From IMG/VR virus record IMGVR_UViG_3300031240_000002, positions 1 through 64,000 of that record: 64,000 nucleotides of DNA. One strand, 5' to 3'. A program made the position numbers and the translations under genes. Each line of letters starts with the position of its first letter. Within the stretch, counting starts at the first letter, position 1. This document shows, piece by piece, positions 1-64,000 of the stretch. Source of the DNA: a virus. The notes beneath the pieces were generated by a model. It was not told the origin of the DNA. It saw only the letters and a list, made by a program, of their open reading frames with translations, and made no database searches.

Positions 1-27
1 TCGTCCGTCAAGCGAGCGGGGGTCCCG

Positions 28-564
28 CTACAGAGCGGCGGTACCCAGCCCGTCGCGCCGGCGCCGGCTCTCGGTCACATTCCCCTTCACCTCGGCCTCG
101 ACCATGATCGGGGCGACCGACATGATCACGTAGCCCCGGGGGATGTTCCAGTCGGGGCCGCGGGAGAGCTGGAGGATCTCGAGGAGTAGCTCGTCCCCGG
201 TGTACTTCCGATCCTCTGGGTTCCACTCGCGCAGGCGGAGCCGGTGACCCTCGCGGAACCCGCGGTCGTCGAGCCGGAACTCGAAGCGCTTCCTGCCCCG
301 CTTCACCGCGCGGAACGGACCCGGGTAGGCCTTGAGGATGTGGGTCTTGATTTCGGGGGCGGCCGCTACGACCGGACCGCTCGCTTCTCGGCCAAGCGCT
401 GGTGCGGCGGGCAGATCATCTGCTTGCCACCGCACTTCTTGCAGAGCTGGCGGTCGCAGGTCTGCCCCTCTTTCCGCCCCCTGAGGGGTACGCTGCACTT
501 CCCGCTGGCTCGCGTTCGGCATCCGCTTTCGCTGCATTCTGCCGAAGGCTGGCCTCGGCCGCAA
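28..564 (-). CDS. DUF3850/ASCH-like protein (true start uncertain, probably near 370-400)
   Basis: C-terminal half KTHILKAYPGPFRAVKRGRKRFEFRLDDRGFREGHRLRLREW...YTG...GYVIMS matches the DUF3850/ASCH pattern; N-terminal part overlaps the upstream gene. Confidence 0.7.
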   Translation of the reverse strand: MRPRPAFGRMQRKRMPNASQREVQRTPQGAERGADLRPPALQEVRWQADDLPAAPALGREASGPVVAAAPEIKTHILKAYPGPFRAVKRGRKRFEFRLDDRGFREGHRLRLREWNPEDRKYTGDELLLEILQLSRGPDWNIPRGYVIMSVAPIMVEAEVKGNVTESRRRRDGLGTAAL

Positions 565-596
565 ATATGAATCGTCAACTCGGTACTCTCGGCCAT
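366..596 (-). CDS. small Cys/His-rich hypothetical protein
   Basis: 76 aa with multiple Cys (CxxxxC, CxxxLCxxC, CPPH); start overlaps the upstream stop. Confidence 0.65.
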   Translation of the reverse strand: MAESTELTIHICGRGQPSAECSESGCRTRASGKCSVPLRGRKEGQTCDRQLCKKCGGKQMICPPHQRLAEKRAVRS

Positions 597-868
597 CAGC
601 GCCCCCTATCTATCAGTTCGGACCCGAGGCTCGGCCGATCACCGATGTGGCCCGTGGTCTGAATGGCGATCTTTCCCGCCGAGCGCCGCCGAGCACCGGA
701 GACGGCGCCGACCTTCCGCCCCGCATGCTGGGCGTCCGACGAATCCCACTCGTGCGCCGTCCCCTTCTCGTGCGCGGCCTTCCCGCCAGCGGAGGAGATC
801 TGCCGTCGTTTCTCGGGGTCCATCCCGGCGAAGCCGCGCCCCTTTCCCTTCGTGGTCATGTCGGTCAT
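596..868 (-). CDS. KGG-repeat stress-induced protein
   Basis: RGFAGMDPEKRRQISSAGGKAAHEKGTAHEWDSSDAQHAGRK is the KGG/general stress repeat signature; ATG at 868 lies 7 nt after TAGTAT. Confidence 0.8.
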   Translation of the reverse strand: MTDMTTKGKGRGFAGMDPEKRRQISSAGGKAAHEKGTAHEWDSSDAQHAGRKVGAVSGARRRSAGKIAIQTTGHIGDRPSLGSELIDRGR

Positions 869-874
869 GCCTGA

Positions 875-885
875 GATACTACGCG
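875..885 (-). promoter_or_regulatory. CGCGTAGTATC motif copy 1 (putative leaderless -10 promoter)
   Basis: exact 11-mer; TAGTAT 7 nt before ATG 868. Confidence 0.75.
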
Positions 886-893
886 GGTGGGTG

Positions 894-1331
894 CTATTTC
901 CGGCGCTTGATGAACTGCCGGATCGCCGCGCCAGCCTCGCCGTGCCCTGCCGACGCGCGCACCACCGCCTCCTCGACCGTCTTCGCCACCGGCCTCCCCG
1001 TCCCCTTTCTAACTCCCTCGACGTTTGGATCGGGCTGGACCGCGAACACAATCCTGGTGCGTTCGTCGAAGTAGAGGATCCGGGTGTCGAGCCTGAACCG
1101 AAGGTCCAGCGCCAGCCCGGCCGCCGTAGCTCGAGCCTCCGGGGACATCCGGTCCCAGGTCAGGATCCAAGGGGAGATGCGACCGTCTGGCCCGAAGAGC
1201 TCGTAGCCGTGGGGGGACTGGCGGGACGCCACCTTGGTCGCCTCGCGGGCCACCTGCTGCTTGGCGTTTTCGTCCTCGGGCTCGACGGGGACCGGGACCC
1301 GGAATGATCGCTGGAGGCTGAGATCAGCCAC
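894..1331 (-). CDS. hypothetical protein
   Basis: 145 aa; AGGAGG SD upstream of GTG; fits operon. Confidence 0.7.
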   Translation of the reverse strand: MADLSLQRSFRVPVPVEPEDENAKQQVAREATKVASRQSPHGYELFGPDGRISPWILTWDRMSPEARATAAGLALDLRFRLDTRILYFDERTRIVFAVQPDPNVEGVRKGTGRPVAKTVEEAVVRASAGHGEAGAAIRQFIKRRK

Positions 1332-1514
1332 CTAGCGCTCCCCTCCTGGTGTAGGAGCGCCCGCGGGGCGAGCACACCAAACGAAATGAGAGCCAAGGGG
1401 CGACGCGCAGCCACAGTATGGGCAGCTCATCACTTCATCCCCCCTGGCGCCCCCGTGGTGCTCATGAAACGAATAGGCCCAGTAGATTGCCGCCGCTGCG
1501 ATCAACTCAGTCAC
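1332..1514 (-). CDS. small hypothetical protein (CPYC motif)
   Basis: GTG overlapping the MTase stop (GTGA), 60 aa. Confidence 0.5.
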   Translation of the reverse strand: MTELIAAAAIYWAYSFHEHHGGARGDEVMSCPYCGCASPLGSHFVWCARPAGAPTPGGER

Positions 1515-2248
1515 GTCGTCGGCTCCTTCCCGGGGGTGGGCTCTGGGGTGGGGCGGGCGAACCGGGGGGACGAATCCCAGCCGCGCCAATCTCGACCTTC
1601 GGCTGCAGCGGCGTCTCCGCAGCTTCCGCTCCCGGCGAATGGGTCGACAACGAGGTCCCCGGGCGCCGAGAAGGTTCGAATCAGCCAGCGCAGCAATGGG
1701 ACCGGCTTCTGCTGTGGATGTTTTCGCGACTTGCTGCTGGTGCCGACGCTCGCAAAGTTGAGCACCGAGGTCGGGAATCTGTCCGTCGCGCCAGCGCGGC
1801 TGTCCGTCGCGCGCGTGAACTTGCCGTAATTCTCCCCGTGGCTCACTCGCCGCGCCCGGTGGATCGGCCCGTGCCCAGCGGACATCTGCGGGTTGTATAC
1901 GCCTCGTGTGCGGAAGAAAACCAGGATGAATTCGTGGGCGCGAAGCGGCCGGTGGCTGGCGTTGAGGTGCCCCGTTGCCAGCGTCTTGGCCCAAACCATG
2001 TCGTAGCGAAACGCGTCCGACGACGACCGAAGCGTTGCGGCAAACTTGAGCGACGATGCGAACAGGACCGCCGCTCCCCTCGGCCGAAGGCATGCCCATG
2101 CAGCGCGCCAGAAGTCGAAGAGGTCCACCTGTTTGTCGAAGTCGGCCTGCGTTTCCCCTGACGGCAGGTCGGACAGAATGAGGCCAGCCGAGCCCTCTGG
2201 CAGAGACAGCATCCCGGCGTTACCACACCCAAGCTCCACGCTCCTCAC
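1511..2248 (-). CDS. N6-adenine/N4-cytosine DNA methyltransferase (beta class)
   Basis: LILSDLPSG (motif IV variant), HEFILVF, HPQQKPVPLLRWLI, VVDPFAGSGS (motif I). Confidence 0.88.
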   Translation of the reverse strand: MRSVELGCGNAGMLSLPEGSAGLILSDLPSGETQADFDKQVDLFDFWRAAWACLRPRGAAVLFASSLKFAATLRSSSDAFRYDMVWAKTLATGHLNASHRPLRAHEFILVFFRTRGVYNPQMSAGHGPIHRARRVSHGENYGKFTRATDSRAGATDRFPTSVLNFASVGTSSKSRKHPQQKPVPLLRWLIRTFSAPGDLVVDPFAGSGSCGDAAAAEGRDWRGWDSSPRFARPTPEPTPGKEPTT

Positions 2249-2688
2249 TTTTCCCCGCCCTCCCCGCTCTCTGGGGGTGCCGTGCGGCGAGCGGATTTGA
2301 ACTCAACGCCGACGGGGAACAACAGCCCGAGGTTTGTTCGCGCCCAGTTCACGTCAAGGCCGATGTCCCTCGCCCTCTGTGCGTCCGTGGGCCAGTTGCA
2401 CCCGTCGGGAAACGTCTTGATGAACAGCTTCAGTTGATCGGCGCAGGCGCTCTTTGCGTGGAGGTCGTTCTTCGTTACGAGCGATGCGACCGGAGTGCAA
2501 CGAACTAGATCGTCCCCGTACCCGGACCCGTACCCGTCCCCGTACCCGTCCCCGTACCCGTACCCGTACCCGTACCCGGACCCGGACCCGTACCCGTACC
2601 CGTACCCGTCCCCGTACCCGTCCCCGTACCCGTACCCGGACCCGTACCCGGACAGATCGAAAACGGTGCCGCGCAGAACTATCTCCAC
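2245..2688 (-). CDS. Gly/Tyr-repeat phage protein
   Basis: GTG at 2688; (GY/GD/GS)n tract followed by ACADQLKLFIKTFPDG. Confidence 0.7.
   Translation of the reverse strand: MEIVLRGTVFDLSGYGSGYGYGDGYGDGYGYGYGSGSGYGYGYGYGDGYGDGYGSGYGDDLVRCTPVASLVTKNDLHAKSACADQLKLFIKTFPDGCNWPTDAQRARDIGLDVNWARTNLGLLFPVGVEFKSARRTAPPESGEGGEK
2515..2652. repeat. hexanucleotide tandem repeat (CCCGTA/CCCGTC/CCCGGA)n
   Basis: about 23 visible 6-bp units encoding Gly-Tyr/Asp/Ser. Confidence 0.95.
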
Positions 2689-2981
2689 GGCGCCGCCTCC
2701 CACGCCTTCACGGCCTCCGGCGTTACCGATAGAACCGCCGTGATTTTGCGCAGCACGATGTCGGCGGCCGGGCCGATCTTGCAGCTCGCCGTCGGGCCGC
2801 CAGACGCTAGGCCCATGAAGCCCTTCACGTCCGCGCTCCAATAGATGCAGAGCCGCGAGCGCTTCAGTTCGATGGTCTCGCCGCCGATGTCGGTCGCGTA
2901 CCCGAAGAACACCCCGCGATGTTCTGTCGTAACAATGACGGCGCGCTCCGCTGACGGTTTCGTTGCTCTCTTCGTGGTCAT
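2679..2981 (-). CDS. DUF6948-like protein
   Basis: VIVTTEHRGVFFG...LKRSRLCIYWS...GLASGGP; this type of gene commonly precedes GY-repeat ORFs; AAGGA SD. Confidence 0.7.
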   Translation of the reverse strand: MTTKRATKPSAERAVIVTTEHRGVFFGYATDIGGETIELKRSRLCIYWSADVKGFMGLASGGPTASCKIGPAADIVLRKITAVLSVTPEAVKAWEAAPWR

Positions 2982-3005
2982 GTCGGTCCTTTCCTTGGGT
3001 TTTAT

Positions 3006-3593
3006 CTATTTCGTCGTCGTTGGTGCCGCTCCCCCGCTGGGGACGCGCCGTCGACCGTCCCACTTGCAGGGGCACATGCGGCCCATCATTGAGACAACGG
3101 AGCAACCGGGGCGTCCGTGCTGCTCGGGGGCGTGAGTACAAACGCAGTCGTCCCACGTCGGCTCGGGCTCCTGGGGCGTCGTCGTTGCCGCTCCCCCGCT
3201 GGGGAGCAGTCGGCCGGTTCCCCCGCAGAACCCGCAGCGTGTAACCGCGCCACGTACGCCGTAGCCGCCCCGGCCGCTACACGGCATGCACACGTCGCCA
3301 TTCGGCGGCTCGGTCGGTGCCGCTCCCTCAGGAGGGGGCGGGTAGCCAGGCGGGAACGGCGGGACCGCGCCCCTCATTACCCATCGGCCGAGGCGAACCG
3401 TCTCCTCGTGCCACTGCTCCATGGTCAGCGGCGGCGGCTCTCCCCCTAGAGGAGGAGCTGAGGGGGTGGCGGCGAGGTGGCGCTCTACGGCGTCGAGAAT
3501 GACTGCGGCGGTGTCCTCGGCCGTCTCCTCAGCCCCGTACTCGACGATAGCTTGAACCTCGTCCCTTAGTGCCAGTTGGTCCCGCAGCTTCAT
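3006..3593 (-). CDS. hypothetical protein with DnaJ-type zinc finger
   Basis: CMPCSGRG...CGFCGGTG (CxxCxGxG twice); ATGA overlap. Confidence 0.65.
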   Translation of the reverse strand: MKLRDQLALRDEVQAIVEYGAEETAEDTAAVILDAVERHLAATPSAPPLGGEPPPLTMEQWHEETVRLGRWVMRGAVPPFPPGYPPPPEGAAPTEPPNGDVCMPCSGRGGYGVRGAVTRCGFCGGTGRLLPSGGAATTTPQEPEPTWDDCVCTHAPEQHGRPGCSVVSMMGRMCPCKWDGRRRVPSGGAAPTTTK

Positions 3594-3865
3594 GGCGTCT
3601 CCTTCGGCTCGGTCTTCTCTGCGGGGTCTGCAAGCGAGCCGGTGAGCGACTTAACCGCCGCGTCCCCCGTGTGATAGCCCTCGAACGACTTCAGCACCTC
3701 GCGGACGTGTTCAGCACGAGCACGTAGGCGGGCGGCAAATGCGCGATACGTTAGGTCGCGCGAATCTTCCGCCCATTCGGCGGCGCTGATGCGCTCCTCT
3801 TCGGCTGCCTCGTCAACGAAGGTTGCCGCCTGCTCCAGCTCCTCAATCAGCGTCGTCGTTCCCAT
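3590..3865 (-). CDS. hypothetical protein
   Basis: 91 aa, GAGG SD, coupled to the next gene. Confidence 0.65.
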   Translation of the reverse strand: MGTTTLIEELEQAATFVDEAAEEERISAAEWAEDSRDLTYRAFAARLRARAEHVREVLKSFEGYHTGDAAVKSLTGSLADPAEKTEPKETP

Positions 3866-3898
3866 TGGTCTACCTCTCCCTGGGGTGTGCGGTGGCGG

Positions 3899-4054
3899 TC
3901 ACTCGTGGCCTCCGCCAGTTACGGGCCACTCGTCGTCATCTGGCAGCGCTCCGACCAGCGCCACCCGGTCGCGCTCCCATCCGCGGGCGAGCAACCACCT
4001 ATCCAACTCCATAAACGAGGCGTCCCGGGCTGGCGTCTGAGGCCACGCGCTCAT
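3899..4054 (-). CDS. small hypothetical protein
   Basis: ATG 4054 overlaps the upstream stop; MSAWPQTP..., 51 aa. Confidence 0.55.
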   Translation of the reverse strand: MSAWPQTPARDASFMELDRWLLARGWERDRVALVGALPDDDEWPVTGGGHE

Positions 4055-4449
4055 GGCTGTCTCTCTCCCTCTTGGGTGGCGGTCACGGGGTCGCTTTCCG
4101 CCGGCCAGAAGGCGGCGCCGGTCTCGGTCACGATGATCTCGGGATGCCGCCGATAGAAGCGGGTCGTCGCGCAAACACACGGAGCGGCCCCGACCACCTC
4201 CCCGGCGTCGTTCTTGACCGTGTCGGCGATCCCCTTCTTGCACTTCCCGCACTTCGGTCGCGCGTAGGGGGTGATGTCGTTGACGACCACGGGGCGGCCC
4301 GGCTCGACATGGAGGTTGCGGCGGGGGTCAGGGGCGTTGGCGGCGGCGCGCGCGGCGGCCAGGCGCTCGCGGCGGGCGGTGACCTTGGCGCGGGCCTCGG
4401 CCTGGCGGGCGACCTTCTTCTCTCTCTTCCTGGCGCTGGGGCGGCTCAT
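4051..4449 (-). CDS. hypothetical zinc-binding protein
   Basis: CGKCKKG...PCVC; starts 9 nt after TAGTAT. Confidence 0.7.
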   Translation of the reverse strand: MSRPSARKREKKVARQAEARAKVTARRERLAAARAAANAPDPRRNLHVEPGRPVVVNDITPYARPKCGKCKKGIADTVKNDAGEVVGAAPCVCATTRFYRRHPEIIVTETGAAFWPAESDPVTATQEGERQP

Positions 4450-4457
4450 CGACCACC

Positions 4458-4468
4458 GATACTACGCG
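4458..4468 (-). promoter_or_regulatory. CGCGTAGTATC motif copy 2
   Basis: exact 11-mer; TAGTAT 9 nt before ATG 4449. Confidence 0.75.
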
Positions 4469-4599
4469 CCCGCCTTTGGCCAATGGCGATCGCAGCGGAA
4501 CCACTTTCCCCGTCCACCGGGCGGGCTGGTCGCACTTGCCGCGCTTGCCGGACCAGACGACGGGGAAGGTGCAGGTGTAGCCGGTGGCCATCGGGGCGG

Positions 4600-4610
4600 G
4601 ATACTACGCG
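4600..4610 (-). promoter_or_regulatory. CGCGTAGTATC motif copy 3
   Basis: exact 11-mer; TAGTAT 9 nt before ATG 4591 (ORF 4328-4591). Confidence 0.7.
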
Positions 4611-4617
4611 CGCGGCT

Positions 4618-4920
4618 CTACAGCGTGGTGAGCTTCGAGCGAACGCGCGCCACGACGGCGGCGGCGAACTCGTCCACGCCGCCCGGCGACGCCTCGAACA
4701 CGGCCAGGAGGGCCTCTATCGCGTTCTCCTGTCCCTCCGGGTATCCGGCTCGGAAACCCGCCTCCCTCCCCGCCTCGAAGGCTTGGTCGACGGCGAGGGT
4801 TCGGTGGGGGGCGGTTGGGGTCTCGTCCGCGGGCAGGGACGTGGGTGGGTCGACCGTGGTCTTCGGGACCGCGTCCTGCGGCCAGTCGCGGGCCGGGTCG
4901 TCGTCGTCCTCCGTCGCCAT
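4618..4920 (-). CDS. hypothetical protein
   Basis: 100 aa; TACCTT 6 nt before ATG. Confidence 0.6.
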   Translation of the reverse strand: MATEDDDDPARDWPQDAVPKTTVDPPTSLPADETPTAPHRTLAVDQAFEAGREAGFRAGYPEGQENAIEALLAVFEASPGGVDEFAAAVVARVRSKLTTL

Positions 4921-4952
4921 GCGGCGAAGGTAGGCGCGGGGGAGGCGGGCGT

Positions 4953-5495
4953 CTACGTTGCGACGGTCAGGGCTTCCGCTCGAATCATGAGCTTCGGGTA
5001 GAGCGCGTCTTTAAAAACGCCGTCGAGAATCCGCTGGACCATCACCGGTGTCACGAATCGCTTCCACCTCCGCCGGGCGGCCTTCCGCTTCGTTCGATTG
5101 CTCTTTCGGTGCCAGCGCCGATCGTTGTGCTTCTGGGTGGCGCGCAGTCGCCGGTAGCGTTCCCGCTTGGTCGCGCCCTTCGTCCAGTAGGGCAGGTCCC
5201 CGTCCACGGAGAGGATCGCGGCCCGATGCGCCTCCTGCATGACGAAGCTGCGCGGGCCATGGGCATGTGGGCGCCCGTCGACCATGAGCGTGTAGAGATC
5301 GATCACGCGGGCTCGGCCACGGTCGCGAGGGCCGATGCTATTGCGCTTCGCCCAGGGGAACCATGCCGACTGCTTCTCTAGGACAACCTCCAACTCTGGC
5401 AAGCGCCGCTCTCCGTCGACCCAGCCCCCGAGGTCGTCTTCGTAGCCGTCCGCCGAGATGACGCGCGCCGGGCGATGGAAGATTCGGATCGTCAT
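4953..5495 (-). CDS. hypothetical basic protein
   Basis: 180 aa, directly follows the TerS-like gene. Confidence 0.55.
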   Translation of the reverse strand: MTIRIFHRPARVISADGYEDDLGGWVDGERRLPELEVVLEKQSAWFPWAKRNSIGPRDRGRARVIDLYTLMVDGRPHAHGPRSFVMQEAHRAAILSVDGDLPYWTKGATKRERYRRLRATQKHNDRRWHRKSNRTKRKAARRRWKRFVTPVMVQRILDGVFKDALYPKLMIRAEALTVAT

Positions 5496-5496
5496 C

Positions 5497-6087
5497 TCAG
5501 CCCACCCGGTCCAGGTCCTCTGCCCGCCGACCGTCCGGCAGCCGCCCCGTCTTCCTGATCGATTCGAGCTCGGCCGGAGTGAGGTCCTCCCAGCCCTGGC
5601 GGGTGACGACCTCGATCTTCTCAGGGGCGAAGGTCCCCTCCAGCTTCGCCAGGATGACCTCGTCGGTGGCGATCGCCCGGTCGATGAGGGAGCGCTCCTT
5701 GGCGTCCTTCGCCTTGTCGCGCTCCATTTCTAGGCTCCTTCGATGCTTGTAGTTCCGGCGGCGCGCGTGGGCTCGGCGGAGGTTGCGCTGCTCGGCGTTC
5801 TCCTGCTCGAGCCGCTTGTGCGCCCTGATCCGGTACTCCTCGAGCGTCCGGCGGGGGATGTGGGGCAGGCCGCGCTGCAGGTCGGCGAGACTCGCGCCGA
5901 AGTCCATCAGGTCCATGACCTGCTCGACCTCGGCGAGGATCTTCTCCACCTCGACCTTCCCGCGCCGCTTCCCGCCGGGGCCGCCTTTTCCTTGGGGGGT
6001 TCTTGCCAAGACGCTCCCGATGGTGCCGAAGGGCGGGGGGTTGGGGCAAGGAAGATCATGCGGGGGCGAGGGGGCGGTTCGCGTCAC
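5497..6087 (-). CDS. probable terminase small subunit (start uncertain)
   Basis: N-terminal HTH-like segment, coiled coil, AKLEGTFAPEKIEV and WEDLTPAELE C-terminal pattern typical of TerS. Confidence 0.55.
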   Translation of the reverse strand: MTRTAPSPPHDLPCPNPPPFGTIGSVLARTPQGKGGPGGKRRGKVEVEKILAEVEQVMDLMDFGASLADLQRGLPHIPRRTLEEYRIRAHKRLEQENAEQRNLRRAHARRRNYKHRRSLEMERDKAKDAKERSLIDRAIATDEVILAKLEGTFAPEKIEVVTRQGWEDLTPAELESIRKTGRLPDGRRAEDLDRVG

Positions 6088-6301
6088 AGTCGATACAGGG
6101 CCAGACGATCCGGTCGTGGAAGTCGACCGGACAGGCGCCGTCGATCACCCGGATGTTGTTCGGCGGCATGAGCTTCGGGCGCCCCACCCGCCACTTCAGC
6201 GCTCCGATCAGCGCGGCGCGCGCGGCGGCGCAGTTGTCGCAGAGCCAGACGACCGTCGACCACTCCCGCTGGACCTCGTAGATCCGGACCAGGACGCTCA
6301 C
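6056..6301 (-). CDS. small Cys-rich hypothetical protein
   Basis: CDNC, CIDC; coupled start. Confidence 0.55.
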   Translation of the reverse strand: MSVLVRIYEVQREWSTVVWLCDNCAAARAALIGALKWRVGRPKLMPPNNIRVIDGACPVDFHDRIVWPCIDCDANRPLAPA

Positions 6302-6525
6302 CGGGGAATGACTCCCATCACCCGGGCTCGGTCGATTCGCGCCAGCGCTTGGTCGAGATCGTCCTTCGCCTCTTCGGCGCAGACGAACGACGCCACGGCG
6401 ATAGGGCGCGCGTCGGCCTCGGCTTCGGCCGCTGGATCGGCGGGGTCCATGACGCGACCAAGGGTGCCGCGCGCGTCCCGTATCAGGGCCTCGATCTCCT
6501 CGATCAGGTCACGAAGATCGCTCAT
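6298..6525 (-). CDS. hypothetical protein
   Basis: 75 aa helical, ATGA overlap. Confidence 0.6.
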   Translation of the reverse strand: MSDLRDLIEEIEALIRDARGTLGRVMDPADPAAEAEADARPIAVASFVCAEEAKDDLDQALARIDRARVMGVIPR

Positions 6526-6797
6526 GCCGATGGCCCGCAGGCGATACAGGGGGCGGTTCCAGCGGCTCTGATGCTGGTGGCGGCGCGGTCCGCCTTCGCG
6601 CGGGCGTTCCGGCCGGCGCTCCCACTGGGTCCGGTCATCTCTTGCCAGAAGGTGCGGTATCGGAAGTCCTGGATGGCCTCGTGTCCACAGGAGAGCCTGA
6701 CGGTCAGGCGCCAGGATTCTCCGGGCCCCTTCGCCACGTCAGCCGCCACGACCTCGACGCGGCGGCAGGACCAGAGGTGTGCTTCGGCGGGGCTCAT
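6522..6797 (-). CDS. hypothetical protein
   Basis: LSCGH...CIAC; start overlaps the ATPase stop. Confidence 0.6.
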   Translation of the reverse strand: MSPAEAHLWSCRRVEVVAADVAKGPGESWRLTVRLSCGHEAIQDFRYRTFWQEMTGPSGSAGRNARAKADRAATSIRAAGTAPCIACGPSA

Positions 6798-8413
6798 TTC
6801 CGCTTAATGTTGACCTTCATGTCCTTGACGGCCAGGAAGCCGTCGGGCTCCTTGGTCAGGAAGCCGAGCGCAGCGAGCGCGTCGAGCTCCCGGTAGACGT
6901 TCGGCTTGGCGGTCGCGAATCCCTTCCGCTGCAGCTCGTTGTAGGCGGCGTTCCCGACCTTCGGCTCATCGAACCAGTGCTGGGAGATCATCTCCGCCAG
7001 CTTCCCCTTTAGCGTCTTTCCGTCGAGTTCGAGCACATAGGTCTCCACGGAGACTTCGATCGACGGCTTGATGACGAGAACCTTGAGCAGCGTGGGGGCC
7101 TCCTTCTTCAGGCGGGCGACGAAGCGCTGATACATCGCCTCCTCGTCCGTACCAGGGGATGGCGCCGCCACCGGATCGCCGCCGAGGTAGCGCTTGGAAA
7201 TGCGATCTGGGTCGGCGTCGTCGAACTTCTGGTGGATCGAGATCGTCTTGCCGCCCGCTTCCGTCAGCGCGGTCACCGCGTCGATCAGGCTGTCGAGCTT
7301 CTTCTCTTGGTCGGGCGTCATGTCGTCCTCCTGGGTGTCTTCGTTGATCGGTTGGTCGTCGGTCAGCACGGTCGCGCCGTGTTCCTCCGTGGTCTCGCGT
7401 AGGGCCGGTCGAGGCCAGAATGCGGGGGCGCGCTCGAGGTGCGCCTGTCCGAGGTTCCCCAGAGAGATCTGCTGCGCCATCGTCTCCGTCAGCCACGCCG
7501 GCTGCACGTACGTTCGGATCGCGTGGGTCCCCCAGCAGGCGAAGAACTGCCCCCGCTCCAGCGTGGCGATGTCGGCCGCCTTCGGCTTCTTGATGCCGGC
7601 CGGGATGTGCGCCAGCGTCCGCTTGATTTCGTTCGCCTCGCGCTGGACGCCGAGTAGGTACACCGACGCCTGCCGGACGACCTCCTTCTCGGCGCCGGCG
7701 AGATCTTGGCTGTCGAGCCAGATCAGGTTGCCGAGCGCGCCGCCCTCGCGCGCCAGCGAGATCGCCGCCATCCGGACCGGGCTGTTCTTCCCCTGCGGGA
7801 TGAACTTCCACGCTTCGGGCAGCACGATCACCACGCCATCCTCGTGCTCGTGCACCCACGACAGCATCGACGAGATCACGAGCCCCTGGACGTTCAGGCT
7901 CAGAGCCCCTAGGTCGACCACGTTCGCTCCCGGATTCAGGTCGACCCGCGAGGCAAAAGTGACCCGTCGCAACTCGGGGACGACGTCGTCCAGGTACTCA
8001 CCGAGCATCATGAACATGTCGGCGCTCATGCCGCCCTTGGACTTTTCGCCAAGGGTTCGGACGTTGCGCCGGACGTCGTCGAGCGTTCGCGCGCCCTTGG
8101 TCGCGCGCATGATCCAGGACCGCTCGAACTTCATCCGCTCGCCGAGCGACGCCTCCAGGATCGCCGACACAAACCGCCAGTCGGCGCGCTCTCGGAAGTA
8201 GGGCTTCACTTGGTGGACGAGCGATCCGAAGGCGGACTCCCCTCGCTTCGTCCGGAACGCCAGCGCCCGGATCCCCGAGCGATGCACCAGCGCCTCCATC
8301 GTCGTGGTCTTTCCCGCAGCTTGGGTCTGCCCGGTCACGACCATATGGGCGATCGGGATCTCGACGGCGATCCCGGTTCCGACCTCGAAGCCGAGGTGGA
8401 CGGACTTATTCAT
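6794..8413 (-). CDS. HerA/FtsK-like P-loop ATPase with atypical motifs
   Basis: HMVVTGQTQAAGKTT, IVLPEAWKF, LAREGGALG..LDSQ, LERGQFF; C-terminal winged-helix-like region. Confidence 0.7.
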   Translation of the reverse strand: MNKSVHLGFEVGTGIAVEIPIAHMVVTGQTQAAGKTTTMEALVHRSGIRALAFRTKRGESAFGSLVHQVKPYFRERADWRFVSAILEASLGERMKFERSWIMRATKGARTLDDVRRNVRTLGEKSKGGMSADMFMMLGEYLDDVVPELRRVTFASRVDLNPGANVVDLGALSLNVQGLVISSMLSWVHEHEDGVVIVLPEAWKFIPQGKNSPVRMAAISLAREGGALGNLIWLDSQDLAGAEKEVVRQASVYLLGVQREANEIKRTLAHIPAGIKKPKAADIATLERGQFFACWGTHAIRTYVQPAWLTETMAQQISLGNLGQAHLERAPAFWPRPALRETTEEHGATVLTDDQPINEDTQEDDMTPDQEKKLDSLIDAVTALTEAGGKTISIHQKFDDADPDRISKRYLGGDPVAAPSPGTDEEAMYQRFVARLKKEAPTLLKVLVIKPSIEVSVETYVLELDGKTLKGKLAEMISQHWFDEPKVGNAAYNELQRKGFATAKPNVYRELDALAALGFLTKEPDGFLAVKDMKVNIKRK

Positions 8414-8649
8414 GTGCACTCGACCAGGAACCGCAGCGCCAGCGCCGCCACGTCCAACGCCTCCTCGCGCGCGTTGCCGTCGAGCCCGCGCAGCGTCTCC
8501 CCGAGCTCGTCGACCGCGTGCTTCATCCGCGCCCAGCCGTCGTGCGGCGTGCGGCGCTCTGGCGAGTCGGTGCGCTCCTTGTTGAGAGCGCCCAGCACCT
8601 TCTCGATCGCCTGCGTGTCGGTCAGCGGTCTCGGTTTTCGGTTCGCCAT
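8410..8649 (-). CDS. MazG-like helical protein (degenerate)
   Basis: HDGWARMKHAVDEL...AREEALDVAALALRFL resembles small phage MazG-like proteins; ATG 8 nt after TAGTAT. Confidence 0.5.
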   Translation of the reverse strand: MANRKPRPLTDTQAIEKVLGALNKERTDSPERRTPHDGWARMKHAVDELGETLRGLDGNAREEALDVAALALRFLVECT

Positions 8650-8656
8650 GCGCGGG

Positions 8657-8667
8657 GATACTACGCG
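8657..8667 (-). promoter_or_regulatory. CGCGTAGTATC motif copy 4
   Basis: exact 11-mer; TAGTAT 8 nt before ATG 8649. Confidence 0.75.
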
Positions 8668-8669
8668 CC

Positions 8670-10073
8670 TCACCAGCGATCGCGGGGCTGTTCCCCGAAC
8701 GACAGGTCGCCCTGGACCTCGTCGTCCGGGTCGGCCGGCTCGGTGAAGAGCGTGTACTCCGGCCACCAGTCCATCTTCGCCTCGCCCTTCGCGCTGTTCC
8801 GGAACTTTCCGATGATGAGCCGCGCCGGGCAGCTCCCGGTTGCCGGCGCCTCTCCTTCCCACCAAGGGAAGAGCACGGCGTCCGCGTCCTGCTCGACGGC
8901 GCCTGATTCGCGCAGGTCCGACAAGATCGGCGGGCGCGCCTTGCCGTCCTTCCCCTTCATGTTGTCGCGATTGAGCTGGGAGATCATGACCACGGGGCAG
9001 TCGGCCTCGGTCCGGTGGGAGAGCGCCTTGAACATCCCCGACATCTTCGCGACCTCGCGCTCCCGGTTCCGCTCCTCCCGATCGGGGCGGACCAGCCCCA
9101 GGTAGTCGATCACGATCAGCGCGCGGGGACCCGGGTGCCGCGCGCGCCAGCGCCGCGCCTCCGCGCAGATGCGGGACGCGGTCAGCTTTCGGTCGTCCAC
9201 GTAGAGCGGGATCTCGCGCTCGTCGTTGTCTAGGCTGAGCCGTGAGGCGGCTCGGGCGACCCTGCTCCACTGCTCAACCGACATCCGACCGAGGGAGACG
9301 TGGCGCCCATTCACCCTCGCCTCGCCCGCGAGCGCCCGCTCGACCATCTGGTCGAGGCTCATCTCGAGCGAGAATACGAGGGTGGGGATCTTCTGGACGA
9401 TGGCCGCGCGGACGGCCATACAGAACGCCCACGCCGTCTTGGCCCGGCCAGGGTTGCCGGCCACCACGATCAGCTCGTTCGATCGGAATCCCGCGAGCTT
9501 CTCGTCGACCGACTTGATCCCGGTTGGGACCAGGCTGCCTTCGGGATTGTCCCCCCGCTCCTCCATCCGCTTCATGACGCCATCGACCGCGTCGCCGACA
9601 CGTACGGGGCCACCCGGGGCGAGGACCTCGATCTCGCCCGCGTGGTGCCGCAGGTCCGCCAGGAGATCCGTCGCCGTGACCGTTCCCCCCAGCGCGGCCG
9701 ACCGGATCTCCGCGCAGGTCGCCACCAGCCGCCGCAGCTGAGACTTCTCCGCCACGACTGCGGCGTAGTGCGGCGCGTGCTCCGCCGATCCACAGGTGTT
9801 CACGCATCCGAGCAGGTATGCCCCGCCCCCCTCGAGCCGCCTCCAGGTGTCCTGCCGGCGCATCTCGTCCTCGATCATGATGAGCTCGATCGGCTTTTTC
9901 GCGGCCTCCAACGCGCGCATCGCCTCGAACACCGACCGATGGATCGGCAGGAAGAAATCGTCGACCTGGAGCGCCGCGAGGTCGTCCATTGCCGACTGCT
10001 TCAGGAACACGGAGCCAAGCGCCGCCTTTTCGGCATCCAGATCGTGCGGGGGGGGTCTAATATCGTCGGCCAC
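8670..10073 (-). CDS. dnaB: replicative DNA helicase
   Basis: PPHDLDAEKAALG, VPTGIKSVD, AGNPGRAKT, FSLEMS, IVIDYLGL, SQLNR, PILSDLRESGAVEQDAD. Confidence 0.96.
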   Translation of the reverse strand: MADDIRPPPHDLDAEKAALGSVFLKQSAMDDLAALQVDDFFLPIHRSVFEAMRALEAAKKPIELIMIEDEMRRQDTWRRLEGGGAYLLGCVNTCGSAEHAPHYAAVVAEKSQLRRLVATCAEIRSAALGGTVTATDLLADLRHHAGEIEVLAPGGPVRVGDAVDGVMKRMEERGDNPEGSLVPTGIKSVDEKLAGFRSNELIVVAGNPGRAKTAWAFCMAVRAAIVQKIPTLVFSLEMSLDQMVERALAGEARVNGRHVSLGRMSVEQWSRVARAASRLSLDNDEREIPLYVDDRKLTASRICAEARRWRARHPGPRALIVIDYLGLVRPDREERNREREVAKMSGMFKALSHRTEADCPVVMISQLNRDNMKGKDGKARPPILSDLRESGAVEQDADAVLFPWWEGEAPATGSCPARLIIGKFRNSAKGEAKMDWWPEYTLFTEPADPDDEVQGDLSFGEQPRDRW

Positions 10074-10115
10074 CTTGGGTCACCTATCTGGCCTGGGGCG
10101 TTTTGCCCCGACCGC

Positions 10116-10886
10116 CTAGCTTGCGTTTGTAGCGCTTCCGGGAGCCCGGACGTCCGCAGGCTGCGGCCCCCCCTGCGAAGTCGCGCCAGTGGGCACGGCA
10201 CGCGGTCGGATGGGCGGTTCCTTCGGCCTCGGCTCCCCCTTGGGGAGGTTCGGGAGCAAGCGGCCATGCGAGGCGGCAGCGGTCGGCGGCCGGGTAGCCG
10301 GGGGCCGCTCGTCCTGCCAACGCATCTGGTTGAGCCACGTCGCCGGGTGCGGTCGGTGCTCCGGCTCGCGGGCCATGAAGATCTCCCGCTGCCAGGCGAG
10401 CGCCTCCAGGATCACTTGGATCAGATCATCCTTGGGGTTGATCTTGATCCAAGATCGCATCGCGGCTGCCCTGGCGACCTTCCTGGGGTATGCGTCCCAG
10501 AAGGCTAAGAACCCCGGGGGCTCAACGCGCACGCGCGTCTGAATTACCGCTAAGCCCGGATGATGATTCAGATCCGGAGAAGACGCAGAGCCGGATCCTG
10601 AAGAAGAGATCAGACCCCCCAAACCCCCCAACGCTAGGGGTAGCGACCCGTGATCACCCGTGGTCACCCCTGTCCGCCGGTGCTCACCGGTGCGCATGGG
10701 TGGTGGCTCTATGTGCACATATGCGGATCTGATCTGCTTCTCGGTGGCGCCCGGAAGCCGTCCGGCGATCCTTTCCACGGTCTCGAACCTGGACCCACAG
10801 GCGCACTCGATGACCCTGACGGTCATCTGCAGGACGCGACTGGTCCTGGTGACGCGCGTGGGAGATCCGCAGTCAGCGCAGTCCAT
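10116..10886 (-). CDS. phage replication initiator with N-terminal zinc ribbon
   Basis: FLAFWDAYPRKVARAAAMRSW...HPATWLNQMRWQDE; immediately upstream of dnaB. Confidence 0.8.
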   Translation of the reverse strand: MDCADCGSPTRVTRTSRVLQMTVRVIECACGSRFETVERIAGRLPGATEKQIRSAYVHIEPPPMRTGEHRRTGVTTGDHGSLPLALGGLGGLISSSGSGSASSPDLNHHPGLAVIQTRVRVEPPGFLAFWDAYPRKVARAAAMRSWIKINPKDDLIQVILEALAWQREIFMAREPEHRPHPATWLNQMRWQDERPPATRPPTAAASHGRLLPNLPKGEPRPKEPPIRPRAVPTGATSQGGPQPADVRAPGSATNAS

Positions 10887-11062
10887 CGAACGCTCCTCGC
10901 CTCGCGCCCTCTACCCCCCACCGCCGCGAGCTGCTCGCGAGATTGTTCAGGCCCCGTTGCGGGCTCTGCTGCGATGGAGGATGGAAGGCGCGAGGCTGCT
11001 TCATCTGGGGACCTGAACGGGTCGAACGTAAGGGATCGCCGCGAATGAGATCCACTTCTTTT

Positions 11063-11094
11063 TCATCCGCAGTTCACCCACAGGGTTGCCCACA
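11063..11094 (+). promoter_or_regulatory. three phased DnaA-box-like sites
   Basis: TCATCCGCA 11063, TCACCCACA 11074, TTGCCCACA 11086 in the intergenic gap upstream of the initiator. Confidence 0.5.
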
Positions 11095-11105
11095 GGCGGA
11101 ATCCC

Positions 11106-12572
11106 CTACGGCTCGATCGCCTCGACGACGAGCTCACCGTCGGCCACCCGCGTGGCGAACAGCTGCCAGTTGTCGGCCGTCGCCTCCTTCACGAACTCGA
11201 CCCCCCGAACCGCGTCGAGCCGCTCCAGGCCGTCCACGATAAGGATCTTGGACTTCGCGTTGGTCCTCTTCGCCAGCCGGACCGCGAACCGCATCTGCTC
11301 GGCCCCTGAGAGGCTGGTGAGGTCGGTCCCGTCCAGGGTCATGCGGTCCCCCTCAAGCGCCACCCCTTCAATCCCGCCGCTGGCGGCGAGTTGGCGGGGG
11401 GCTTCGTCGGTGAGCCGCTTGACGATCTTGTCCAGGTCCTCGGCCGCCTTCTCTGCCGCGCGGGCCTCGCTGGCGGCGATCTGGGCGCGGGCGTAGATCT
11501 CCCGGCCTCCGGCAGCGGCGATCGCGCGCTCCGCCCTGGCGCGGGCCGACGTCAGGCGCCCCTCGGCCTGCTGGCGATCTTCGGCGGTCACCGCGCTGAC
11601 CTCGGTCGCGGCGATCGTTCGCTCGAGGTCGTCGGCCGCCTCTCGCCGGCTGAAGACCGTCGCCTTCTTTTCGCTGACCTCGCGCGCCTCGTCCTTGACG
11701 ATCTGGAGGCCGCGGCGAAGGTCGACAAGCTGCTGCTCAACCTTCCCGATCAGCGCCTGGATTTCGGCGACCTCACCATCGTAGTCGCGCCTCGTTTTGG
11801 GAAGGCTAGCCTCAGCGGCGTCGGCGGTCGCTCGCAGTTCCGCAATCCGAGTCCTGGCCGCCTCGTTGCCCTCCCGGATCTGGGTGACCGCTGCCTCGCG
11901 CGCGGAGATCGCCTTCATCGCCTCGCCGGCCGCTTCGAGCTCGGCCACCGCCCCCGCGTCGTTTTCAGGGAGAACCGCCGGTGCCGCCTCGGCCGCAGCG
12001 TCCCAGGCGCGCTGCTTCTCCTTGTGGACCCGGTTCGCCTCCGTGCGCCGCTCGTAGAAGTGCTTGCGGTAGCGGTCGATCACCTCCAGCGCCGGGCCGC
12101 TCGACCCCATCTGGTCGACCAGCTTGGCGTCCCCCGTCCACTCGACCACCTGGTCGCGGGTGACGGTGAGGGCCATCGCGTCGAGCACCATCGCCCTCCG
12201 CTTCTTCGGGTCCGCCAGGAAGAACGACAGGGCGTCGATCCCGCTGGTGCCAAGGATCTCGTCGAGGCGGCTCTGCGGCTTCGACCAGCGGTCGCCGTCC
12301 TTGTTCGTGACCGCCAGGCTTGGGCCGTTCTCTGAGATGCGCCGGCGGACACGGAGGCCGTCCATGCTGATGAGGATCTCCGAGGAGTCGGCGCCGTGGC
12401 GGATGTCGCTCGGGTCGATCCCGCGCGCCGCCAGCGCCGCCGAGATCGCGTTGAGGATCGACGTCTTCCCCTTGGCGTTCGGCCCCTTCACCGTGAGCCC
12501 GGCAGGCCCCACGTCGGTCGCGAACTCTTTGACCCCTCGGTAGTCCTTGATCTCAATCCTGGTGATCTTCAT
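11106..12572 (-). CDS. SMC/Rad50-like ABC ATPase
   Basis: MKITRIEIKDYRGV, GPNAKGKTS, long coiled coil, LSGAEQ signature, LIVDGLERLD. Confidence 0.88.
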   Translation of the reverse strand: MKITRIEIKDYRGVKEFATDVGPAGLTVKGPNAKGKTSILNAISAALAARGIDPSDIRHGADSSEILISMDGLRVRRRISENGPSLAVTNKDGDRWSKPQSRLDEILGTSGIDALSFFLADPKKRRAMVLDAMALTVTRDQVVEWTGDAKLVDQMGSSGPALEVIDRYRKHFYERRTEANRVHKEKQRAWDAAAEAAPAVLPENDAGAVAELEAAGEAMKAISAREAAVTQIREGNEAARTRIAELRATADAAEASLPKTRRDYDGEVAEIQALIGKVEQQLVDLRRGLQIVKDEAREVSEKKATVFSRREAADDLERTIAATEVSAVTAEDRQQAEGRLTSARARAERAIAAAGGREIYARAQIAASEARAAEKAAEDLDKIVKRLTDEAPRQLAASGGIEGVALEGDRMTLDGTDLTSLSGAEQMRFAVRLAKRTNAKSKILIVDGLERLDAVRGVEFVKEATADNWQLFATRVADGELVVEAIEP

Positions 12573-13735
12573 GGCTGTCCCTCTCCGGTAGCGGTGGTGG
12601 TGGCGAACGCGCGACCGAGCTCGACGAAGCTGGCCAACTCGGCGAGGTACGCCTCGTCGCCGCCGTCGACCTTCAGCCCCATCAGCGCCCGAGTGTCGTC
12701 GAGCTGCTGGACCGTCAGCTTGTTCGAGTCGCCTTCGTGGAAGACCTCCTCGCGCCACTTCCGGGACTTCTCCAGGTCCCAGCCGAGCTTCTCGCGAAGC
12801 GTGACCAGGTCTTTAACGATCGCCGCGCGCTCGGTCGCCGTCCCGGCCTTGGCAGCGGCGCTGGTCTCTGGCACCGCCGAGCCGAGCGCCCAGGTCGCCA
12901 TGGCCGCGCCCATCTCCTCGTCGACCTGACGGGCCCGCTCGAACAGCTTCTTAAACGGGCCCTTCTTCACGGACGCTCGCTCGCCCTTCTTCTCGGGCTT
13001 CCAGTCGGGGATCCCTTCGGAGAGCGCCGGGAGCATCATCGACACGGTCATCTCGAAGAGGAGATCGTCGCCGCTGATCGGCATGAACCCCTTGTCGCGG
13101 TCCTTCCCTTTGGCCTCCATGTCCTGCTTGGGCTTCGCGCGGAAGCCCCAGAACAGGATCACCCCGAGCTGCATGAGCTCGTTGATCATCCGGCGCCGGT
13201 CCATCTTCGGCTGCTTCCAGGCCGCCATCGAGAGTGCCTCCCGGTCGGACGCCTTGCCCCACCGGCGCACCTGCTCCTCCTGCATCCGGTCGATCTCGGC
13301 CTCGTGCTCCTCGAGGAGGCCGCCGATCCCGTCGTGCTCGTGCGAGCCCGAGTCGATGACGATCACCGTCGCGCCTGCCTTGGCCGCCTGTAAGATCGCC
13401 GCGAGGTAGTGGAGCGACCCGAACGGCGGGTCGAAGTGGATGTGGTCGAACCGGTAGCCGTAGGTCTGCTCGTACCAGTCGGCGTAGTGAAGGGCGCGGT
13501 CGTTCTCCGTGTCGACCACCGCGACCTTTCCGCCGACGATCTTCTGCGCGCCGGCCGCCATCCGCAGCATGGACTTCGTCTTGCCGCAGCCGCTCGGGCC
13601 GTTGGCGCTGATCCAGAGCGGCACCCGCTTGCGGACGGCGGGCTCGATCTTGAACGTGCGATGGGCCGCGCGGCTCACCGTCGATGGGTCCTGCGGCGGT
13701 GCTGCCGCTACCTGCGGCTTCGATGCATGTGCCAT
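12569..13735 (-). CDS. Sak4-like AAA ATPase / single-strand annealing recombinase
   Basis: GPSGCGKT, VVDTE, VIVIDSGSHE, W..PK, FEMT; adjacent to an exonuclease. Confidence 0.8.
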   Translation of the reverse strand: MAHASKPQVAAAPPQDPSTVSRAAHRTFKIEPAVRKRVPLWISANGPSGCGKTKSMLRMAAGAQKIVGGKVAVVDTENDRALHYADWYEQTYGYRFDHIHFDPPFGSLHYLAAILQAAKAGATVIVIDSGSHEHDGIGGLLEEHEAEIDRMQEEQVRRWGKASDREALSMAAWKQPKMDRRRMINELMQLGVILFWGFRAKPKQDMEAKGKDRDKGFMPISGDDLLFEMTVSMMLPALSEGIPDWKPEKKGERASVKKGPFKKLFERARQVDEEMGAAMATWALGSAVPETSAAAKAGTATERAAIVKDLVTLREKLGWDLEKSRKWREEVFHEGDSNKLTVQQLDDTRALMGLKVDGGDEAYLAELASFVELGRAFATTTATGEGQP

Positions 13736-13746
13736 GGTCGGTCTCC

Positions 13747-14706
13747 TCAGAATGCGGGCGGGGGGTTGTTGAACGCCGCGAAGGCGGCGTCACTGTCTTC
13801 GGCGACGGCCCACGGCATCGCCTCAAGTCTCACGATCTGGCGGGGGCGCGGCGGCCAGTATTGGCGCGCGGTCCCGAGCCGGATGGATCCGGCCCAGCCG
13901 TCGAACCCGCGGCGCCGCTTCTGCTCCCCAACCTGGCGCATCGTCCCGGCGAATTCGGTCACCAGGACTTCAAACGCCGGCGCGCCCTCGAGAAAGATGA
14001 ACCGCATGTTCCAGCGGCCATCGCTGTCGGCCACTAGGTGCTCGGCGCCCTTGATGTAGTGGGCGGCGGCCAGGTCGTAGCCGAACGAATGGCAGGCCAT
14101 CCGGCAGGCCCGGGGATTCGCCCGCGGGATCGTCTTGAGGTCGTCGATGATCAGCGTGGCGGGGTCAGGCCGCCAGCCGTCGTAGCGCGCGCGGCATAGG
14201 ACGCCATCCTCCTCCCAGACCGCCGTCACCTCGGTCTGCACGCCATCGAAGGTGACCCCCCAGTCGTCGCGGAGCTTGCGCGTGTAGGTCTCCGCCTCGG
14301 CCGTGTAGTCGTCCATGTCGGCGGCGAGGACGGGAATCAGCCCCACCGACCGGATCTCGTTGCGCCGCCGCTTCGCCCAGTCCTTCCGCCAGTCGTCGGC
14401 GGGCACCGTCGCGAAGTCCTGCCCGCGCCCGAGCACCAGCTTGTGGATGATCGAGCCGCGGTCCATCGACTTCGTGCCTCCCCCGCCCACGTCGCCGCCG
14501 AGCCTGGGGTGCGCGTACCAGCCGTAGAGCGGAGCGTCGGCCGCGATCTCCTTCGCGACGCTCGCGTTCAGCGAGGGGCGCGCGCAAGGATCGGATAGGT
14601 ATCTGTCGTGCGGCACGTCGAGGTGGAGTCCCACGCCGATCGGCGGCAGCTGGCCGGGCGGCGCGGGGGGGAAGAACTCCTCGACGATGTCCTCCGGTCC
14701 GCTCAC
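13747..14706 (-). CDS. RecE/DUF3799-like PD-(D/E)XK exonuclease
   Basis: GTG 14706; SLNAS, MDRGSIIHKLVL, CRARYD, IIDDLKT, YDLAAAHY. Confidence 0.85.
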   Translation of the reverse strand: MSGPEDIVEEFFPPAPPGQLPPIGVGLHLDVPHDRYLSDPCARPSLNASVAKEIAADAPLYGWYAHPRLGGDVGGGGTKSMDRGSIIHKLVLGRGQDFATVPADDWRKDWAKRRRNEIRSVGLIPVLAADMDDYTAEAETYTRKLRDDWGVTFDGVQTEVTAVWEEDGVLCRARYDGWRPDPATLIIDDLKTIPRANPRACRMACHSFGYDLAAAHYIKGAEHLVADSDGRWNMRFIFLEGAPAFEVLVTEFAGTMRQVGEQKRRRGFDGWAGSIRLGTARQYWPPRPRQIVRLEAMPWAVAEDSDAAFAAFNNPPPAF

Positions 14707-14939
14707 GACGCGCCCCGCGCCGCGCGCGCAGGGTCTGGGTACGCCTTCAGGAGCGAGTCCCGATGGATCCAGAGCGTGATCGAGCTCTTCACGAATGGCG
14801 CCCGCTCCGGGTGGACCTGTGGCAGGCGGCGCGATCGGTTGTAGATGCTCGACACCGCCCGGTCCACCAGCTTCGCGGCCTCGTCCACCGTCAGGTAGCC
14901 GAGGTCGCGCATTGTCGTTTCCTCGTCGGTCTGTGCCAT
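14703..14939 (-). CDS. small HTH (excisionase-like) DNA-binding protein
   Basis: YLTVDEAAKLVDRAVSSIY. Confidence 0.7.
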   Translation of the reverse strand: MAQTDEETTMRDLGYLTVDEAAKLVDRAVSSIYNRSRRLPQVHPERAPFVKSSITLWIHRDSLLKAYPDPARAARGAS

Positions 14940-14947
14940 CGCGGCGG

Positions 14948-14958
14948 GATACTACGCG
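14948..14958 (-). promoter_or_regulatory. CGCGTAGTATC motif copy 5
   Basis: its TAG is the stop of the sigma-like gene; TAGTAT 9 nt before ATG 14939. Confidence 0.75.
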
Positions 14959-15806
14959 GAGGCGGAGCGCGGCAGGCCGAGGCCCCAGAACTCGTACCCG
15001 TTCTGCGCCTTCGTGCAGAGCCCGACGTCGGCCGCCGCGCGCACAGCCGCAGCGGAGATCGACCGGAAGGTCTGGCCGCGATAGGTGAATGTCTCCATTC
15101 CGACCAGAAGGCTCTGGTCTCCGCGGCGGACCACCGTATTCGGCGGCGGCAGCCGTGGATCTCGCGCCGCGCGCCGCACCGCCGCGATCGAGACGTCGGG
15201 GCCCACCGCCGCAGCGAAGCGTCCGAGCACCCGCCGTGCGCGCCGACGCCCGATCTTGGACCGCGAGCGTCCGCTGGTGACGACGTCTCGCACGAGGCGG
15301 CGCTCCTCCGGGGCGAGCGACCGGAGCACCTGCGCAGCTCGCTGGCCGCGATCGGCCTCGCCGGGCAACAGCGTCTCGCGGGCAGACTCCCCAACCTGGA
15401 CGGCCTTCACGCATCCGTCGTCCTCGATCCCATCGCTGTAACCGCACCCAGCGAGCGGGACGGCGTGCGCCGGCGCCACCTCATGCGCCAGGCGCCGCTG
15501 CGTGACGTGCTCGCTCACGCTCACCTGGTGCTCGGCCTTCCGCACCGCGTGGATGACGCGCCGGAAGGCGACCCTGCTCATCGGGGTGAACGGGTTGTCG
15601 CCCTCGAACTTCCCGCCGTAGCGCGCGGCCCATTCGAGCGCCCAGAGCACGGCCTCCTGGTAGACGTCGTCGACGTCCTGGCTCGGGACGGCGCGCGCCA
15701 TCCGCGCCCGGACGTTGGCGGCGACCTCCAGCGCCTTCTGCTCGACGACGTGACGGGGGAGGGTCGGGCTCTTTACGGCGATTCCCTGATCGGTGACTCT
15801 CGGCAT
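14952..15806 (-). CDS. sigma-70/ECF-like factor fused to a C-terminal DUF2924-like domain
   Basis: region-2-like DVDDVYQEAVLWALEWAARY; region-4-like LRSLAPEERRLV...GRSRSKIG; C-terminal FTYRGQTFRSISAAA...NGYEFWGL; GAGGAG SD. Confidence 0.7.
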   Translation of the reverse strand: MPRVTDQGIAVKSPTLPRHVVEQKALEVAANVRARMARAVPSQDVDDVYQEAVLWALEWAARYGGKFEGDNPFTPMSRVAFRRVIHAVRKAEHQVSVSEHVTQRRLAHEVAPAHAVPLAGCGYSDGIEDDGCVKAVQVGESARETLLPGEADRGQRAAQVLRSLAPEERRLVRDVVTSGRSRSKIGRRRARRVLGRFAAAVGPDVSIAAVRRAARDPRLPPPNTVVRRGDQSLLVGMETFTYRGQTFRSISAAAVRAAADVGLCTKAQNGYEFWGLGLPRSASA

Positions 15807-15840
15807 AGGTACTCCTCTTGGTCGGGGGGTCCTGGGGTTC

Positions 15841-15883
15841 AGGGCGACGGTCCGGGTAGTCCGGGCCGCCGCCCTTTCTTTTT
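15841..15883 (+). terminator. intrinsic terminator on the antisense (+) strand
   Basis: AGGGCGACGGTCCGG-GTAGT-CCGGGCCGCCGCCCT followed by TTCTTTTT. Confidence 0.55.
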
Positions 15884-15914
15884 GCCGAGCCCCTACTGGC
15901 GCCCGACAACCTCG

Positions 15915-15944
15915 ACCATACGCCGGGTCGGTGACGCCGGTAAA
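15915..15944 (-). promoter_or_regulatory. putative sigma70 promoter of the sigma-like gene
   Basis: TTTACC-N18-TATGGT. Confidence 0.45.
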
Positions 15945-15972
15945 CTAAGAAATCGCGGTGGCCGGTCGATTT

Positions 15973-16554
15973 CTACGAAATGGGGATCGGGGTCTCGCCC
16001 ATGACCTTCCCGTAGTGGGCGATCAGCAGGGCATCGACGCGGCCGATCATCAGCCCCCCGCGGGGGCCGCGCAGGAGATGGTTTGCGGCGGGATATAGCT
16101 GGCCGGCGACCTGCGCCACGGCGCCGTCGTCCTTGTTCGTCCCCCGAAGCACCGCCGCCTTCCAGGTCGCAGGGTGGACCCGTTCGTGCGAGAGCTTCAG
16201 CGCGGTCAGCGCCATGCACCAAAGGCCGTAGCCGAAGCCGAAATTAAACATCGACGTCGCGCCCATCGTCCGGCGGCCACCGTCGATCGACGGCATCGCG
16301 TTGACCTTCTCCAGGGTGACGTGGACGCTGGTGGCGGCGTATTGGGTGGAGGCCAAGAGCCCCTCCAGGATCGTCACCATCTGGTGCTCGTCTGGGATGT
16401 TCTTCGCGCCCATCTTCGTGCCGCCGGTCTTCGCCCGCTTCTTGATCTGCATCTCGATCACCGGCATGTCCCAGACGCGGACGGTCCCGTCTGGCGAGAT
16501 GATGGCGACGGCTCCCGAGAGGCCCGGATCGATCCCGGCGTAGGCGACGCTCAC
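15973..16554 (-). CDS. RuvC-like Holliday junction resolvase
   Basis: YAGIDPGLSGAVA, TLEKV, SMFNFGFGYG, PATWK, DALLIAHYG. Confidence 0.88.
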   Translation of the reverse strand: MSVAYAGIDPGLSGAVAIISPDGTVRVWDMPVIEMQIKKRAKTGGTKMGAKNIPDEHQMVTILEGLLASTQYAATSVHVTLEKVNAMPSIDGGRRTMGATSMFNFGFGYGLWCMALTALKLSHERVHPATWKAAVLRGTNKDDGAVAQVAGQLYPAANHLLRGPRGGLMIGRVDALLIAHYGKVMGETPIPIS

Positions 16555-16883
16555 AGCGTCCGCATCCCGGGCGGCGTGCCTCGTCTCGGACCGGTGAGGA
16601 ACGAGTCGCCGATCGTCCCGTCGAGGAACGAGGCCCCGACGTTCATGGCGATGACGTCGGCGGCGGTGATCGGTTGGCCCTCGTCCGCGCGCTGCCGGTC
16701 CAGCAGGTCGAGCGATCGGGCGACCTCATTGCGGCGGACCGCCATCACGTAGGTGTTCCAGGCGTAGCAGTCCTGCCACCACTGGTAGAGCGCGTCCGTT
16801 TCGGTTGGATGCAGCTCGTCCGCTGGCCGCACCGGCGCCTCCCCCGGGTGCGGGAACCTCTCTGCCCACGTCTTCGTCGCCAT
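16551..16883 (-). CDS. hypothetical protein
   Basis: MATKTWAERF..., ATG 8 nt after TAGTAT. Confidence 0.65.
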   Translation of the reverse strand: MATKTWAERFPHPGEAPVRPADELHPTETDALYQWWQDCYAWNTYVMAVRRNEVARSLDLLDRQRADEGQPITAADVIAMNVGASFLDGTIGDSFLTGPRRGTPPGMRTL

Positions 16884-16890
16884 GGGCGCG

Positions 16891-16901
16891 GATACTACGC
16901 G
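16891..16901 (-). promoter_or_regulatory. CGCGTAGTATC motif copy 6
   Basis: exact 11-mer; TAGTAT 8 nt before ATG 16883. Confidence 0.75.
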
Positions 16902-16903
16902 GA

Positions 16904-17086
16904 CTAGGGGACGCCCGAGAGCACCCGGTTGAGCACGTCGCGGGCGACGCGGAGGCGCTCCCGGCAAAGCTCGCGCTCGAGCGGGTCGGGTTCGGTGGGC
17001 AGGAGAAAGCCGTCGGGCTCGGCCCAGTCGTGCAGGGCCCGCACGACATCGTCGCGGAGCGCCATCACTTCGGCCGCGCTCATCAC
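16904..17086 (-). CDS. small hypothetical protein
   Basis: 60 aa; TAGCGT 7 nt before the start. Confidence 0.55.
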   Translation of the reverse strand: MMSAAEVMALRDDVVRALHDWAEPDGFLLPTEPDPLERELCRERLRVARDVLNRVLSGVP

Positions 17087-17096
17087 GGCGGGGACG

Positions 17097-17417
17097 CTAC
17101 CCTGCCGCCTCGATGTCGTCGAGGAAGGCGACTAGAGCTCGCGCAGTGAGGCGGCCATCGGCGCAGATTCGGCGGACAAATAGAGCGCGTTCGTCTGGCG
17201 CAAGCCGGTCAATGCCTCCTGCAGCAGCACCAAACTGGGTAGCGATCGCGTTGAAAAGCGTCGTCGCACGAGCCAGTCGGAGGGCTCCGTCTGAGGCGGG
17301 TCTACGGGGGGGGCGCTCCGTCGGCGTTCTGTCGTCGTCTCCGAACGCATCTCGAACGCCATCCGCTTCATGGTCTCGTCCCCCATCGTCGTCGCCCCCC
17401 GGTGGCATTGTGCTCAT
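17097..17417 (-). CDS. hypothetical protein
   Basis: 106 aa in operon position. Confidence 0.5.
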   Translation of the reverse strand: MSTMPPGGDDDGGRDHEADGVRDAFGDDDRTPTERPPRRPASDGALRLARATTLFNAIATQFGAAAGGIDRLAPDERALFVRRICADGRLTARALVAFLDDIEAAG

Positions 17418-17420
17418 TGT

Positions 17421-17774
17421 TTAGGTCCCCGGAGGTTTCGGTTTCTTCACGAAGTCGGTTCCGATTGTCGGCGTATCGGTTCCGCGCGGTAGCTCGGCCG
17501 GTCCAATCTGGGATCGCATCGTGTGCACGAGCTTGATCAGGCCGGCAATTCCTCCGAGCACCAGGGCCAGGCGCTTCAGGAACGTCCCCAAGCGGTCGAG
17601 GCGCTCCGACCAGGCGTCGATCCATTTCGACAGCCTGCGCCTCCAGGCCCCTGCCAGGAGCTCTCCCGCGTGCGCCTCGGGGTCGACGGCGATCCCCGGG
17701 GGGGAAACGATCCCGCGCTCGACGTCCTGGCGCTGCCCCTCGATGATCTTGTGCAGATCCTTCGAGGGCGACAT
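17421..17774 (-). CDS. single-pass membrane protein (lysis-region candidate)
   Basis: hydrophobic LALVLGGIAGLIKLV segment. Confidence 0.55.
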   Translation of the reverse strand: MSPSKDLHKIIEGQRQDVERGIVSPPGIAVDPEAHAGELLAGAWRRRLSKWIDAWSERLDRLGTFLKRLALVLGGIAGLIKLVHTMRSQIGPAELPRGTDTPTIGTDFVKKPKPPGT

Positions 17775-17805
17775 GGCCCATATTCATACAGGCCCCCACA
17801 GTTGG

Positions 17806-18207
17806 CTAGGGCTTGGGTGGGTGGTCGAGCGCAGCGGCTCCGCCTGGCGGCGTGCCACGCCTCACGAATGCAGCGTCGACCTGCTTCTTTGCCCCGCTGT
17901 AGGGAATCGGCAGGGCCTCGAGGACGGCGTGGATGCCCTGCGCCCCGATGGTGGCCAGGACCGCGCCGACGAGCATCTGTTCGACGAAGGCGCCCAGCGG
18001 CTTCCCGATAGCCGGCCCGGCGCTGATGAGCGCCCCGAGGACGGTGAGCCAGATCTGCGATAGCGCCGGGTTCTTTGCGGTGGCCGCCGCCCACACCGAA
18101 GGCAGGAAGCGACGCCAGAGGTAGGTCACCAGCCAGAGGACGGCGCCAACGGTGATGTACCAGAGCTTCGGGTCAATCGAGAGGAGCCAGATCATGAGCG
18201 CTTGCAT
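17806..18207 (-). CDS. holin-like multi-pass membrane protein
   Basis: about three hydrophobic helices, 133 aa, downstream of tail genes. Confidence 0.55.
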   Translation of the reverse strand: MQALMIWLLSIDPKLWYITVGAVLWLVTYLWRRFLPSVWAAATAKNPALSQIWLTVLGALISAGPAIGKPLGAFVEQMLVGAVLATIGAQGIHAVLEALPIPYSGAKKQVDAAFVRRGTPPGGAAALDHPPKP

Positions 18208-18252
18208 GAGGCTCAGGGTCGCACGCGCCGCGCGCCGCGCGCAAGGAGGGGG

Positions 18253-18651
18253 TCAGGGGGCGAGATTGCCGGCAATAAGATATTCGATCGTCGCGGTCCC
18301 CACGATCTTGATCGCGGTGTACTGGTCCCCCAGGTTCTTCGCCTGGATCACGAGGAGGTCCGAGACCGGGATCTGCTGGTCGGTCCCCTTGGCCGAGGTC
18401 AACTTCACGACGACGGTGGCGCCGGTGAGCGATCGGATCGCGATCGCCCGGACCGCCGTTACCGCCCCGAGAGACGGGGTGAACGGAGATCCGTCCGAGC
18501 TGGCGATCGGGACAGCGTCCGCGAAGACGGCGTCGAAGGTCGCCTGGAAGGCCAGGCTGATCGCCCCCATGAGGGGCGTCTGGTCGACGTCGCCAACGGC
18601 CTTTGCCGCGCAGGATCCGACCGAGCCGGACATCGCCACCAGGTAGGACAT
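18253..18651 (-). CDS. putative virion protein, paralog of 53593-53997
   Basis: shares SS.GSPF...AIR.L.G.T..V..T..KG....PVSDL...N.GD...I.YL.AG with 53593-53997. Confidence 0.7.
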   Translation of the reverse strand: MSYLVAMSGSVGSCAAKAVGDVDQTPLMGAISLAFQATFDAVFADAVPIASSDGSPFTPSLGAVTAVRAIAIRSLTGATVVVKLTSAKGTDQQIPVSDLLVIQAKNLGDQYTAIKIVGTATIEYLIAGNLAP

Positions 18652-18692
18652 GGCGCCATCGTAGGCGGCGCCGGGCCGCGCCGTCTACCCGC

Positions 18693-20915
18693 CTAGGGGT
18701 TCTTCCGCTCGTGCGCGCCCATGTCCCAGGACCCGTTCTGCGGCCGGACGACGCGGTAGAAGTCCTCATAGACGTGGGTGTTCGTCCCGACGTCCTGCGC
18801 CGCCGATCCTGACTGGATCTCGAACCCCGCCGGCGTATAGGAAAGCGTGCTGTCGGCTGGCGGCGAGACGAACAGCGGGTTCCCTACGACCCCGTGTGTC
18901 CCGACGCCAGGCGAGGCCAGCGTCGCGTTCGGCGTGTAGATGTCGTTGTAGTCGATGGTCTCGGTGCCGGCGCCGTCGACCTGGACCATTTTGCTCGTGG
19001 TCGAGGTCGCGTTCGTCTGGAAGACGTTGTTCTCGAACAAAGCGAAGCCGGTCGTGATGACGTGCGAGCCGAAAAAGATGTCCCCCGAGTTGGTGACGCC
19101 GCTCGGCACCTTCTGGAATGCGGTGTTGTTCTCCACGAAGACCTGATCGGGCCAGTTGGCCGGCATCAGCGGGTAGTTGTTGCCAACCACGATCGCGACG
19201 TCGGCGTTCAGGAGGACGTTGTTCCTGATCTCCATATTGCTCGCGTCAGCGGCGAGCCCCTGGTAGCTGACGGCGGTCGCGACCTTCTGAGAAGCGTTGT
19301 CCTCCCAGAGCACGGCGTTCGGCTTCTCGTTGCTGGCGGCGTTCGTCGGCCCGATACCGTAGTCGTGGTCAACGGTATTGCCGACGACCACGACATGCTG
19401 GACGTCGCCGTGGATGGTGAACGAGGTAAAGCTGTTCGAGCTCGGCCCGGCGTCCAACGTGTTCTCCGCGATGTAGTAGTTCGAGTTGGCGGTGCCGGTC
19501 CCGTCCGTGGTCGCGCTGAACCGCATTCCGTGAAGCGAGGTCGCGCCCCCGTCGAAGTTGAGAAGCGTGTTGCCGAGAGCCGTGGCCCCGCTCGCCCCGC
19601 CAAAATAGATGCCGTAGGCGTGGAAGTCGTGCAGGTAGTTGTCGACGGCAAACGAAGCCGCGCCACCCGTCACCTGGAAGCTGATGTCGCCGGTGTCGCC
19701 AGTCGCCCCGATGCCCTCGATCTCGCAATACTCGACGAGGTCGTTGGTGGTCGAGTTGAAGGAGATGAATTGGCTCAAGTGGTTGGTGGCCTTGAGGTGG
19801 ACGTGCTGGATCGTCAGGCCGTTGGCGTAGAAGTTGAACAGGCCGTGCCCGCTCCCGAGCGAGTCGGTGATGATGGGGTCGAGCGCCGAGACGTGGCCGG
19901 GGTCGGTGTAGGCGCCGATCAGGAACGGCCCGGCCGTCGTGTAGTTGTCGTCGTCTACGCCGGTACTGACGAAGGTGTCACCGCGCCTCAAGAGGACGGT
20001 GTTGTTCGTCGCGTAGCCGGAGGTGATGGCGTGCGCGAACGTAGCCCAAGCTGAACCCATGCTGGTACCCGGGTTGCCGTCGCTCCCGCTGCTCGAGACG
20101 TAGTAGGTAGTCCCGCTCATCGCCGAGACGGTGATCGTCTTGGTGGCGCTCCCAGCCGCGCCGGCCAGGTCGTGGACGCGCGCGACGACGACGTAGGTCC
20201 CTGGGTTGTCGAAGACGTGGCCCACGACGTGGCCGATCGTCCCCTTGTGGGTGCTCGCTGTGTCGTTGAAATCCCACGCCCAATTCGCGCGCCAGTAGTT
20301 CGAGCCCGAGAGCCCGGAGGTCGATGTCACGTCGAAATTGACAGCGCACGGTGCCGTGCAGCTCGTTCGCGAGGCTGTGATCGTCGGCGTGATGGTTCCT
20401 CCCGTACAGGAGCTGACGTTGAACTGGCACGTCGAGGAGCAAGCCAGCGAGCCACCGGAGTAGCCGAGGAGCGCGCAGGTCGCGTTGTCCAGGGCGGAGC
20501 CGTCGCAGAGCTCGCCCGGCTGGATGACGCCGTCACCGCAGCCCACCACGCCGCCAGTGCCGCCCGTTGCGGATCCCCCCGTGCCCGTCCCGCCCGTCCC
20601 GGTGCCACCCGTCCCTGAGCCGCCGGTAGCCGCCCCCCCAGTGCCACTGCCTCCAGTCCCCGATCCACCTGTCCCGGAACCGGCGGCCCCGCCGGCGCCG
20701 GCCGCTCCTCCGGTCCCGGTGCAGGGCGGCCCGACACGAGGCGAGCTCACATGGATCGGGCCGGCACCGGCCGCGCCCGTCACGCAGCGAATCGGGGAGA
20801 CGCGCGGCGAGCTGACGTGGATCACAATCGCGCTCGTGCCCGCGCTCCACCCGATCAGGGCCAGGATCAGGGCCGCCAGGGCGACCCACACCCGCTTTCT
20901 TCGGGGTGTCTCCAC
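18693..20915 (-). CDS. secreted myxobacterial-type protein: signal/TM, GTGG linker, Cys-rich repeat, PKD domain, beta-helix, C-terminal DMGAHE motif
   Basis: CGDGVIQPGELCDG...C; WAWDFND...HVFDNPGTY; YYVSSSGSDGNPGTS...LLRRGDTF; RPQNGSWDMGAHE. Confidence 0.8.
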   Translation of the reverse strand: METPRRKRVWVALAALILALIGWSAGTSAIVIHVSSPRVSPIRCVTGAAGAGPIHVSSPRVGPPCTGTGGAAGAGGAAGSGTGGSGTGGSGTGGAATGGSGTGGTGTGGTGTGGSATGGTGGVVGCGDGVIQPGELCDGSALDNATCALLGYSGGSLACSSTCQFNVSSCTGGTITPTITASRTSCTAPCAVNFDVTSTSGLSGSNYWRANWAWDFNDTASTHKGTIGHVVGHVFDNPGTYVVVARVHDLAGAAGSATKTITVSAMSGTTYYVSSSGSDGNPGTSMGSAWATFAHAITSGYATNNTVLLRRGDTFVSTGVDDDNYTTAGPFLIGAYTDPGHVSALDPIITDSLGSGHGLFNFYANGLTIQHVHLKATNHLSQFISFNSTTNDLVEYCEIEGIGATGDTGDISFQVTGGAASFAVDNYLHDFHAYGIYFGGASGATALGNTLLNFDGGATSLHGMRFSATTDGTGTANSNYYIAENTLDAGPSSNSFTSFTIHGDVQHVVVVGNTVDHDYGIGPTNAASNEKPNAVLWEDNASQKVATAVSYQGLAADASNMEIRNNVLLNADVAIVVGNNYPLMPANWPDQVFVENNTAFQKVPSGVTNSGDIFFGSHVITTGFALFENNVFQTNATSTTSKMVQVDGAGTETIDYNDIYTPNATLASPGVGTHGVVGNPLFVSPPADSTLSYTPAGFEIQSGSAAQDVGTNTHVYEDFYRVVRPQNGSWDMGAHERKNP

Positions 20916-20922
20916 GGCGCCC

Positions 20923-21375
20923 TTACTGCGCCAGGGGTCGGTCGTACACCGGCCCCACGTTCAGTTCGGGCGTGCTCGGTCCGGTTCCCCCATTCACCAC
21001 CTCAAGCCGGCTGTTTGGCCCCTGGACGAGGTAGTCGTAGAAGGCGTCGGTGTTGGCAGGGACCGCATCTCCGGCGCCCGTTCCGTTCATCGTTCGCCAG
21101 GTAACAGAGCCGAGCCGCTGGATCTGATAGAGCAGCGTCACCGCTTGGTCGAACCGGCAGCTGACCGCCAGCCGCTCCGGCGGCGGAACCACGGGCGTCA
21201 CCGTCGTGTCGAAGACGATCGTCGTGGCGCTGGCCGTCGAAGGGATGGCGTTGAGCGGCACCCGCCAGACCGGGCCGCCGAACGACGATCCGACCTTGTG
21301 AGCGGGCGGGGGCGCGGCCGTGGGGTCGCACCCCAGGACCCCGAGGATCAGCGCGAAGAGGATGGCCGGCTTCAT
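20923..21375 (-). CDS. putative lipoprotein
   Basis: MKPAILFALILGVLGC lipobox. Confidence 0.7.
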   Translation of the reverse strand: MKPAILFALILGVLGCDPTAAPPPAHKVGSSFGGPVWRVPLNAIPSTASATTIVFDTTVTPVVPPPERLAVSCRFDQAVTLLYQIQRLGSVTWRTMNGTGAGDAVPANTDAFYDYLVQGPNSRLEVVNGGTGPSTPELNVGPVYDRPLAQ

Positions 21376-21408
21376 TCCGCCATCGTAGGAGGAAGCCGGT
21401 GGATCCGT

Positions 21409-21897
21409 CTACCCGGCGGCCGGATCGGCGATGACCGGCACGGGCGGAACGGCGGCGGCGATCTCTTCCGGCGTCCACAGCGCGCGCGGTAACCTGTAGC
21501 CGGTCCCACCAGAGGTGCAGATGGTGTCGGTATTGGTGTCGCGCAGAGCGATGAGGCGGTCGGCAAGTTCGCCGAGCACGTCACCGGCGGGGCCCTGGAG
21601 CTCGCCGTCGAGCTTCTTGATCACGTAGGTGATGGTCCCGCCGTGGAGCTCGACGCGGACGTTCTGCTCGTCGCTCGCCCAGTCGGAGATCTTGATCTTC
21701 GCCTGGGGGTTGGGATCATCCTCGGTCGGCATCGCGTCGAGTTGCCGCTTGAGCGGCCGCAGGCCGAATTCGTCCCAGACGTCCCGGCGGCTGTGCCGCT
21801 CCTCCTGGTTCGCGTGCTTGAGGGGGTTCAGGTACGTGGTGAGGACCAGCTGCTCGTGCTTGCTGATCGCGAAGGGCTTCATCGGGGACTTGGCCAT
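21409..21897 (-). CDS. hypothetical protein (possible tail fibre chaperone)
   Basis: follows the long fibre gene; start MAKSPMKP chosen. Confidence 0.6.
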   Translation of the reverse strand: MAKSPMKPFAISKHEQLVLTTYLNPLKHANQEERHSRRDVWDEFGLRPLKRQLDAMPTEDDPNPQAKIKISDWASDEQNVRVELHGGTITYVIKKLDGELQGPAGDVLGELADRLIALRDTNTDTICTSGGTGYRLPRALWTPEEIAAAVPPVPVIADPAAG

Positions 21898-21940
21898 GAC
21901 CGGCATCTTGCCACCGCCACCCCATCTCCGGTCAACCAAA

Positions 21941-24900
21941 TCAGGCCAGTAGCCCAAAGGCGCGCAACGCTGCATAGGCGCGATTGAGCATGCCCTGCTC
22001 CGTAGCCGTGTAGACCACGCCAGCAGACGCGGATCCGCCTGCCTGCTGACCGACCGGGCTCGCGCCGAAGAACCCGACCTGGAACAGGTTGCCATCCGCG
22101 AACAGGGGCGTCCCGCCGCTCCCCTGCGCGATCAGAAGCGCCCCACGGACATCGCCTCCCACCTCAAGATCGCCACCGAAGTGAACCTGCCCCCCGGCCG
22201 CATAGACTGCGTACTCGCCACCACCCATGACGGCCGTGGCGGGCGCACCGTCGATATAGAGACTGGTGACAACGCTCGCGCTGTCCCCAAGGGACCCGCC
22301 CGTGTACGTCAACGAACGGATGCGCGCCGTCGAATAGATCGCCGGCGTTCTGGGCAGCTTGCCGTTGATGCTGGTGTCCGCCGGGATGATGTCAAACAGT
22401 GTGCTATCGCCGGTTCCGGTCGGCCCGAGAGTTCCGCCGCCGAGGTTGAACTGCACGCGATCCCTATCCGGAGCGGTGGTGATCCCGACGACAAGGCTCG
22501 TGTTGGTGAAGACCGTCGCGCCGTTGATGCCGATGGCGTTGCCGCCGGCCATGACGTGAGCCACCTGGTTGAAGGTGAACGTAGAATCACCCGTCGGGTT
22601 GGCGGATGTCCCCGCGCTCGTGAGGACCTGCCCGGAGAGGGGCCAGGTGATGACGCCCTGATAGGTCGCCGCGTTCACCGAGACCACGCGGCCCTGGGCG
22701 TCGAGGACGATCCCAGAAATGCCGGCGCCGCCCTGCAGGCCCGCGCCGGGGCCGACGTTCGGAAGACCGACGTTCGTGCGGGCGTGGGCGACGTCGTCGG
22801 CCGCTACGACCGTCCCGTCGAAGTTGAGGATCGCCCGCTGGGTCAGCGCCGAGCCGGCCTCTTCGACGGTCTGGTAGAACGCGCTAGTCAGATAGGCGAC
22901 GTTGCTGCCGCCGGTGACGAGCCCATCGCCGGTGATCGTCACGTTGTTGAAGGTGCCCGGCGAGGCCCCCGTTCCGATCAGATAGGTCGCGGTGCCGACT
23001 GCTGTCACACGCCCCTTCGCGTCGAGGGTGACTCCGCTGACACCCGCGCCGCCGTGCAGCCCAGCGCCAGCACCGGCGTTGGCCAGCGTGATGTCGGTCC
23101 GGGTGGCGCCTCCATTGTCGACGACGCCGAAGTCGACCGAGAAGCTGGCAATCGCGCGCGCCGTAACCGGGGTGCCATTCGCCTCGAGCGTCGTGTAGCC
23201 ACCGGCGCCGAAGCTGCCGGTCGTAGCGCCGGTGACGCGGCCCTGCGCGTCGAGAGTGATGCTCGCGATCCCCGCCCCGCCGATCGTCCCCGCCCCGGGC
23301 CCGGTCGCGGGCAGGCCCACATTGGTCCGCGCCGGCGATGCGCTGTCGGTCGCGACGACGGTCCCGTCGAAGTTCAAGATGGATCGCTGGGCGAGCGGCG
23401 TGCCAGCCTCCTCGACGGTCTGATAGAAAGCCCCGGTCAGAGCAGCATCGAAATTGGTCCACGCCCCACCGTTCTGGCTGTACTGAAGGTGTCCGCCCGC
23501 CGACCGGATGCCTGCCGTTCCAGATGCCGAAACTGCCGCGGTCGAGTTTCCCCAAAGCGTTGAGCCATCCCCGGGGAGGTACATCGCCCTAAACTGCGCG
23601 CCCCCGTTCCAGCCGACGAAGATGATCGGTCGCCCCGTTGGGCTACTCCCGTAGTTCTGGAAGTTGTCGAGCACGAGTGCATTCGTGCTGCCCAGCGCAC
23701 CGCTGTAAGCCTCAGACGTGTAGTAGATTCCGGCTGCGGTACCGGTGAATACGTTCGACGCGGGGGAGAAAAAAGCCATTCCTGTGTCGGTCGTGTTCCT
23801 CCCGCTGTCGACGTTCACGAACGACAGGGTGCCAGGCCAGGTCGAGCTGCCGCCGATCTGTGTGTTGTAGGTCCCTGCCGTGATGCCACCGGCGGTTCCC
23901 GTGAACGGACCCGCGTAGAAGGTCTGCACGCTGCCGGCAGAGACGGTCGAGAGCTTGCTGTTATTGGCAACGACCCCGCCGGACATGCCGACGACGTTCA
24001 TCGACTGGACGGCGGCTGGAGTCTTCGGGAAGGAGATCCTACCGTTGCTGAACGCATACATAGAGACTTCGTTGTTCGCCACCGGGTCAGAACTGAGGCC
24101 AGTCGGATTGGCGGCGATGTACCAGGCGCTCCCGGCGTGTCCCGTGCTGGGTGTGTTATCGACGTAAAACCCGGTGGCGGCCGTGTTCAGGTAGCTGGTC
24201 CCGTCGAAGGCGAGCGCGTCATCACGAAGGAGATAATCCGACAATGCGACGCTCGTCGGACTCGCAAAGGTTCCTCTAGCCTTGATGCTGACGCGCCTCG
24301 CTGGCGTGCTCGACGTCGAGTAGGACGCGACGGCCAGCCCGCGGTCAGAGGCGCCAGCCTCGTCGACGAGGTGGACCTGATAGAGCGGGAGGCCGGAGGA
24401 GACCCGCGACCCGAAGCGAACGTTGGTCGGGTCATAGCCCAGCGCATTCACCGCCTCCGCCAGGACACCACTACCGTTGAGGAACGGCACCGTGTTGGCG
24501 ATCCCCGTTACCGACGATCCCGGGATCGCGAGTACGCCGAGAGCTCCCCCGGAGACGTGTAACGTGCCGTCGAACGACAGCCCCAGGTCGGTGCGCGCCG
24601 CCCCGCTGTTGTCCACTGCCGTCAGCGGTGCCACAGCGTTCAGCGTTGGCCTCTGAGTCAATGGCACGCCCGCAGCGTCGACCGTTTGATAGAAGACCGT
24701 GGTCGTCGCTGTGGCGGAATGCACAGTCCCGTCATCATCGATCGCCGTCAGGAACTGTCCGCCAACGGCCGCGAACGTTTTCACCCCGTGCGTGATCGCC
24801 CCGGCGTTGTTCTTGAAGGCGATGTTCTTCGAGGCGGCATCCGCATAGAGGGCACCGAACCCGAGCGCGGGCAACGCGGGAGCGACGCTGTCGGCGAACA

Positions 24901-26593
24901 GGACGGAGCCCGCCGCCGTCGTCTGATCCGGAATGTTGGTCAGGATGAAGGTCGCCGCGCCGGGTCCAGTCGCCGTCCCGTCCCCGACCAGCGAGGTGAT
25001 ACCGCCGCTGGTGAACGTCCCGGTCGAGGCGCCCGTAACTCGACCTTGCGCATCTAAGGTGATGCTGGTGATTCCGAAACCGCCGATCGTCCCCGCTCCG
25101 GGACCGACAGCCGGAAGACCGACGTTGGTGCGGGCGGGGCTGGCGCTGTCACTGGCTACGACCGTCCCGTCGAAGTTGAGGATCGTGCGCTGGGTCAGCG
25201 CCGAGCCGGCCTCTTCGACGGTCTGATAAAAGATCGTCGGCGCTCCGGTCAGCGAGGAGTATGGGACCGCGCTCCACGCCAGCGCACCGCCGGTGCGCCC
25301 GAGGAACTGCCCGTCCGCGCCCGCGACGATGTCCTGAGCGTTCGCCGTGCTGCCAGTCGGATTACCGACGACAGAGAGCGCCACGCTCTGCCGGAAGAGA
25401 GCAGTGGTGATCCCGTTCGCGGCGATCGAGACGTCGGTCCGGGTCGCCCCGGAATTGTCGACGGGCGTCAGCGGTCCCACGAAGTTGAGGATCGTGCGCT
25501 GGGTGAGCGGGGTGCCGGCGGCGTCGATCGTGGCATAGGCCGATGCCGCGGAGGTTCCGAACGGTTGGTAGGCGCCCCCGTTCTCGGAGAACTCGGCGTG
25601 CCCTGTGCTCTCGTTGTAGCGGAATCGCGCAGTGCCGGAAGCGCTGATCGGCGAGGTGCTCGCCGCGCCGAGGGCCAGCACCGGGTGCGTCGCCGGCGGC
25701 GTCCCGATCCCCACCCCTAGGTCTGCCTGTAGCCCACCCGTCGACTTGAAGATCCCGAGGATCGTCGCCCCGTTCAGGAGCTGGAGATCGTCCGCCACGT
25801 TCATGGCGTCGAGCGTGGCGCCACCAGTTCGGTCGAGGCGAAGCGCTGGCGCGGCGCCCTTCGCGTGGAGGCTCTGCAGGGGGGCGGCGATCCCGATTCC
25901 GACGCGGCCGGTGGCGCGGTCGACCACCACCGGGCCGCCCGCCGCCGTATTGATCCGGAGCGCGCTTGCGCCGGTGAAGTTGCTCTGGCTGCCGTCGACG
26001 ATGATCCCGCCGCCGAGCGAGTCGTGGAGGACCATCGTCTGGTCACTGCTGTCCGCCCCGTGGCTGTAGGCTCCCGCCAGGGTCGTGAAGCCTCCCGCGC
26101 CGCCGGTGACGGTCTCCCGCAGGAGTTCAAGCCAGCGGTTCAGTTCGGTGGCCCAGCCTTGCAGGATCGTCGGGACGCTGGTGTCCTCCAGCGTCTCGAA
26201 CCCGCCGAGCTTTCGCAGGGTGCGGACGGTGGAGCCGGGGCCGGGGATGGTCAGGCCGCTCAAGCGGCAGAGGATCGCGGTGATGCGGATCTGGCCCGGG
26301 GTCCCAGGGTTGAGCGTCGCCTGGACGTCGTAGGTCCCGTCGAGCCGGAAGTCCCCCGAGTCGCTGTCGACGTTGAAGGCCGTCGAGTTGGCGGTCGCCA
26401 GCAGGATCGGCTCGGGCCCGGCGCCGCCCGCCGCGCTACCCTCAGGACGCCCGATCAGCTCCCACTTGACCGAGGTGATCCCGACGTAGTTCGAGAGCGA
26501 CAGCCCGACGAGATCGCCCGCGACCAGGTCGTCTCGGTATCCGCTTACCGACCCGCTTCCATTGCGGGTCGACAGAATCGTCGGCTGGGGCAC
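21941..26593 (-). CDS. long tail fibre protein (1550 aa)
   Basis: Gly/Thr/Ala-rich, repeated TLDAQGRVT fibre motifs, position after the baseplate genes. Confidence 0.85.
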   Translation of the reverse strand: MPQPTILSTRNGSGSVSGYRDDLVAGDLVGLSLSNYVGITSVKWELIGRPEGSAAGGAGPEPILLATANSTAFNVDSDSGDFRLDGTYDVQATLNPGTPGQIRITAILCRLSGLTIPGPGSTVRTLRKLGGFETLEDTSVPTILQGWATELNRWLELLRETVTGGAGGFTTLAGAYSHGADSSDQTMVLHDSLGGGIIVDGSQSNFTGASALRINTAAGGPVVVDRATGRVGIGIAAPLQSLHAKGAAPALRLDRTGGATLDAMNVADDLQLLNGATILGIFKSTGGLQADLGVGIGTPPATHPVLALGAASTSPISASGTARFRYNESTGHAEFSENGGAYQPFGTSAASAYATIDAAGTPLTQRTILNFVGPLTPVDNSGATRTDVSIAANGITTALFRQSVALSVVGNPTGSTANAQDIVAGADGQFLGRTGGALAWSAVPYSSLTGAPTIFYQTVEEAGSALTQRTILNFDGTVVASDSASPARTNVGLPAVGPGAGTIGGFGITSITLDAQGRVTGASTGTFTSGGITSLVGDGTATGPGAATFILTNIPDQTTAAGSVLFADSVAPALPALGFGALYADAASKNIAFKNNAGAITHGVKTFAAVGGQFLTAIDDDGTVHSATATTTVFYQTVDAAGVPLTQRPTLNAVAPLTAVDNSGAARTDLGLSFDGTLHVSGGALGVLAIPGSSVTGIANTVPFLNGSGVLAEAVNALGYDPTNVRFGSRVSSGLPLYQVHLVDEAGASDRGLAVASYSTSSTPARRVSIKARGTFASPTSVALSDYLLRDDALAFDGTSYLNTAATGFYVDNTPSTGHAGSAWYIAANPTGLSSDPVANNEVSMYAFSNGRISFPKTPAAVQSMNVVGMSGGVVANNSKLSTVSAGSVQTFYAGPFTGTAGGITAGTYNTQIGGSSTWPGTLSFVNVDSGRNTTDTGMAFFSPASNVFTGTAAGIYYTSEAYSGALGSTNALVLDNFQNYGSSPTGRPIIFVGWNGGAQFRAMYLPGDGSTLWGNSTAAVSASGTAGIRSAGGHLQYSQNGGAWTNFDAALTGAFYQTVEEAGTPLAQRSILNFDGTVVATDSASPARTNVGLPATGPGAGTIGGAGIASITLDAQGRVTGATTGSFGAGGYTTLEANGTPVTARAIASFSVDFGVVDNGGATRTDITLANAGAGAGLHGGAGVSGVTLDAKGRVTAVGTATYLIGTGASPGTFNNVTITGDGLVTGGSNVAYLTSAFYQTVEEAGSALTQRAILNFDGTVVAADDVAHARTNVGLPNVGPGAGLQGGAGISGIVLDAQGRVVSVNAATYQGVITWPLSGQVLTSAGTSANPTGDSTFTFNQVAHVMAGGNAIGINGATVFTNTSLVVGITTAPDRDRVQFNLGGGTLGPTGTGDSTLFDIIPADTSINGKLPRTPAIYSTARIRSLTYTGGSLGDSASVVTSLYIDGAPATAVMGGGEYAVYAAGGQVHFGGDLEVGGDVRGALLIAQGSGGTPLFADGNLFQVGFFGASPVGQQAGGSASAGVVYTATEQGMLNRAYAALRAFGLLA
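22660..25545 (-). repeat. six dispersed ~40-70 aa repeats in the fibre, alternating between two types
   Basis: Y.T....G..LTQR.ILNF units near 25540, 25231, 24694, 23428, 23200, 22879. Confidence 0.85.
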
Positions 26594-26639
26594 GCGCCCA
26601 TGATAGAGGGGCGGACCGTGGGTGGACTAGAGGGCGGGC

Positions 26640-28097
26640 CTACCGGAGGCGCTTCACGCCGTGGTCGAAGCCGAGGAACGCCAGGACAAGAGTTCCCGCC
26701 CCCGCAGCCGCAGCCCAGAATGTCGGCAGCAGCGCATTGAACGGCAGCACGCCTCGCCCGGGTACCTGGCCTGCGGTGGCAGTCAGGAGAGGAGGGAATC
26801 CCGTAGCACTGAACCCAGGAGAAGCCGCGGTCCCATCGCCCTGGTCTGGATAGGCATCACTCGTTCCGGTGCCGGTGCCAGCGAGAAACGAGCACGCCGC
26901 TCGGCTTGAGATCGCCGGCACCACGGGGGGCGAATTCACTTCGAGCTTAGCGGTCGCTGCACCACCGTAGACGTGCTGAACATTGTTCAGGTTGGCGAGG
27001 AAGCTCACGCCATCGTGGTACGTGTACGAATCGTCCATGAAGCAGGCCGCCCGCCGTGTGGTGTTCGCGATGACGCTGCCGAGTCCGATGTAGACGCAGG
27101 CGGCAGTTGGGGCGCTGCCGCGCGGCGTGGTGATCGCCGCGGTCGGTCTCCCCGTCGACAGGGTCGGCGGCGTCGTGCTCTCGACGATGACCACGGGCGC
27201 GTGGAGCGTCGTGCCCATCTGCGGCGCGTGGCGGCCGCCGACCGCGTAGAGGTAGTAGGGCTTGTTCCATGTCGCGCTCGCGGGCGAGCCGAACGGATTG
27301 GCCGCGCCGTCCTGGAAGATCTCCAGCGAGACCCCGAGTGTCTCGATCAGTTCGCCGTCGATGATCACCCGGCAGTCGTCCAGGGCGCCGAACGAGATCG
27401 TCGATGCCGTGGTCGTCGGGTCGGCGGTCAGGTCCCACTGCGGTTTGAACCCGGAGACGATCCCGCTGAAGTTCGACCAGGGAAACGGCGCGCGCCGGAA
27501 CATCCGCGGCACCGCGGAGAATCCCGTCGCATCGCTGGCGCCGGTCGGGACAAAGACCTCGAACAGCGCGAATGCCCCAGATGGAACCGCAGGCGGGACA
27601 GGCGAGGAGCCAGGCGTCCCTGCGACGACGGCGAGCGTCGCCTGTGGGTTTGTCGTCTTGAAGACGTTCTGCGGCGTCGTCGTGCGCGCGACCGGGTCCA
27701 CCAGGATCGTCCGGCTCTGGCTGTCCGCGTCGACCGCCGCCGGCGTCGCCACCACCAGGTCGATCCGCGGATTCCCCGACGGAGCGCCGAAGGTCAGCAC
27801 CGTCTGCGCCCAGCGCGCGATCTCGTAGGCGCTGTCGTCCGCGGTGAGGCTGCTGTCGCCGGGGTTCCAGCAGAGCGCCTGCGCGGCCGCCAGGGTCATG
27901 TTGAAGGTGGCCACGACGCCCACCAGCGAGCACGGTCCGCTCAGACCCGTGATCGGTATGCCACCCACGTCTGAGCTGGCGTCGGCCAGGAGGTTCTGCA
28001 GATCGCGGCTCGCGAGCGACTGCAACCGATTGACGTCCGACGTGATGAATTCTTCGCGCGCGTTGAATTTCTCTCGGGACGTTCCGATGCCGCTCAT
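26640..28097 (-). CDS. baseplate-attached tail protein / short fibre
   Basis: NPRIDLVVA...VVAGTPGSSPVPPAVPSG.FAL.EV.VP motif typical of minor tail proteins. Confidence 0.7.
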   Translation of the reverse strand: MSGIGTSREKFNAREEFITSDVNRLQSLASRDLQNLLADASSDVGGIPITGLSGPCSLVGVVATFNMTLAAAQALCWNPGDSSLTADDSAYEIARWAQTVLTFGAPSGNPRIDLVVATPAAVDADSQSRTILVDPVARTTTPQNVFKTTNPQATLAVVAGTPGSSPVPPAVPSGAFALFEVFVPTGASDATGFSAVPRMFRRAPFPWSNFSGIVSGFKPQWDLTADPTTTASTISFGALDDCRVIIDGELIETLGVSLEIFQDGAANPFGSPASATWNKPYYLYAVGGRHAPQMGTTLHAPVVIVESTTPPTLSTGRPTAAITTPRGSAPTAACVYIGLGSVIANTTRRAACFMDDSYTYHDGVSFLANLNNVQHVYGGAATAKLEVNSPPVVPAISSRAACSFLAGTGTGTSDAYPDQGDGTAASPGFSATGFPPLLTATAGQVPGRGVLPFNALLPTFWAAAAGAGTLVLAFLGFDHGVKRLR

Positions 28098-28130
28098 GCG
28101 GCGATGCTACACGGGGACCAGAGCGAGCGT

Positions 28131-28646
28131 CTATCCGCCGTCTGCCGGGATGCAGATTTCGAACACCGCGACGTAGGTCTTTCCGATTGGGCATGTACCG
28201 CCATCGCCGGCCAGAACGGTGCCCCCTGGACAACTCGCCAGCGGCACGCTGGCCGGACATGGCTGGGCATTGGGATCGCAATAGCGGACGCCTGGTACCG
28301 AGACACAGGCGTCGGTGCCAGCGTCGAGACGACCGTCCGCGCCCGCTGCCTGGCCTCCGCCGTCCTGGCCGCCCGTAGCGCCCCCTGTGGCTTCCAGCCC
28401 GCCTGCCTGCCCGCCGGGGGCACCAGCGAGCCCGCCAGCGCCACCGAGACTCGCCTGCAGCTGGGCGGCATCAGGAGTGACCGACCCACACCCAGACACC
28501 GCGACGCCCACGCCGAGCGCCAGCCCGAACATGATCGCCACGACGATCCACAGGCTGACCTGAGGATTCGCATGGGCCGCCCGCGACAACGGGACGGGCA
28601 GGCGCCGGCAGAGGAAGCAGTCCGGGTCCGAGCAGGTCATCATCAT
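28131..28646 (-). CDS. lipoprotein-like moron with Gly-rich linker and Cys-rich C-terminus
   Basis: hydrophobic segment ending VSGC; GGAGG/DAG linker; own TAGTAT promoter. Confidence 0.65.
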   Translation of the reverse strand: MMMTCSDPDCFLCRRLPVPLSRAAHANPQVSLWIVVAIMFGLALGVGVAVSGCGSVTPDAAQLQASLGGAGGLAGAPGGQAGGLEATGGATGGQDGGGQAAGADGRLDAGTDACVSVPGVRYCDPNAQPCPASVPLASCPGGTVLAGDGGTCPIGKTYVAVFEICIPADGG

Positions 28647-28652
28647 GGTCGA

Positions 28653-28663
28653 GATACTACGCG
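28653..28663 (-). promoter_or_regulatory. CGCGTAGTATC motif copy 7
   Basis: exact 11-mer; TAGTAT 7 nt before ATG 28646. Confidence 0.75.
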
Positions 28664-28665
28664 AC

Positions 28666-30417
28666 TCAGGTCGCCAAGACGGACCGCACCCAAAACCAGG
28701 CGACCAGGTTGCCGACCGCGAAACCGTCCGACTGCACCCACCCGTGGATCCCGGTGACGCGCTGGGTGGGGATCGTGGCCCGCTGGGTATCCTGGCGGCG
28801 ATAAACGGGCGTCGTCAGGTGGGTCCCGTCCTCGAGGTCGTAGACCAGGAAGTGGGAGACGTGGGGGGATAGGGTCAGGGACGAGCAGTCGTGACCGGCG
28901 AACGCCTCGGAGACCCACCAGATCTGGCCGGAGGCGGGCGCGAGGTCGAAGACCTTGGTCGGGGAAGCTCCGCTCGACTGGCCCTCCCCGAGCTCCAACG
29001 TGAGGCCGTAGAGGGCGATGTCGAACTGGACCCCGCCCGCCTTCTTGTTGGAGACGTCCTGGTAGAGCGCGAGCAGCGCGGACGTGACCCCGGGCGGGAG
29101 GCTCGGCGCGCCCTCCGGGAACCCGAGCACCGGGTCGTCACCGAAGCCACCGTCGTCGAAGAAGAACTCGTAGCCCTGCGGGTCCCTGACCAGGTCCTGA
29201 AGTTGGACCTCGAAGTAGGCCGTGGCCATCCGGCGGTCGACCCCGAAGAGGCCGCTCTCCGGATCGTCGAAGAAGCCGAGGAGCTGGTCGTCCCCGAACA
29301 TCGCCCCGAAGCTCCCAAGGCCATAGCTGGCCTTGAGCGCGGGGGTGGCGCCGTCGTCGAACGGCTCGAGGACCAGCACGGGCGGCAGGCCGAGCTGCTG
29401 GGCCATCTGCTGGGCGCTCTGCGCCACGGCGATGGGGGAGACCGCGTCCGGCATGTTCCGGATCCGCTGGCGGTAGGATCCCTCCGTCTCCCCCGCCTGG
29501 CGGAGCTGGCCGCGCTCGGAGCCCCAGACCGATAGATAGTCGGCCGCCGCCCCCTGGATTGGGTCGGACGGGCCAATCGTCGTGAAGACCGTGGCGAAAA
29601 GCCCCACATGCGCGAAGGCGAGCGGCGTGGTCCCGAGGACGTACGGGGCGGTGGTGGTGAGCTGCCAGAGCTGGCCTCCGTGGGTCGTCCCCTGCGCGAC
29701 CGGGACGAGCATCCCGGCCAGGACAGCCGAGGACACCAGGAAGTCCTCCGGGCGCGCCCAGGCGCCGCTGGCGGCGACCCAGAGGCCGTTCTGCGCCTGG
29801 GCGGTCTGACCGGTCAGGAGCACCCGGTCGTTGGCGCCCAGCGCCACCCCGTCGATCGTGGGCAGGCCCGTGAGCGCCTGGTTGGTGGTCGCCAGGACGC
29901 GCGCTGCGGCGAAGATGAGGGCCGCAGGCGCGAACAGGACGCCACCCGCCCCGTCGTTCACCACCAGCGATGCCGGGTCGACCATGAATCCGGGGTCGTC
30001 CTCGCTGTTGACCAGCTCCGTCTTGCGCAGCGTGGCGACCGGGACCGACAGACTGGTGACGCCGGACCCCACCGCCACCGCGACCGTGGCGATCGCCTGG
30101 ACGCCGCGCGCGTCGATGAAGCCGTACCCGAGCGGTAGGATCCCGCTGGTACCGCCAGCGGCGCGGGAGACGGTGACGGTCGAGCTCCCCACCTGGCCCC
30201 CCGAGGCCGTCGAGATCATCCCCTGGGCGCCGTTGTGGTCGACCCCCACGCCGAGGCGCGCGAAGACCTGGATCATCGCCCCCAGGACGGTGGCGCTGTC
30301 CATGTCGTCGAGGATCGGCTGCAGCCACCCGAACTCGTCGGTGGTCCGCCGCAGCATCGCGAGGAGGCTGTCGAAGGTCTCCACGGGGTCAGCCCCTTGG
30401 TCGGTGCGGGCGGGCAC
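28666..30417 (-). CDS. baseplate wedge protein with an inserted fibre-type domain
   Basis: YLSVWGSERGQLRQAGETEGSYRQRI wedge motif; internal TIDGVALGANDRVLLTGQT..QNGLW domain. Confidence 0.7.
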   Translation of the reverse strand: MPARTDQGADPVETFDSLLAMLRRTTDEFGWLQPILDDMDSATVLGAMIQVFARLGVGVDHNGAQGMISTASGGQVGSSTVTVSRAAGGTSGILPLGYGFIDARGVQAIATVAVAVGSGVTSLSVPVATLRKTELVNSEDDPGFMVDPASLVVNDGAGGVLFAPAALIFAAARVLATTNQALTGLPTIDGVALGANDRVLLTGQTAQAQNGLWVAASGAWARPEDFLVSSAVLAGMLVPVAQGTTHGGQLWQLTTTAPYVLGTTPLAFAHVGLFATVFTTIGPSDPIQGAAADYLSVWGSERGQLRQAGETEGSYRQRIRNMPDAVSPIAVAQSAQQMAQQLGLPPVLVLEPFDDGATPALKASYGLGSFGAMFGDDQLLGFFDDPESGLFGVDRRMATAYFEVQLQDLVRDPQGYEFFFDDGGFGDDPVLGFPEGAPSLPPGVTSALLALYQDVSNKKAGGVQFDIALYGLTLELGEGQSSGASPTKVFDLAPASGQIWWVSEAFAGHDCSSLTLSPHVSHFLVYDLEDGTHLTTPVYRRQDTQRATIPTQRVTGIHGWVQSDGFAVGNLVAWFWVRSVLAT

Positions 30418-30601
30418 CGCGGAATGCGGCCGGACGACCGCGCAACCAGAAGACCGGCCGGGCTCCGGTGCGATCGTTCAGCATGATCCCGTAGGCAGTC
30501 GGCCTGCCTTCCCGGCTCTCAAGCCAGCCGAGCGCCTCCAAGATCTCGTCCGGGCATTCCACGGAAGAATCGGAGTAGTCGACCGGGCGAGGATCGCTCA
30601 C
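30389..30601 (-). CDS. small hypothetical protein between baseplate genes
   Basis: GTG overlapping the baseplate J stop; fills the gap. Confidence 0.4.
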   Translation of the reverse strand: MSDPRPVDYSDSSVECPDEILEALGWLESREGRPTAYGIMLNDRTGARPVFWLRGRPAAFRGARPHRPRG

Positions 30602-31707
30602 GAGATGAAGCTCACGTCCTGCGGGCGCACGCGCAGGATCTGGCTGTTCGAGGTCGTCTCGACGTCGCCCACCGGCGCCACGACCGAGTTCGCGGTGACG
30701 ATCACCCCCGGCACGGCGCGCGCGGCCGCAGCGCAGTCGCTCACCAGCAGGGGCTGGCCCGGCCGGTAGAACTGCGAGATCGCCACCATCGTCGCGCGCA
30801 CGGCCGAGGAAGCCGCCACGGTGTCGATCCCCGCCTGGAACTCCAGGTCGTAGACCACCTGCTCGTACTGGATCTGGCCGCCCGAGACGAAGACCGGGAT
30901 CCCGGCGGCGCGGTAGGTCAGCAGGTTGTCGATCACCCCCTGGATCATCGCCCGCGAGCTGTTGCCGTTCTGGTCGCTGATGACGAGCTCGACGGCGCCG
31001 GCGGGCAGGGCATTGCCTGGGTTCACGATCTCGAAGGCCGTGGCCACCGTCGCGCCGACGCCGGCCGAGATGGCGCCGTACTGGATGGCCGCCAAGATCC
31101 CCCGGCGGGCGGTGATATAGAAGGTCAGCGCGCGCGCGCGGAAGTAGTCGTCGCTCTCGACCTCGTTCCCCCCCGCCGCGCCGGTCGGATTGGTGACGGT
31201 GATGCTGTCGTCGAACGGCGGGGTGACCCAGCTGTCCAGCGCGCCCGCCGCGACGTTCTGCGCCGATCCCGTAACCGCCGCGACGCCCTCGCCTGGCTGG
31301 GTCAGGTCGGTGGCGCCGAACACCACGTCGGTCTGCAGGGTGAAGATCGACCCGTCGGAGGTGGTGAGCTGGCTCCCCGCCGAGATCGTCCCGCCGCCGG
31401 CGCCGTCGGTCGGACGCGCGAGCTCCAGGTCGACGGTCGCTAGCGTCGCCGGCAGGCGCGTGATCCCGAAGCGGTCGGCGACCACCTTGTCGAGCGCCGC
31501 GCCACGCGCGGTGGAGACGAACAGGCCACGAACGCACTTCGCCCAGGCGGCGGTGATCATCTCGCCCATGAGCGAGGCCCCGCCGAACAGCAGGTTGATG
31601 TTGGACCCCGGGACGTCGATGATCGCCGGGTTGATCCGGATCAGCTGCTGCTGCTTCGCGTAGCGGCGGGCCTGCGAAAAGAGGTCCTGCCTGGACGGGA
31701 GATCCAC
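30598..31707 (-). CDS. baseplate J / Mu gp47-like wedge protein
   Basis: STARGAALD...FGITRLPAT; VTNPTGAAGGNEVESDDYFRAR. Confidence 0.9.
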   Translation of the reverse strand: MDLPSRQDLFSQARRYAKQQQLIRINPAIIDVPGSNINLLFGGASLMGEMITAAWAKCVRGLFVSTARGAALDKVVADRFGITRLPATLATVDLELARPTDGAGGGTISAGSQLTTSDGSIFTLQTDVVFGATDLTQPGEGVAAVTGSAQNVAAGALDSWVTPPFDDSITVTNPTGAAGGNEVESDDYFRARALTFYITARRGILAAIQYGAISAGVGATVATAFEIVNPGNALPAGAVELVISDQNGNSSRAMIQGVIDNLLTYRAAGIPVFVSGGQIQYEQVVYDLEFQAGIDTVAASSAVRATMVAISQFYRPGQPLLVSDCAAAARAVPGVIVTANSVVAPVGDVETTSNSQILRVRPQDVSFIS

Positions 31708-31711
31708 GGGT

Positions 31712-32572
31712 TCAGCCCCCCGCCGGCGAGACCTGGCCGAGCGCGCTCACGCTGCCGCCAGAGTCGACGAAGGTTCCCCGCCGCGTCTTCACGGTGGGGG
31801 CGAAGGTGGTGAGGCCGTTGCTGGCCTGGGAGACGAAGAGCGCGGCCGCCGCCACGTCGGGCTCCTGCTTGATCTGGCTCAGCATGTCGGTCTTCGTGCT
31901 GGCGAGCATGGCGGGCGAGCCGAGCGACTTGAGGTCGACCGCGGAGCCGTACCCGGGGAGCGTCTTGAAGGCGTTCTTCTTGGTGAACATGCGCCGGTAG
32001 ACACGGACCTTCGTTCCCCCGTCCGGCGTGTCGAGCGCGATGTCCCCGCCCGCGAACGCCATCATGCCGGTGGCGACCGGCTGCAGAATGTCGACGAGGT
32101 CCTGGGGCCGCTGGTAGGTGAGCTTCGTCTGTTGGAGCCGCTGGACACCACCGAAGTCGGCGCTGGCCGGCGTTCCAAGCCCACCACCCGCCAGCGACTG
32201 TAGCCCCTGCTGCACGGTGACCAGGTAGAGCACCCCGAAGACCAGCGCCACGTCGGTGTGGACGTCGAAACCCCGCTCGCTGCTGGCCCCGCCGTTCCCG
32301 ACGCCATACTCGCCGGGGAGGTGCATGAGCGCGTCGACCGCAAGCGTCGCCGGGGCCGCGGCGTTGCCACTCGGCACCGAAAACAGATAGTTGCTCGGGT
32401 TGAGCGCGTCCCCGGCCCCGCCAGGGCTGACGTGCAGGGGCTCCTCGTTGAAGACGACGCGTGCGACGTGGGAGGCGACGGCCAGCGCCCGGACGACGGT
32501 GATCGGGCCGCCCGCCCCCATGCGCCCGATGCCGAATGAGCTCCGGCCGAAGCCGCGCGGTTGGGTCGCCAC
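31712..32572 (-). CDS. baseplate wedge W/gp25-like protein
   Basis: C-terminal GDIAL...RRMFT....F...PGYG...QIKQEPDV; upstream of J. Confidence 0.65.
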   Translation of the reverse strand: MATQPRGFGRSSFGIGRMGAGGPITVVRALAVASHVARVVFNEEPLHVSPGGAGDALNPSNYLFSVPSGNAAAPATLAVDALMHLPGEYGVGNGGASSERGFDVHTDVALVFGVLYLVTVQQGLQSLAGGGLGTPASADFGGVQRLQQTKLTYQRPQDLVDILQPVATGMMAFAGGDIALDTPDGGTKVRVYRRMFTKKNAFKTLPGYGSAVDLKSLGSPAMLASTKTDMLSQIKQEPDVAAAALFVSQASNGLTTFAPTVKTRRGTFVDSGGSVSALGQVSPAGG

Positions 32573-32613
32573 GGGACCATCCTACGGGCGGGCCGCCCGC
32601 TGCGGCAAGAAGG

Positions 32614-33333
32614 TCAGCCGGCTTTGACGGTGTCGGACGATCCCGTGATCGCGCCGCCGTCGAACTCAATGGCCGTCCCAGGCCCCGGCGGCCCCCCCGG
32701 CGAGAATCCCCCCGTCGCCAGAAGGGCGGTCGCCAGGTGCTCGACATCGGTCGGGCTCATGTTCAGCTTCGTCGAGTCGCCCTTCCGCGCCACCCCGGCC
32801 GTCCCGCCGTTGAGGATGATCGACCCGTCCGGGTTCACCAGGACGGTGCTCGTGTGCTCGCCGTCGGTCGAGCGGAGATCGATCGGGACGCCGGCGGCGT
32901 AGACCAGGAAGCGGTCGTTCTGGAAGATCGGCTTTCCGTCGGCGCCGACCGGAACGACGTTGGCGTCGCCGTCCGCGATCACCGCCAGGATCCGCGGGAC
33001 CATCGAGACGTCCCCATCCGGGATGCCCACCACCACCTGGTCGCCCACCTTGATAGGGCCGCAGACGAAGACCGTCCCCGCGGCGATCCCATGGGTGCAG
33101 GTGCAGGGGTGGCCGCTCGGCTCGAGCACCACGTCGACGTCGATCCCAGCGGGGCTGATCACGATCGCGTTCGGGTTCGATAGGTCGACCTCCCCGTCGT
33201 CGTCGACCGCCGCGACGGTCGCGTAGCTGACCCAGTGACGGAGATCGGCGCCCTGATGGGCCAGCGCCTTGCCGATCCGCCTGGCATCCCAGCTCTTCCG
33301 GATCGCCGTTCCCGCCCGTGCGCGCCGCGCCAT
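32614..33333 (-). CDS. baseplate spike (gpV-like)
   Basis: PIKVGDQVVVGIPDGD, GVARKGD, GAITGSSDTVKAG C-terminus. Confidence 0.75.
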   Translation of the reverse strand: MARRARAGTAIRKSWDARRIGKALAHQGADLRHWVSYATVAAVDDDGEVDLSNPNAIVISPAGIDVDVVLEPSGHPCTCTHGIAAGTVFVCGPIKVGDQVVVGIPDGDVSMVPRILAVIADGDANVVPVGADGKPIFQNDRFLVYAAGVPIDLRSTDGEHTSTVLVNPDGSIILNGGTAGVARKGDSTKLNMSPTDVEHLATALLATGGFSPGGPPGPGTAIEFDGGAITGSSDTVKAG

Positions 33334-35510
33334 CAGAGTCCCCCCGACTTCGTGTTCAGGATCGCGCTCAGGTTATCGGCGGTCGCGGCGGCCGCGGGGT
33401 CGGGGACGGACGTCGTCTTCGCCGCCTTCAGCTGGTCGTTGAGGTCCCGATCCTGCTTCGACAGATTCTGCGGGAGGTTCCGGGCCTCCTGGAAGGTGGC
33501 GAGCTCGATCGAGGCCGACCAGCCGTCATCCGAGTTCCACCGGTGCTCGACCGCCCGGCAGTAGAACCAGTCGGTCAGCTTCGTGCTCTGGAAGGCGGTC
33601 TCCAGCTTGGCGAGCGCCTGGTCGATCTTCGACTTCGACGATGCGCTGTTTCCGTCCACTCCCGCCGAAGACTGGCGCGAGGTGGCGCCGGCGAAGCGCG
33701 GGCTGTCGGCCGACTCGAGCAGCGCGCGCCGCAGGAACGCCGGGTTGTAGCGGCGCGCCATGAGCTCGGAGAGCCCGTTCACCACCTGGTTGTTGCTGGC
33801 GGGATCGGCGACGCCGACCATCACCCGGCACGGCGTCCCGGGCCGCAGGCGCAGCACGTCGGGGTTTGGCTTCCCGCTATCGGGGTCGTAGTAGCTGGCG
33901 AGGTCGGTGGTCTCGATGGTCACCACCGACTCGTGCCGACCGATCGTGTGGTAGAGCGCGACCGCGATCTGCTGGAGCTGCTCTTGCGAGCGGCACTCCT
34001 TGATGAGCCGGACCACCTCCTCCTCGATCGGGGCGTGGCCCTTGCCCACCTGGCCCGATCCCTTCGCCGAGACGGTCGTCCCGCGCGTGGTGGTCGGGAA
34101 GACAGCGGTCAACGTCCGCTTGCCGGCCGGAGCGTCGGGGTTGTGGCCGATGCAGCGGACCCGCGGCGCCTTCACACGCCCGTACTTCCGGGCGGTCTTC
34201 ATGCTGGTGATGTTCGAGCCCCACACGAAGAACCGGCACTGGCTGAAGACCTGGGTGGTCCCGCCGACGGTGATGGTCCGCGAGAAGCCGTCCGGCGGCC
34301 CGCCTGGGATCGTGATCCCGTCCTGCGGCGTCTCCATCAGGTTCTGGGGCGGCATGAGGAGGATGTTGTTGGCGCCGATCGGCTGGGTGCTGCCGTCGGT
34401 GTCGACCGCCACGATCGACGGGTCATAGACCGGGATCACCCCGGCCAGCCAGGCGGCGCGCGTGATGATGTCCCAGACGCTGACGTCGGCCACCTGGGGC
34501 GCGGGTGAGGAGAAGCCGACGCCGGCGGGCGTGCCGTTGCCGGGGTCCTGCCCCGGCGCTGTCCCTGGCGGCGGGGCGCCTTGCACCATGCCGCCGGCGG
34601 CGGCGCGGCTCTGGGCGCTCTGCAGGCTCTTCTTGAACAGCTTGGCGTCCAGGAATGGGATCTGGCTGGGGTCGACGTTGGGGAACATCCGCACGCCGAT
34701 CGGGTTGCCGTAGGTCCCGTTGAACTCGGGGATCGTCGAGACCAAGCGCTGCACGTAGGAGGTGATCGGCTCGCCGCCCTTTGCGATCCGGCGGGCCTTG
34801 GTGAACGGGTTGATCTTGAGGGCCATGAGGCGCTGCTCGAGCGAGAGCGCGGTGACGTGGACGGCCAGCCGCCCCTCGTCGGTGTCCATCGACTCCTCGT
34901 CGGCGTAGCCCCGGAAGACGGGGGGCGTCTGGAACAGCTTCGGGATCCAGCGGACGGGGTTGGCGAAGTCGTTCACCCCCACTTCGTCGCAGAAGACCTC
35001 GACGAACAGCGAGCGCACGAGGTCGGGCGGCAGCGGGAGGTTGGCGAGCGGGACCTCAAGCTCCAGCTTGTCGGCCTGGTTGAACCCGTTAAGCGAGAGC
35101 GTTAGGTCCGTCGGAACCACGCGCAGCTCGATCGAGTAGTCGTCCGCGCCAGCCCCGAGCGGCGCCGCCGCCTGCACGCCGGACGTCTTCCCCTGCTGCA
35201 TCTTGGCGACCTTCTTGGTCGCCTGCTCGACTTGGGCGTCGAGGTTCACGTCGAGATCGCCGGAGGCACGTCGCACCGCCTGCAGCGCCTGCATCTGCTG
35301 GAGGTTCTGGACGGCCCTGGCGTGTGGGTCCTTGGCCGGTGCGCTCTCGACCTGGGCGAACTGGCCGTCGTCGTTCGTGAAGTCTTCGAGGCGGATCGTC
35401 AGCTTGATCGCGTAGGCCGGGCGGTAGACCTTCTCGGCGCCGCCGCTCGCTGGCACGCCGCTGTCGCCGGGGACGCCCGTGGGGGTCGCCGGGGTGACCG
35501 GTGACGCCAC
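33333..35510 (-). CDS. baseplate hub protein
   Basis: 725 aa between the LysM protein and the spike; SVWDII, FYCRAVEHRWNSDDGWSASIE. Confidence 0.7.
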   Translation of the reverse strand: MASPVTPATPTGVPGDSGVPASGGAEKVYRPAYAIKLTIRLEDFTNDDGQFAQVESAPAKDPHARAVQNLQQMQALQAVRRASGDLDVNLDAQVEQATKKVAKMQQGKTSGVQAAAPLGAGADDYSIELRVVPTDLTLSLNGFNQADKLELEVPLANLPLPPDLVRSLFVEVFCDEVGVNDFANPVRWIPKLFQTPPVFRGYADEESMDTDEGRLAVHVTALSLEQRLMALKINPFTKARRIAKGGEPITSYVQRLVSTIPEFNGTYGNPIGVRMFPNVDPSQIPFLDAKLFKKSLQSAQSRAAAGGMVQGAPPPGTAPGQDPGNGTPAGVGFSSPAPQVADVSVWDIITRAAWLAGVIPVYDPSIVAVDTDGSTQPIGANNILLMPPQNLMETPQDGITIPGGPPDGFSRTITVGGTTQVFSQCRFFVWGSNITSMKTARKYGRVKAPRVRCIGHNPDAPAGKRTLTAVFPTTTRGTTVSAKGSGQVGKGHAPIEEEVVRLIKECRSQEQLQQIAVALYHTIGRHESVVTIETTDLASYYDPDSGKPNPDVLRLRPGTPCRVMVGVADPASNNQVVNGLSELMARRYNPAFLRRALLESADSPRFAGATSRQSSAGVDGNSASSKSKIDQALAKLETAFQSTKLTDWFYCRAVEHRWNSDDGWSASIELATFQEARNLPQNLSKQDRDLNDQLKAAKTTSVPDPAAAATADNLSAILNTKSGGL

Positions 35511-35511
35511 G

Positions 35512-36723
35512 TCAGCACGCCTCGGTCAGATTGCTCGACGTGCCCGACTGCGGGCGCGGGATGATGAGCGGTCGGTTGGGCCGGTCGCTCGGTCCGGTCG
35601 GCGCCGCGGGCACCGCCGATCCGTCGATATCGTTGGCCTGCTGGATGAGCCACCACAGCTCGGGCGTCCCGTAATGCTGCGCCGAGAGGTCCCGGAGATC
35701 GGTCCCCGGGATCGCCTGGATCTGCGCCATCACGTCGGGCTGGACGTTCACCGAGATCCCGGTCCCCGCGTCGTAGCAGGTCTCCGACGCTTGGTCGCAC
35801 TGAGCGAGCACGTCGAAGAAGGAGTCCTTGATCCGGATGATGTCGAGCGCGCTGTCGACCACCTCAAGCGCCACCAGGTTGATCGAGAGGATCGTCGAGG
35901 TCATGAGGGCGAGCGAGTCCATGGTGCTCTTGCATGCCCCGATCAGCTGCTGGGCGGCCGCCGCCGGGATGACGACGGCGCTGACGATGGCGCCCGAGGT
36001 GGTCTGGATCGTGTCGCTGGCGGTGTCGACCGCCTCGAACGCCCGGCTCATCGCGTCCAGCGCCGACTGCGGCAGCCCGATCTTGCCGACCTGCGGTCCG
36101 TTCTGGACTGCGGTCCACATGGCCGTCGCCTCGTCCGCGTCGTTGAGGACGTCGGCGAAGCCGGCGCGCGGGTTCATTTGGGCGGTGGCGGAGATCGCGC
36201 TGGCCGTCGCCTCCCCGTTCGACCGCCACTCGAACTCCATCTCCCAGGGGATGTCCTGGGGGCGGATGGGGGACGGCTTGAAGCGGACGAGCATCCCCAC
36301 GCGGACGATCGGATCCGTCGTGAGCGTCGGGTTGCTCACCGTGCCGGCGAGGCCGTGGCCCCAGGAGACCTCCACCGAGAGGCCGCGGGCGACGATGCTC
36401 TCGAAGAGGGCCAGCAGCGACATGGAGGCGCCGTCGCCGAGGAAGCGGTCGTTCCACTCGCCGGTGACCGTGGTGTTCGAGTAGGTCGGCCCGATCGCCT
36501 GCTGCGTCCCGACCGGGTTCCCCGGCGGATACTTCAGGCTCGTCCTCTGCTTGACCTCCCAGGAGACGCCAGCCTGTAGCGGCCCGGCGCGACCGCTCAG
36601 CGACACCACGCCCGGCGGCTGGTTCGGCTGCAGCACGGCGACGGAGAGGTCCCCCTCGATCACCTTGATCTGGAAGGGGAGCGCCTGCGAGGCGAAGAGC
36701 GAAGCGACGGCGACGCCCGACAT
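35512..36723 (-). CDS. tail tube initiator with C-terminal LysM/gpX-like domain
   Basis: PGTDLRDLSAQHYGTPELWWLIQQANDI; follows the tape measure gene. Confidence 0.7.
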   Translation of the reverse strand: MSGVAVASLFASQALPFQIKVIEGDLSVAVLQPNQPPGVVSLSGRAGPLQAGVSWEVKQRTSLKYPPGNPVGTQQAIGPTYSNTTVTGEWNDRFLGDGASMSLLALFESIVARGLSVEVSWGHGLAGTVSNPTLTTDPIVRVGMLVRFKPSPIRPQDIPWEMEFEWRSNGEATASAISATAQMNPRAGFADVLNDADEATAMWTAVQNGPQVGKIGLPQSALDAMSRAFEAVDTASDTIQTTSGAIVSAVVIPAAAAQQLIGACKSTMDSLALMTSTILSINLVALEVVDSALDIIRIKDSFFDVLAQCDQASETCYDAGTGISVNVQPDVMAQIQAIPGTDLRDLSAQHYGTPELWWLIQQANDIDGSAVPAAPTGPSDRPNRPLIIPRPQSGTSSNLTEAC

Positions 36724-38432
36724 TAGTGGCTCTCGTGCTCGGCTTCACGCGACTGCATCGGGGTCGATGCTAGACCCTCCAGGTCGCTCTTGAAACGGAG
36801 GAAGACCCGGTCCGGGTCGGCGTCCTCGAACTTCTGCTGGATGTGGATCCCGCCGTTGAAGTTCTGGACCGGGGGACCGCTGACCTTGCGCGCGGTGTCG
36901 TCGATCGTGCTTGAGGTGGCCGCCGCCGTTGCCGCGAGGCTCTGCTGGAGGATCTCGGCCGCCATCGCCCCCAGCTGGCCGCTCGAGGAGAGATCGCCCG
37001 CTCCCGGGATCCGCCCCGCAAAGGACCGCTTCACGTCGTCGGACATCGAGTCCATCACGCCGTTGAACTTCTCCAGCGAGATCGCCCCGTTCTCGAACAG
37101 CCCCTTCTGCTTGAGGATCTCCGCCGCAGCCTGGGCGTGCGCCGCCGCCTCCCGCTTCACCCCCTCGATCTGGTAGGGGCTCAGCTCGGCGTCGTGCTTC
37201 CGGACGTATGCGGTCGTCTTGGCCGCCTTCCCGATCTCGTCGAAGAACCCGCCGAGCTCGCCCGCCGCCTTCTTCCGTCCCTGCCACTCCTCGTAGACGC
37301 CGTGGAGGGCGATCGCCGCCAAGCCAGCCGCCGTGACGATCCCACCGAACGCGGGCGCCACCTTGCCGATCATCCCGAAGATCCCGCCGAGACCCGACAG
37401 CGCCCCGCTGCCCATCGCGCCGCCGGCGGTCCCCAGCGCGCCACCGATCGACGTCGCCATCTGCCCGGCCTTGAGCCCCGCGAAGACCGCGCCGATCGCG
37501 ATCCAGTGATCCTTGATGAACCCGCTGACCGCCTCGACCGCGTGTAGTCCGGTGACCAGCTTCCCCGACACGTCCTCGATGAGCGGCCGCCCGTTGTCCC
37601 GCGCCTCCTTGAGGTGCTTGGCCCAGGCCGAGAGATCGAGCGCGACCTCGTGAAAGAGCGGCGCCGTCGCCCCCCGGAAGACGCTGTCGACCGTCTGCCG
37701 CGCGCGCGCCAGCGACCCGTCGATCCCGTTGTTCATCTCCTCGGCTACCTGCATCGACCCGCGGAGCGCCTTCTCCAGGTGCTGGAGGCGTCCGGCCTGA
37801 GAGAGATGCTGCATGTTGCCGACCGCGTTGTGCAGCGAGATCGCGAACGGGTCGATCCCCTTCACGCGCCCGGTCTGGAGAGCGCGCGCGACGGCGCCCG
37901 CCGCCTCTTCGCCGGTGACCTGGAACCGCTTGGCAGTGGCGGTGGCTTCCTTCGTCAGGTCCATGACCTGCTTCTGGGAGAGGTGCATCGGTCCGGCCGC
38001 CGAGATGACCGTGCGGTAGGCCCCCTGGATGTCGTCGAGCGACGCGCCGTACTTGACGCTCGCCTCTTCGAGCTCCTCGGTGATGTCCTTCGAGAGAACC
38101 AGCGATCGCCGGTAGCGATCAATCTCCGTGGCCCCCTTCTCGAACTTCAGCGCGCCCGCCAGGACGCCGGCGATCCCCTTCTCCGTCCGGCCGAACTCAG
38201 CGTTGACCTCCCGGGCGTGCTCGACCCAGCTCCCGATCCCCACCCCGAGCCCGAGCGCGCCGAGCGTCGAGAGACCGGTCTCCTGCCGGAACTCCCCCAG
38301 CTTGTTCTTCAGCTCGGCGAGATGCTCGGCCCCCTTTCGGTAGGTCTCGAGCATCCGCTCCATCGCCGCGCCGTACCCGGCATCCTTGGCGGTGAACTCG
38401 GTTTCTACTGTCCTGGTTTCGGTCTCTCCCAC
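36723..38432 (-). CDS. tape measure protein
   Basis: 569 aa helical Ala/Gly-rich with hydrophobic segments, after the chaperones. Confidence 0.85.
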   Translation of the reverse strand: MGETETRTVETEFTAKDAGYGAAMERMLETYRKGAEHLAELKNKLGEFRQETGLSTLGALGLGVGIGSWVEHAREVNAEFGRTEKGIAGVLAGALKFEKGATEIDRYRRSLVLSKDITEELEEASVKYGASLDDIQGAYRTVISAAGPMHLSQKQVMDLTKEATATAKRFQVTGEEAAGAVARALQTGRVKGIDPFAISLHNAVGNMQHLSQAGRLQHLEKALRGSMQVAEEMNNGIDGSLARARQTVDSVFRGATAPLFHEVALDLSAWAKHLKEARDNGRPLIEDVSGKLVTGLHAVEAVSGFIKDHWIAIGAVFAGLKAGQMATSIGGALGTAGGAMGSGALSGLGGIFGMIGKVAPAFGGIVTAAGLAAIALHGVYEEWQGRKKAAGELGGFFDEIGKAAKTTAYVRKHDAELSPYQIEGVKREAAAHAQAAAEILKQKGLFENGAISLEKFNGVMDSMSDDVKRSFAGRIPGAGDLSSSGQLGAMAAEILQQSLAATAAATSSTIDDTARKVSGPPVQNFNGGIHIQQKFEDADPDRVFLRFKSDLEGLASTPMQSREAEHESH

Positions 38433-38436
38433 GGCG

Positions 38437-38637
38437 TCACTTCTTCCCCGAGTCGTTCTCGCGCTGGACGATCCTGCCGACAGCGGCGATCAGCCGGCGG
38501 CGCCCCTCGCCGGTGAGCTGCAGGATCTCCGACATCTGCTGGTGCCCGTAGCGCCCGAGATAGGCGATGTCGTCAAAGATCGCGTCTATCTCGCGCTCGC
38601 GGATTAGGGCATTCGCCGAACCCGCGACTTGAAAAAA
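38437..38637 (-). CDS. tail assembly chaperone, -1 frameshift extension (G-T type)
   Basis: T TTT TTC slippery site at 38631-38637 leads into FQVAGSANAL...IAYLGRYGHQ... Confidence 0.75.
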   Translation of the reverse strand, partial: FFQVAGSANALIREREIDAIFDDIAYLGRYGHQQMSEILQLTGEGRRRLIAAVGRIVQRENDSGKK

Positions 38638-38972
38638 TCGGCGCGGTTCTCCTTGCTGACGTTGTGCACGTCGCCGTACGCGGCCACCAGGTAGTCGCGG
38701 CACCTCGGCCCCCAGTTGTCGGTGGGCGAGAGCGCGGGGTCCACCGGCTTCCCGTCGATCTGAACGATCGATCGGACGGCGCGGACCCAGAGCCCCTTGA
38801 AGCCGAAGTCTCCGCCGGCCTCGATGGAGGCGTCCGCCTCCTGCAGGGTCGTGAGCGGCTGGATCGTGAAGGAGTGAGGATCCGTCTCGAACTCCCGATC
38901 GGCATCGGGGATCGTGTAGTCGTAGAGCGGCCTGGCGAGCTGCGGGGCGAACTTTTCGGCGACGGTGGTCAT
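38604..38972 (-). CDS. tail assembly chaperone (G)
   Basis: between tube and tape measure; ends ADFFKSRVRRMP; GGAGG SD. Confidence 0.8.
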   Translation of the reverse strand: MTTVAEKFAPQLARPLYDYTIPDADREFETDPHSFTIQPLTTLQEADASIEAGGDFGFKGLWVRAVRSIVQIDGKPVDPALSPTDNWGPRCRDYLVAAYGDVHNVSKENRADFFKSRVRRMP

Positions 38973-39008
38973 GGGCGGGTTCCTCCGCCGCCGAAGATAC
39001 CACCGGGG

Positions 39009-39455
39009 CTACACCCCCGAGAGAATGAAGTCCTCGGCCTCGCACTGGAACCGGAACCCCCCGTAGCTCTCTCGGTTCTGGAGCGCGAAGGACGGGTCCT
39101 GGAACTTCAGGTCGGGGATGGTGATCCGGGGCCGCGTCCCGTCGGCCATGTTGCAGGTAAAGCGCAGGTTGACCTGGGCGTTCGCCTGCGCGGTCCGGCG
39201 CGCCATCCGGTCGCGCAGCGTGCGCACCATGATGAACGGCTCCTTCGACGTCACGTCGAAACCGAACTCGACCTTGGTCCCCTTGTAGATGTCGTCCTTC
39301 ATCTCGGTCGTCTGACCGAGGTAGGACTTCCGCAAGATCTCGGCGAGGACCGTCCAGGTGAGGTTCTCGATCATGACGAGGGTGCGCAGGATCGTGCCCC
39401 CCTGCGTGATCCGCAGCTGGACCTCCTGCCCCCGGAGTCTGAGTTCGTCGGCCAT
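39009..39455 (-). CDS. tail tube protein
   Basis: 148 aa directly after the sheath gene; AAGGAG SD. Confidence 0.8.
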   Translation of the reverse strand: MADELRLRGQEVQLRITQGGTILRTLVMIENLTWTVLAEILRKSYLGQTTEMKDDIYKGTKVEFGFDVTSKEPFIMVRTLRDRMARRTAQANAQVNLRFTCNMADGTRPRITIPDLKFQDPSFALQNRESYGGFRFQCEAEDFILSGV

Positions 39456-39471
39456 GGTGCTCGTCGTCTCC

Positions 39472-41166
39472 TTATGCCGCTGCCGCGACGCTGGTCGGAA
39501 CCGTGACCGTCTCGCCGATCTCCGCGAGGAACATGATGTAGTCCATGCTCGCCAGCGTCTGGACGTAGACCTTCACCACGAAGATCCCGAGCGCCATCTG
39601 CGCGGCGGTGTTGCCCGAGACGTCGTCGACCAGGTAGTCGACGATCCGCTGCTGGGACGGGTCGTTCACCGACTTGAGGCTGTCGAGGAAGGTCTCGATC
39701 TCCTGGACGAACGCCTCTTGCCGGTCGGTGGTCGACGGCTGCTTCAGGTACGGCGCGGCGATGTCGCCGAGCGTGTCCTCGATGAAGTCGGCCATCCGGC
39801 GCCGCTTGATGGGCGTGCGGGTCGGGTAGAGGACGCTGTTGGCGGCCGTCACCCCTTGCATGAACTGCCAGCCGGCCTGGCGGTCGAAGTAGAGCGCGCA
39901 GACGCCGGCGGCGATGAGGTTGGCGTAGTCCTGCTTCGCCAGCGGGTTGAGGACGAACGCCTGCTCCGGAGCCGTGATCGCCTGAATGAACTGGTTCGCC
40001 GCCCCCGGGTTCACCTCCTGCGGGAAGTTGGACAGCGTCACCGCCATCATCCCGTCGAGGTTGATGGTGACCGCGATGTTGCCGAAGTCGGGCACCACGA
40101 TCTGGTGCTGCGGGTAGCAGATGATCACGCGGTCGGCCGGCTGCGGGTAGGCGTCCGCAGAGGCCAAGCCGATCGCGGCGGTGGTGGCGGCCGCCGCCTG
40201 GATAGCCGTGGTCCCCGCCGCGGGGTCGGCCGAGACGCAGCAGACGCGGGCCGGGCCGTTCCCGGAGGCGTTGTTGGCGTTCGCGCCGAGCGACTGGCGG
40301 ATCGCCTGGGTCCGACGGGCCGCCCAGATGACGTTGATCGAGGTGAGCGGATCCGCGTTGGGCAGCGTCGAGCTGATGGCCGCCGGGTACTGGCTGGCGA
40401 TGCGCGCGGCCAGCGTCGTCCCGGTGCCGCTCGGCCAGAGGATCGTGGCGTTGTTGACCGCCGTGATGGTGGTCGCCGGGTCTGCGTTCGGGATGACCGA
40501 GTCGAGCACGTTGACGATGGCCGTCGCGGCGGTGGCGACCACCGGCTCGACGACGAGGATCGGGAAGCAGTTGACCGCCACCGTGACCGCATTGCTGGTG
40601 ACGGTGGTCCCCTGCGGGATGGTGGTATTCCCGCTGGTCGCGAAGATGCGGGTCGACGCGGCGGCGGTGCTGGAACTCCCGAACCGATAGCCGGCGGGAA
40701 TGGTCAGCACCTTGTTGGTGAGGCCCGCGGCCTGGTCCGCCGCCGCCACCGTGACGGTGATGGTCAGCTGCCCCTTGGTGGTCCCGCCATCGGTCGTCAC
40801 GGCCTCGTGATCGACGCGGGCCAGGATGAGGCGCTGGAAGGTTTTGCCGAGCAGCTGGAGGCCGGCGTTCCCCTCGTAGGCGCTCGCGCCGGCGGCTCCG
40901 AAGATGTTGCCCTGGCGGCCGGCAGAGTCCTGCCCGAGGTAGGGGTAGATCGTCCCGTTCGCGGTGTAGATGGCCCGGTACTGGCCGTCCGACGTGACCT
41001 CGCTGGGACCGAACGGGCCGGCGATGAACTCGCCAACCAAGCAGGCCGCGCCAGGCTGCGTGCCGAGGACGATGTTCGGTCCGGTCAGATCGACGACGAC
41101 GATCTGGGGGACCGCCAGGATCTGGTTGAGCGGCGGGACCGAGGTCGTCCTGAGGAAGAAGGCCAT
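39472..41166 (-). CDS. tail sheath protein
   Basis: LVGEFIAGPFGP N-terminus; IKRRRMADFI...YLVDDVSGNT...GIFVVKVYV C-terminal sheath motifs. Confidence 0.9.
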   Translation of the reverse strand: MAFFLRTTSVPPLNQILAVPQIVVVDLTGPNIVLGTQPGAACLVGEFIAGPFGPSEVTSDGQYRAIYTANGTIYPYLGQDSAGRQGNIFGAAGASAYEGNAGLQLLGKTFQRLILARVDHEAVTTDGGTTKGQLTITVTVAAADQAAGLTNKVLTIPAGYRFGSSSTAAASTRIFATSGNTTIPQGTTVTSNAVTVAVNCFPILVVEPVVATAATAIVNVLDSVIPNADPATTITAVNNATILWPSGTGTTLAARIASQYPAAISSTLPNADPLTSINVIWAARRTQAIRQSLGANANNASGNGPARVCCVSADPAAGTTAIQAAAATTAAIGLASADAYPQPADRVIICYPQHQIVVPDFGNIAVTINLDGMMAVTLSNFPQEVNPGAANQFIQAITAPEQAFVLNPLAKQDYANLIAAGVCALYFDRQAGWQFMQGVTAANSVLYPTRTPIKRRRMADFIEDTLGDIAAPYLKQPSTTDRQEAFVQEIETFLDSLKSVNDPSQQRIVDYLVDDVSGNTAAQMALGIFVVKVYVQTLASMDYIMFLAEIGETVTVPTSVAAAA

Positions 41167-41219
41167 CTATTCTCCGCGGGGTTGCTAGGGTCTCGTCACC
41201 TCCTCCTGGTCGCCGTTGG

Positions 41220-41270
41220 TCCTGAGTTCCCCCGAATCGTCGGCGGGCATGACCCGCCCGTCAAGTAGGG
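41220..41270 (-). promoter_or_regulatory. sheath promoter plus leader motif
   Basis: CCCTAC-TTGACG-N17-GACGAT...GAACTCAGGA, same layout as the capsid promoter. Confidence 0.7.
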
Positions 41271-41276
41271 CCAGCC

Positions 41277-41963
41277 TCAGCGGCCGGGGATCGAGTCGAC
41301 GATCGTGCTCGTGATCCGCACGCGCATCGGCTGCATCGGCTGGAGCATGACGAGCGACGCCTCGGCCCGCAGGCGGAACCGCGCCTCGTAGATCTTCTTT
41401 GCGGAGGTGTCCGCGTCGTCCATCTTCCGCGAGGCGAGCAGCGTCAGGCGGCAGGGGAGCCGCCAGTATTCGGGCATCTCCGCCACGATCACCCCGGCGC
41501 GGTCCCCCGGCGCGAGCCGAGCCGAGCCCGCCTGGCCGTGCCCGTCCACGACCAGCAAGCCGCGCGGGTCCTGGAAGGCCGTCTCGATCCCGCCCTTGAG
41601 GGCGTTGCGCTGCTCGACCTCGCTGGCGCGCACCACGATCTCGAACTCGCGGGACGCCTCCTGGATCTCCATCAGACAGAACCCAGCCTCCCCCTTCGGC
41701 TCCCAGGTGTCCTCGAGCGCGTGGGGGGTCATCTGGCTCGGCCCGTACTTCAGCTCCTCGTCCGGGAGGACGGCGGCCGATGGGTTCACGAAGGCGTCGT
41801 TGAGGTCGGCCCAGTCGGTGAAGAACTCCAGGAGGCGGATGGTGCCGGCGCCGCCGGGGCCGGGGAAGTCGCGGTCGAGGACGCGCTCGACGGCCAGGGA
41901 GATCGCCGTCTCGAGATCGGTGCTCGCGCTTCGGGAATAGAGTTCGCGCTGGAAGATCCCCAC
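41277..41963 (-). CDS. tail terminator/neck protein
   Basis: 228 aa just upstream of the sheath gene; TAGAAT 6 nt before GTG. Confidence 0.6.
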   Translation of the reverse strand: MGIFQRELYSRSASTDLETAISLAVERVLDRDFPGPGGAGTIRLLEFFTDWADLNDAFVNPSAAVLPDEELKYGPSQMTPHALEDTWEPKGEAGFCLMEIQEASREFEIVVRASEVEQRNALKGGIETAFQDPRGLLVVDGHGQAGSARLAPGDRAGVIVAEMPEYWRLPCRLTLLASRKMDDADTSAKKIYEARFRLRAEASLVMLQPMQPMRVRITSTIVDSIPGR

Positions 41964-42006
41964 CCGCCGATTCTAAGCGCGGCGCGCGCGGGCGGCGAGA
42001 CGCTGG

Positions 42007-42646
42007 TCAGACGTCCGCCCAGGCCAGTCCGCGACACAGCCGGCTCACATGCGACGAATGAACCCCGAAGGCCGCTCCCAGCGCGACGGTCGTCTCGCCC
42101 ATGCCCCGCCGCCGCCTGATCTCCACGACGGTCTCGGCGGTGAGCTTGTTAGACCGTGTGTTGTGGGCCTGCTCGGCTGCGGTTGCCCATTTGCAGTTGT
42201 CGGGCTCGTAGTTCCCGTTCGTGTTCTCCCGTTCGATGGAATGCCGCGCAGTCGGTTTACGACCCATGTCCTGCAGGAACGCCTCGTAGGATTCGCGCCC
42301 ACCGCGCGCAGACCTGAATCCCCCTGCCTCCGTAGTCCGAGTACCCGGTCGCGCGTGGGTTCGTGCAGCGCTGGATCATCAGATGCCAGCACTCGTATTC
42401 AGCCGACCGAGGCCCTCGGGATTCGCCGTGTGTCCGCAGCAATGCCCGCGCCTTTTCGGCCGAGACGCACCCACATGACTGGGAGGTGCCGAGCCTGAGA
42501 CTGGTCCCTTTTACCTCGATCTCTCGGCCGCAGTCGCAGCGGCAGATCCACCGTCGGCCCTGGGCATCTGTCCGAGGCGGTCCAACGCGAAGGACGACCA
42601 GCCTGCCGTATCGGTTCCCGGTTTCGTCTTTCGTGCCGCGCCTCAT
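42007..42646 (-). pseudogene. HNH homing endonuclease, frameshifted
   Basis: RYGRLVV...WICRCDCG...SCGC...YGGRGIQVCARW continues as RESYEAFLQDMG...HSIERENTNGNYEPDNCKWAT after removing one G at 42298-42300. Confidence 0.85.
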
Positions 42647-43236
42647 CTAGCTCGCTCGGCCGCCGCTTTTCGATCCCACTCGGCGCGGCCCTCCGGGGTG
42701 AGCATCTGCCAATAGTTGTCGGCGAACAGGACCAGCAGCCGGCGCAGCTCGCGCTGGCCTTCTCTTCCCAGGGCGACATACCAAGGCGCCTTTCCTCCGA
42801 CCTTTCCATCGATAGCCCGATGCGCGTCACGGGAGAGCGGAGCGGTCAAACGATCCGGAGCGCGGCGCCAGCCTCCTGATCCCGTGGCGCCGCGGTCCCC
42901 GAGGTGGGCAACCTCAATCGGGCCGCCATAGCTCATGATGATCGCCACATTGGCTGGCGGGATGTTCCCGTTCCTGGCCAGGCGGCGGAGCATGCACCAG
43001 AGCCCCGAGTAGAAGAGCATTCGGCCGAGCTCTCGGGGGCGCCGTCGGTGCTTGGTCCCCTTCGGCGAGACGGGCTTGGGGAACTTCGGCTGGAAACTTT
43101 CAGGCAACTTCAGCGCGCGCTTTCCATCAACGCGGCGCGATGTGCCCCAGCGCTTCCGCTCGATCGGCTTCCCCCGGCGCATCGGCTGGCGGGGCTTCTT
43201 CGGCGCGCGGACCGGCTTGGGCTGCGGGCGGATCAC
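42643..43236 (-). CDS. DUF968/Ref-like HNH-related protein (Cys ligands partly lost)
   Basis: EVAHLG..G..G..RRAPDRLTAPLSRDAH resembles the AHH...D..TxPLCxxHH pattern. Confidence 0.5.
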   Translation of the reverse strand: MIRPQPKPVRAPKKPRQPMRRGKPIERKRWGTSRRVDGKRALKLPESFQPKFPKPVSPKGTKHRRRPRELGRMLFYSGLWCMLRRLARNGNIPPANVAIIMSYGGPIEVAHLGDRGATGSGGWRRAPDRLTAPLSRDAHRAIDGKVGGKAPWYVALGREGQRELRRLLVLFADNYWQMLTPEGRAEWDRKAAAERAR

Positions 43237-43761
43237 GCGAGCACGGCCTTCACGAGGGTTCTCCAGGCGAGCGCCGCTTGCTGGGGGACGACGGCGTTCC
43301 CAAGTAGGCGCAGGCGGTGTGACCGTCCGGGAACCCCATCATCGCCTCGACGAATCGCGGGTTGAGGACCATCCCATCCGGAGATCGCGGCGGGGCCCGG
43401 CGGGAAGCGGTGCGCACGGTGGCGTCGGTCAGCGTCGTCCCTGGGTGTCGGCCGCTCTCGGTCGAGTAGGCCGCCGCTCCGAACGAGGCTGCGTCCTGCG
43501 CCGTCGGGGTCGGCCACAGCACCGCCTCGTTCAGGTTCGTCACGCCCGGGGGACCGCCCCCCTTCCGCTTCGGTGCGCGAGCCTTCATCGCCGCGACCTG
43601 CTCGGGAGTCTTCGGCGACATCGCGTCGTGGGCCTGCGGTGTTGGCCCCGCGCGTGCGGGTCGATCTCCGCCTGCCACACGACGCGCGCCTCGGGGACCG
43701 CCATCTCGACACCCATCCCGAGCCCTTCGATCCCAGAGAAGAGCGACCCGATGGTCGTCAT
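43233..43761 (-). pseudogene. C5-cytosine DNA methyltransferase with internal deletion
   Basis: MTTIGSLFSGIEGL...VVWQAEIDP (motifs I/II) joined near 43648 to the C-terminal part (WPTP, LNPRFVEAMMGFP; RLRLLGNAVVP); no PC/ENV motifs. Confidence 0.8.
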
Positions 43762-43910
43762 TCACCGGCGTGTTCCGCCTGGCACGCGGCCTCGCGGCGC
43801 TCGCAGTCCCGGCAGACGTCACCATCGTCGTCGACCATGTTCGGGCATCCCTTGAAGCCCGCACATGGGAACTCATCGGCGCGCGTCTCGTCGTCCCATC
43901 CGACCGGCAT
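43758..43910 (-). CDS. small Cys-rich protein
   Basis: MPVGWDDE...C...C...CRDC; ATG 8 nt after TAGTAT. Confidence 0.6.
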   Translation of the reverse strand: MPVGWDDETRADEFPCAGFKGCPNMVDDDGDVCRDCERREAACQAEHAGE

Positions 43911-43917
43911 GGGCTGG

Positions 43918-43928
43918 GATACTACGCG
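43918..43928 (-). promoter_or_regulatory. CGCGTAGTATC motif copy 8
   Basis: its TAG is the stop of 43922-44482; TAGTAT 8 nt before ATG 43910. Confidence 0.75.
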
Positions 43929-44482
43929 CCCCGCCCCGCCAGGAAGTCGTCGATCGCCTCCCGCACCGCCCGGTCGATCTCCACGGCGGCCAGTCTCAGG
44001 ATGTGGTGGGCGGGGAGACCCCGGGCCTTTATCTTGCGGGCGATGGCCAGCGCGATGCCCCACTGCTGGCGGGAGACCTCGACCTGCCGGTCGCTACGCC
44101 GCCGCGCGCCTCGCTGTATAGGACCGACCTGCCGTTGAGCCGGGCCGATGAAGTCGCGCCCGATCCCCTTGCGCTTCACCCACTCGAAGATGACGTCGAT
44201 CGGGGGCATTCGCTGGCCGGGCCGCCGCCCATCCTCGATGACCACGGCGTAGGGGGCGAAGTTGTAGGCGGTGGCGCCGAGCGGGATGTCGTCGAAGCGG
44301 AAGGACCGCCGGTAGGTGCCGCGGTCGACCGGGGCTCGCGCGAGGGCCGAGATCTCCTCCTGCACCGCGCGCGGCCCGTGCAGCTTCACCGTCTTCCGGA
44401 TGACCTCGACCGCCCCCGTCACCAGCTTGGCGTCCTTCTTCAGCTGGTCGTGGTAGCCCTCGTAGGTGAACTTCTGGCCCAC
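43922..44482 (-). CDS. HK97 gp10-like neck/tail completion protein
   Basis: APVDRGTYRRS...APYAVVIEDGRRPG...IARKIKARG. Confidence 0.8.
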   Translation of the reverse strand: MGQKFTYEGYHDQLKKDAKLVTGAVEVIRKTVKLHGPRAVQEEISALARAPVDRGTYRRSFRFDDIPLGATAYNFAPYAVVIEDGRRPGQRMPPIDVIFEWVKRKGIGRDFIGPAQRQVGPIQRGARRRSDRQVEVSRQQWGIALAIARKIKARGLPAHHILRLAAVEIDRAVREAIDDFLAGRGA

Positions 44483-44491
44483 CGGCTGGCC

Positions 44492-45121
44492 CTACTCGGC
44501 GCGGGCGTCGTCGACATCGCCGGTCCGCCCGGCGTCGTAGCCCTGCTTGGTCAGGACCACCGTCCACTGCAGGCCCCCGCGCGTGAGCATGGGGGTGGCG
44601 GTGGGCGGACTGAAACGCCGCGGCGGGGGGACCGGCGAGCTCGGCCGGTTCTCCTGGACCTCGTACCAGAAGTCGGTCGACGGCCGGTTCCTGCGCGGCG
44701 TGCCGGGGTCCACCAGGTCGGGCGTCTTCCCGGTCAGGTCGTCCTCGGTGTAGCGCGCCGAAATCTGGTCGACGATGATGTCCCCCTCCTCCGTGGCGCC
44801 CATGGGGTTGGCGATGCGCCGCACGGCGTTGAGGTCGCGCACGCGGGGGATCGGGACGATCTCCACCCGCGAGGTGATGACCAGCTTCCCAGCCCCGCGC
44901 CCGCGGCGCCCGCCGGCCCCGGTCCAGTAGCCGTGCACCAGGAACACCCGGTAGATGGACACCCCGAGCATGGCCTTGATGTTCCGGCAGGCGTCCACGA
45001 CGTTGACCAGGCGGCCAGCCAGCGTCCCCGGCTCCTGCTGAGGGAAGGGCGAGCGATAGGCCCCAGCGGCCTCGGGAATGTCGCTGGCGGGGTCTCCTGA
45101 GCGCGTCCGGTCGTTGGCCAT
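44492..45121 (-). CDS. head closure/neck protein
   Basis: position between adaptor and gp10-like gene; beta-rich 209 aa. Confidence 0.55.
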   Translation of the reverse strand: MANDRTRSGDPASDIPEAAGAYRSPFPQQEPGTLAGRLVNVVDACRNIKAMLGVSIYRVFLVHGYWTGAGGRRGRGAGKLVITSRVEIVPIPRVRDLNAVRRIANPMGATEEGDIIVDQISARYTEDDLTGKTPDLVDPGTPRRNRPSTDFWYEVQENRPSSPVPPPRRFSPPTATPMLTRGGLQWTVVLTKQGYDAGRTGDVDDARAE

Positions 45122-45177
45122 CGTCCTGACAGCCTACGCCCGAACGCCCCAAGGGCGCGAGCTACGGCAGCCTGGCG

Positions 45178-45732
45178 CTACGCCGGAACGCCAGGGGACG
45201 CATCGTCACGCACGACCAGCCAGACCGCCAGGTCGACCGTGGTCGGCGTGAAGCCGGCAGCGGAGGCGAGGGTCACGCCGAGCGCGTCCCCCTTCGCGTA
45301 CTTGGTCTCGATCAGGTCGACCGGTCCACCCTGCGGGTTGCCGGAGGCGGCCGACGCCACCACGACGTTGCCGGTCGTGGCGTTCGCCACGTTGGCGAGC
45401 ACGCCGGCGGGGGCGATGGTCGGCTGGATGGTGGCGGCCGAGGCGCCGCCCGCCGTCACCAGCGCGTCAAAGTCGTAGACCAGCGCGAGGATGTGCCCCG
45501 AGCTGTGCATCCGGATCTGGGTGGGAGCGTCCGTGTCCACCGCCCCGCCAGCCGCCATGGCCGTGGCCGCCTGGCTGGCCCCGAGGTTGGCCTTCCGGAA
45601 CGGGCCGATCATCCGCACGCGGGCGTTGGCGGTCTCGTTCGCTGGAGCGTTGAACGGCTTGTCCCGGTGGGCGCCGCTGTCGAGCTCCTCGATCTGCCGG
45701 TTCTTCGTGGTGCGGACGGGGGGAACGCTCAT
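45178..45732 (-). CDS. putative virion structural protein
   Basis: ATG 45732 with AGGAG SD; Ala/Thr-rich beta-type sequence in the neck region. Confidence 0.6.
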   Translation of the reverse strand: MSVPPVRTTKNRQIEELDSGAHRDKPFNAPANETANARVRMIGPFRKANLGASQAATAMAAGGAVDTDAPTQIRMHSSGHILALVYDFDALVTAGGASAATIQPTIAPAGVLANVANATTGNVVVASAASGNPQGGPVDLIETKYAKGDALGVTLASAAGFTPTTVDLAVWLVVRDDASPGVPA

Positions 45733-45787
45733 GCTGGTCTCCTGTTGGAAATGAGCGTCGCCCACCTCGGGCGCTCTCGCAAGAGCC

Positions 45788-46219
45788 CTACACGCTGCGG
45801 AGCACGCGGCGGAACATCGCCTGCTTCCCCGTGCCGGTGCCCAAGCTGTTCGAGTAGGAGTTCTGGTAGACCCCCAGGCTGTCGGCCAGCTTCTTCGACC
45901 AGAAGTCGTACTCGCCGCGGAGCGCGTCGGTGATGCCGAGGTTCGGCTTGATCTGGTCGACCTGCTCCGCGTAGAGGAAGTCGGTCGCCCCGAAGATCTT
46001 CACGTAGAGCGAGTCGAGCTTCGAGAGGAGGTCCCGCACGATCCCCGCCCGCGACTGGGGGACGTGCTGGAGCGCGTTCACCGCCACGAACATGTTCTCG
46101 GTCAGCGCCAGCGTGCCGAAGGCCAGGAACGATCCGACGTTCACGAGGCTGTAGCCGAGGTGGTGGAGCACCCGCCCCTGCTCCTCCTGGCTGAAGACTG
46201 CGTCGTTCTCCTGGCTCAC
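45788..46219 (-). CDS. head-tail adaptor candidate
   Basis: FSQEEQGRVLHHLGY...W...LADSLGV; helical, downstream of the capsid gene. Confidence 0.55.
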   Translation of the reverse strand: MSQENDAVFSQEEQGRVLHHLGYSLVNVGSFLAFGTLALTENMFVAVNALQHVPQSRAGIVRDLLSKLDSLYVKIFGATDFLYAEQVDQIKPNLGITDALRGEYDFWSKKLADSLGVYQNSYSNSLGTGTGKQAMFRRVLRSV

Positions 46220-46262
46220 GCTCCGATGGTGCGCGACCGGCGCTCCCCCCGCAATGGGGCGG

Positions 46263-46403
46263 TCAGCGCTGGGCCATCAGAGCCGCCAGCGTCCCGGCGA
46301 AGAACATCGCGAACCCGAGCTGGTCCGCCTTCGGGGGAGCGAAGGCGTAGACCAGCGCGCCGATCACCGCCACCACCACGTCGACGACCATTCGTTCGGG
46401 CAT
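46263..46403 (-). CDS. small two-helix membrane protein
   Basis: VVDVVVAVIGALVYAF...LGFAMFFAGTLAAL. Confidence 0.55.
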   Translation of the reverse strand: MPERMVVDVVVAVIGALVYAFAPPKADQLGFAMFFAGTLAALMAQR

Positions 46404-46464
46404 CCCGGGAACGTGGGGTCGCCCGAGCCCCAACGCAAGAGGTGGCCCAGTCGCTGTCCCGGTA

Positions 46465-46965
46465 CTACCCTTTTGAGGTGTGCACCAACACCCGGCAGAT
46501 CCTCCCGCCGGCGCGCCCGGACCCGCAAAGCTGGTCGCGCCGGTCGGGAGGGGAGCCACCGCCTACTCCGGGACGAGCCGCCGCCGGAACGGGAATGCCG
46601 AGTAGGGAGACCTCCCGGCGTCGCAGGCAGCGTTCATCTCTCGCTTGATTCGTTCCTGCAATTTCGGCGTCGGTCTCTTCACGCATGCCGGGGATGCCGG
46701 GATCGAGCAGCGATCGGGCTCGCCCCTGGCTGGCCGCGATGCGCTCCGGGTAGACGACGGCGTTCGGGTTCTCGATCGTGAACGGACCGATCGTGCCGAG
46801 CGGCGGCCAGACGGTCTCGTCTCCGGCGGTTACGTCCTGCCAGGGCGCGAGCTCGACCGGCGCCTCGCGGCCCACCGACCTCGGGTCGGTCACCATCGGC
46901 AGAGGCTGGATCTCGCAGGTCTCGACGCACCCCTCCTCGGGGTTGCAGCGCGGATCGTGGAGCAT
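46465..46965 (-). CDS. hypothetical protein
   Basis: starts 9 nt after TAGTAT. Confidence 0.55.
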   Translation of the reverse strand: MLHDPRCNPEEGCVETCEIQPLPMVTDPRSVGREAPVELAPWQDVTAGDETVWPPLGTIGPFTIENPNAVVYPERIAASQGRARSLLDPGIPGMREETDAEIAGTNQARDERCLRRREVSLLGIPVPAAARPGVGGGSPPDRRDQLCGSGRAGGRICRVLVHTSKG

Positions 46966-46973
46966 CGCCCCCA

Positions 46974-46984
46974 GATACTACGCG
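46974..46984 (-). promoter_or_regulatory. CGCGTAGTATC motif copy 9
   Basis: exact 11-mer; TAGTAT 9 nt before ATG 46965. Confidence 0.75.
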
Positions 46985-47005
46985 CCCCGGCGGCGGGGCG
47001 GGAGG

Positions 47006-47314
47006 CTACAGCCCCTTCGCCTCCGGCCCGCGTGGCCCCCGCTCGCGCTGCTCCCCCTGCTTGGTGGCGCGCACGGTGAGCCCCTCTTTCACCTCGGTCT
47101 CAACCTCCACGCCGAGCACCCTGACGGCGGCCGGCGTGAGCGGGTGGAGCAGGATCTTCTTGATGACCTCCGTCTCCTCCCCCACCGGCAGAAGATCAGC
47201 CCCGAGCCGCCGGCAGATGACCTCGTCCCGGGAGTGAGGGGCGATCGAGACGATCCCATGCTCGCCGCGCACGGTGGCCACCGGCGCGCCCCCGAACGGC
47301 GACGGGAGCTTCAC
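47006..47314 (-). CDS. hypothetical protein
   Basis: GTG overlapping the upstream TGA; 102 aa. Confidence 0.6.
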   Translation of the reverse strand: MKLPSPFGGAPVATVRGEHGIVSIAPHSRDEVICRRLGADLLPVGEETEVIKKILLHPLTPAAVRVLGVEVETEVKEGLTVRATKQGEQRERGPRGPEAKGL

Positions 47315-47748
47315 GACTGAGCGCCCTCGGTCAACTCGGTCTTCTCCGCCTTCTGGCCGGCCTTCTTCGCGATCGGCGGCGGCAGATTCAGCTCCGCCTC
47401 GGGCACGTCGATGCCCATGTCGCGCAGCTCCTCGGCGCGCGCCACCGCCGCCTTCTGCTGGTCCACCCACCACCCCGGCGGGTCGATCGGCTCGAGCTTG
47501 CAGCCCCGGTTCTTCAGCGCCCGGATGTCGTACTCGGCCGCGCTGATCTCGTCCCCGAGGTTCAGGAAGAAGTCCCCCTGGGGTCGGTTGAACGGTCCGA
47601 TCTTGTTCGGCGCCTGGTGGTTCTTGGGGCCGTCGACGACCCGGAAGAACTCGACCGCCGTCTCCTTCCCCCCGGACTTCTTCAGCACCGGCTGCGCGGT
47701 GCGGGCGATGTTCCCTTCGGGCATGAGCGAGGCTGGTCTGGTCTTCAT
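47311..47748 (-). CDS. hypothetical protein (post-capsid)
   Basis: ATG 47748 with GGAGG SD. Confidence 0.7.
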   Translation of the reverse strand: MKTRPASLMPEGNIARTAQPVLKKSGGKETAVEFFRVVDGPKNHQAPNKIGPFNRPQGDFFLNLGDEISAAEYDIRALKNRGCKLEPIDPPGWWVDQQKAAVARAEELRDMGIDVPEAELNLPPPIAKKAGQKAEKTELTEGAQS

Positions 47749-47802
47749 CGGGTCGGTCCTCCAGCCCAAGAGCCTACCCCCGACCGCCGCCGGCGCGGGC
47801 AC

Positions 47803-47834
47803 AAAAAGAAACGGCCACACGAGGTGGCCGTCTC
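47803..47834 (-). terminator. intrinsic terminator
   Basis: GAGACGGCCAC-CTCGT-GTGGCCGTTTC followed by TTTTT. Confidence 0.85.
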
Positions 47835-48079
47835 AAACCGTCTGGCGATGCGTGGTTTAAATGGTCAGCGAACCAACGAATCAGTTGTGACCCAAGCATT
47901 TGACGCACGAAGCGTCCGCGTGCCCGACGCGATGGACCGCGCTCTTTCCTGACGGCTCGGCTGGCTCAGCGCTTGGCGACAGAAGTCGTGGCGCGTGTTG
48001 CCCACCGATACAGACGCTGCCGAAGCGGCGTCACTATGACCGGACAAGCCGGCCAAGACTTTGATGGTGTAGGCCATCT
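47803..48079 (-). ncRNA. candidate structured non-coding RNA (~280 nt), family unknown
   Basis: own TTGACC-N17-CATCCT promoter and terminator; multiple nested helices including a C(UUCG)G hairpin; the only ORF has atypical codon usage. Confidence 0.6.
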
Positions 48080-48086
48080 GGGGACG

Positions 48087-48115
48087 AGGATGGAGGGCGG
48101 CGGCGCGCTGGTCAA
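48087..48115 (-). promoter_or_regulatory. sigma70-type promoter for the candidate ncRNA
   Basis: TTGACC (48110-48115), 17 nt, CATCCT (48087-48092). Confidence 0.65.
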
Positions 48116-48123
48116 GCGTTCGC

Positions 48124-48432
48124 TCAGTGACAGTCGCAGTAGCGCGCGCCGACGCGGGCGAGGTTGCGGCATCCGGGCACGGCGCAGTCCCCGTCGGCCA
48201 GCCACTCGACCTCCAACCCCCGCAGCACGAACCGCCCGCGCTGCCCCCGGTGTCGCTCCCGCCAGAGGCGCAAGCGCGTCCCCTGGTCTCGCGAGCAGCC
48301 GCTGCAGGTCCCCGAGATCTGGTAGCCGCAGCGGGCCCGGTACAACGTGGCGCGGCAGGCGCGCGGCGGAGCGGCCCCCGACGCGAGGACATCGGCCTTC
48401 GTCCGCCCTGGGTGCTGCCCGTACCAGCTCAC
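48124..48432 (-). CDS. small Cys-rich hypothetical protein
   Basis: GTG overlapping the upstream stop; CSGC, CAVPGC...YCDCH. Confidence 0.55.
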   Translation of the reverse strand: MSWYGQHPGRTKADVLASGAAPPRACRATLYRARCGYQISGTCSGCSRDQGTRLRLWRERHRGQRGRFVLRGLEVEWLADGDCAVPGCRNLARVGARYCDCH

Positions 48433-48806
48433 CCCGGCACCTTCACTATCCGCTCGGGGTGCCACCGCTTGATCATCGCCGCCCGGAGCCCCGCCTCGTT
48501 GTTCACGATCGCGTTCTCCAGGCGGTCCTGCTCGTCGTCCCGCGCCTCGTCTACCGGCTTCCAAACGTAGCCGTCCGGGACCGACCGGTCAGCGACGATG
48601 AAATTCGTGTCGCGCCGAACGTGTCCCGGCGCTGGTTCCAGCACCCAGCCGTCATTGAAGCGCTCGTTCCGCCGCACCAGCCACCCGCGGTGATACTCCC
48701 CGGGGCAGCCGTCGCAGGCCGAGTAGATCACGTCGTGCGCCTGAAGATCGCCGGGGCGCTCCACCCGCTCGCAAAGCTCGCCGTTGATCGTCCGCCGCTC
48801 GGGCAT
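48429..48806 (-). CDS. hypothetical protein
   Basis: 125 aa, GGAGG upstream. Confidence 0.65.
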   Translation of the reverse strand: MPERRTINGELCERVERPGDLQAHDVIYSACDGCPGEYHRGWLVRRNERFNDGWVLEPAPGHVRRDTNFIVADRSVPDGYVWKPVDEARDDEQDRLENAIVNNEAGLRAAMIKRWHPERIVKVPG

Positions 48807-48809
48807 GGC

Positions 48810-49037
48810 CTACCCGCCCTCCGCAGGTGGCTCGTGCGCCTTCCCGAGCGGCGTCGCGTCGACCACCTCCACGAACTCGGCGTGACCGTTCTTGCACAGG
48901 CACTGCCCGCCGGGCCCGCTCGGGTCCGCCTCGCGGCGCTCGATGTCCGCCTTCAGGTCGTTGACCACGTTCGACATACACCAGCTCGATTCGTTCCGAT
49001 GGAAGACGACGTCGTGCTCGGTCCAAAAGTGGGGCAC
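48810..49037 (-). CDS. hypothetical protein (possibly frameshifted from ATG 49065)
   Basis: VPHFWTEHDVVFHRNESSWCMSN...CLC; the promoter-proximal ATG 49065 is in another frame. Confidence 0.55.
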   Translation of the reverse strand: MPHFWTEHDVVFHRNESSWCMSNVVNDLKADIERREADPSGPGGQCLCKNGHAEFVEVVDATPLGKAHEPPAEGG

Positions 49038-49072
49038 CTGGCGTTACCACCAGCTTCATCGTCATGGTCTCG

Positions 49073-49083
49073 GATACTACGCG
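49073..49083 (-). promoter_or_regulatory. CGCGTAGTATC motif copy 10
   Basis: its TAG is the stop of the HNH gene; TAGTAT 8 nt before ATG 49065. Confidence 0.75.
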
Positions 49084-49862
49084 GCCGGCGCGCCAGCGCG
49101 GAACGGCTCCGCAGCGCGGGCACGGATGGCGGCGGGGTCGTAGCCGTACCTCGCGCAGAAGACCTCCAGCGGCCGGTCCCTCTTCCGCGAGTTGCAGCTC
49201 CTGCAGGCGGGCACGATGTTGCCGCGAACGTGCGCCGCGCGCGCCCCGAGCTTCACCACCGGGTCGAGATGATCCATGGTCAGGTCTTTCCTGCGCTCCT
49301 TCCCGCAGTAGGCGCAGCACCAACCGAAAGCGTCGACCACCTTCTTCCAGTCCGCCCACGGGAACAGCGAGACGGGCACACCGAGTCGAAGCGCGACGTT
49401 GATTGGCTGGTGCTTCAGCATCGCCCGTCGCTCGCGTTCTCGCTCGCGGTGGTATTGCCGGCGCTCCGGTTTCTCGCGGTCACGTCTCTGGGCGGCGCGA
49501 CCCTTGGGCGACCGCGACCACTTCGCATAGCTCGCCTTGCGTCGATCGGGATGCCGAGCGTCGTAGCGCTTCGTTCCCTGGGCCGCCGAGAGCTTCGCCC
49601 TTTCGGGATTCGCTGCCGTCCATCGGTCGAGACGCTCTCGCGTCTTCCGCTGCCGCTCCGGATTCGCCCGGTAGTGGCGCGCGTCAGCTGCGGCTTTCTT
49701 CTTCGGGTTGGCCTTCTGCCATTCCACCGCCTTGATCTTCGTGCATCGAATGCAGTAGCCGCACCAGCCGTCATCTTTCTTCGACGGGTAGAAGTTGCCC
49801 TCGGCGACGAGGACGTCGCGACACCGCGAGCACTGCTTATTCCCATCCGGTCGGACGTTCAC
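49077..49862 (-). CDS. HNH endonuclease (intact)
   Basis: N-terminal CSRC..CIRC, Arg-rich helix, CAYC...TMDHLDP...GNIVPACRSCNSRK; GTG 7 nt after TAGTAT. Confidence 0.9.
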   Translation of the reverse strand: MNVRPDGNKQCSRCRDVLVAEGNFYPSKKDDGWCGYCIRCTKIKAVEWQKANPKKKAAADARHYRANPERQRKTRERLDRWTAANPERAKLSAAQGTKRYDARHPDRRKASYAKWSRSPKGRAAQRRDREKPERRQYHRERERERRAMLKHQPINVALRLGVPVSLFPWADWKKVVDAFGWCCAYCGKERRKDLTMDHLDPVVKLGARAAHVRGNIVPACRSCNSRKRDRPLEVFCARYGYDPAAIRARAAEPFRAGAPAA

Positions 49863-49868
49863 GCGACC

Positions 49869-49879
49869 GATACTACGCG
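49869..49879 (-). promoter_or_regulatory. CGCGTAGTATC motif copy 11
   Basis: exact 11-mer; TAGTAT 7 nt before GTG 49862. Confidence 0.75.
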
Positions 49880-49884
49880 GGGCA

Positions 49885-49919
49885 CAAAAGAAAACGGGCA
49901 CCCATCGGCACCCGTTTTC
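49885..49919 (-). terminator. intrinsic terminator after the major capsid gene
   Basis: GAAAACGGG...CCCGTTTTC followed by TTTT. Confidence 0.8.
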
Positions 49920-49943
49920 CTCGGCTATTTCAGCGCTTTTCGA

Positions 49944-51320
49944 TCAAGCACTGTGAACTACGCAGACCGCGCGCTTGAACGTGGCGGTCGTCGGCGGCGA
50001 GAGCTCGTCGGTCGGCACCGCCCAGTCGCCGCAAAACTGCCAGGTCGTGCTGGTGTTCTCCTGCAGCTTGTCGATGGGCGCACGCATGATGAGCCGGATC
50101 TCCTCGGTGATGACCTGGACGCCGTTGTTGGTCACGGCGAAGTCCCCGACCTTGCCCATGATGCCGGCCTGGCTGATGAACTGGCTCTGGTCGAGATACT
50201 TCTCCTCGATCCAGCCCTGGCCGGTGCAGATGGGCCGGCGCAGCTGGATGCTGGCGCCGTTGACCGTCTCGAACCCGTGGGTGTTCCCGTCGATCGGGTC
50301 CGGGTCGCAGGTCTGGACGGTGGGCGCCTCGTTGTTCCGGTAGAACACCGACTGCCCGAACACCCCCAAGCAGAAGCGCTTGTAGTGCACGTAGTCGGGG
50401 AGCGACTGGTTCAGACGCTGCCACTCGTTGTCCCCGAAGACCTGCAGCTCCGACTGGCTGTCGAGGTGCCAGTGGTAGAAGCCGTCCTCGTGGGCGGGGA
50501 CGTTGTTGTAGCGGAGGATCCCGATCGCCGTGCGGACGTCGCGCACCGCGAAGGTGTCCGAACTGTCGATGGCGTCGACCGACGTCCCGCCGCCCGAGTA
50601 GACGATCTGGCTCGCCTTCGACGTGATGACCGAGGAGCGGGCCGGGAGCGCGACGGCGAGCGCCGGCGTGATGGTGAGCGTCCCGCCGTGGATCGGGTCG
50701 CCAGCGGTGTCAGGCGCGGCCGCCGTGACCTGGCCGGTGTAGCCGATGCCGGGCAGCGAGATGTTGATCGGGTTCGTGCTCGACACCGGCTGCTGGCTCC
50801 CGCCGAACAGGTTGGTGGTGAACCCGGTCAGGTTGACGACGTGGATGGTCGTCGCGGCGCTGTTGGCCAGCGTGTCGGTCACCGTGTTGCCGGCGACGTA
50901 GGCGTTGTAGCCCTTGTCGCGAACCACGCGGTTCATCGACTGGCCGGCCTGGAGGCCCAGCTGGTGGATGTTCCGCATGAAGGCCGAGGCCAGCTGCAGG
51001 TAGCTGGTCGGCATGTTGGTGTCGATCGAGTCGTTCCACTTCATCGCGGTGGCCGACCACTGCTCGATGCCGTAGGTCTTCCCGACCGGGTCCACGCCAG
51101 CGACGGCGGGGCGGGTGCGGGGCTTGATCAGACCGGGCCGGGTGAACGTCGAGGTGCCGCCCAAGTGGGTCGGCCAGAGCTCGCGCATCGCTTCCATCCG
51201 GAACAACAGGTTCGGGAAGAGCGCGTCCCGAAACACGCGCTGGAGCGTGTTCGACTGGATCGTCGCAGCGATCGACGGGTTGAAGATTACCGGGATGCTG
51301 CCGTCGGGAAAGTTGGCCAT
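49944..51320 (-). CDS. major capsid protein
   Basis: 458 aa after a scaffold-like gene, strong promoter and terminator; LGLQAGQSMNR, VRTAIGILRYNNVP..DG.Y HK97-fold-like pattern. Confidence 0.85.
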   Translation of the reverse strand: MANFPDGSIPVIFNPSIAATIQSNTLQRVFRDALFPNLLFRMEAMRELWPTHLGGTSTFTRPGLIKPRTRPAVAGVDPVGKTYGIEQWSATAMKWNDSIDTNMPTSYLQLASAFMRNIHQLGLQAGQSMNRVVRDKGYNAYVAGNTVTDTLANSAATTIHVVNLTGFTTNLFGGSQQPVSSTNPINISLPGIGYTGQVTAAAPDTAGDPIHGGTLTITPALAVALPARSSVITSKASQIVYSGGGTSVDAIDSSDTFAVRDVRTAIGILRYNNVPAHEDGFYHWHLDSQSELQVFGDNEWQRLNQSLPDYVHYKRFCLGVFGQSVFYRNNEAPTVQTCDPDPIDGNTHGFETVNGASIQLRRPICTGQGWIEEKYLDQSQFISQAGIMGKVGDFAVTNNGVQVITEEIRLIMRAPIDKLQENTSTTWQFCGDWAVPTDELSPPTTATFKRAVCVVHSA

Positions 51321-51382
51321 GGGCGCTGTTTCTCCGTGTGTTTCTTGGGTTGGTGGTTGCCCCTCTCTTGGTCGTCGCTAGA

Positions 51383-51434
51383 TCCTGAGTTCGATCGAAA
51401 CTGTCGCCGAGCCCCCGTTGAGCGTCAAGTAGGG
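51383..51434 (-). promoter_or_regulatory. capsid promoter plus leader motif
   Basis: CCCTAC-TTGACG-N17-GACAGT...GAACTCAGGA. Confidence 0.7.
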
Positions 51435-51459
51435 GGCCCGGCGCGGCGGGCGCGAAGCG

Positions 51460-52278
51460 CTACCCGGTGATGCCCATCGAGCGCTTGTGTTTGCGCCATT
51501 CCGGCTCGCTCAGCTTGCCCGCGTCGAAGACAGACGGCGGCGTTCCCGTCGGCGCGGCGGGCGGCTGCTCGCCCCCCGGCTGGTGGCTCGCGGGCGGCGC
51601 CGTCGACAGCGTCAGGTCCACCGGCGGCGGCGGGGCGGGAGCCGCGACCGTCGGCATGTGCGTCTTGCGGACGTAGGCGAAGACCGCCGCGTCGTCCATC
51701 TCTGGCTCGCGATCGAACGCCTTCTTGACCTCCGCGGGGACCTTCGTCGGGTCAGCCGCGTAGACGCCGAAGAGGTTCTCGTACTCCGAGAGCGCGAAGT
51801 TGACGTACTGCTTCGGGATGCCGGCGCCGACGGCGGCGGTCTCGAGCTGGAGGCGCGTCATCTGCGCCTCGTAGGTGCTCTTCCGGCGGGCCAGCTTCCC
51901 CTTCAGCTTCTTGATCCGCGCCTGGGCTTCGGCGAGCTCGGCGGCGGTCTGCGCGTTGGCGGCGGGCGCAGGCGGCGTCCCGGGTGCGGGCGGAGCGCCC
52001 GGCGGCGGCGCGGTGGCGGCGAGCTTGGCGATCGCCTCCTCGAGCGTGCACCCGAGCTTCCGCTGGATCACGCGGGCGGCCTCCTGGTCGACCCGCTTAC
52101 GGAAGCCGGGCTGCTGGTCGAACGGTGCCGGCTTCCCTGGCTTGTTCGGCCGCTGCGGCGCGCGCGGCGCCGGCGGTGCAGCTGCTGCGGCCGGCAGCGG
52201 CGGTGCAGCGGGGGGCGGCGGCGCTCCCGGTGGCGTTCCTGGCGCTGGCGTACCCGTACCCGGATCCTGATCTCCCAT
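51460..52278 (-). CDS. capsid scaffolding protein
   Basis: Pro/Ala-rich, coiled coil, C-terminal helix LSEPEWRKHKRSMG; directly upstream of the capsid gene. Confidence 0.75.
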   Translation of the reverse strand: MGDQDPGTGTPAPGTPPGAPPPPAAPPLPAAAAAPPAPRAPQRPNKPGKPAPFDQQPGFRKRVDQEAARVIQRKLGCTLEEAIAKLAATAPPPGAPPAPGTPPAPAANAQTAAELAEAQARIKKLKGKLARRKSTYEAQMTRLQLETAAVGAGIPKQYVNFALSEYENLFGVYAADPTKVPAEVKKAFDREPEMDDAAVFAYVRKTHMPTVAAPAPPPPVDLTLSTAPPASHQPGGEQPPAAPTGTPPSVFDAGKLSEPEWRKHKRSMGITG

Positions 52279-52332
52279 GTGCTTCTCCGTACCCGCCGCG
52301 TCTCAGCCCGGTGGCGCTGCCCCTGCTGCCCG

Positions 52333-52384
52333 AAGAAGAACGACCGCGCGCGCAGGGCGTAGGGGGAGGAGGCGCGCGCGGTCG
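52333..52384 (-). terminator. possible terminator/hairpin
   Basis: 13-bp stem CGACCGCGCGCGC with an 18-nt loop, followed by TTCTTCTT. Confidence 0.45.
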
Positions 52385-52390
52385 GAGAAC

Positions 52391-52816
52391 TTACGGCGTG
52401 TTGCGGATGCCGGGCGAGCGCTGCATGTAGCCCACCGTGGTGTCGGCGTCCTTCAGGTACAGGAAGCTGACCGCGGTCACCGCATCGGCGGTGTTGAAGA
52501 GGACGTTCTTCCCACCGTCCCAGACGCAGACGTTGGCGGGCGGGATGATCGCGGCGGGGCCGCTGATCGGGCCGACGAGGATCTCCTTCTCGTGCACGGT
52601 CCCGGTCTCGGCGGTCGCCAGCGCGCGCAGCAGCCCCGAGGAGCTCGGCTGGTTGGCGAGGACCGCGATCTGGGTCGTGCTGTTCGGCGTGACGCCGGTC
52701 TCCGTCATGGTCAGCCCCTTGATGAGGGCGTTCAGGAGCGACCCGAAGGGCGTCTCCCGCAGCAGGTCAGCCAGGCTGTTCGGGGGGGAGAGGTCCAGGT
52801 TTGCTCGGATATTCAT
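52391..52816 (-). CDS. putative head decoration/virion protein
   Basis: own TTGACG promoter, AAGGAG SD, head region. Confidence 0.6.
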   Translation of the reverse strand: MNIRANLDLSPPNSLADLLRETPFGSLLNALIKGLTMTETGVTPNSTTQIAVLANQPSSSGLLRALATAETGTVHEKEILVGPISGPAAIIPPANVCVWDGGKNVLFNTADAVTAVSFLYLKDADTTVGYMQRSPGIRNTP

Positions 52817-52848
52817 CTCGGTCTCCTTTGGGCGGCGTGAACGGGCTG

Positions 52849-52877
52849 ATTGAAACAGCGCCGGTCCGGACCGTCAA
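52849..52877 (-). promoter_or_regulatory. sigma70-type promoter
   Basis: TTGACG-N17-TTCAAT. Confidence 0.6.
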
Positions 52878-53588
52878 GAAGGCCGGCGCGCGATTGCGTC
52901 CATGATCCACGGAGCCGAGCGCTTGAGGAACTCGCTCGGCGTCTTCCGGTTCTTCCGCCGATTGCATCCCCGGCAGGCGGGCGCGAGGTTGGAGATCTCG
53001 TGCCCGCCGCCGCGCGCGATCGGGATGACGTGGTCGACCTCTCCCCCTCCGACGCCGCAATACAGACAGCGATCTCCCATCTCGGCCATCGCCGCCCTGA
53101 TCTGCGGTCCCGTGACCTTCGCCGCGCTGGTCACCGCCCTGCGGCGCGCCAAGCGGATTCGGTAGGTGACCGCCCGAGACGGACCACCGCGATATTGGCG
53201 ATCAGACGAATGCGCGTACCTGCACTTCCGCGAGCAGTATTTGCTCGTCAGTCGAGCAGGGGCCGACCGGCAGAAGGCGCAGGCCTGGTCGGTCGGTGTC
53301 GAGATGACGCTGAGGTAGAGCGCCTTTCGGCGTCGGCCTACCTCGGCTCGGTAAGCCGGGTCGGTGGCGTACTTCTTCCGTCTCCTGATCCGCTCAGCCT
53401 CCGCGACCTTTCCTCTGTTGCGGCGCTTGTACGAGCGCTTGGCCAGACGGCCGACCTCCGGATCGGGACCGCCTTTGTACCTGGGATTTCCAGGGCCGCC
53501 AATTCGCGGCATAGCGGCAGCCGCGCGAACAAAACATCTTGCCAGCCGGGACCGGGCGTTCTCGACAGCTCGGGCAAACCTCAGTCAC
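52874..53588 (-). pseudogene. HNH endonuclease with N-terminal frameshift (C-terminal ORF 52874-53512 may still be expressed)
   Basis: MTEVCPSC...FCSRGCRYAA joins IGGPGNPRYKGG after a one-base shift near 53503; CLYC...VDHVIPIARGG...NLAPACRGCNRRK. Confidence 0.7.
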
Positions 53589-53592
53589 ATGG

Positions 53593-53997
53593 CTAACTTA
53601 CATCACCAGCGAGCAAATATGCGATATCGCAGGACTGGCTGCTGGTGTCGATCGCGATGCTCAGGATCTCGTCCCCCGGGTTCCGCACCCGGTGCACGTA
53701 GAGGTCGGAGACGGGGAAGGTGGCCGGGCCCTTGGCGGTGGTCGTGATCGTCACGTTGATGGTGACGCCGGCCAGCAGCCGGATCGCCACCACCCGCGCC
53801 TTGGTCATCGTCCCGAACGGCAGCGCGAACGGGGAGCCCGAGGACGAGACGATCTCGCTCTCGACGCGGTTGACCAGGCAGGCGTAGCAGTCGCAGAAGT
53901 TCAGCTGCAGCAGGTCGACCAGCGACGCCGAGAAGTACCCGGTGTTTGCCGGCGTCCCCGTGAGGACGCCGGTCAGCTGGATCTGGTTGCTCTGCAC
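53593..53997 (-). CDS. putative virion protein, paralog of 18253-18651
   Basis: colinear similarity to 18253-18651. Confidence 0.7.
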   Translation of the reverse strand: MQSNQIQLTGVLTGTPANTGYFSASLVDLLQLNFCDCYACLVNRVESEIVSSSGSPFALPFGTMTKARVVAIRLLAGVTINVTITTTAKGPATFPVSDLYVHRVRNPGDEILSIAIDTSSQSCDIAYLLAGDVS

Positions 53998-54007
53998 GGG
54001 GGCGCGA

Positions 54008-54193
54008 TCAGCCGGCGCCGCTGCCGCCGTCGGTCATGTTGCCGAACGGGGTCGGCGTCTCGCGGAGCGGGTTCTGGTCCTCGCCCCAGCGCTCGGCGAT
54101 CGGCGCGGACGGGAAGTCCGGCGTGCGCTGGCGCTGCTCGTCGAGCGCTTCGTTCGGGTCGCTTCCGGGGACAGGCGTGGGAAGGGTCGGCAT
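54008..54193 (-). CDS. micro-protein (61 aa)
   Basis: AAGGAG SD; DPNEALDEQRQR...NPLRETPTPFGNM. Confidence 0.7.
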   Translation of the reverse strand: MPTLPTPVPGSDPNEALDEQRQRTPDFPSAPIAERWGEDQNPLRETPTPFGNMTDGGSGAG

Positions 54194-54220
54194 GGTCGTC
54201 TCCTTGCTCGTGATCGGTGG

Positions 54221-54376
54221 TTACTTCGCGTCGCCGACCTTGAAGGGCACGGCCTCGGTGAGCTTCTCTTTGACCTGCGCCTCGGAGAGGTTCGCCAGCT
54301 TCGGGTCCTCGCCGCGCGCGCGCTCCATGTCGCGGTCCTCGTTCGGGTCTTCCCCGCCGTTGCTGCTCTCGCCCAT
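54221..54376 (-). CDS. micro-protein (51 aa)
   Basis: AAGGAG SD; MGESSNGGEDPNEDRDMERAR...EAVPFKVGDAK. Confidence 0.7.
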   Translation of the reverse strand: MGESSNGGEDPNEDRDMERARGEDPKLANLSEAQVKEKLTEAVPFKVGDAK

Positions 54377-54379
54377 GGC

Positions 54380-54550
54380 TCAGGTCTCCTTCAGGTTGGT
54401 GACGTCGGCCTTCCCGTCGGGCGGGTTGGCCGGGGTCGCGCCGAAGCTCGGTTGCTGCGGCAGCGCGTTCTGGGGGAGGTCCTCGGTCTGGCTCTCCAGC
54501 TTCCCGCGGTCCACCCCGATCTTCAGTGCCTGTTCTCTCGGGCTAGGCAT
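54380..54550 (-). CDS. micro-protein (56 aa)
   Basis: MPSPREQALKIG...NPPDGKADVTNLKET. Confidence 0.65.
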   Translation of the reverse strand: MPSPREQALKIGVDRGKLESQTEDLPQNALPQQPSFGATPANPPDGKADVTNLKET

Positions 54551-54554
54551 GGTC

Positions 54555-54758
54555 TCACCTGCTCCCGTCGTGGCTGTTGCCGCCCGTGATCCGGTACGGC
54601 ATGTCGTCGCGCACCGGGTTGTCGGCCGGCTCGTCGGGGAGGTTCCCCGGCGCGGTCCGTTGGTTCTCGAGGACCCGGGACTTCCGCCCGATGGCCGGCT
54701 CGTTCTCATCGGCGAGCGGCATCGGGTGCGGGTCTGGCGTGGTGATGACGACGGCCAT
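54555..54758 (-). CDS. micro-protein (67 aa)
   Basis: MAVVITTPDP...NPVRDDMPYRITGG. Confidence 0.65.
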   Translation of the reverse strand: MAVVITTPDPHPMPLADENEPAIGRKSRVLENQRTAPGNLPDEPADNPVRDDMPYRITGGNSHDGSR

Positions 54759-54762
54759 GGGG

Positions 54763-55206
54763 CTACTCGTCGTCGTCCTTCTCGTCGTCGTCGTCGTCCC
54801 CGTCCTCGTCGTCCTTCTCGTCCTCTTCCTCTTCGTGATCCTCTTCGTGATCCTCGACGAGGTCCTCGATGTCCTTGGTCATGTCGTCGAGCTCGTCCTG
54901 GAGCTTCTCGAACTTCTTCTTGAAGCTCTTGTCCGAGTCGTCCGGGAGCGTCTCGCCCTTCAGCTTCTCGATCGCGTCTGCGACCCCCTGGAGGGCAGAG
55001 CATGCGCTGCATCCCGCAGCTTTGTCGGCGTCATCGCCTCCGCCCTGATCCCCGCCGCCTTCGTCACCGCCGCCGCCCTGGCCTTCGCCGTCGCCAGGAG
55101 GGCCTCCACCTCCAGGAGCGCCTCCGCCCCCTCCATGGTCACCACCGCCGGGACCGGCGTGCTTGCGAGAGCTGAGGAGGTTTCGGACCTGTTCCTTGGA
55201 CGCCAT
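54763..55206 (-). CDS. Gly-rich protein with a very acidic C-terminus
   Basis: poly-Gly tract, CSAC, D/E tail; start 7 nt after CATCCT. Confidence 0.7.
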   Translation of the reverse strand: MASKEQVRNLLSSRKHAGPGGGDHGGGGGAPGGGGPPGDGEGQGGGGDEGGGDQGGGDDADKAAGCSACSALQGVADAIEKLKGETLPDDSDKSFKKKFEKLQDELDDMTKDIEDLVEDHEEDHEEEEDEKDDEDGDDDDDEKDDDE

Positions 55207-55213
55207 GCCCCGC

Positions 55214-55243
55214 AGGATGGAGCCGAAGGGGAGTGAGCGTCAA
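55214..55243 (-). promoter_or_regulatory. sigma70-type leaderless promoter
   Basis: TTGACG-N18-CATCCT-N7-ATG. Confidence 0.6.
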
Positions 55244-55256
55244 GAAGGCGGGGGCC

Positions 55257-55382
55257 TCACGGCTTGGCCGACGGGCAGATGCAGCCGTTCACGATCCGCA
55301 ATTCCTGGGTGGCCCGTATGGCAAAGAAGATGGAGAAGGCGAGGTACGCGAGTAGCGCGACCCGCCAGAGGATCCGCCTCAT
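55257..55382 (-). CDS. small membrane peptide
   Basis: MRRILWRVALLAYLAFSIFFAI; ATGA overlap. Confidence 0.5.
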   Translation of the reverse strand: MRRILWRVALLAYLAFSIFFAIRATQELRIVNGCICPSAKP

Positions 55383-56005
55383 GCGCTCTGCGTCCCCAGC
55401 AGTTCCAAGATCGCCGCCGCGGTGAGGTTCCTGGTCCGGGTGGCCGAGGGGCTGGTGTCGTTGATGTTCGCTGCGCGGGCAAGAGATCCGCAGCGGAGGA
55501 CCACCTCGACCAGGGCCTTCTCGACGTTCTCCCGGGTTGGGCCGGCTGTCGCCACCTGGTTGGCGAGCTGGTGGAGGAGGCGGGCATCTCGGCCGGGGCG
55601 GTCCTGGGGGGGGGAGGCGGGCGCATCGGGGTGCACCCAGTCCCGCACGTTCTCCCGGACTATCCGGCCCCAGCGCTCGCCGATCTGGTCGATCAGCGTG
55701 TCGACATCGGAGGCGCTCGGGCGGTGTCCGCTCACGCGATCCTGGGGACTGTCCGACCACGCCGGACGGACGATGGTGGTCGTCCCGCTGGTCTCGTCGA
55801 AGCTCCACGTCATGTTCTCGGGGAGCTGCGCCCACCCGGCGCTGTAGGACAGGAAGCACGCGAAGGCGCGGCAGGTTGGATCGGCGCGCCAGTCGAAGGG
55901 GGGCGGCTCATCGGGGCGGGGCGGGGCGGCCTCGGCGATCAGCTTGGGTGCGCGGCGCGGTGGCGCGGGCGCGTCGGGCTGGAGCTTGATCTTGGACTTG
56001 CCCAT
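55379..56005 (-). CDS. hypothetical protein
   Basis: 208 aa in operon. Confidence 0.6.
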   Translation of the reverse strand: MGKSKIKLQPDAPAPPRRAPKLIAEAAPPRPDEPPPFDWRADPTCRAFACFLSYSAGWAQLPENMTWSFDETSGTTTIVRPAWSDSPQDRVSGHRPSASDVDTLIDQIGERWGRIVRENVRDWVHPDAPASPPQDRPGRDARLLHQLANQVATAGPTRENVEKALVEVVLRCGSLARAANINDTSPSATRTRNLTAAAILELLGTQSA

Positions 56006-56008
56006 GGG

Positions 56009-56539
56009 TCAGCCCTTGAACCGCCCGAGCGGCAACTCCGGGATGGTGGCGAGCCACTCAGCGTAGGGGTCCGTCGGGTTCCCCTTCCAGTCGACCGACG
56101 GACGCAAGAGCACCGAGCTTCGGTGGCGAACGGGAGGGGCCACGGCGTGCCCAGATGGCAGCACCAGGAACGCGCGCCGCGTGTAGGGGTTTCCCTCAGG
56201 TGCCTGGCCGGTCAGCTTGACGTAGCAGGCGCTGCAGACGTACGCGTGGTCCAGGCCGCGGTTGGCGCCCTCTCCCTGCAGCTCCCAGAAGTCGCGGCGC
56301 GGCTGCCAAGGATCGATGCAGCGATGGGCGCGGCACCTGATCATCTCCGCTTGGTAGGCCGTCAGCGCCGCCGCCTCGTCCGCGATCTGCGCGAGCCTGG
56401 CGCGCTCACGCTCCTCGTCCCGCTCTCTCTTCCGGTCGAGGTCGCGGCTCGCCTCGAGGAGGTAGGCGCCAGCCGCCGCCGCGAACAGGAGAGCCAGCAG
56501 CCCGAGCGGGAGGTAGTCGACCAGGAAGTCTGCGGTCAT
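56009..56539 (-). CDS. membrane-anchored hypothetical protein
   Basis: MTADFLVDYLPLGLLALLFAAAAGAYL; ATG 8 nt after TAGTAT. Confidence 0.65.
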   Translation of the reverse strand: MTADFLVDYLPLGLLALLFAAAAGAYLLEASRDLDRKRERDEERERARLAQIADEAAALTAYQAEMIRCRAHRCIDPWQPRRDFWELQGEGANRGLDHAYVCSACYVKLTGQAPEGNPYTRRAFLVLPSGHAVAPPVRHRSSVLLRPSVDWKGNPTDPYAEWLATIPELPLGRFKG

Positions 56540-56546
56540 GGACCCG

Positions 56547-56557
56547 GATACTACGCG
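56547..56557 (-). promoter_or_regulatory. CGCGTAGTATC motif copy 12
   Basis: its TAG is the stop of the HNH ORF; TAGTAT 8 nt before ATG 56539. Confidence 0.75.
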
Positions 56558-57261
56558 GCCGGCGCGCGCGGCACGGAGGGATCGACGGCCCCGGCGATTG
56601 GACCGACCTTCCCTCGGCCTCCCCTTCGCCAGGAATGAACCCCCGTCCCGAGCAGGTGCGTCGGCGCCTGCCACCCATGGCTCCTCGACCACGTAGCGTG
56701 ACCGTTGCAGTAGCCGCGGTACTTGTGGGGCTTCCCGCACCCGGGGACGGAGCAGACGCCCCGACCATGTTCCGCCCGGACGTGCTCGCCGTTCGATCCG
56801 TGAAGTTCCAAATTTTCGTCCCTGTTGTCGCTCCTGATGTGATTCAGGTGATGGACGACCTCGTCGGCCGTGAGGTATCGGCCGAGGCGCTTCTCCATGA
56901 CCAGCCGATGTTAGAGGACGTAGCCGCCGCACTGAGCGTTCGGGTGATCGGGGGCGTAGATGCGAACGTAACCGAGCTCGTCGAGCCGATCGCGGACGAC
57001 CCGAAACCCGAGCCCGTGCTTCTTGGCGATGGCCATGAGAGGCAACCCGTCCGTCACATACTCGACGACCAGCTGATTTACGTCGACCGCGACGCGCTTT
57101 CGGTTCCTGATCCTCCGCCTGATGGTCACGCCGGCCGCCACGATTCGCTTCCACACCAGGTTGGCCGACACGCCGTGTTTGGCGCCGATCTGTTCGAGGG
57201 TCTTACCCGCCGAGTAGTCTTCGACGAATGCACTGACGTCGATGTCGATTCGCGCTGGCAT
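56551..57261 (-). pseudogene. HNH endonuclease with an in-frame TAA
   Basis: GYVL*HRLVMEKRLGR...VVHHLNHIRSDNRDENL; TAA at 56911-56913 where the motif expects E (GAA). Confidence 0.85.
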
Positions 57262-57282
57262 GCCTGTATAGTGCGGAGCGAA

Positions 57283-58215
57283 TCACGAGGACGCCAGTCC
57301 TCTTGTCGTGGGTTTCACGGGGCCCGCCGGTGCCACCGTCTCCGGGTTGCCCCACGCCGATTGCCAGGGAATGCAGAGGCTTCTGTCGTTTGGTCTGTTT
57401 GGTCCTTGCATCATTCGGACGATCTTGCCGGTCGGGCGCCCCTTCGAATCCTTCACGACCCACACGAACGGTTGGTCGACCGGCACCGTCTGGCCGTCCA
57501 GATCCTTGGAGTCGTCCCCCTCCCGATCGTCCCGCGTCTCGACCCAGCGCTTGAGTAGCTTCGGCATGGACATCCGAAAGCCCTCCATCGCTCTCTGCGT
57601 CGTCACCCCGGCTGCGTGCGAGAGCTCGGTCCTGCATACCCTCTCTGCCCGCCAACGCTGCCCATCGAACGTCCCTCCCGCCTTCACCAGTCGGTCGACC
57701 GCCTGGTCCACCGTCTCCCCCTGCACCAGGGACCGGGAGAGCCCGTCACGGATGGACAGGAGCGCCTGGGGCCCGTAGCGCTTGGCGCTGTCGCGGTAGC
57801 GCTGGAGGAGCGTGGGGGCGACGCTGGGGTAGACGCCGCGGACCACCGCAGCCTGCTCGGCAGCGATGACGGGGGTCATGGCGCCGCGGGCCGTCTCGAC
57901 CCTGCCGATCATCTGCGCCACCTGGCGCGGCGCCACTACCCCGGCGAGCTGCCCCGTCTGGTGGAGGTGCTCGCGGAAGGGGGCTTCGAAGTTGCGGAGG
58001 GCCTCGACGACCTGGGCGAGCACCAGCTGCAGGTGGACGGCGGCGAAGGTCTGGCCCTTGCCGTCCCGCTTGAGGGAGGCGAGGCGGTCTTCGAGCTCGG
58101 TCCGGGAGGAGGCGTAGATGCCGCGCAGGCGCCCGACGCCGCGGACCTCGATGATGCCGGCCAGCTGGGCGCGGTGGAGCGCCACGATCTCGCGGATGAG
58201 CGGGCTGACGGCCAC
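57283..58215 (-). CDS. head morphogenesis protein (SPP1 gp7/Mu gpF-like)
   Basis: RAERVCRTE...KRWVETRDDR...LDGQTVPVDQPF...RPNDR. Confidence 0.85.
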   Translation of the reverse strand: MAVSPLIREIVALHRAQLAGIIEVRGVGRLRGIYASSRTELEDRLASLKRDGKGQTFAAVHLQLVLAQVVEALRNFEAPFREHLHQTGQLAGVVAPRQVAQMIGRVETARGAMTPVIAAEQAAVVRGVYPSVAPTLLQRYRDSAKRYGPQALLSIRDGLSRSLVQGETVDQAVDRLVKAGGTFDGQRWRAERVCRTELSHAAGVTTQRAMEGFRMSMPKLLKRWVETRDDREGDDSKDLDGQTVPVDQPFVWVVKDSKGRPTGKIVRMMQGPNRPNDRSLCIPWQSAWGNPETVAPAGPVKPTTRGLASS

Positions 58216-58224
58216 GGCGGCAGT

Positions 58225-58461
58225 CTACCGCGGTCGCCGGCGGGCGGCTCTCTCCTCGCGGATCGCGGCGCGCAGGTGACCGGCGAGCGCCTTTAGTCGA
58301 TCGAGGGCGAAGGTGCAGCCGAGCCCCATCAGGCACCGTTCGCGGTAGCCGGTCGCCGGGTTCCAGTGCGTTCCGTGTGCCAGTAGGCCGGTGATCGCCC
58401 AGACGTAGAGGACCGTGCAGCCGGTCGCGATGATGAACCCGATCAGCCCGCGGACGGTCAT
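58225..58461 (-). CDS. small membrane protein
   Basis: MTVRGLIGFIIATGCTVLYVWAITGLL; ATGA overlap. Confidence 0.55.
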   Translation of the reverse strand: MTVRGLIGFIIATGCTVLYVWAITGLLAHGTHWNPATGYRERCLMGLGCTFALDRLKALAGHLRAAIREERAARRRPR

Positions 58462-58751
58462 GCCGGCAGCGCCTTCGGGTGGTGCGCCTGCTGGTGCTCC
58501 TTCATCGCCTTGGCCACGGCACGCGAGCCCCCGCACTTCCTGCACCGGGTGACGTTGAAGTGCGTCACGATCGGCCCGTGCTCCGCGCAGTCGATCACCT
58601 CGCCGTCCGTGTCGGTGTGCTTCTTCACGCAGAGGGGGCGCGCGCAGCTGAGCTGGAAGATCGGGTTCTTGGGCGTCGCCTTGGTGAAGCAGATCCCGCA
58701 CCGCGAGAGCGACCGGTCCCCGGTGAAGTCTTCGCTGAGCTTGTCGAGCAT
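58458..58751 (-). CDS. zinc-finger protein
   Basis: CGIC, CAEHG, CRKC; GGAGG SD. Confidence 0.65.
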   Translation of the reverse strand: MLDKLSEDFTGDRSLSRCGICFTKATPKNPIFQLSCARPLCVKKHTDTDGEVIDCAEHGPIVTHFNVTRCRKCGGSRAVAKAMKEHQQAHHPKALPA

Positions 58752-58925
58752 CGTGGCCTCCGGTTTAACTACGTGACCCCTTACGAGGGTCAGGCGACCG
58801 ATCTGCCGAATTTCCCTGCCCGGTGACAGGGGGGCTTCCGATCGCGGGCCGCCGCGAGTGTCAGCTCGCGGACCGCGCCGCTCGAGGGGGTGGCCGGCAG
58901 GTCCCGGTCCCGAGCGGGCCGAGTC

Positions 58926-59282
58926 TTATTTTCTTGCGACGGCCATCAGTTTGAACTTGATGGTGCTGCGCTTCTTCTCCTCGTCGTACCCGGTCTCCGA
59001 TGTCGCCTCGATCTCGTACTCGCGGGTGTTGATCTGCAGGCTGGTGATCTCGCGCCCGGTGGCATCGAACAAACGAATGGTGGCCGATTGGAGGTGGTCG
59101 GGGTTGGCGCCGACGTAGGTCGAGACCCTCTGGTTGATCAGGGACAGGCATCGCCCGCACGGCTCGCCAGTGAAGTCGCCGGATTCGAGCGCCTTGGTCC
59201 TCACGTACTCGAAGGCCAGCTCGGCCCTCGTCTTGCCGCAGACCGATGTCTCTCCCCCGTCGGTGCTCCCGTGGACGCTCAT
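58926..59282 (-). CDS. hypothetical protein
   Basis: ATG 7 nt after TAGTAT; H..CG..CGRC. Confidence 0.7.
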   Translation of the reverse strand: MSVHGSTDGGETSVCGKTRAELAFEYVRTKALESGDFTGEPCGRCLSLINQRVSTYVGANPDHLQSATIRLFDATGREITSLQINTREYEIEATSETGYDEEKKRSTIKFKLMAVARK

Positions 59283-59288
59283 GCGGCA

Positions 59289-59299
59289 GATACTACGCG
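59289..59299 (-). promoter_or_regulatory. CGCGTAGTATC motif copy 13
   Basis: its TAG is the stop of 59293-59727; TAGTAT 7 nt before ATG 59282. Confidence 0.75.
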
Positions 59300-59727
59300 C
59301 CCGCGGGCGGGACCGAGGAAACGTCGTGGCGGGTGCCGTCCCAGTCGTCCAGCGCGACCGAGATCCTCTTGGCGCGCGGCTGCTTCTTGTTCAGCCAGAT
59401 GACCAGCTCCTCGCGGATCACCAGGTCGGTGATGACCATGGCGATCGCCAGCCCCTCGAAGAACGGGAGCTTCCGGATCTGCTTTGGCGTGATGTCGGGC
59501 GTGAACGGAAAATAGTTGCTCTTGGCCGGGGCGAAGGGAGCGAGGCCGAGGAGGACGGCCCACCAGCGCAGTCTGCGGTGGAGTCGAACCCGCCAGGACC
59601 GGCGCTGCCTGAAGTGCTCGGCGGCGGCGCGCGCGGTCGCGTCGATCATCGCCTCGGTCTCGACGATGCAATCCCACAGCGTGGAGATCTTCGGATACCC
59701 AGGCGGGACGATCAGCTCATCGGCCAT
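59293..59727 (-). CDS. hypothetical protein
   Basis: 144 aa; TAGCGT 8 nt before ATG. Confidence 0.6.
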   Translation of the reverse strand: MADELIVPPGYPKISTLWDCIVETEAMIDATARAAAEHFRQRRSWRVRLHRRLRWWAVLLGLAPFAPAKSNYFPFTPDITPKQIRKLPFFEGLAIAMVITDLVIREELVIWLNKKQPRAKRISVALDDWDGTRHDVSSVPPAGA

Positions 59728-59738
59728 GGGCCGGAACG

Positions 59739-60203
59739 CTACCTCCGATCGCCGCGCATCGGGGGCGGTTTCTTGCCGGCCTCGATGGCGTTCTCTCGGG
59801 CGTGGACGCTGTTGCTCGCCTCCGTGTGGCAGTCCTCGCAGAGCGTGTGGAGGGCGTCCAGCTTGTTGACGTGGCCCATCTTCACGCCGCGCTTCAGGTC
59901 CTTCCGCTTCCGCGCCTCGCTGTCCTCCCGGATCTCTTTCGGATGGCCGCTGATGTGATCAAGCGTTACCCGCCGCTTGGGCGTGGGGCAGTGCTTGTTC
60001 GTGCAGCGGTACCCGTCCCGGCGGAAAACCGCCCTTGCCAGCCTGGGATCCAATCCGCCCTTCCCCCCGTTCGCCAGCGTGGCGCCGTGCTCGCGGGCCT
60101 CGCGCTGGATCTGCCGCACGACCGCGGCGTCCGCCCGCCGGTTGCGCCCGCCCGCCCGCTTGCGCGCCGCCGACCAGGACGCGACGGCTGCTCGGGTCGC
60201 CAC
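59739..60203 (-). CDS. HNH endonuclease
   Basis: VFRRDGYRC...C...LDHISGH...N..DALHTLCEDCH. Confidence 0.8.
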   Translation of the reverse strand: MATRAAVASWSAARKRAGGRNRRADAAVVRQIQREAREHGATLANGGKGGLDPRLARAVFRRDGYRCTNKHCPTPKRRVTLDHISGHPKEIREDSEARKRKDLKRGVKMGHVNKLDALHTLCEDCHTEASNSVHARENAIEAGKKPPPMRGDRR

Positions 60204-60797
60204 CTACTCCCCCGAGGCCACGACGGGGGGGGCGTTCGGGTTGGTGGAGGGACCGGGCGGAACCGGCGCCCCATCTGCCCCGATCCGAAGGTTCGCCTGG
60301 CGCCCGCCGAACGGGTCCCGTTGGCCGTCGTACTCGGGCACCATGGCGCGCGGCGTGGGGTAGAGACGTTCGGCCTCTTCGACGGGGGGCAGCAGGTACA
60401 GGAGCGGCCTGCCGCTGCTGTCCGTTCCAGACGGATCGAGATCCCTCAGTCCAGCGAGGTACTCGTGATACTTGTCCACCGCGTTCCCCTCGCTGTCGAC
60501 ACCCTGGCGGAGGAGCCCGTTGGCCATCGAGCCCGGGGCGCCGCTGGGGGAGCCAAGGGGCTGGCCGCCGGGCCCGACGAGGCGGGACGGCTGCGGCGCG
60601 GCCGCGAGCGGGAGCGCCACCTGGACCAGCAGGAACTGCCGGTGCGTCTCGTTCCAGGCGTAGGCGTAGCCGTCGGGGGGCGGCGGGAGCGTGGCGGGTG
60701 ACGGCGCGGCGGCCGCTGGTGCTGGGGCGGGAGCGCTACCGGGCCGCGACGACGGCCCCCGCCTGAGCATACTGGCGACTTGTTCCCGGGTAGGCAT
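60204..60797 (-). CDS. Pro-rich hypothetical protein
   Basis: 197 aa in the portal operon. Confidence 0.6.
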   Translation of the reverse strand: MPTREQVASMLRRGPSSRPGSAPAPAPAAAAPSPATLPPPPDGYAYAWNETHRQFLLVQVALPLAAAPQPSRLVGPGGQPLGSPSGAPGSMANGLLRQGVDSEGNAVDKYHEYLAGLRDLDPSGTDSSGRPLLYLLPPVEEAERLYPTPRAMVPEYDGQRDPFGGRQANLRIGADGAPVPPGPSTNPNAPPVVASGE

Positions 60798-61215
60798 GGC
60801 TCAGGGTAACCCCCAACTCCTGCGCGAGTCGACCCCAGTCTGGGACCTCGCTGCGATCATCCACGAAGGCGTCGACCATGGGTTTACCCGGGGATGTCCA
60901 GGGCTGCATGAGGTGCCAGACGCCCTCCGCAATCAGGAAGGACCGAGCCTCCTCCCAGAGTGCCCAGCTCTTCTCGACGTCTGGGCTCGCGCGGCCGCTG
61001 CGCCAGAAGTCGTCGGCGTCCCACGGCTCGGCGTCGACCAGCACGCAGGCGACCGCGCAGCGGCAGGAGAAGAGCCAGAGCTTCATCCCGGCGGCGGCTG
61101 CGGCCACCACGAACTCGCGTGCCTTCGGGCGCCAGCGCAGCGGGGTGACGTCCTTCTCGACGAGGGAGCCGTCCAGGTCCAGGGCGAGGGAGATGGTGCC
61201 GTCGGGCGCGGGCAT
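60736..61215 (-). CDS. HAD-superfamily hydrolase-like protein
   Basis: ISLALDLDGSL (DxD), LFSCR, KPMVDAFVDDR. Confidence 0.7.
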   Translation of the reverse strand: MPAPDGTISLALDLDGSLVEKDVTPLRWRPKAREFVVAAAAAGMKLWLFSCRCAVACVLVDAEPWDADDFWRSGRASPDVEKSWALWEEARSFLIAEGVWHLMQPWTSPGKPMVDAFVDDRSEVPDWGRLAQELGVTLSHAYPGTSRQYAQAGAVVAAR

Positions 61216-61505
61216 CAGCAGGGGATCCAGCGGCCGTCTTTGACGAAGCCGTGGTGGCCGCAGGCCCGGCAGAGCAACGACGGCGAGACCGTCAGCGGCT
61301 CCAGCTTATCGAGCGTCCATCCGCGCGCTCCGTCGTCGAGCGGGATGAACCCGAGCGCCTCTTTCCCGTCCTTGCACGAGTGCCAATAGTCGAAGCCGGA
61401 CAGCTTCCCCGCCAGCGATGGGTCGATCCCGGGAGCGTCCTTCTCGGTCGGGTAGTAGCAGATCGAGATCGTGACGCCGTGGCCGATGTCGACGCGCTCG
61501 CTCAC
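61215..61505 (-). CDS. DUF6527-like zinc-binding protein
   Basis: W...LTVSPSLLCRACGHHGFVKDGRW; GTG overlaps the portal stop. Confidence 0.7.
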   Translation of the reverse strand: MSERVDIGHGVTISICYYPTEKDAPGIDPSLAGKLSGFDYWHSCKDGKEALGFIPLDDGARGWTLDKLEPLTVSPSLLCRACGHHGFVKDGRWIPC

Positions 61506-63280
61506 GGCTGGCCGCCCTGGCCGGCGCCGGGGCTGTTCTGGCCGTCCCCGTCCTGCTCCGACTGCGTCCCCTCGACGACGGTGCGCTCCATTTTTACGCC
61601 GCCCTCGAACCCGGCCAGCGCTCGCTCCGCCTGCTCCTGGCTCTCGGCGTTGGCGCCGGCCACCTCTGCCTCCACGTCGGTCACGCCGAAGAGGGGAGCC
61701 ACGCGGGTGGCGGCCGTCACCTGGGTGATGAGCCGCGAGGCGTTCGCCGCGGTGCTGTTCTGGATCATGTCCTTGATGTCGTTCTCGGTGGGGGGGAAGT
61801 AGGGCCCCCACTTGAGGCTCATGTACCCGCCGGCGCCGAGCTTCTGGGGTACGAGCTCGTCGGTGGCTTGGCCGTCTGCTGCGGGCGCGCGGCGCATCGG
61901 CATGTCCAGCTTGAACTTCCCGATCCGCGTCTGCCCGTCCTCGCCGTCCGGGAGCTGCACCGGGGCCTCGGCCTTCTTCCCGATGAGCACCACGATCTTC
62001 ATCACCTCGACGATCGCGTCCCCATACTGGCCGCGGAGGTCGTCGCAGCGGGAGATCATCGGGGCATAGCGGAGCTCGATCGCCTTGGCGCTCTGGCTGT
62101 TGGCGATGTCCTGGTCGTCGGGGAAGACGGCGCCGGTGATCTCGTCGATCTGGCTCTCCAGCTTGTCGGAGACCTTGAGCGCCATCTCGATGCCAGACCC
62201 GGTCATCTCCATGTACCGGGCCGAGCCCTGGAGGCCGACCTCCATCGCGAAGTCGGATCCCTTCACCATCGCCCCATTGCCGTCGACTACGTGGGGATCC
62301 GTCGAGGTGATGACGGTGGGATCGCAGTTGGCGAGGGTGGCGTAGTTCGCCTGAGAGATCAGGCGGTCGTTCGTGTCGATCGTCTCGAAGGCCCCCTCGC
62401 AGTCGGCGCCGCCGCCGTCCTCGTCCTCCTCATCGGCGATGTTCTGGATCCAGGTGCCGGGGAAGACGCCGAGCCCGTGGTGCAGGGAGAGCTGGGGATC
62501 GATCGTCCATGCGTTCGCCGGGTCCGCCTTGGCGGCGTCGACCGTGATCTCGGTGTACCGGATGTCGTCGTTCTCCGTGATGATCCGACGGACCAGGTAC
62601 TCGACCTGGCGGATGCTCCCGTCGGGCTTGCCGTCGTCGTCAGCGCCGGGCTCCGTGCGGAGCGTCCGATACATGAGCAGCACGCCGCGGAGGCTCCAGT
62701 TGCGCTTGTCCTTCCAGATCTTCACCGCGACGTACTTGGCGTTGTGGACCTCGAAGACCCAGCGGCTCTCGACGACGTGGACGGTCATCATGACCGAGCC
62801 CATGCCGCCGCCCTTGTTGCGGGCGATCCGCATCGATCGCCAGAAGCGGCCCGCCTCCCTGACCGCGTCCAGGTAGTCCTCGGTGTCCGCGTCCTGCTCG
62901 ACCTTCACCTTGGGGATTCGCTGGGAGCTGAAGAGCATGTCAGTGAAGCGCTGGGTGGTGGTCTTCGCCTTCCGGGTGGGGGCGGTCGGGCGCTTCTCGC
63001 GCGCGGTCTTCTTCGGCGACTCGCCGCCGCTCGGCTGGGTGCCGGCGGGGAAGAGAACCTCGGGCGAGATCGTTTCCAGCGCGTCGGCGCGGTCCCCCCA
63101 CCAGTCGGTCTTCTGGTGGTCGTACTCGAGTGCGCGGGCGAAGGCTTCCTTCCGGTCGAGCCTCGCGTAACGCTCGGTGACGTCGAAGACCGCCCGCTGC
63201 TGGAGGAGCTGCACCACCTGCTGGTCGGTGGGGACGAACGCTGTCGGCGCTGGGGCGCCCTTGATCGTCGTTGCGGCCAC
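61502..63280 (-). CDS. portal protein
   Basis: 592 aa at the start of the head module; HGLGVFPG.WIQN, ARYMEMTGSG, QSAKAIELRYAPM. Confidence 0.85.
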   Translation of the reverse strand: MAATTIKGAPAPTAFVPTDQQVVQLLQQRAVFDVTERYARLDRKEAFARALEYDHQKTDWWGDRADALETISPEVLFPAGTQPSGGESPKKTAREKRPTAPTRKAKTTTQRFTDMLFSSQRIPKVKVEQDADTEDYLDAVREAGRFWRSMRIARNKGGGMGSVMMTVHVVESRWVFEVHNAKYVAVKIWKDKRNWSLRGVLLMYRTLRTEPGADDDGKPDGSIRQVEYLVRRIITENDDIRYTEITVDAAKADPANAWTIDPQLSLHHGLGVFPGTWIQNIADEEDEDGGGADCEGAFETIDTNDRLISQANYATLANCDPTVITSTDPHVVDGNGAMVKGSDFAMEVGLQGSARYMEMTGSGIEMALKVSDKLESQIDEITGAVFPDDQDIANSQSAKAIELRYAPMISRCDDLRGQYGDAIVEVMKIVVLIGKKAEAPVQLPDGEDGQTRIGKFKLDMPMRRAPAADGQATDELVPQKLGAGGYMSLKWGPYFPPTENDIKDMIQNSTAANASRLITQVTAATRVAPLFGVTDVEAEVAGANAESQEQAERALAGFEGGVKMERTVVEGTQSEQDGDGQNSPGAGQGGQP

Positions 63281-63446
63281 GGGTCAGCCTACTCCGGGCG
63301 ACCGAGATACATCAACGTGGTCCGCCACCACCAGCGAAGGAAGCGGCGGAGCGGGCCGCGGCGAGGCGGGGCGGGCGGTGGAGGCTGCAGGGCGACGAGC
63401 GACCTGGTCTCGTCCTCGAGCGCGCGCGTGGAGAAGGGCAGCCAGA

Positions 63447-63929
63447 CTACCTGCGCTGGCGCGCGCGGACGAGGTCCTGCTTGGTGACCTTCCCCTTCGT
63501 GGCCTGCCGCTTCAGCTTCTCCTCCCGGATGTACCGGTCGAACGCCTCCGGCCCCCCCGGCCACCCCGTCGTCAGGTCGCTCGGGGTGTAGGCCAGCTTC
63601 AGCTTGTCGTTCCTCCATTCGCCCTCCGTCTTGAGCGGGCCCGGCAGGAGCGCCAGCCGCTCGACCGGCCACCAGACAAACCCGTGGTAGCTGAGCGCTT
63701 GGCGGAAGCTCTCGTCCGTCTTGCCGTCGCTGTGTTCGGCCAGGAACTCCCGGCGCTGCTGCTCGTCGATCCCGGGCCGCTGGTCCTGAACGCCGTAGTC
63801 GAGCTTGGTGACGACTCGGTCCATGGTCGCCTCGTAGGCGCCGGTCGCGGCCTTCTCGATGAAGCCCACGGTCAGCGTCCCTGGCGCGCGCGCATCCGCT
63901 GGCCGTTGCGGAGGCACCCGAGAGCCCAT
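63447..63929 (-). CDS. hypothetical protein
   Basis: 160 aa with phage-like codon usage; start uncertain. Confidence 0.55.
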   Translation of the reverse strand: MGSRVPPQRPADARAPGTLTVGFIEKAATGAYEATMDRVVTKLDYGVQDQRPGIDEQQRREFLAEHSDGKTDESFRQALSYHGFVWWPVERLALLPGPLKTEGEWRNDKLKLAYTPSDLTTGWPGGPEAFDRYIREEKLKRQATKGKVTKQDLVRARQRR

Positions 63930-64000
63930 CCAAAGTCGGCGGGGTGCATGGGTCAGACCTTCGACCTGTCGCCGCCGCCGTGCCGCTCCTCGTGCTCACG

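Follow-up and report, generated by a model that had tools for sequence, protein, structure and literature searches.

The late leader of phage lambda, or '6S RNA', is a 194-nt transcript that starts at the PR' promoter, ends at the tR' terminator and accumulates as a short RNA; we know of no need for a conserved fold in this leader, which acts through protein Q at the promoter. The put RNA of HK022 (about 70 nt, two stem-loops) is one of the processive-antitermination RNAs, of which EAR is another example. In the S10 leader, which works with L4, the last hairpin of a structured RNA and its U-tract terminate transcription before the genes, and the regulator is encoded downstream. The packaging RNA (pRNA) of phi29, an Rfam family, binds the portal and the packaging ATPase. 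Orphan phage RNAs include Mu-gpT-DE (downstream of Mu-like major head genes), GOLLD, ROOL and HEARO, all of which are in Rfam. Furthermore, 8,495 structured-RNA candidates, 29-151 nt long, have been reported from IMG/VR (PMC10690425). The RNA described here (~275 nt in the sequence analyzed and ~220-285 nt in its relatives) is longer than these candidates; it is set apart from them by length alone, and a shared sub-motif is possible.

The analyzed stretch of DNA (hereafter the window) comprises the first 64 kb of an IMG/VR virus record that is 87.7 kb long. It has a G+C content of 68% and carries nearly all its genes on the minus strand. Its gene content (PHROGs and Pfam), which also includes a tape-measure-like protein, is that of a contractile-tailed, uncultured phage Table 1. 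The RNA element is placed at the head/neck boundary of the virion gene module. From 48135 to 47740 on the minus strand, the order is the stop codon of a small Cys-rich ORF, the promoter, ~275 nt without any convincing gene, the terminator and d144. A first reading, made from the sequence only, had placed the RNA next to the capsid gene; this is right only in a loose sense, as the RNA is separated from the end of the capsid gene (49944) by three small ORFs as well as the HNH gene. As in the lambda late leader, a promoter, a non-coding transcript of 200-300 nt (a leader of the ~200-nt class) and a strong terminator thus lie just upstream of virion genes. However, the lambda leader precedes all late genes, whereas this RNA lies in the middle of the module.

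Table 1. Positions of the features of the window that are discussed in the text (A6, alignment of six sequences by covariance model)
Feature	Position	Strand	Remarks
Portal	61502-63280		PHROGs/Pfam
Head-morphogenesis protein	57283-58215		PHROGs/Pfam
Major head (capsid) protein	49944-51320		PHROGs/Pfam
HNH endonuclease	49077-49901		PF01844, E = 4e-9; ~1 kb upstream of the RNA
-35 element TTGACC	48110-48115	-	read in the sequence; kept in relatives
-10 element CATCCT	48087-48092	-	17 nt from the -35 element; kept in relatives
70-codon open frame inside the RNA	47865-48077	-	judged not to be a gene
H1, 5'-terminal hairpin GAUGG-N6-CCAUC	48063-48078	-	stem invariant in 5 lineages
H2, hairpin, 7 bp, loop CUUGU	48037-48055	-	100% paired; two-sided changes in 4/7 pairs in A6
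H3, hairpin, UUCG loop	48013-48032	-	covaries; dispensable module
Domain II	47957-48008	-	long irregular hairpin with internal loops
H4	48008-48000 with 47965-47957	-	conserved G.A mismatch; two-sided changes in 5/8 pairs in A6
H5	47994-91 with 47972-69	-	two-sided changes in 3/4 pairs in A6
H6, UUCU/UUCG loop	47988-77	-	two-sided changes in 1/3 modelled pairs in A6
Domain III	47837-47956	-	junction with H9, H10 and H11, closed by H7 and H8
H7	47956-48 with 47845-37	-	two-sided changes in 6/8 pairs
H8, irregular	47944-36 with 47856-47	-	two-sided changes in 6/8 pairs
H9	47931-17	-	two-sided changes in 2/4 pairs
H10	47916-02	-	two-sided changes in 4/5 pairs
H11	47892-63	-	two-sided changes in 8/10 pairs
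Candidate pseudoknot	47893-47926	-	H9 loop (47926-21) with the strand just 5' of H11 (47898-93)
Intrinsic terminator	47801-47834	-	11-bp G+C-rich stem (47834-47808), 5-nt loop, UUUUU/U-tract
d144, 145 aa	47311-47748	-	Shine-Dalgarno GGAGGA; first gene of the neck-gene block
Neck1/tail-completion protein	43922-44482		PHROGs/Pfam
Tail sheath	39472-41166		PHROGs/Pfam
CGCGTAGTATC motif, 5' ends	885, 4468, 4610, 8667, 14958, 16901, 28663, 43928, 46984, 49083, 49879, 56557, 59299	-	

Relatives, sought with the capsid protein and the protein encoded downstream of the RNA in IMG/VR, JGI metagenomes and GTDB genomes, revealed five further lineages: L002 (whose capsid protein is 96% identical to that of the window), L012, L015, L005 (with L003 and L004) and L007 (with L014). 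The carriers form a small clade of ~87-kb uncultured phages, and in all lineages the element is found at one and the same place, between the capsid module and a d144 homologue. This homologue comes directly after the RNA in L002, L012, L005 and L007, so that the RNA and d144 are adjacent in five of the six lineages; in L015, the RNA terminator is followed first by two ORFs and a CGCGTAGTATC motif and only then by d144. These two inserted ORFs (L015:1388-2072) are Cys-rich, and an HNH-like Cys/His motif was read by eye between d144 and the next conserved gene of the same contig (L015:~2890-3495). The genes upstream of the RNA vary between lineages, an HNH gene being found there in the window only. 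The RNA thus seems to be part of a fixed core, with HNH-type and accessory genes moving around it.

Outside these loci, no match to the RNA was found by blastn among 50,697 phage records, and the relatives of the capsid protein in the same records are only 27-32% identical. Exact-pattern scans of IMG/VR gave nothing beyond the loci already found. The host probably belongs to the Myxococcota, the sole clue, and a weak one, being that the 87,962-nt contig of L015 was binned with a single uncultured Myxococcales MAG. BLAST over 401 sampled Myxococcota genomes and a covariance model run over 151 sampled ones found the RNA only in the MAG with the phage contig. Weak BLAST matches in 10 Myxococcota genomes (E ~1e-4) were discarded, the four that were inspected being G+C-rich coding sequence, as was one additional covariance-model match of 21.7 bits, which is at chance level.

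The sequence-only reading had proposed that the RNA is bracketed by a TTGACC-N17-CATCCT promoter and a strong terminator. Both are present: the promoter is kept in relatives and the terminator was found by a scan for hairpins followed by U-runs. The promoter elements are retained in every lineage whose contig extends far enough, with an invariant TTGAC[CG] in L002, L015, L005 and L007, a spacer of 17-18 nt and a NANNCT -10 element (CATCCT, GATCCT, GAACCT or CAAGCT). The spacer itself is free to vary, 6 of its 17 positions being already changed between the window and L002. Judging from these elements, the promoter is of the sigma-70 type and its position is conserved, although a strict scan for the sigma-70 consensus made no call at 48115. 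From the distance to the -10 element, the transcript would start at ~48078-48080.

Clean terminators comparable to that of the RNA are rare, only two or three being found on the minus strand in the 64 kb; the two cleanest are the one of the RNA and the one that follows the capsid gene (~49925-49890). In L012 and L015, another hairpin (GGGCCC-UUCG-GGGCCC) lies at the position of the RNA terminator, and the terminator stems of the window, L012 and L015 have no sequence in common. Since these hairpins of the window-group members are unrelated in sequence, it is the 3' end itself that appears to be conserved, rather than a switch. In L005 and L014, a distinct terminator hairpin is lacking, and U7-U8 comes directly after the 3' arm of H7.

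The terminator of the capsid gene in the window (49890-49925, minus strand) has a U-tract followed by GTGCCC(C)GCG, closely resembling the tail of the RNA terminator, and this likeness may reflect the insertion or exchange of a block comprising the HNH gene and small ORFs. The capsid terminator of L002 differs and does not resemble the tail of the RNA terminator. In L007 (L007:7460-7560), a strong terminator comes after the capsid gene, and TTGACG-N17-CATCGT follows at once in front of an Ala-rich ORF of 163 aa, showing that the arrangement of a terminator followed by a TTGAC promoter recurs in the clade.

The phage uses at least two types of promoters, the CGCGTAGTATC motif and intergenic cTTGAC[CG] sites. 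The former is found in 13 exact copies in the window, all on the coding strand, for 0.6 expected, and in the copies that were read, such as that of the HNH gene, its TAGTAT lies 7-8 nt before the start codon. It is also found in relatives (after the capsid terminator in L002 and ~2067, before d144, in L015), and a variant, GCGCGTAATATC, is found at ~888 in L012. Throughout the clade, this motif seems to serve as a promoter of leaderless accessory genes. The promoter of the RNA is one of the few intergenic cTTGAC[CG] sites of the window, and its -10 context, CTCCATCCT, is shared with one other site only, 55243, likewise intergenic. This second site (TTGACG-N18-CATCCT; 55205-55243, minus strand) is followed after 7 nt by the ATG of a highly acidic protein of ~147 aa that is rich in Gly; given this distance between the -10 element and the ATG, the corresponding mRNA would be leaderless.

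Taken by itself, the sequence folds no more than modestly better than shuffled ones (z = -2.1), and the main support for the fold is, from the alignments, comparative. Comparison of the window with L002 alone already reveals two hairpins with two full compensatory swaps each, one of which is H6. In an alignment of the four alignable sequences (A5; MAFFT, with a structure drawn by hand), 91% of the cells pair and 20 pairs show two-sided changes, compared to 8.6±2.1 in column shuffles (none of 500 as high) and to 0-3 after sliding the partners by 1-3 columns. The covariance model R1, derived from A5, found a single copy in the window and also found the distant elements of L014 and L005 (E = 2e-12 and 1e-11, respectively). 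When six sequences were aligned with this model (A6), 94.7% of the pairs were canonical and 44 of 78 showed two-sided changes (18.1±2.8 in shuffles, 0/500 as high; 5-9 in slid controls). Being fitted to the model, A6 leans towards the structure; however, an artefact is argued against by the slid controls and by the MAFFT result, which is independent. The alignments cover six or seven distinct sequences, leaving out the contigs related by d144 (P0002, P0003, P0006, P0007; Logan, NCBI), and the covariation statistics are therefore descriptive. The conserved G.U pairs, such as the first pair of H7 (6/6 sequences), fix the strand of the RNA as minus. Furthermore, the window and L002 differ by 0.085 in the RNA, compared to 0.21-0.27 at the four-fold sites of the flanking genes, which points to purifying selection at the nucleotide level. 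Altogether, these comparisons indicate that the RNA structure is under selection.

The fold comprises 11 conserved helices and a candidate pseudoknot. Three hairpins (H1-H3) make up its 5' part; they are followed by domain II, where H4, H5 and H6 form one long irregular hairpin, and by the multi-branched domain III, which a long-range helix closes Table 1. Four of the helices initially read in the window (48063-48078, 48013-32, 47917-31 and 47902-16) are borne out by covariation or conservation. Two others (48052-61 with 47983-92 and 47971-76 with 47892-97), although complementary in the window, break in relatives and clash with the covarying H2, H5 and H6, by which they are displaced. The pairing of the pseudoknot is possible in every lineage (86% of the cells compared to 69% in shuffles, 1/500 as high, and to 19-58% in slid controls), with two-sided changes in three pairs; it is proposed with moderate confidence from this pattern.

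The fold is modular: L014 lacks both H1 and H10, L005 lacks H10, and H3 is removed in the X21 contig by a listed 23-nt deletion (48013-48035). The same deletion of H3 is inferred in X22 and X24, in which the loose end past 48012 reads as H2. In the H1 loop (48065-48072, minus strand), five of the six bases differ between the window and L002 while the stem is untouched, to be set against a difference of 21-27% at the four-fold sites of the neighbouring genes. This loop could be a specificity determinant or could have undergone a multi-base replacement; no covarying partner was found for it in the part of the genome shared with L002.

A 70-codon ORF (48077-47865) does exist within the RNA, as first reported, and a small protein could be considered, translated perhaps from a leaderless mRNA. 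Its AUG, located in the invariant GAUGG, lies 8-10 nt past the -10 element in every lineage that has H1, the spacing of the other leaderless genes of the phage, and opens a frame of 60-87 codons in all five of these lineages. However, long open frames are expected at 68% G+C. The peptides of L012, L015 and L005 are unrelated after about five residues, indels shift the frame, and the shared first residues (M-[AV]-x-x-I) are dictated by the H1 stem. L014 lacks the hairpin that carries the AUG, and the product has no match in Pfam or PHROGs. Between the window and L002, the amino-acid difference (0.18) exceeds the difference at four-fold sites (0.05), which is the reverse of the pattern of a coding sequence, and the substitutions occur as compensating pairs. 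The conservation of the frame had been set as the observation that would speak against a non-coding RNA; what is found is the opposite, base pairs being kept by compensatory changes and the frame not. The pattern of change indicates that this ORF is non-coding, a small protein gene being highly improbable, and the annotation is corrected accordingly: gene callers would give a 70-aa 'hypothetical protein' at the RNA.

A comparison with Rfam 15, which includes tmRNA, 6S, RNase P, SRP, group I and II introns, T-box, riboswitches, HEARO and pRNA, gave no match in the window at the gathering thresholds and none at E <= 10 in 47500-48400. For the loci of L012, L014 and L005 at E <= 1, it gave only a chance snoRNA match elsewhere. 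ARAGORN found no tRNA or tmRNA gene in the whole window, in line with the earlier remark that the RNA lacks tRNA or tmRNA ends. Group I intron, retron, guide RNA, T-box and K-turn were dropped as candidates, there being no Rfam match, flanking exons, nearby enzyme gene or defining loops. The description as an undescribed phage non-coding RNA thus stands: the RNA is non-coding and structured, has its own promoter and terminator, and matched no known family in the Infernal-type check that had been suggested. Like the orphan phage RNAs, it has a conserved structure found by comparison and, like Mu-gpT-DE, it lies after the capsid gene; unlike them, it falls outside the Rfam families, none of Mu-gpT-DE, GOLLD, ROOL and HEARO matching it. 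This RNA probably represents a new family of structured non-coding RNA.

What this RNA does was considered from its sequence, its neighbourhood and its traces in RNA libraries. Its position among the virion genes and its TTGAC-type promoter suggest that it is co-expressed with them. The retention of the promoter, the presence of a rare terminator exactly at the end of the RNA and the uncoupling from d144 in L015 point to an autonomous unit. Its size, long-range helices, conserved internal loops and putative pseudoknot argue for protein binding or another three-dimensional function rather than for antisense; when all start regions were screened with RNAduplex for mRNA targets, only meaningless long G+C duplexes came out. 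We give about even chances to the reading that it is a discrete, abundant, trans-acting phage RNA expressed from a stand-alone gene. The RNA would be transcribed from its own TTGAC-type promoter and ended by its own terminator, and the terminated transcript, abundant and stable, would be the functional product. It would act in trans, probably by binding one or more proteins as a scaffold or a decoy and not as a simple antisense RNA, while a minority of polymerases would pass the terminator and help to express the low-copy neck genes downstream.

An autonomous promoter and a terminator inside a late operon are also the layout of a 'moron'. However, no match to tyrosine (PF00589) or serine (PF00239) recombinases was found in the complete 87.7-kb record, which makes a moron expressed from a prophage unlikely.

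In a k-mer index, DNA of the RNA locus was found in ~20 rhizosphere or soil metagenomes, and the locus was also found in two metatranscriptomes from different studies, one of soil and one of peat. Each metatranscriptome yielded one short contig (186 and 196 nt, 90-99% alike). These contigs lie only on the RNA (47864-48009 and 47827-48012) and cover neither d144 nor the upstream ORFs, which is no proof that these genes are silent, whereas contigs from DNA runs continue into d144. These short contigs hint at an abundant discrete RNA, although they cannot show its ends and DNA carry-over is possible.

According to another reading, the element is a cis-acting leader: the promoter at 48115 would be the operon promoter of the neck and head-completion genes (d144 to ~43922), and the fold and terminator would form a regulated attenuator or antitermination site. 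Read-through would be set by a phage or host protein, possibly d144 itself (autogenous control), or by the RNA itself as for HK022 put, and the short RNA would be a by-product, like the lambda 6S RNA transcribed from PR' to tR'. In five of the six lineages, the order is indeed promoter, ~220-280-nt leader, terminator and a conserved gene on the same strand; clean terminators are rare in the window, and the downstream genes encode low-copy neck proteins (Neck1 match). In the window, the start codon of d144 (47748) lies 57 nt beyond the RNA terminator. In L007, the Shine-Dalgarno sequence of d144 begins 4 nt past the U-tract; in L005, ~30 nt separate the U-tract from the start codon and no promoter was seen there by eye. 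There is therefore no room for a separate promoter in L007, and probably none in L005, and d144 must be transcribed through the RNA in these lineages. Furthermore, as the helix that closes domain III in L005 and L014 itself runs into U7-U8, RNA folding and termination would be physically coupled in them.

Other observations do not favour the cis-acting leader. The d144 gene of L015 has its own CGCGTAGTATC motif and is uncoupled from the RNA, and in the window group a conserved TAGNNT element ~22 nt before the start of d144 may be a promoter of its own. The contigs from RNA libraries stop short of d144. A structured domain does lie directly upstream of an intrinsic terminator, as in a riboswitch or attenuator platform, but no conserved mutually exclusive antiterminator pairing was found by eye, nor any conserved upstream complement. 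A GACGG repeat could compete with the terminator in the window but is not kept in L012 or L015, and in L007 a local hairpin overlaps the 3' arm of H7 (both read by eye). The Q antiterminator families PF06530 and PF03589, out of diverse Q proteins, have no match in the 87.7-kb record; PF06323 has none either, but its control also matched nowhere. The element thus differs from the lambda late leader by these two Q families not being found, by its variable promoter spacer and by its heavy covarying fold. Like put and EAR, it is a nascent RNA folded just past a promoter and before a terminator; it is, however, three to four times larger than put, with long-range helices, and we know of no sequence likeness to either.

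The S10 leader offers a parallel for autogenous control, as here too a structured RNA ends in a terminator hairpin and a U-tract upstream of genes. The d144 model, however, resembles no known fold, and binding of d144 to the RNA is a conjecture. The d144 family shows a motif (YD..L.N.G..L....PGW) after a variable, basic, Pro-rich N-terminus (alignment A7) and matches no Pfam or PHROG family; its Atlas scores (<=0.81) are at chance level. Its AlphaFold model (mean pLDDT 65, with a small beta-rich core at pLDDT ~80) has no BFVD match at E <= 0.001 and reaches at best Z 3.9 over 48,161 PDB representatives. Overall, a cis-acting leader is the main rival reading, less probable than the stand-alone RNA. 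It does not exclude the stand-alone RNA: a stable terminated RNA with leaky read-through would satisfy both.

The RNA had also been proposed to be a partner of the nearby HNH nuclease, i.e. a partner or cargo of a mobile endonuclease cassette. In the window, the HNH gene lies 1 kb upstream of the RNA and the tails of the capsid and RNA terminators are alike. However, L002 keeps the RNA with neither this likeness nor an HNH gene between the capsid gene and the RNA, L005 and L007 likewise keep it with no HNH match nearby, and in L015 the HNH-like motif seen by eye lies downstream of d144 instead. Since relatives keep the RNA without the nuclease, this link is rejected as very unlikely.

A packaging or assembly RNA and a sponge for host proteins, both named as possible roles in the sequence-only reading, are possibilities as well. 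A role in virion assembly, as a structural or motor cofactor docking on the portal or neck for packaging or head completion, was considered on indirect pointers: the gene lies exactly at the head/neck boundary, and its promoter is of the same TTGAC type as sites upstream of the head, capsid and sheath genes. Like phi29 pRNA, the element is a phage-encoded structured RNA of a few hundred nucleotides whose sequence diverges fast while the fold is kept, protein binding being here a proposal. Unlike pRNA, it belongs to an ~87-kb myovirus-like phage and has no Rfam match up to E 10. A partner of the H1 loop that would make a covarying intermolecular loop pair like that of pRNA was sought in those regions of the genome that L002 also has, and none was found. 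Such a cofactor seems unlikely.

When an RNA is large and has many conserved helices as well as a pseudoknot, it usually has specific work to do (catalysis, sensing or as part of a ribonucleoprotein); few such RNAs are known from phages. The present RNA, under strong purifying selection and with a fixed place in the virion module, comes from a phage group without any cultured member. A trans-acting RNA would be a new tool with which the phage targets a protein of the host or of the virion; a cis-acting one would be a new RNA device that sets the ratio of head to neck proteins. Either way, it is a defined element that can be synthesised and tested.
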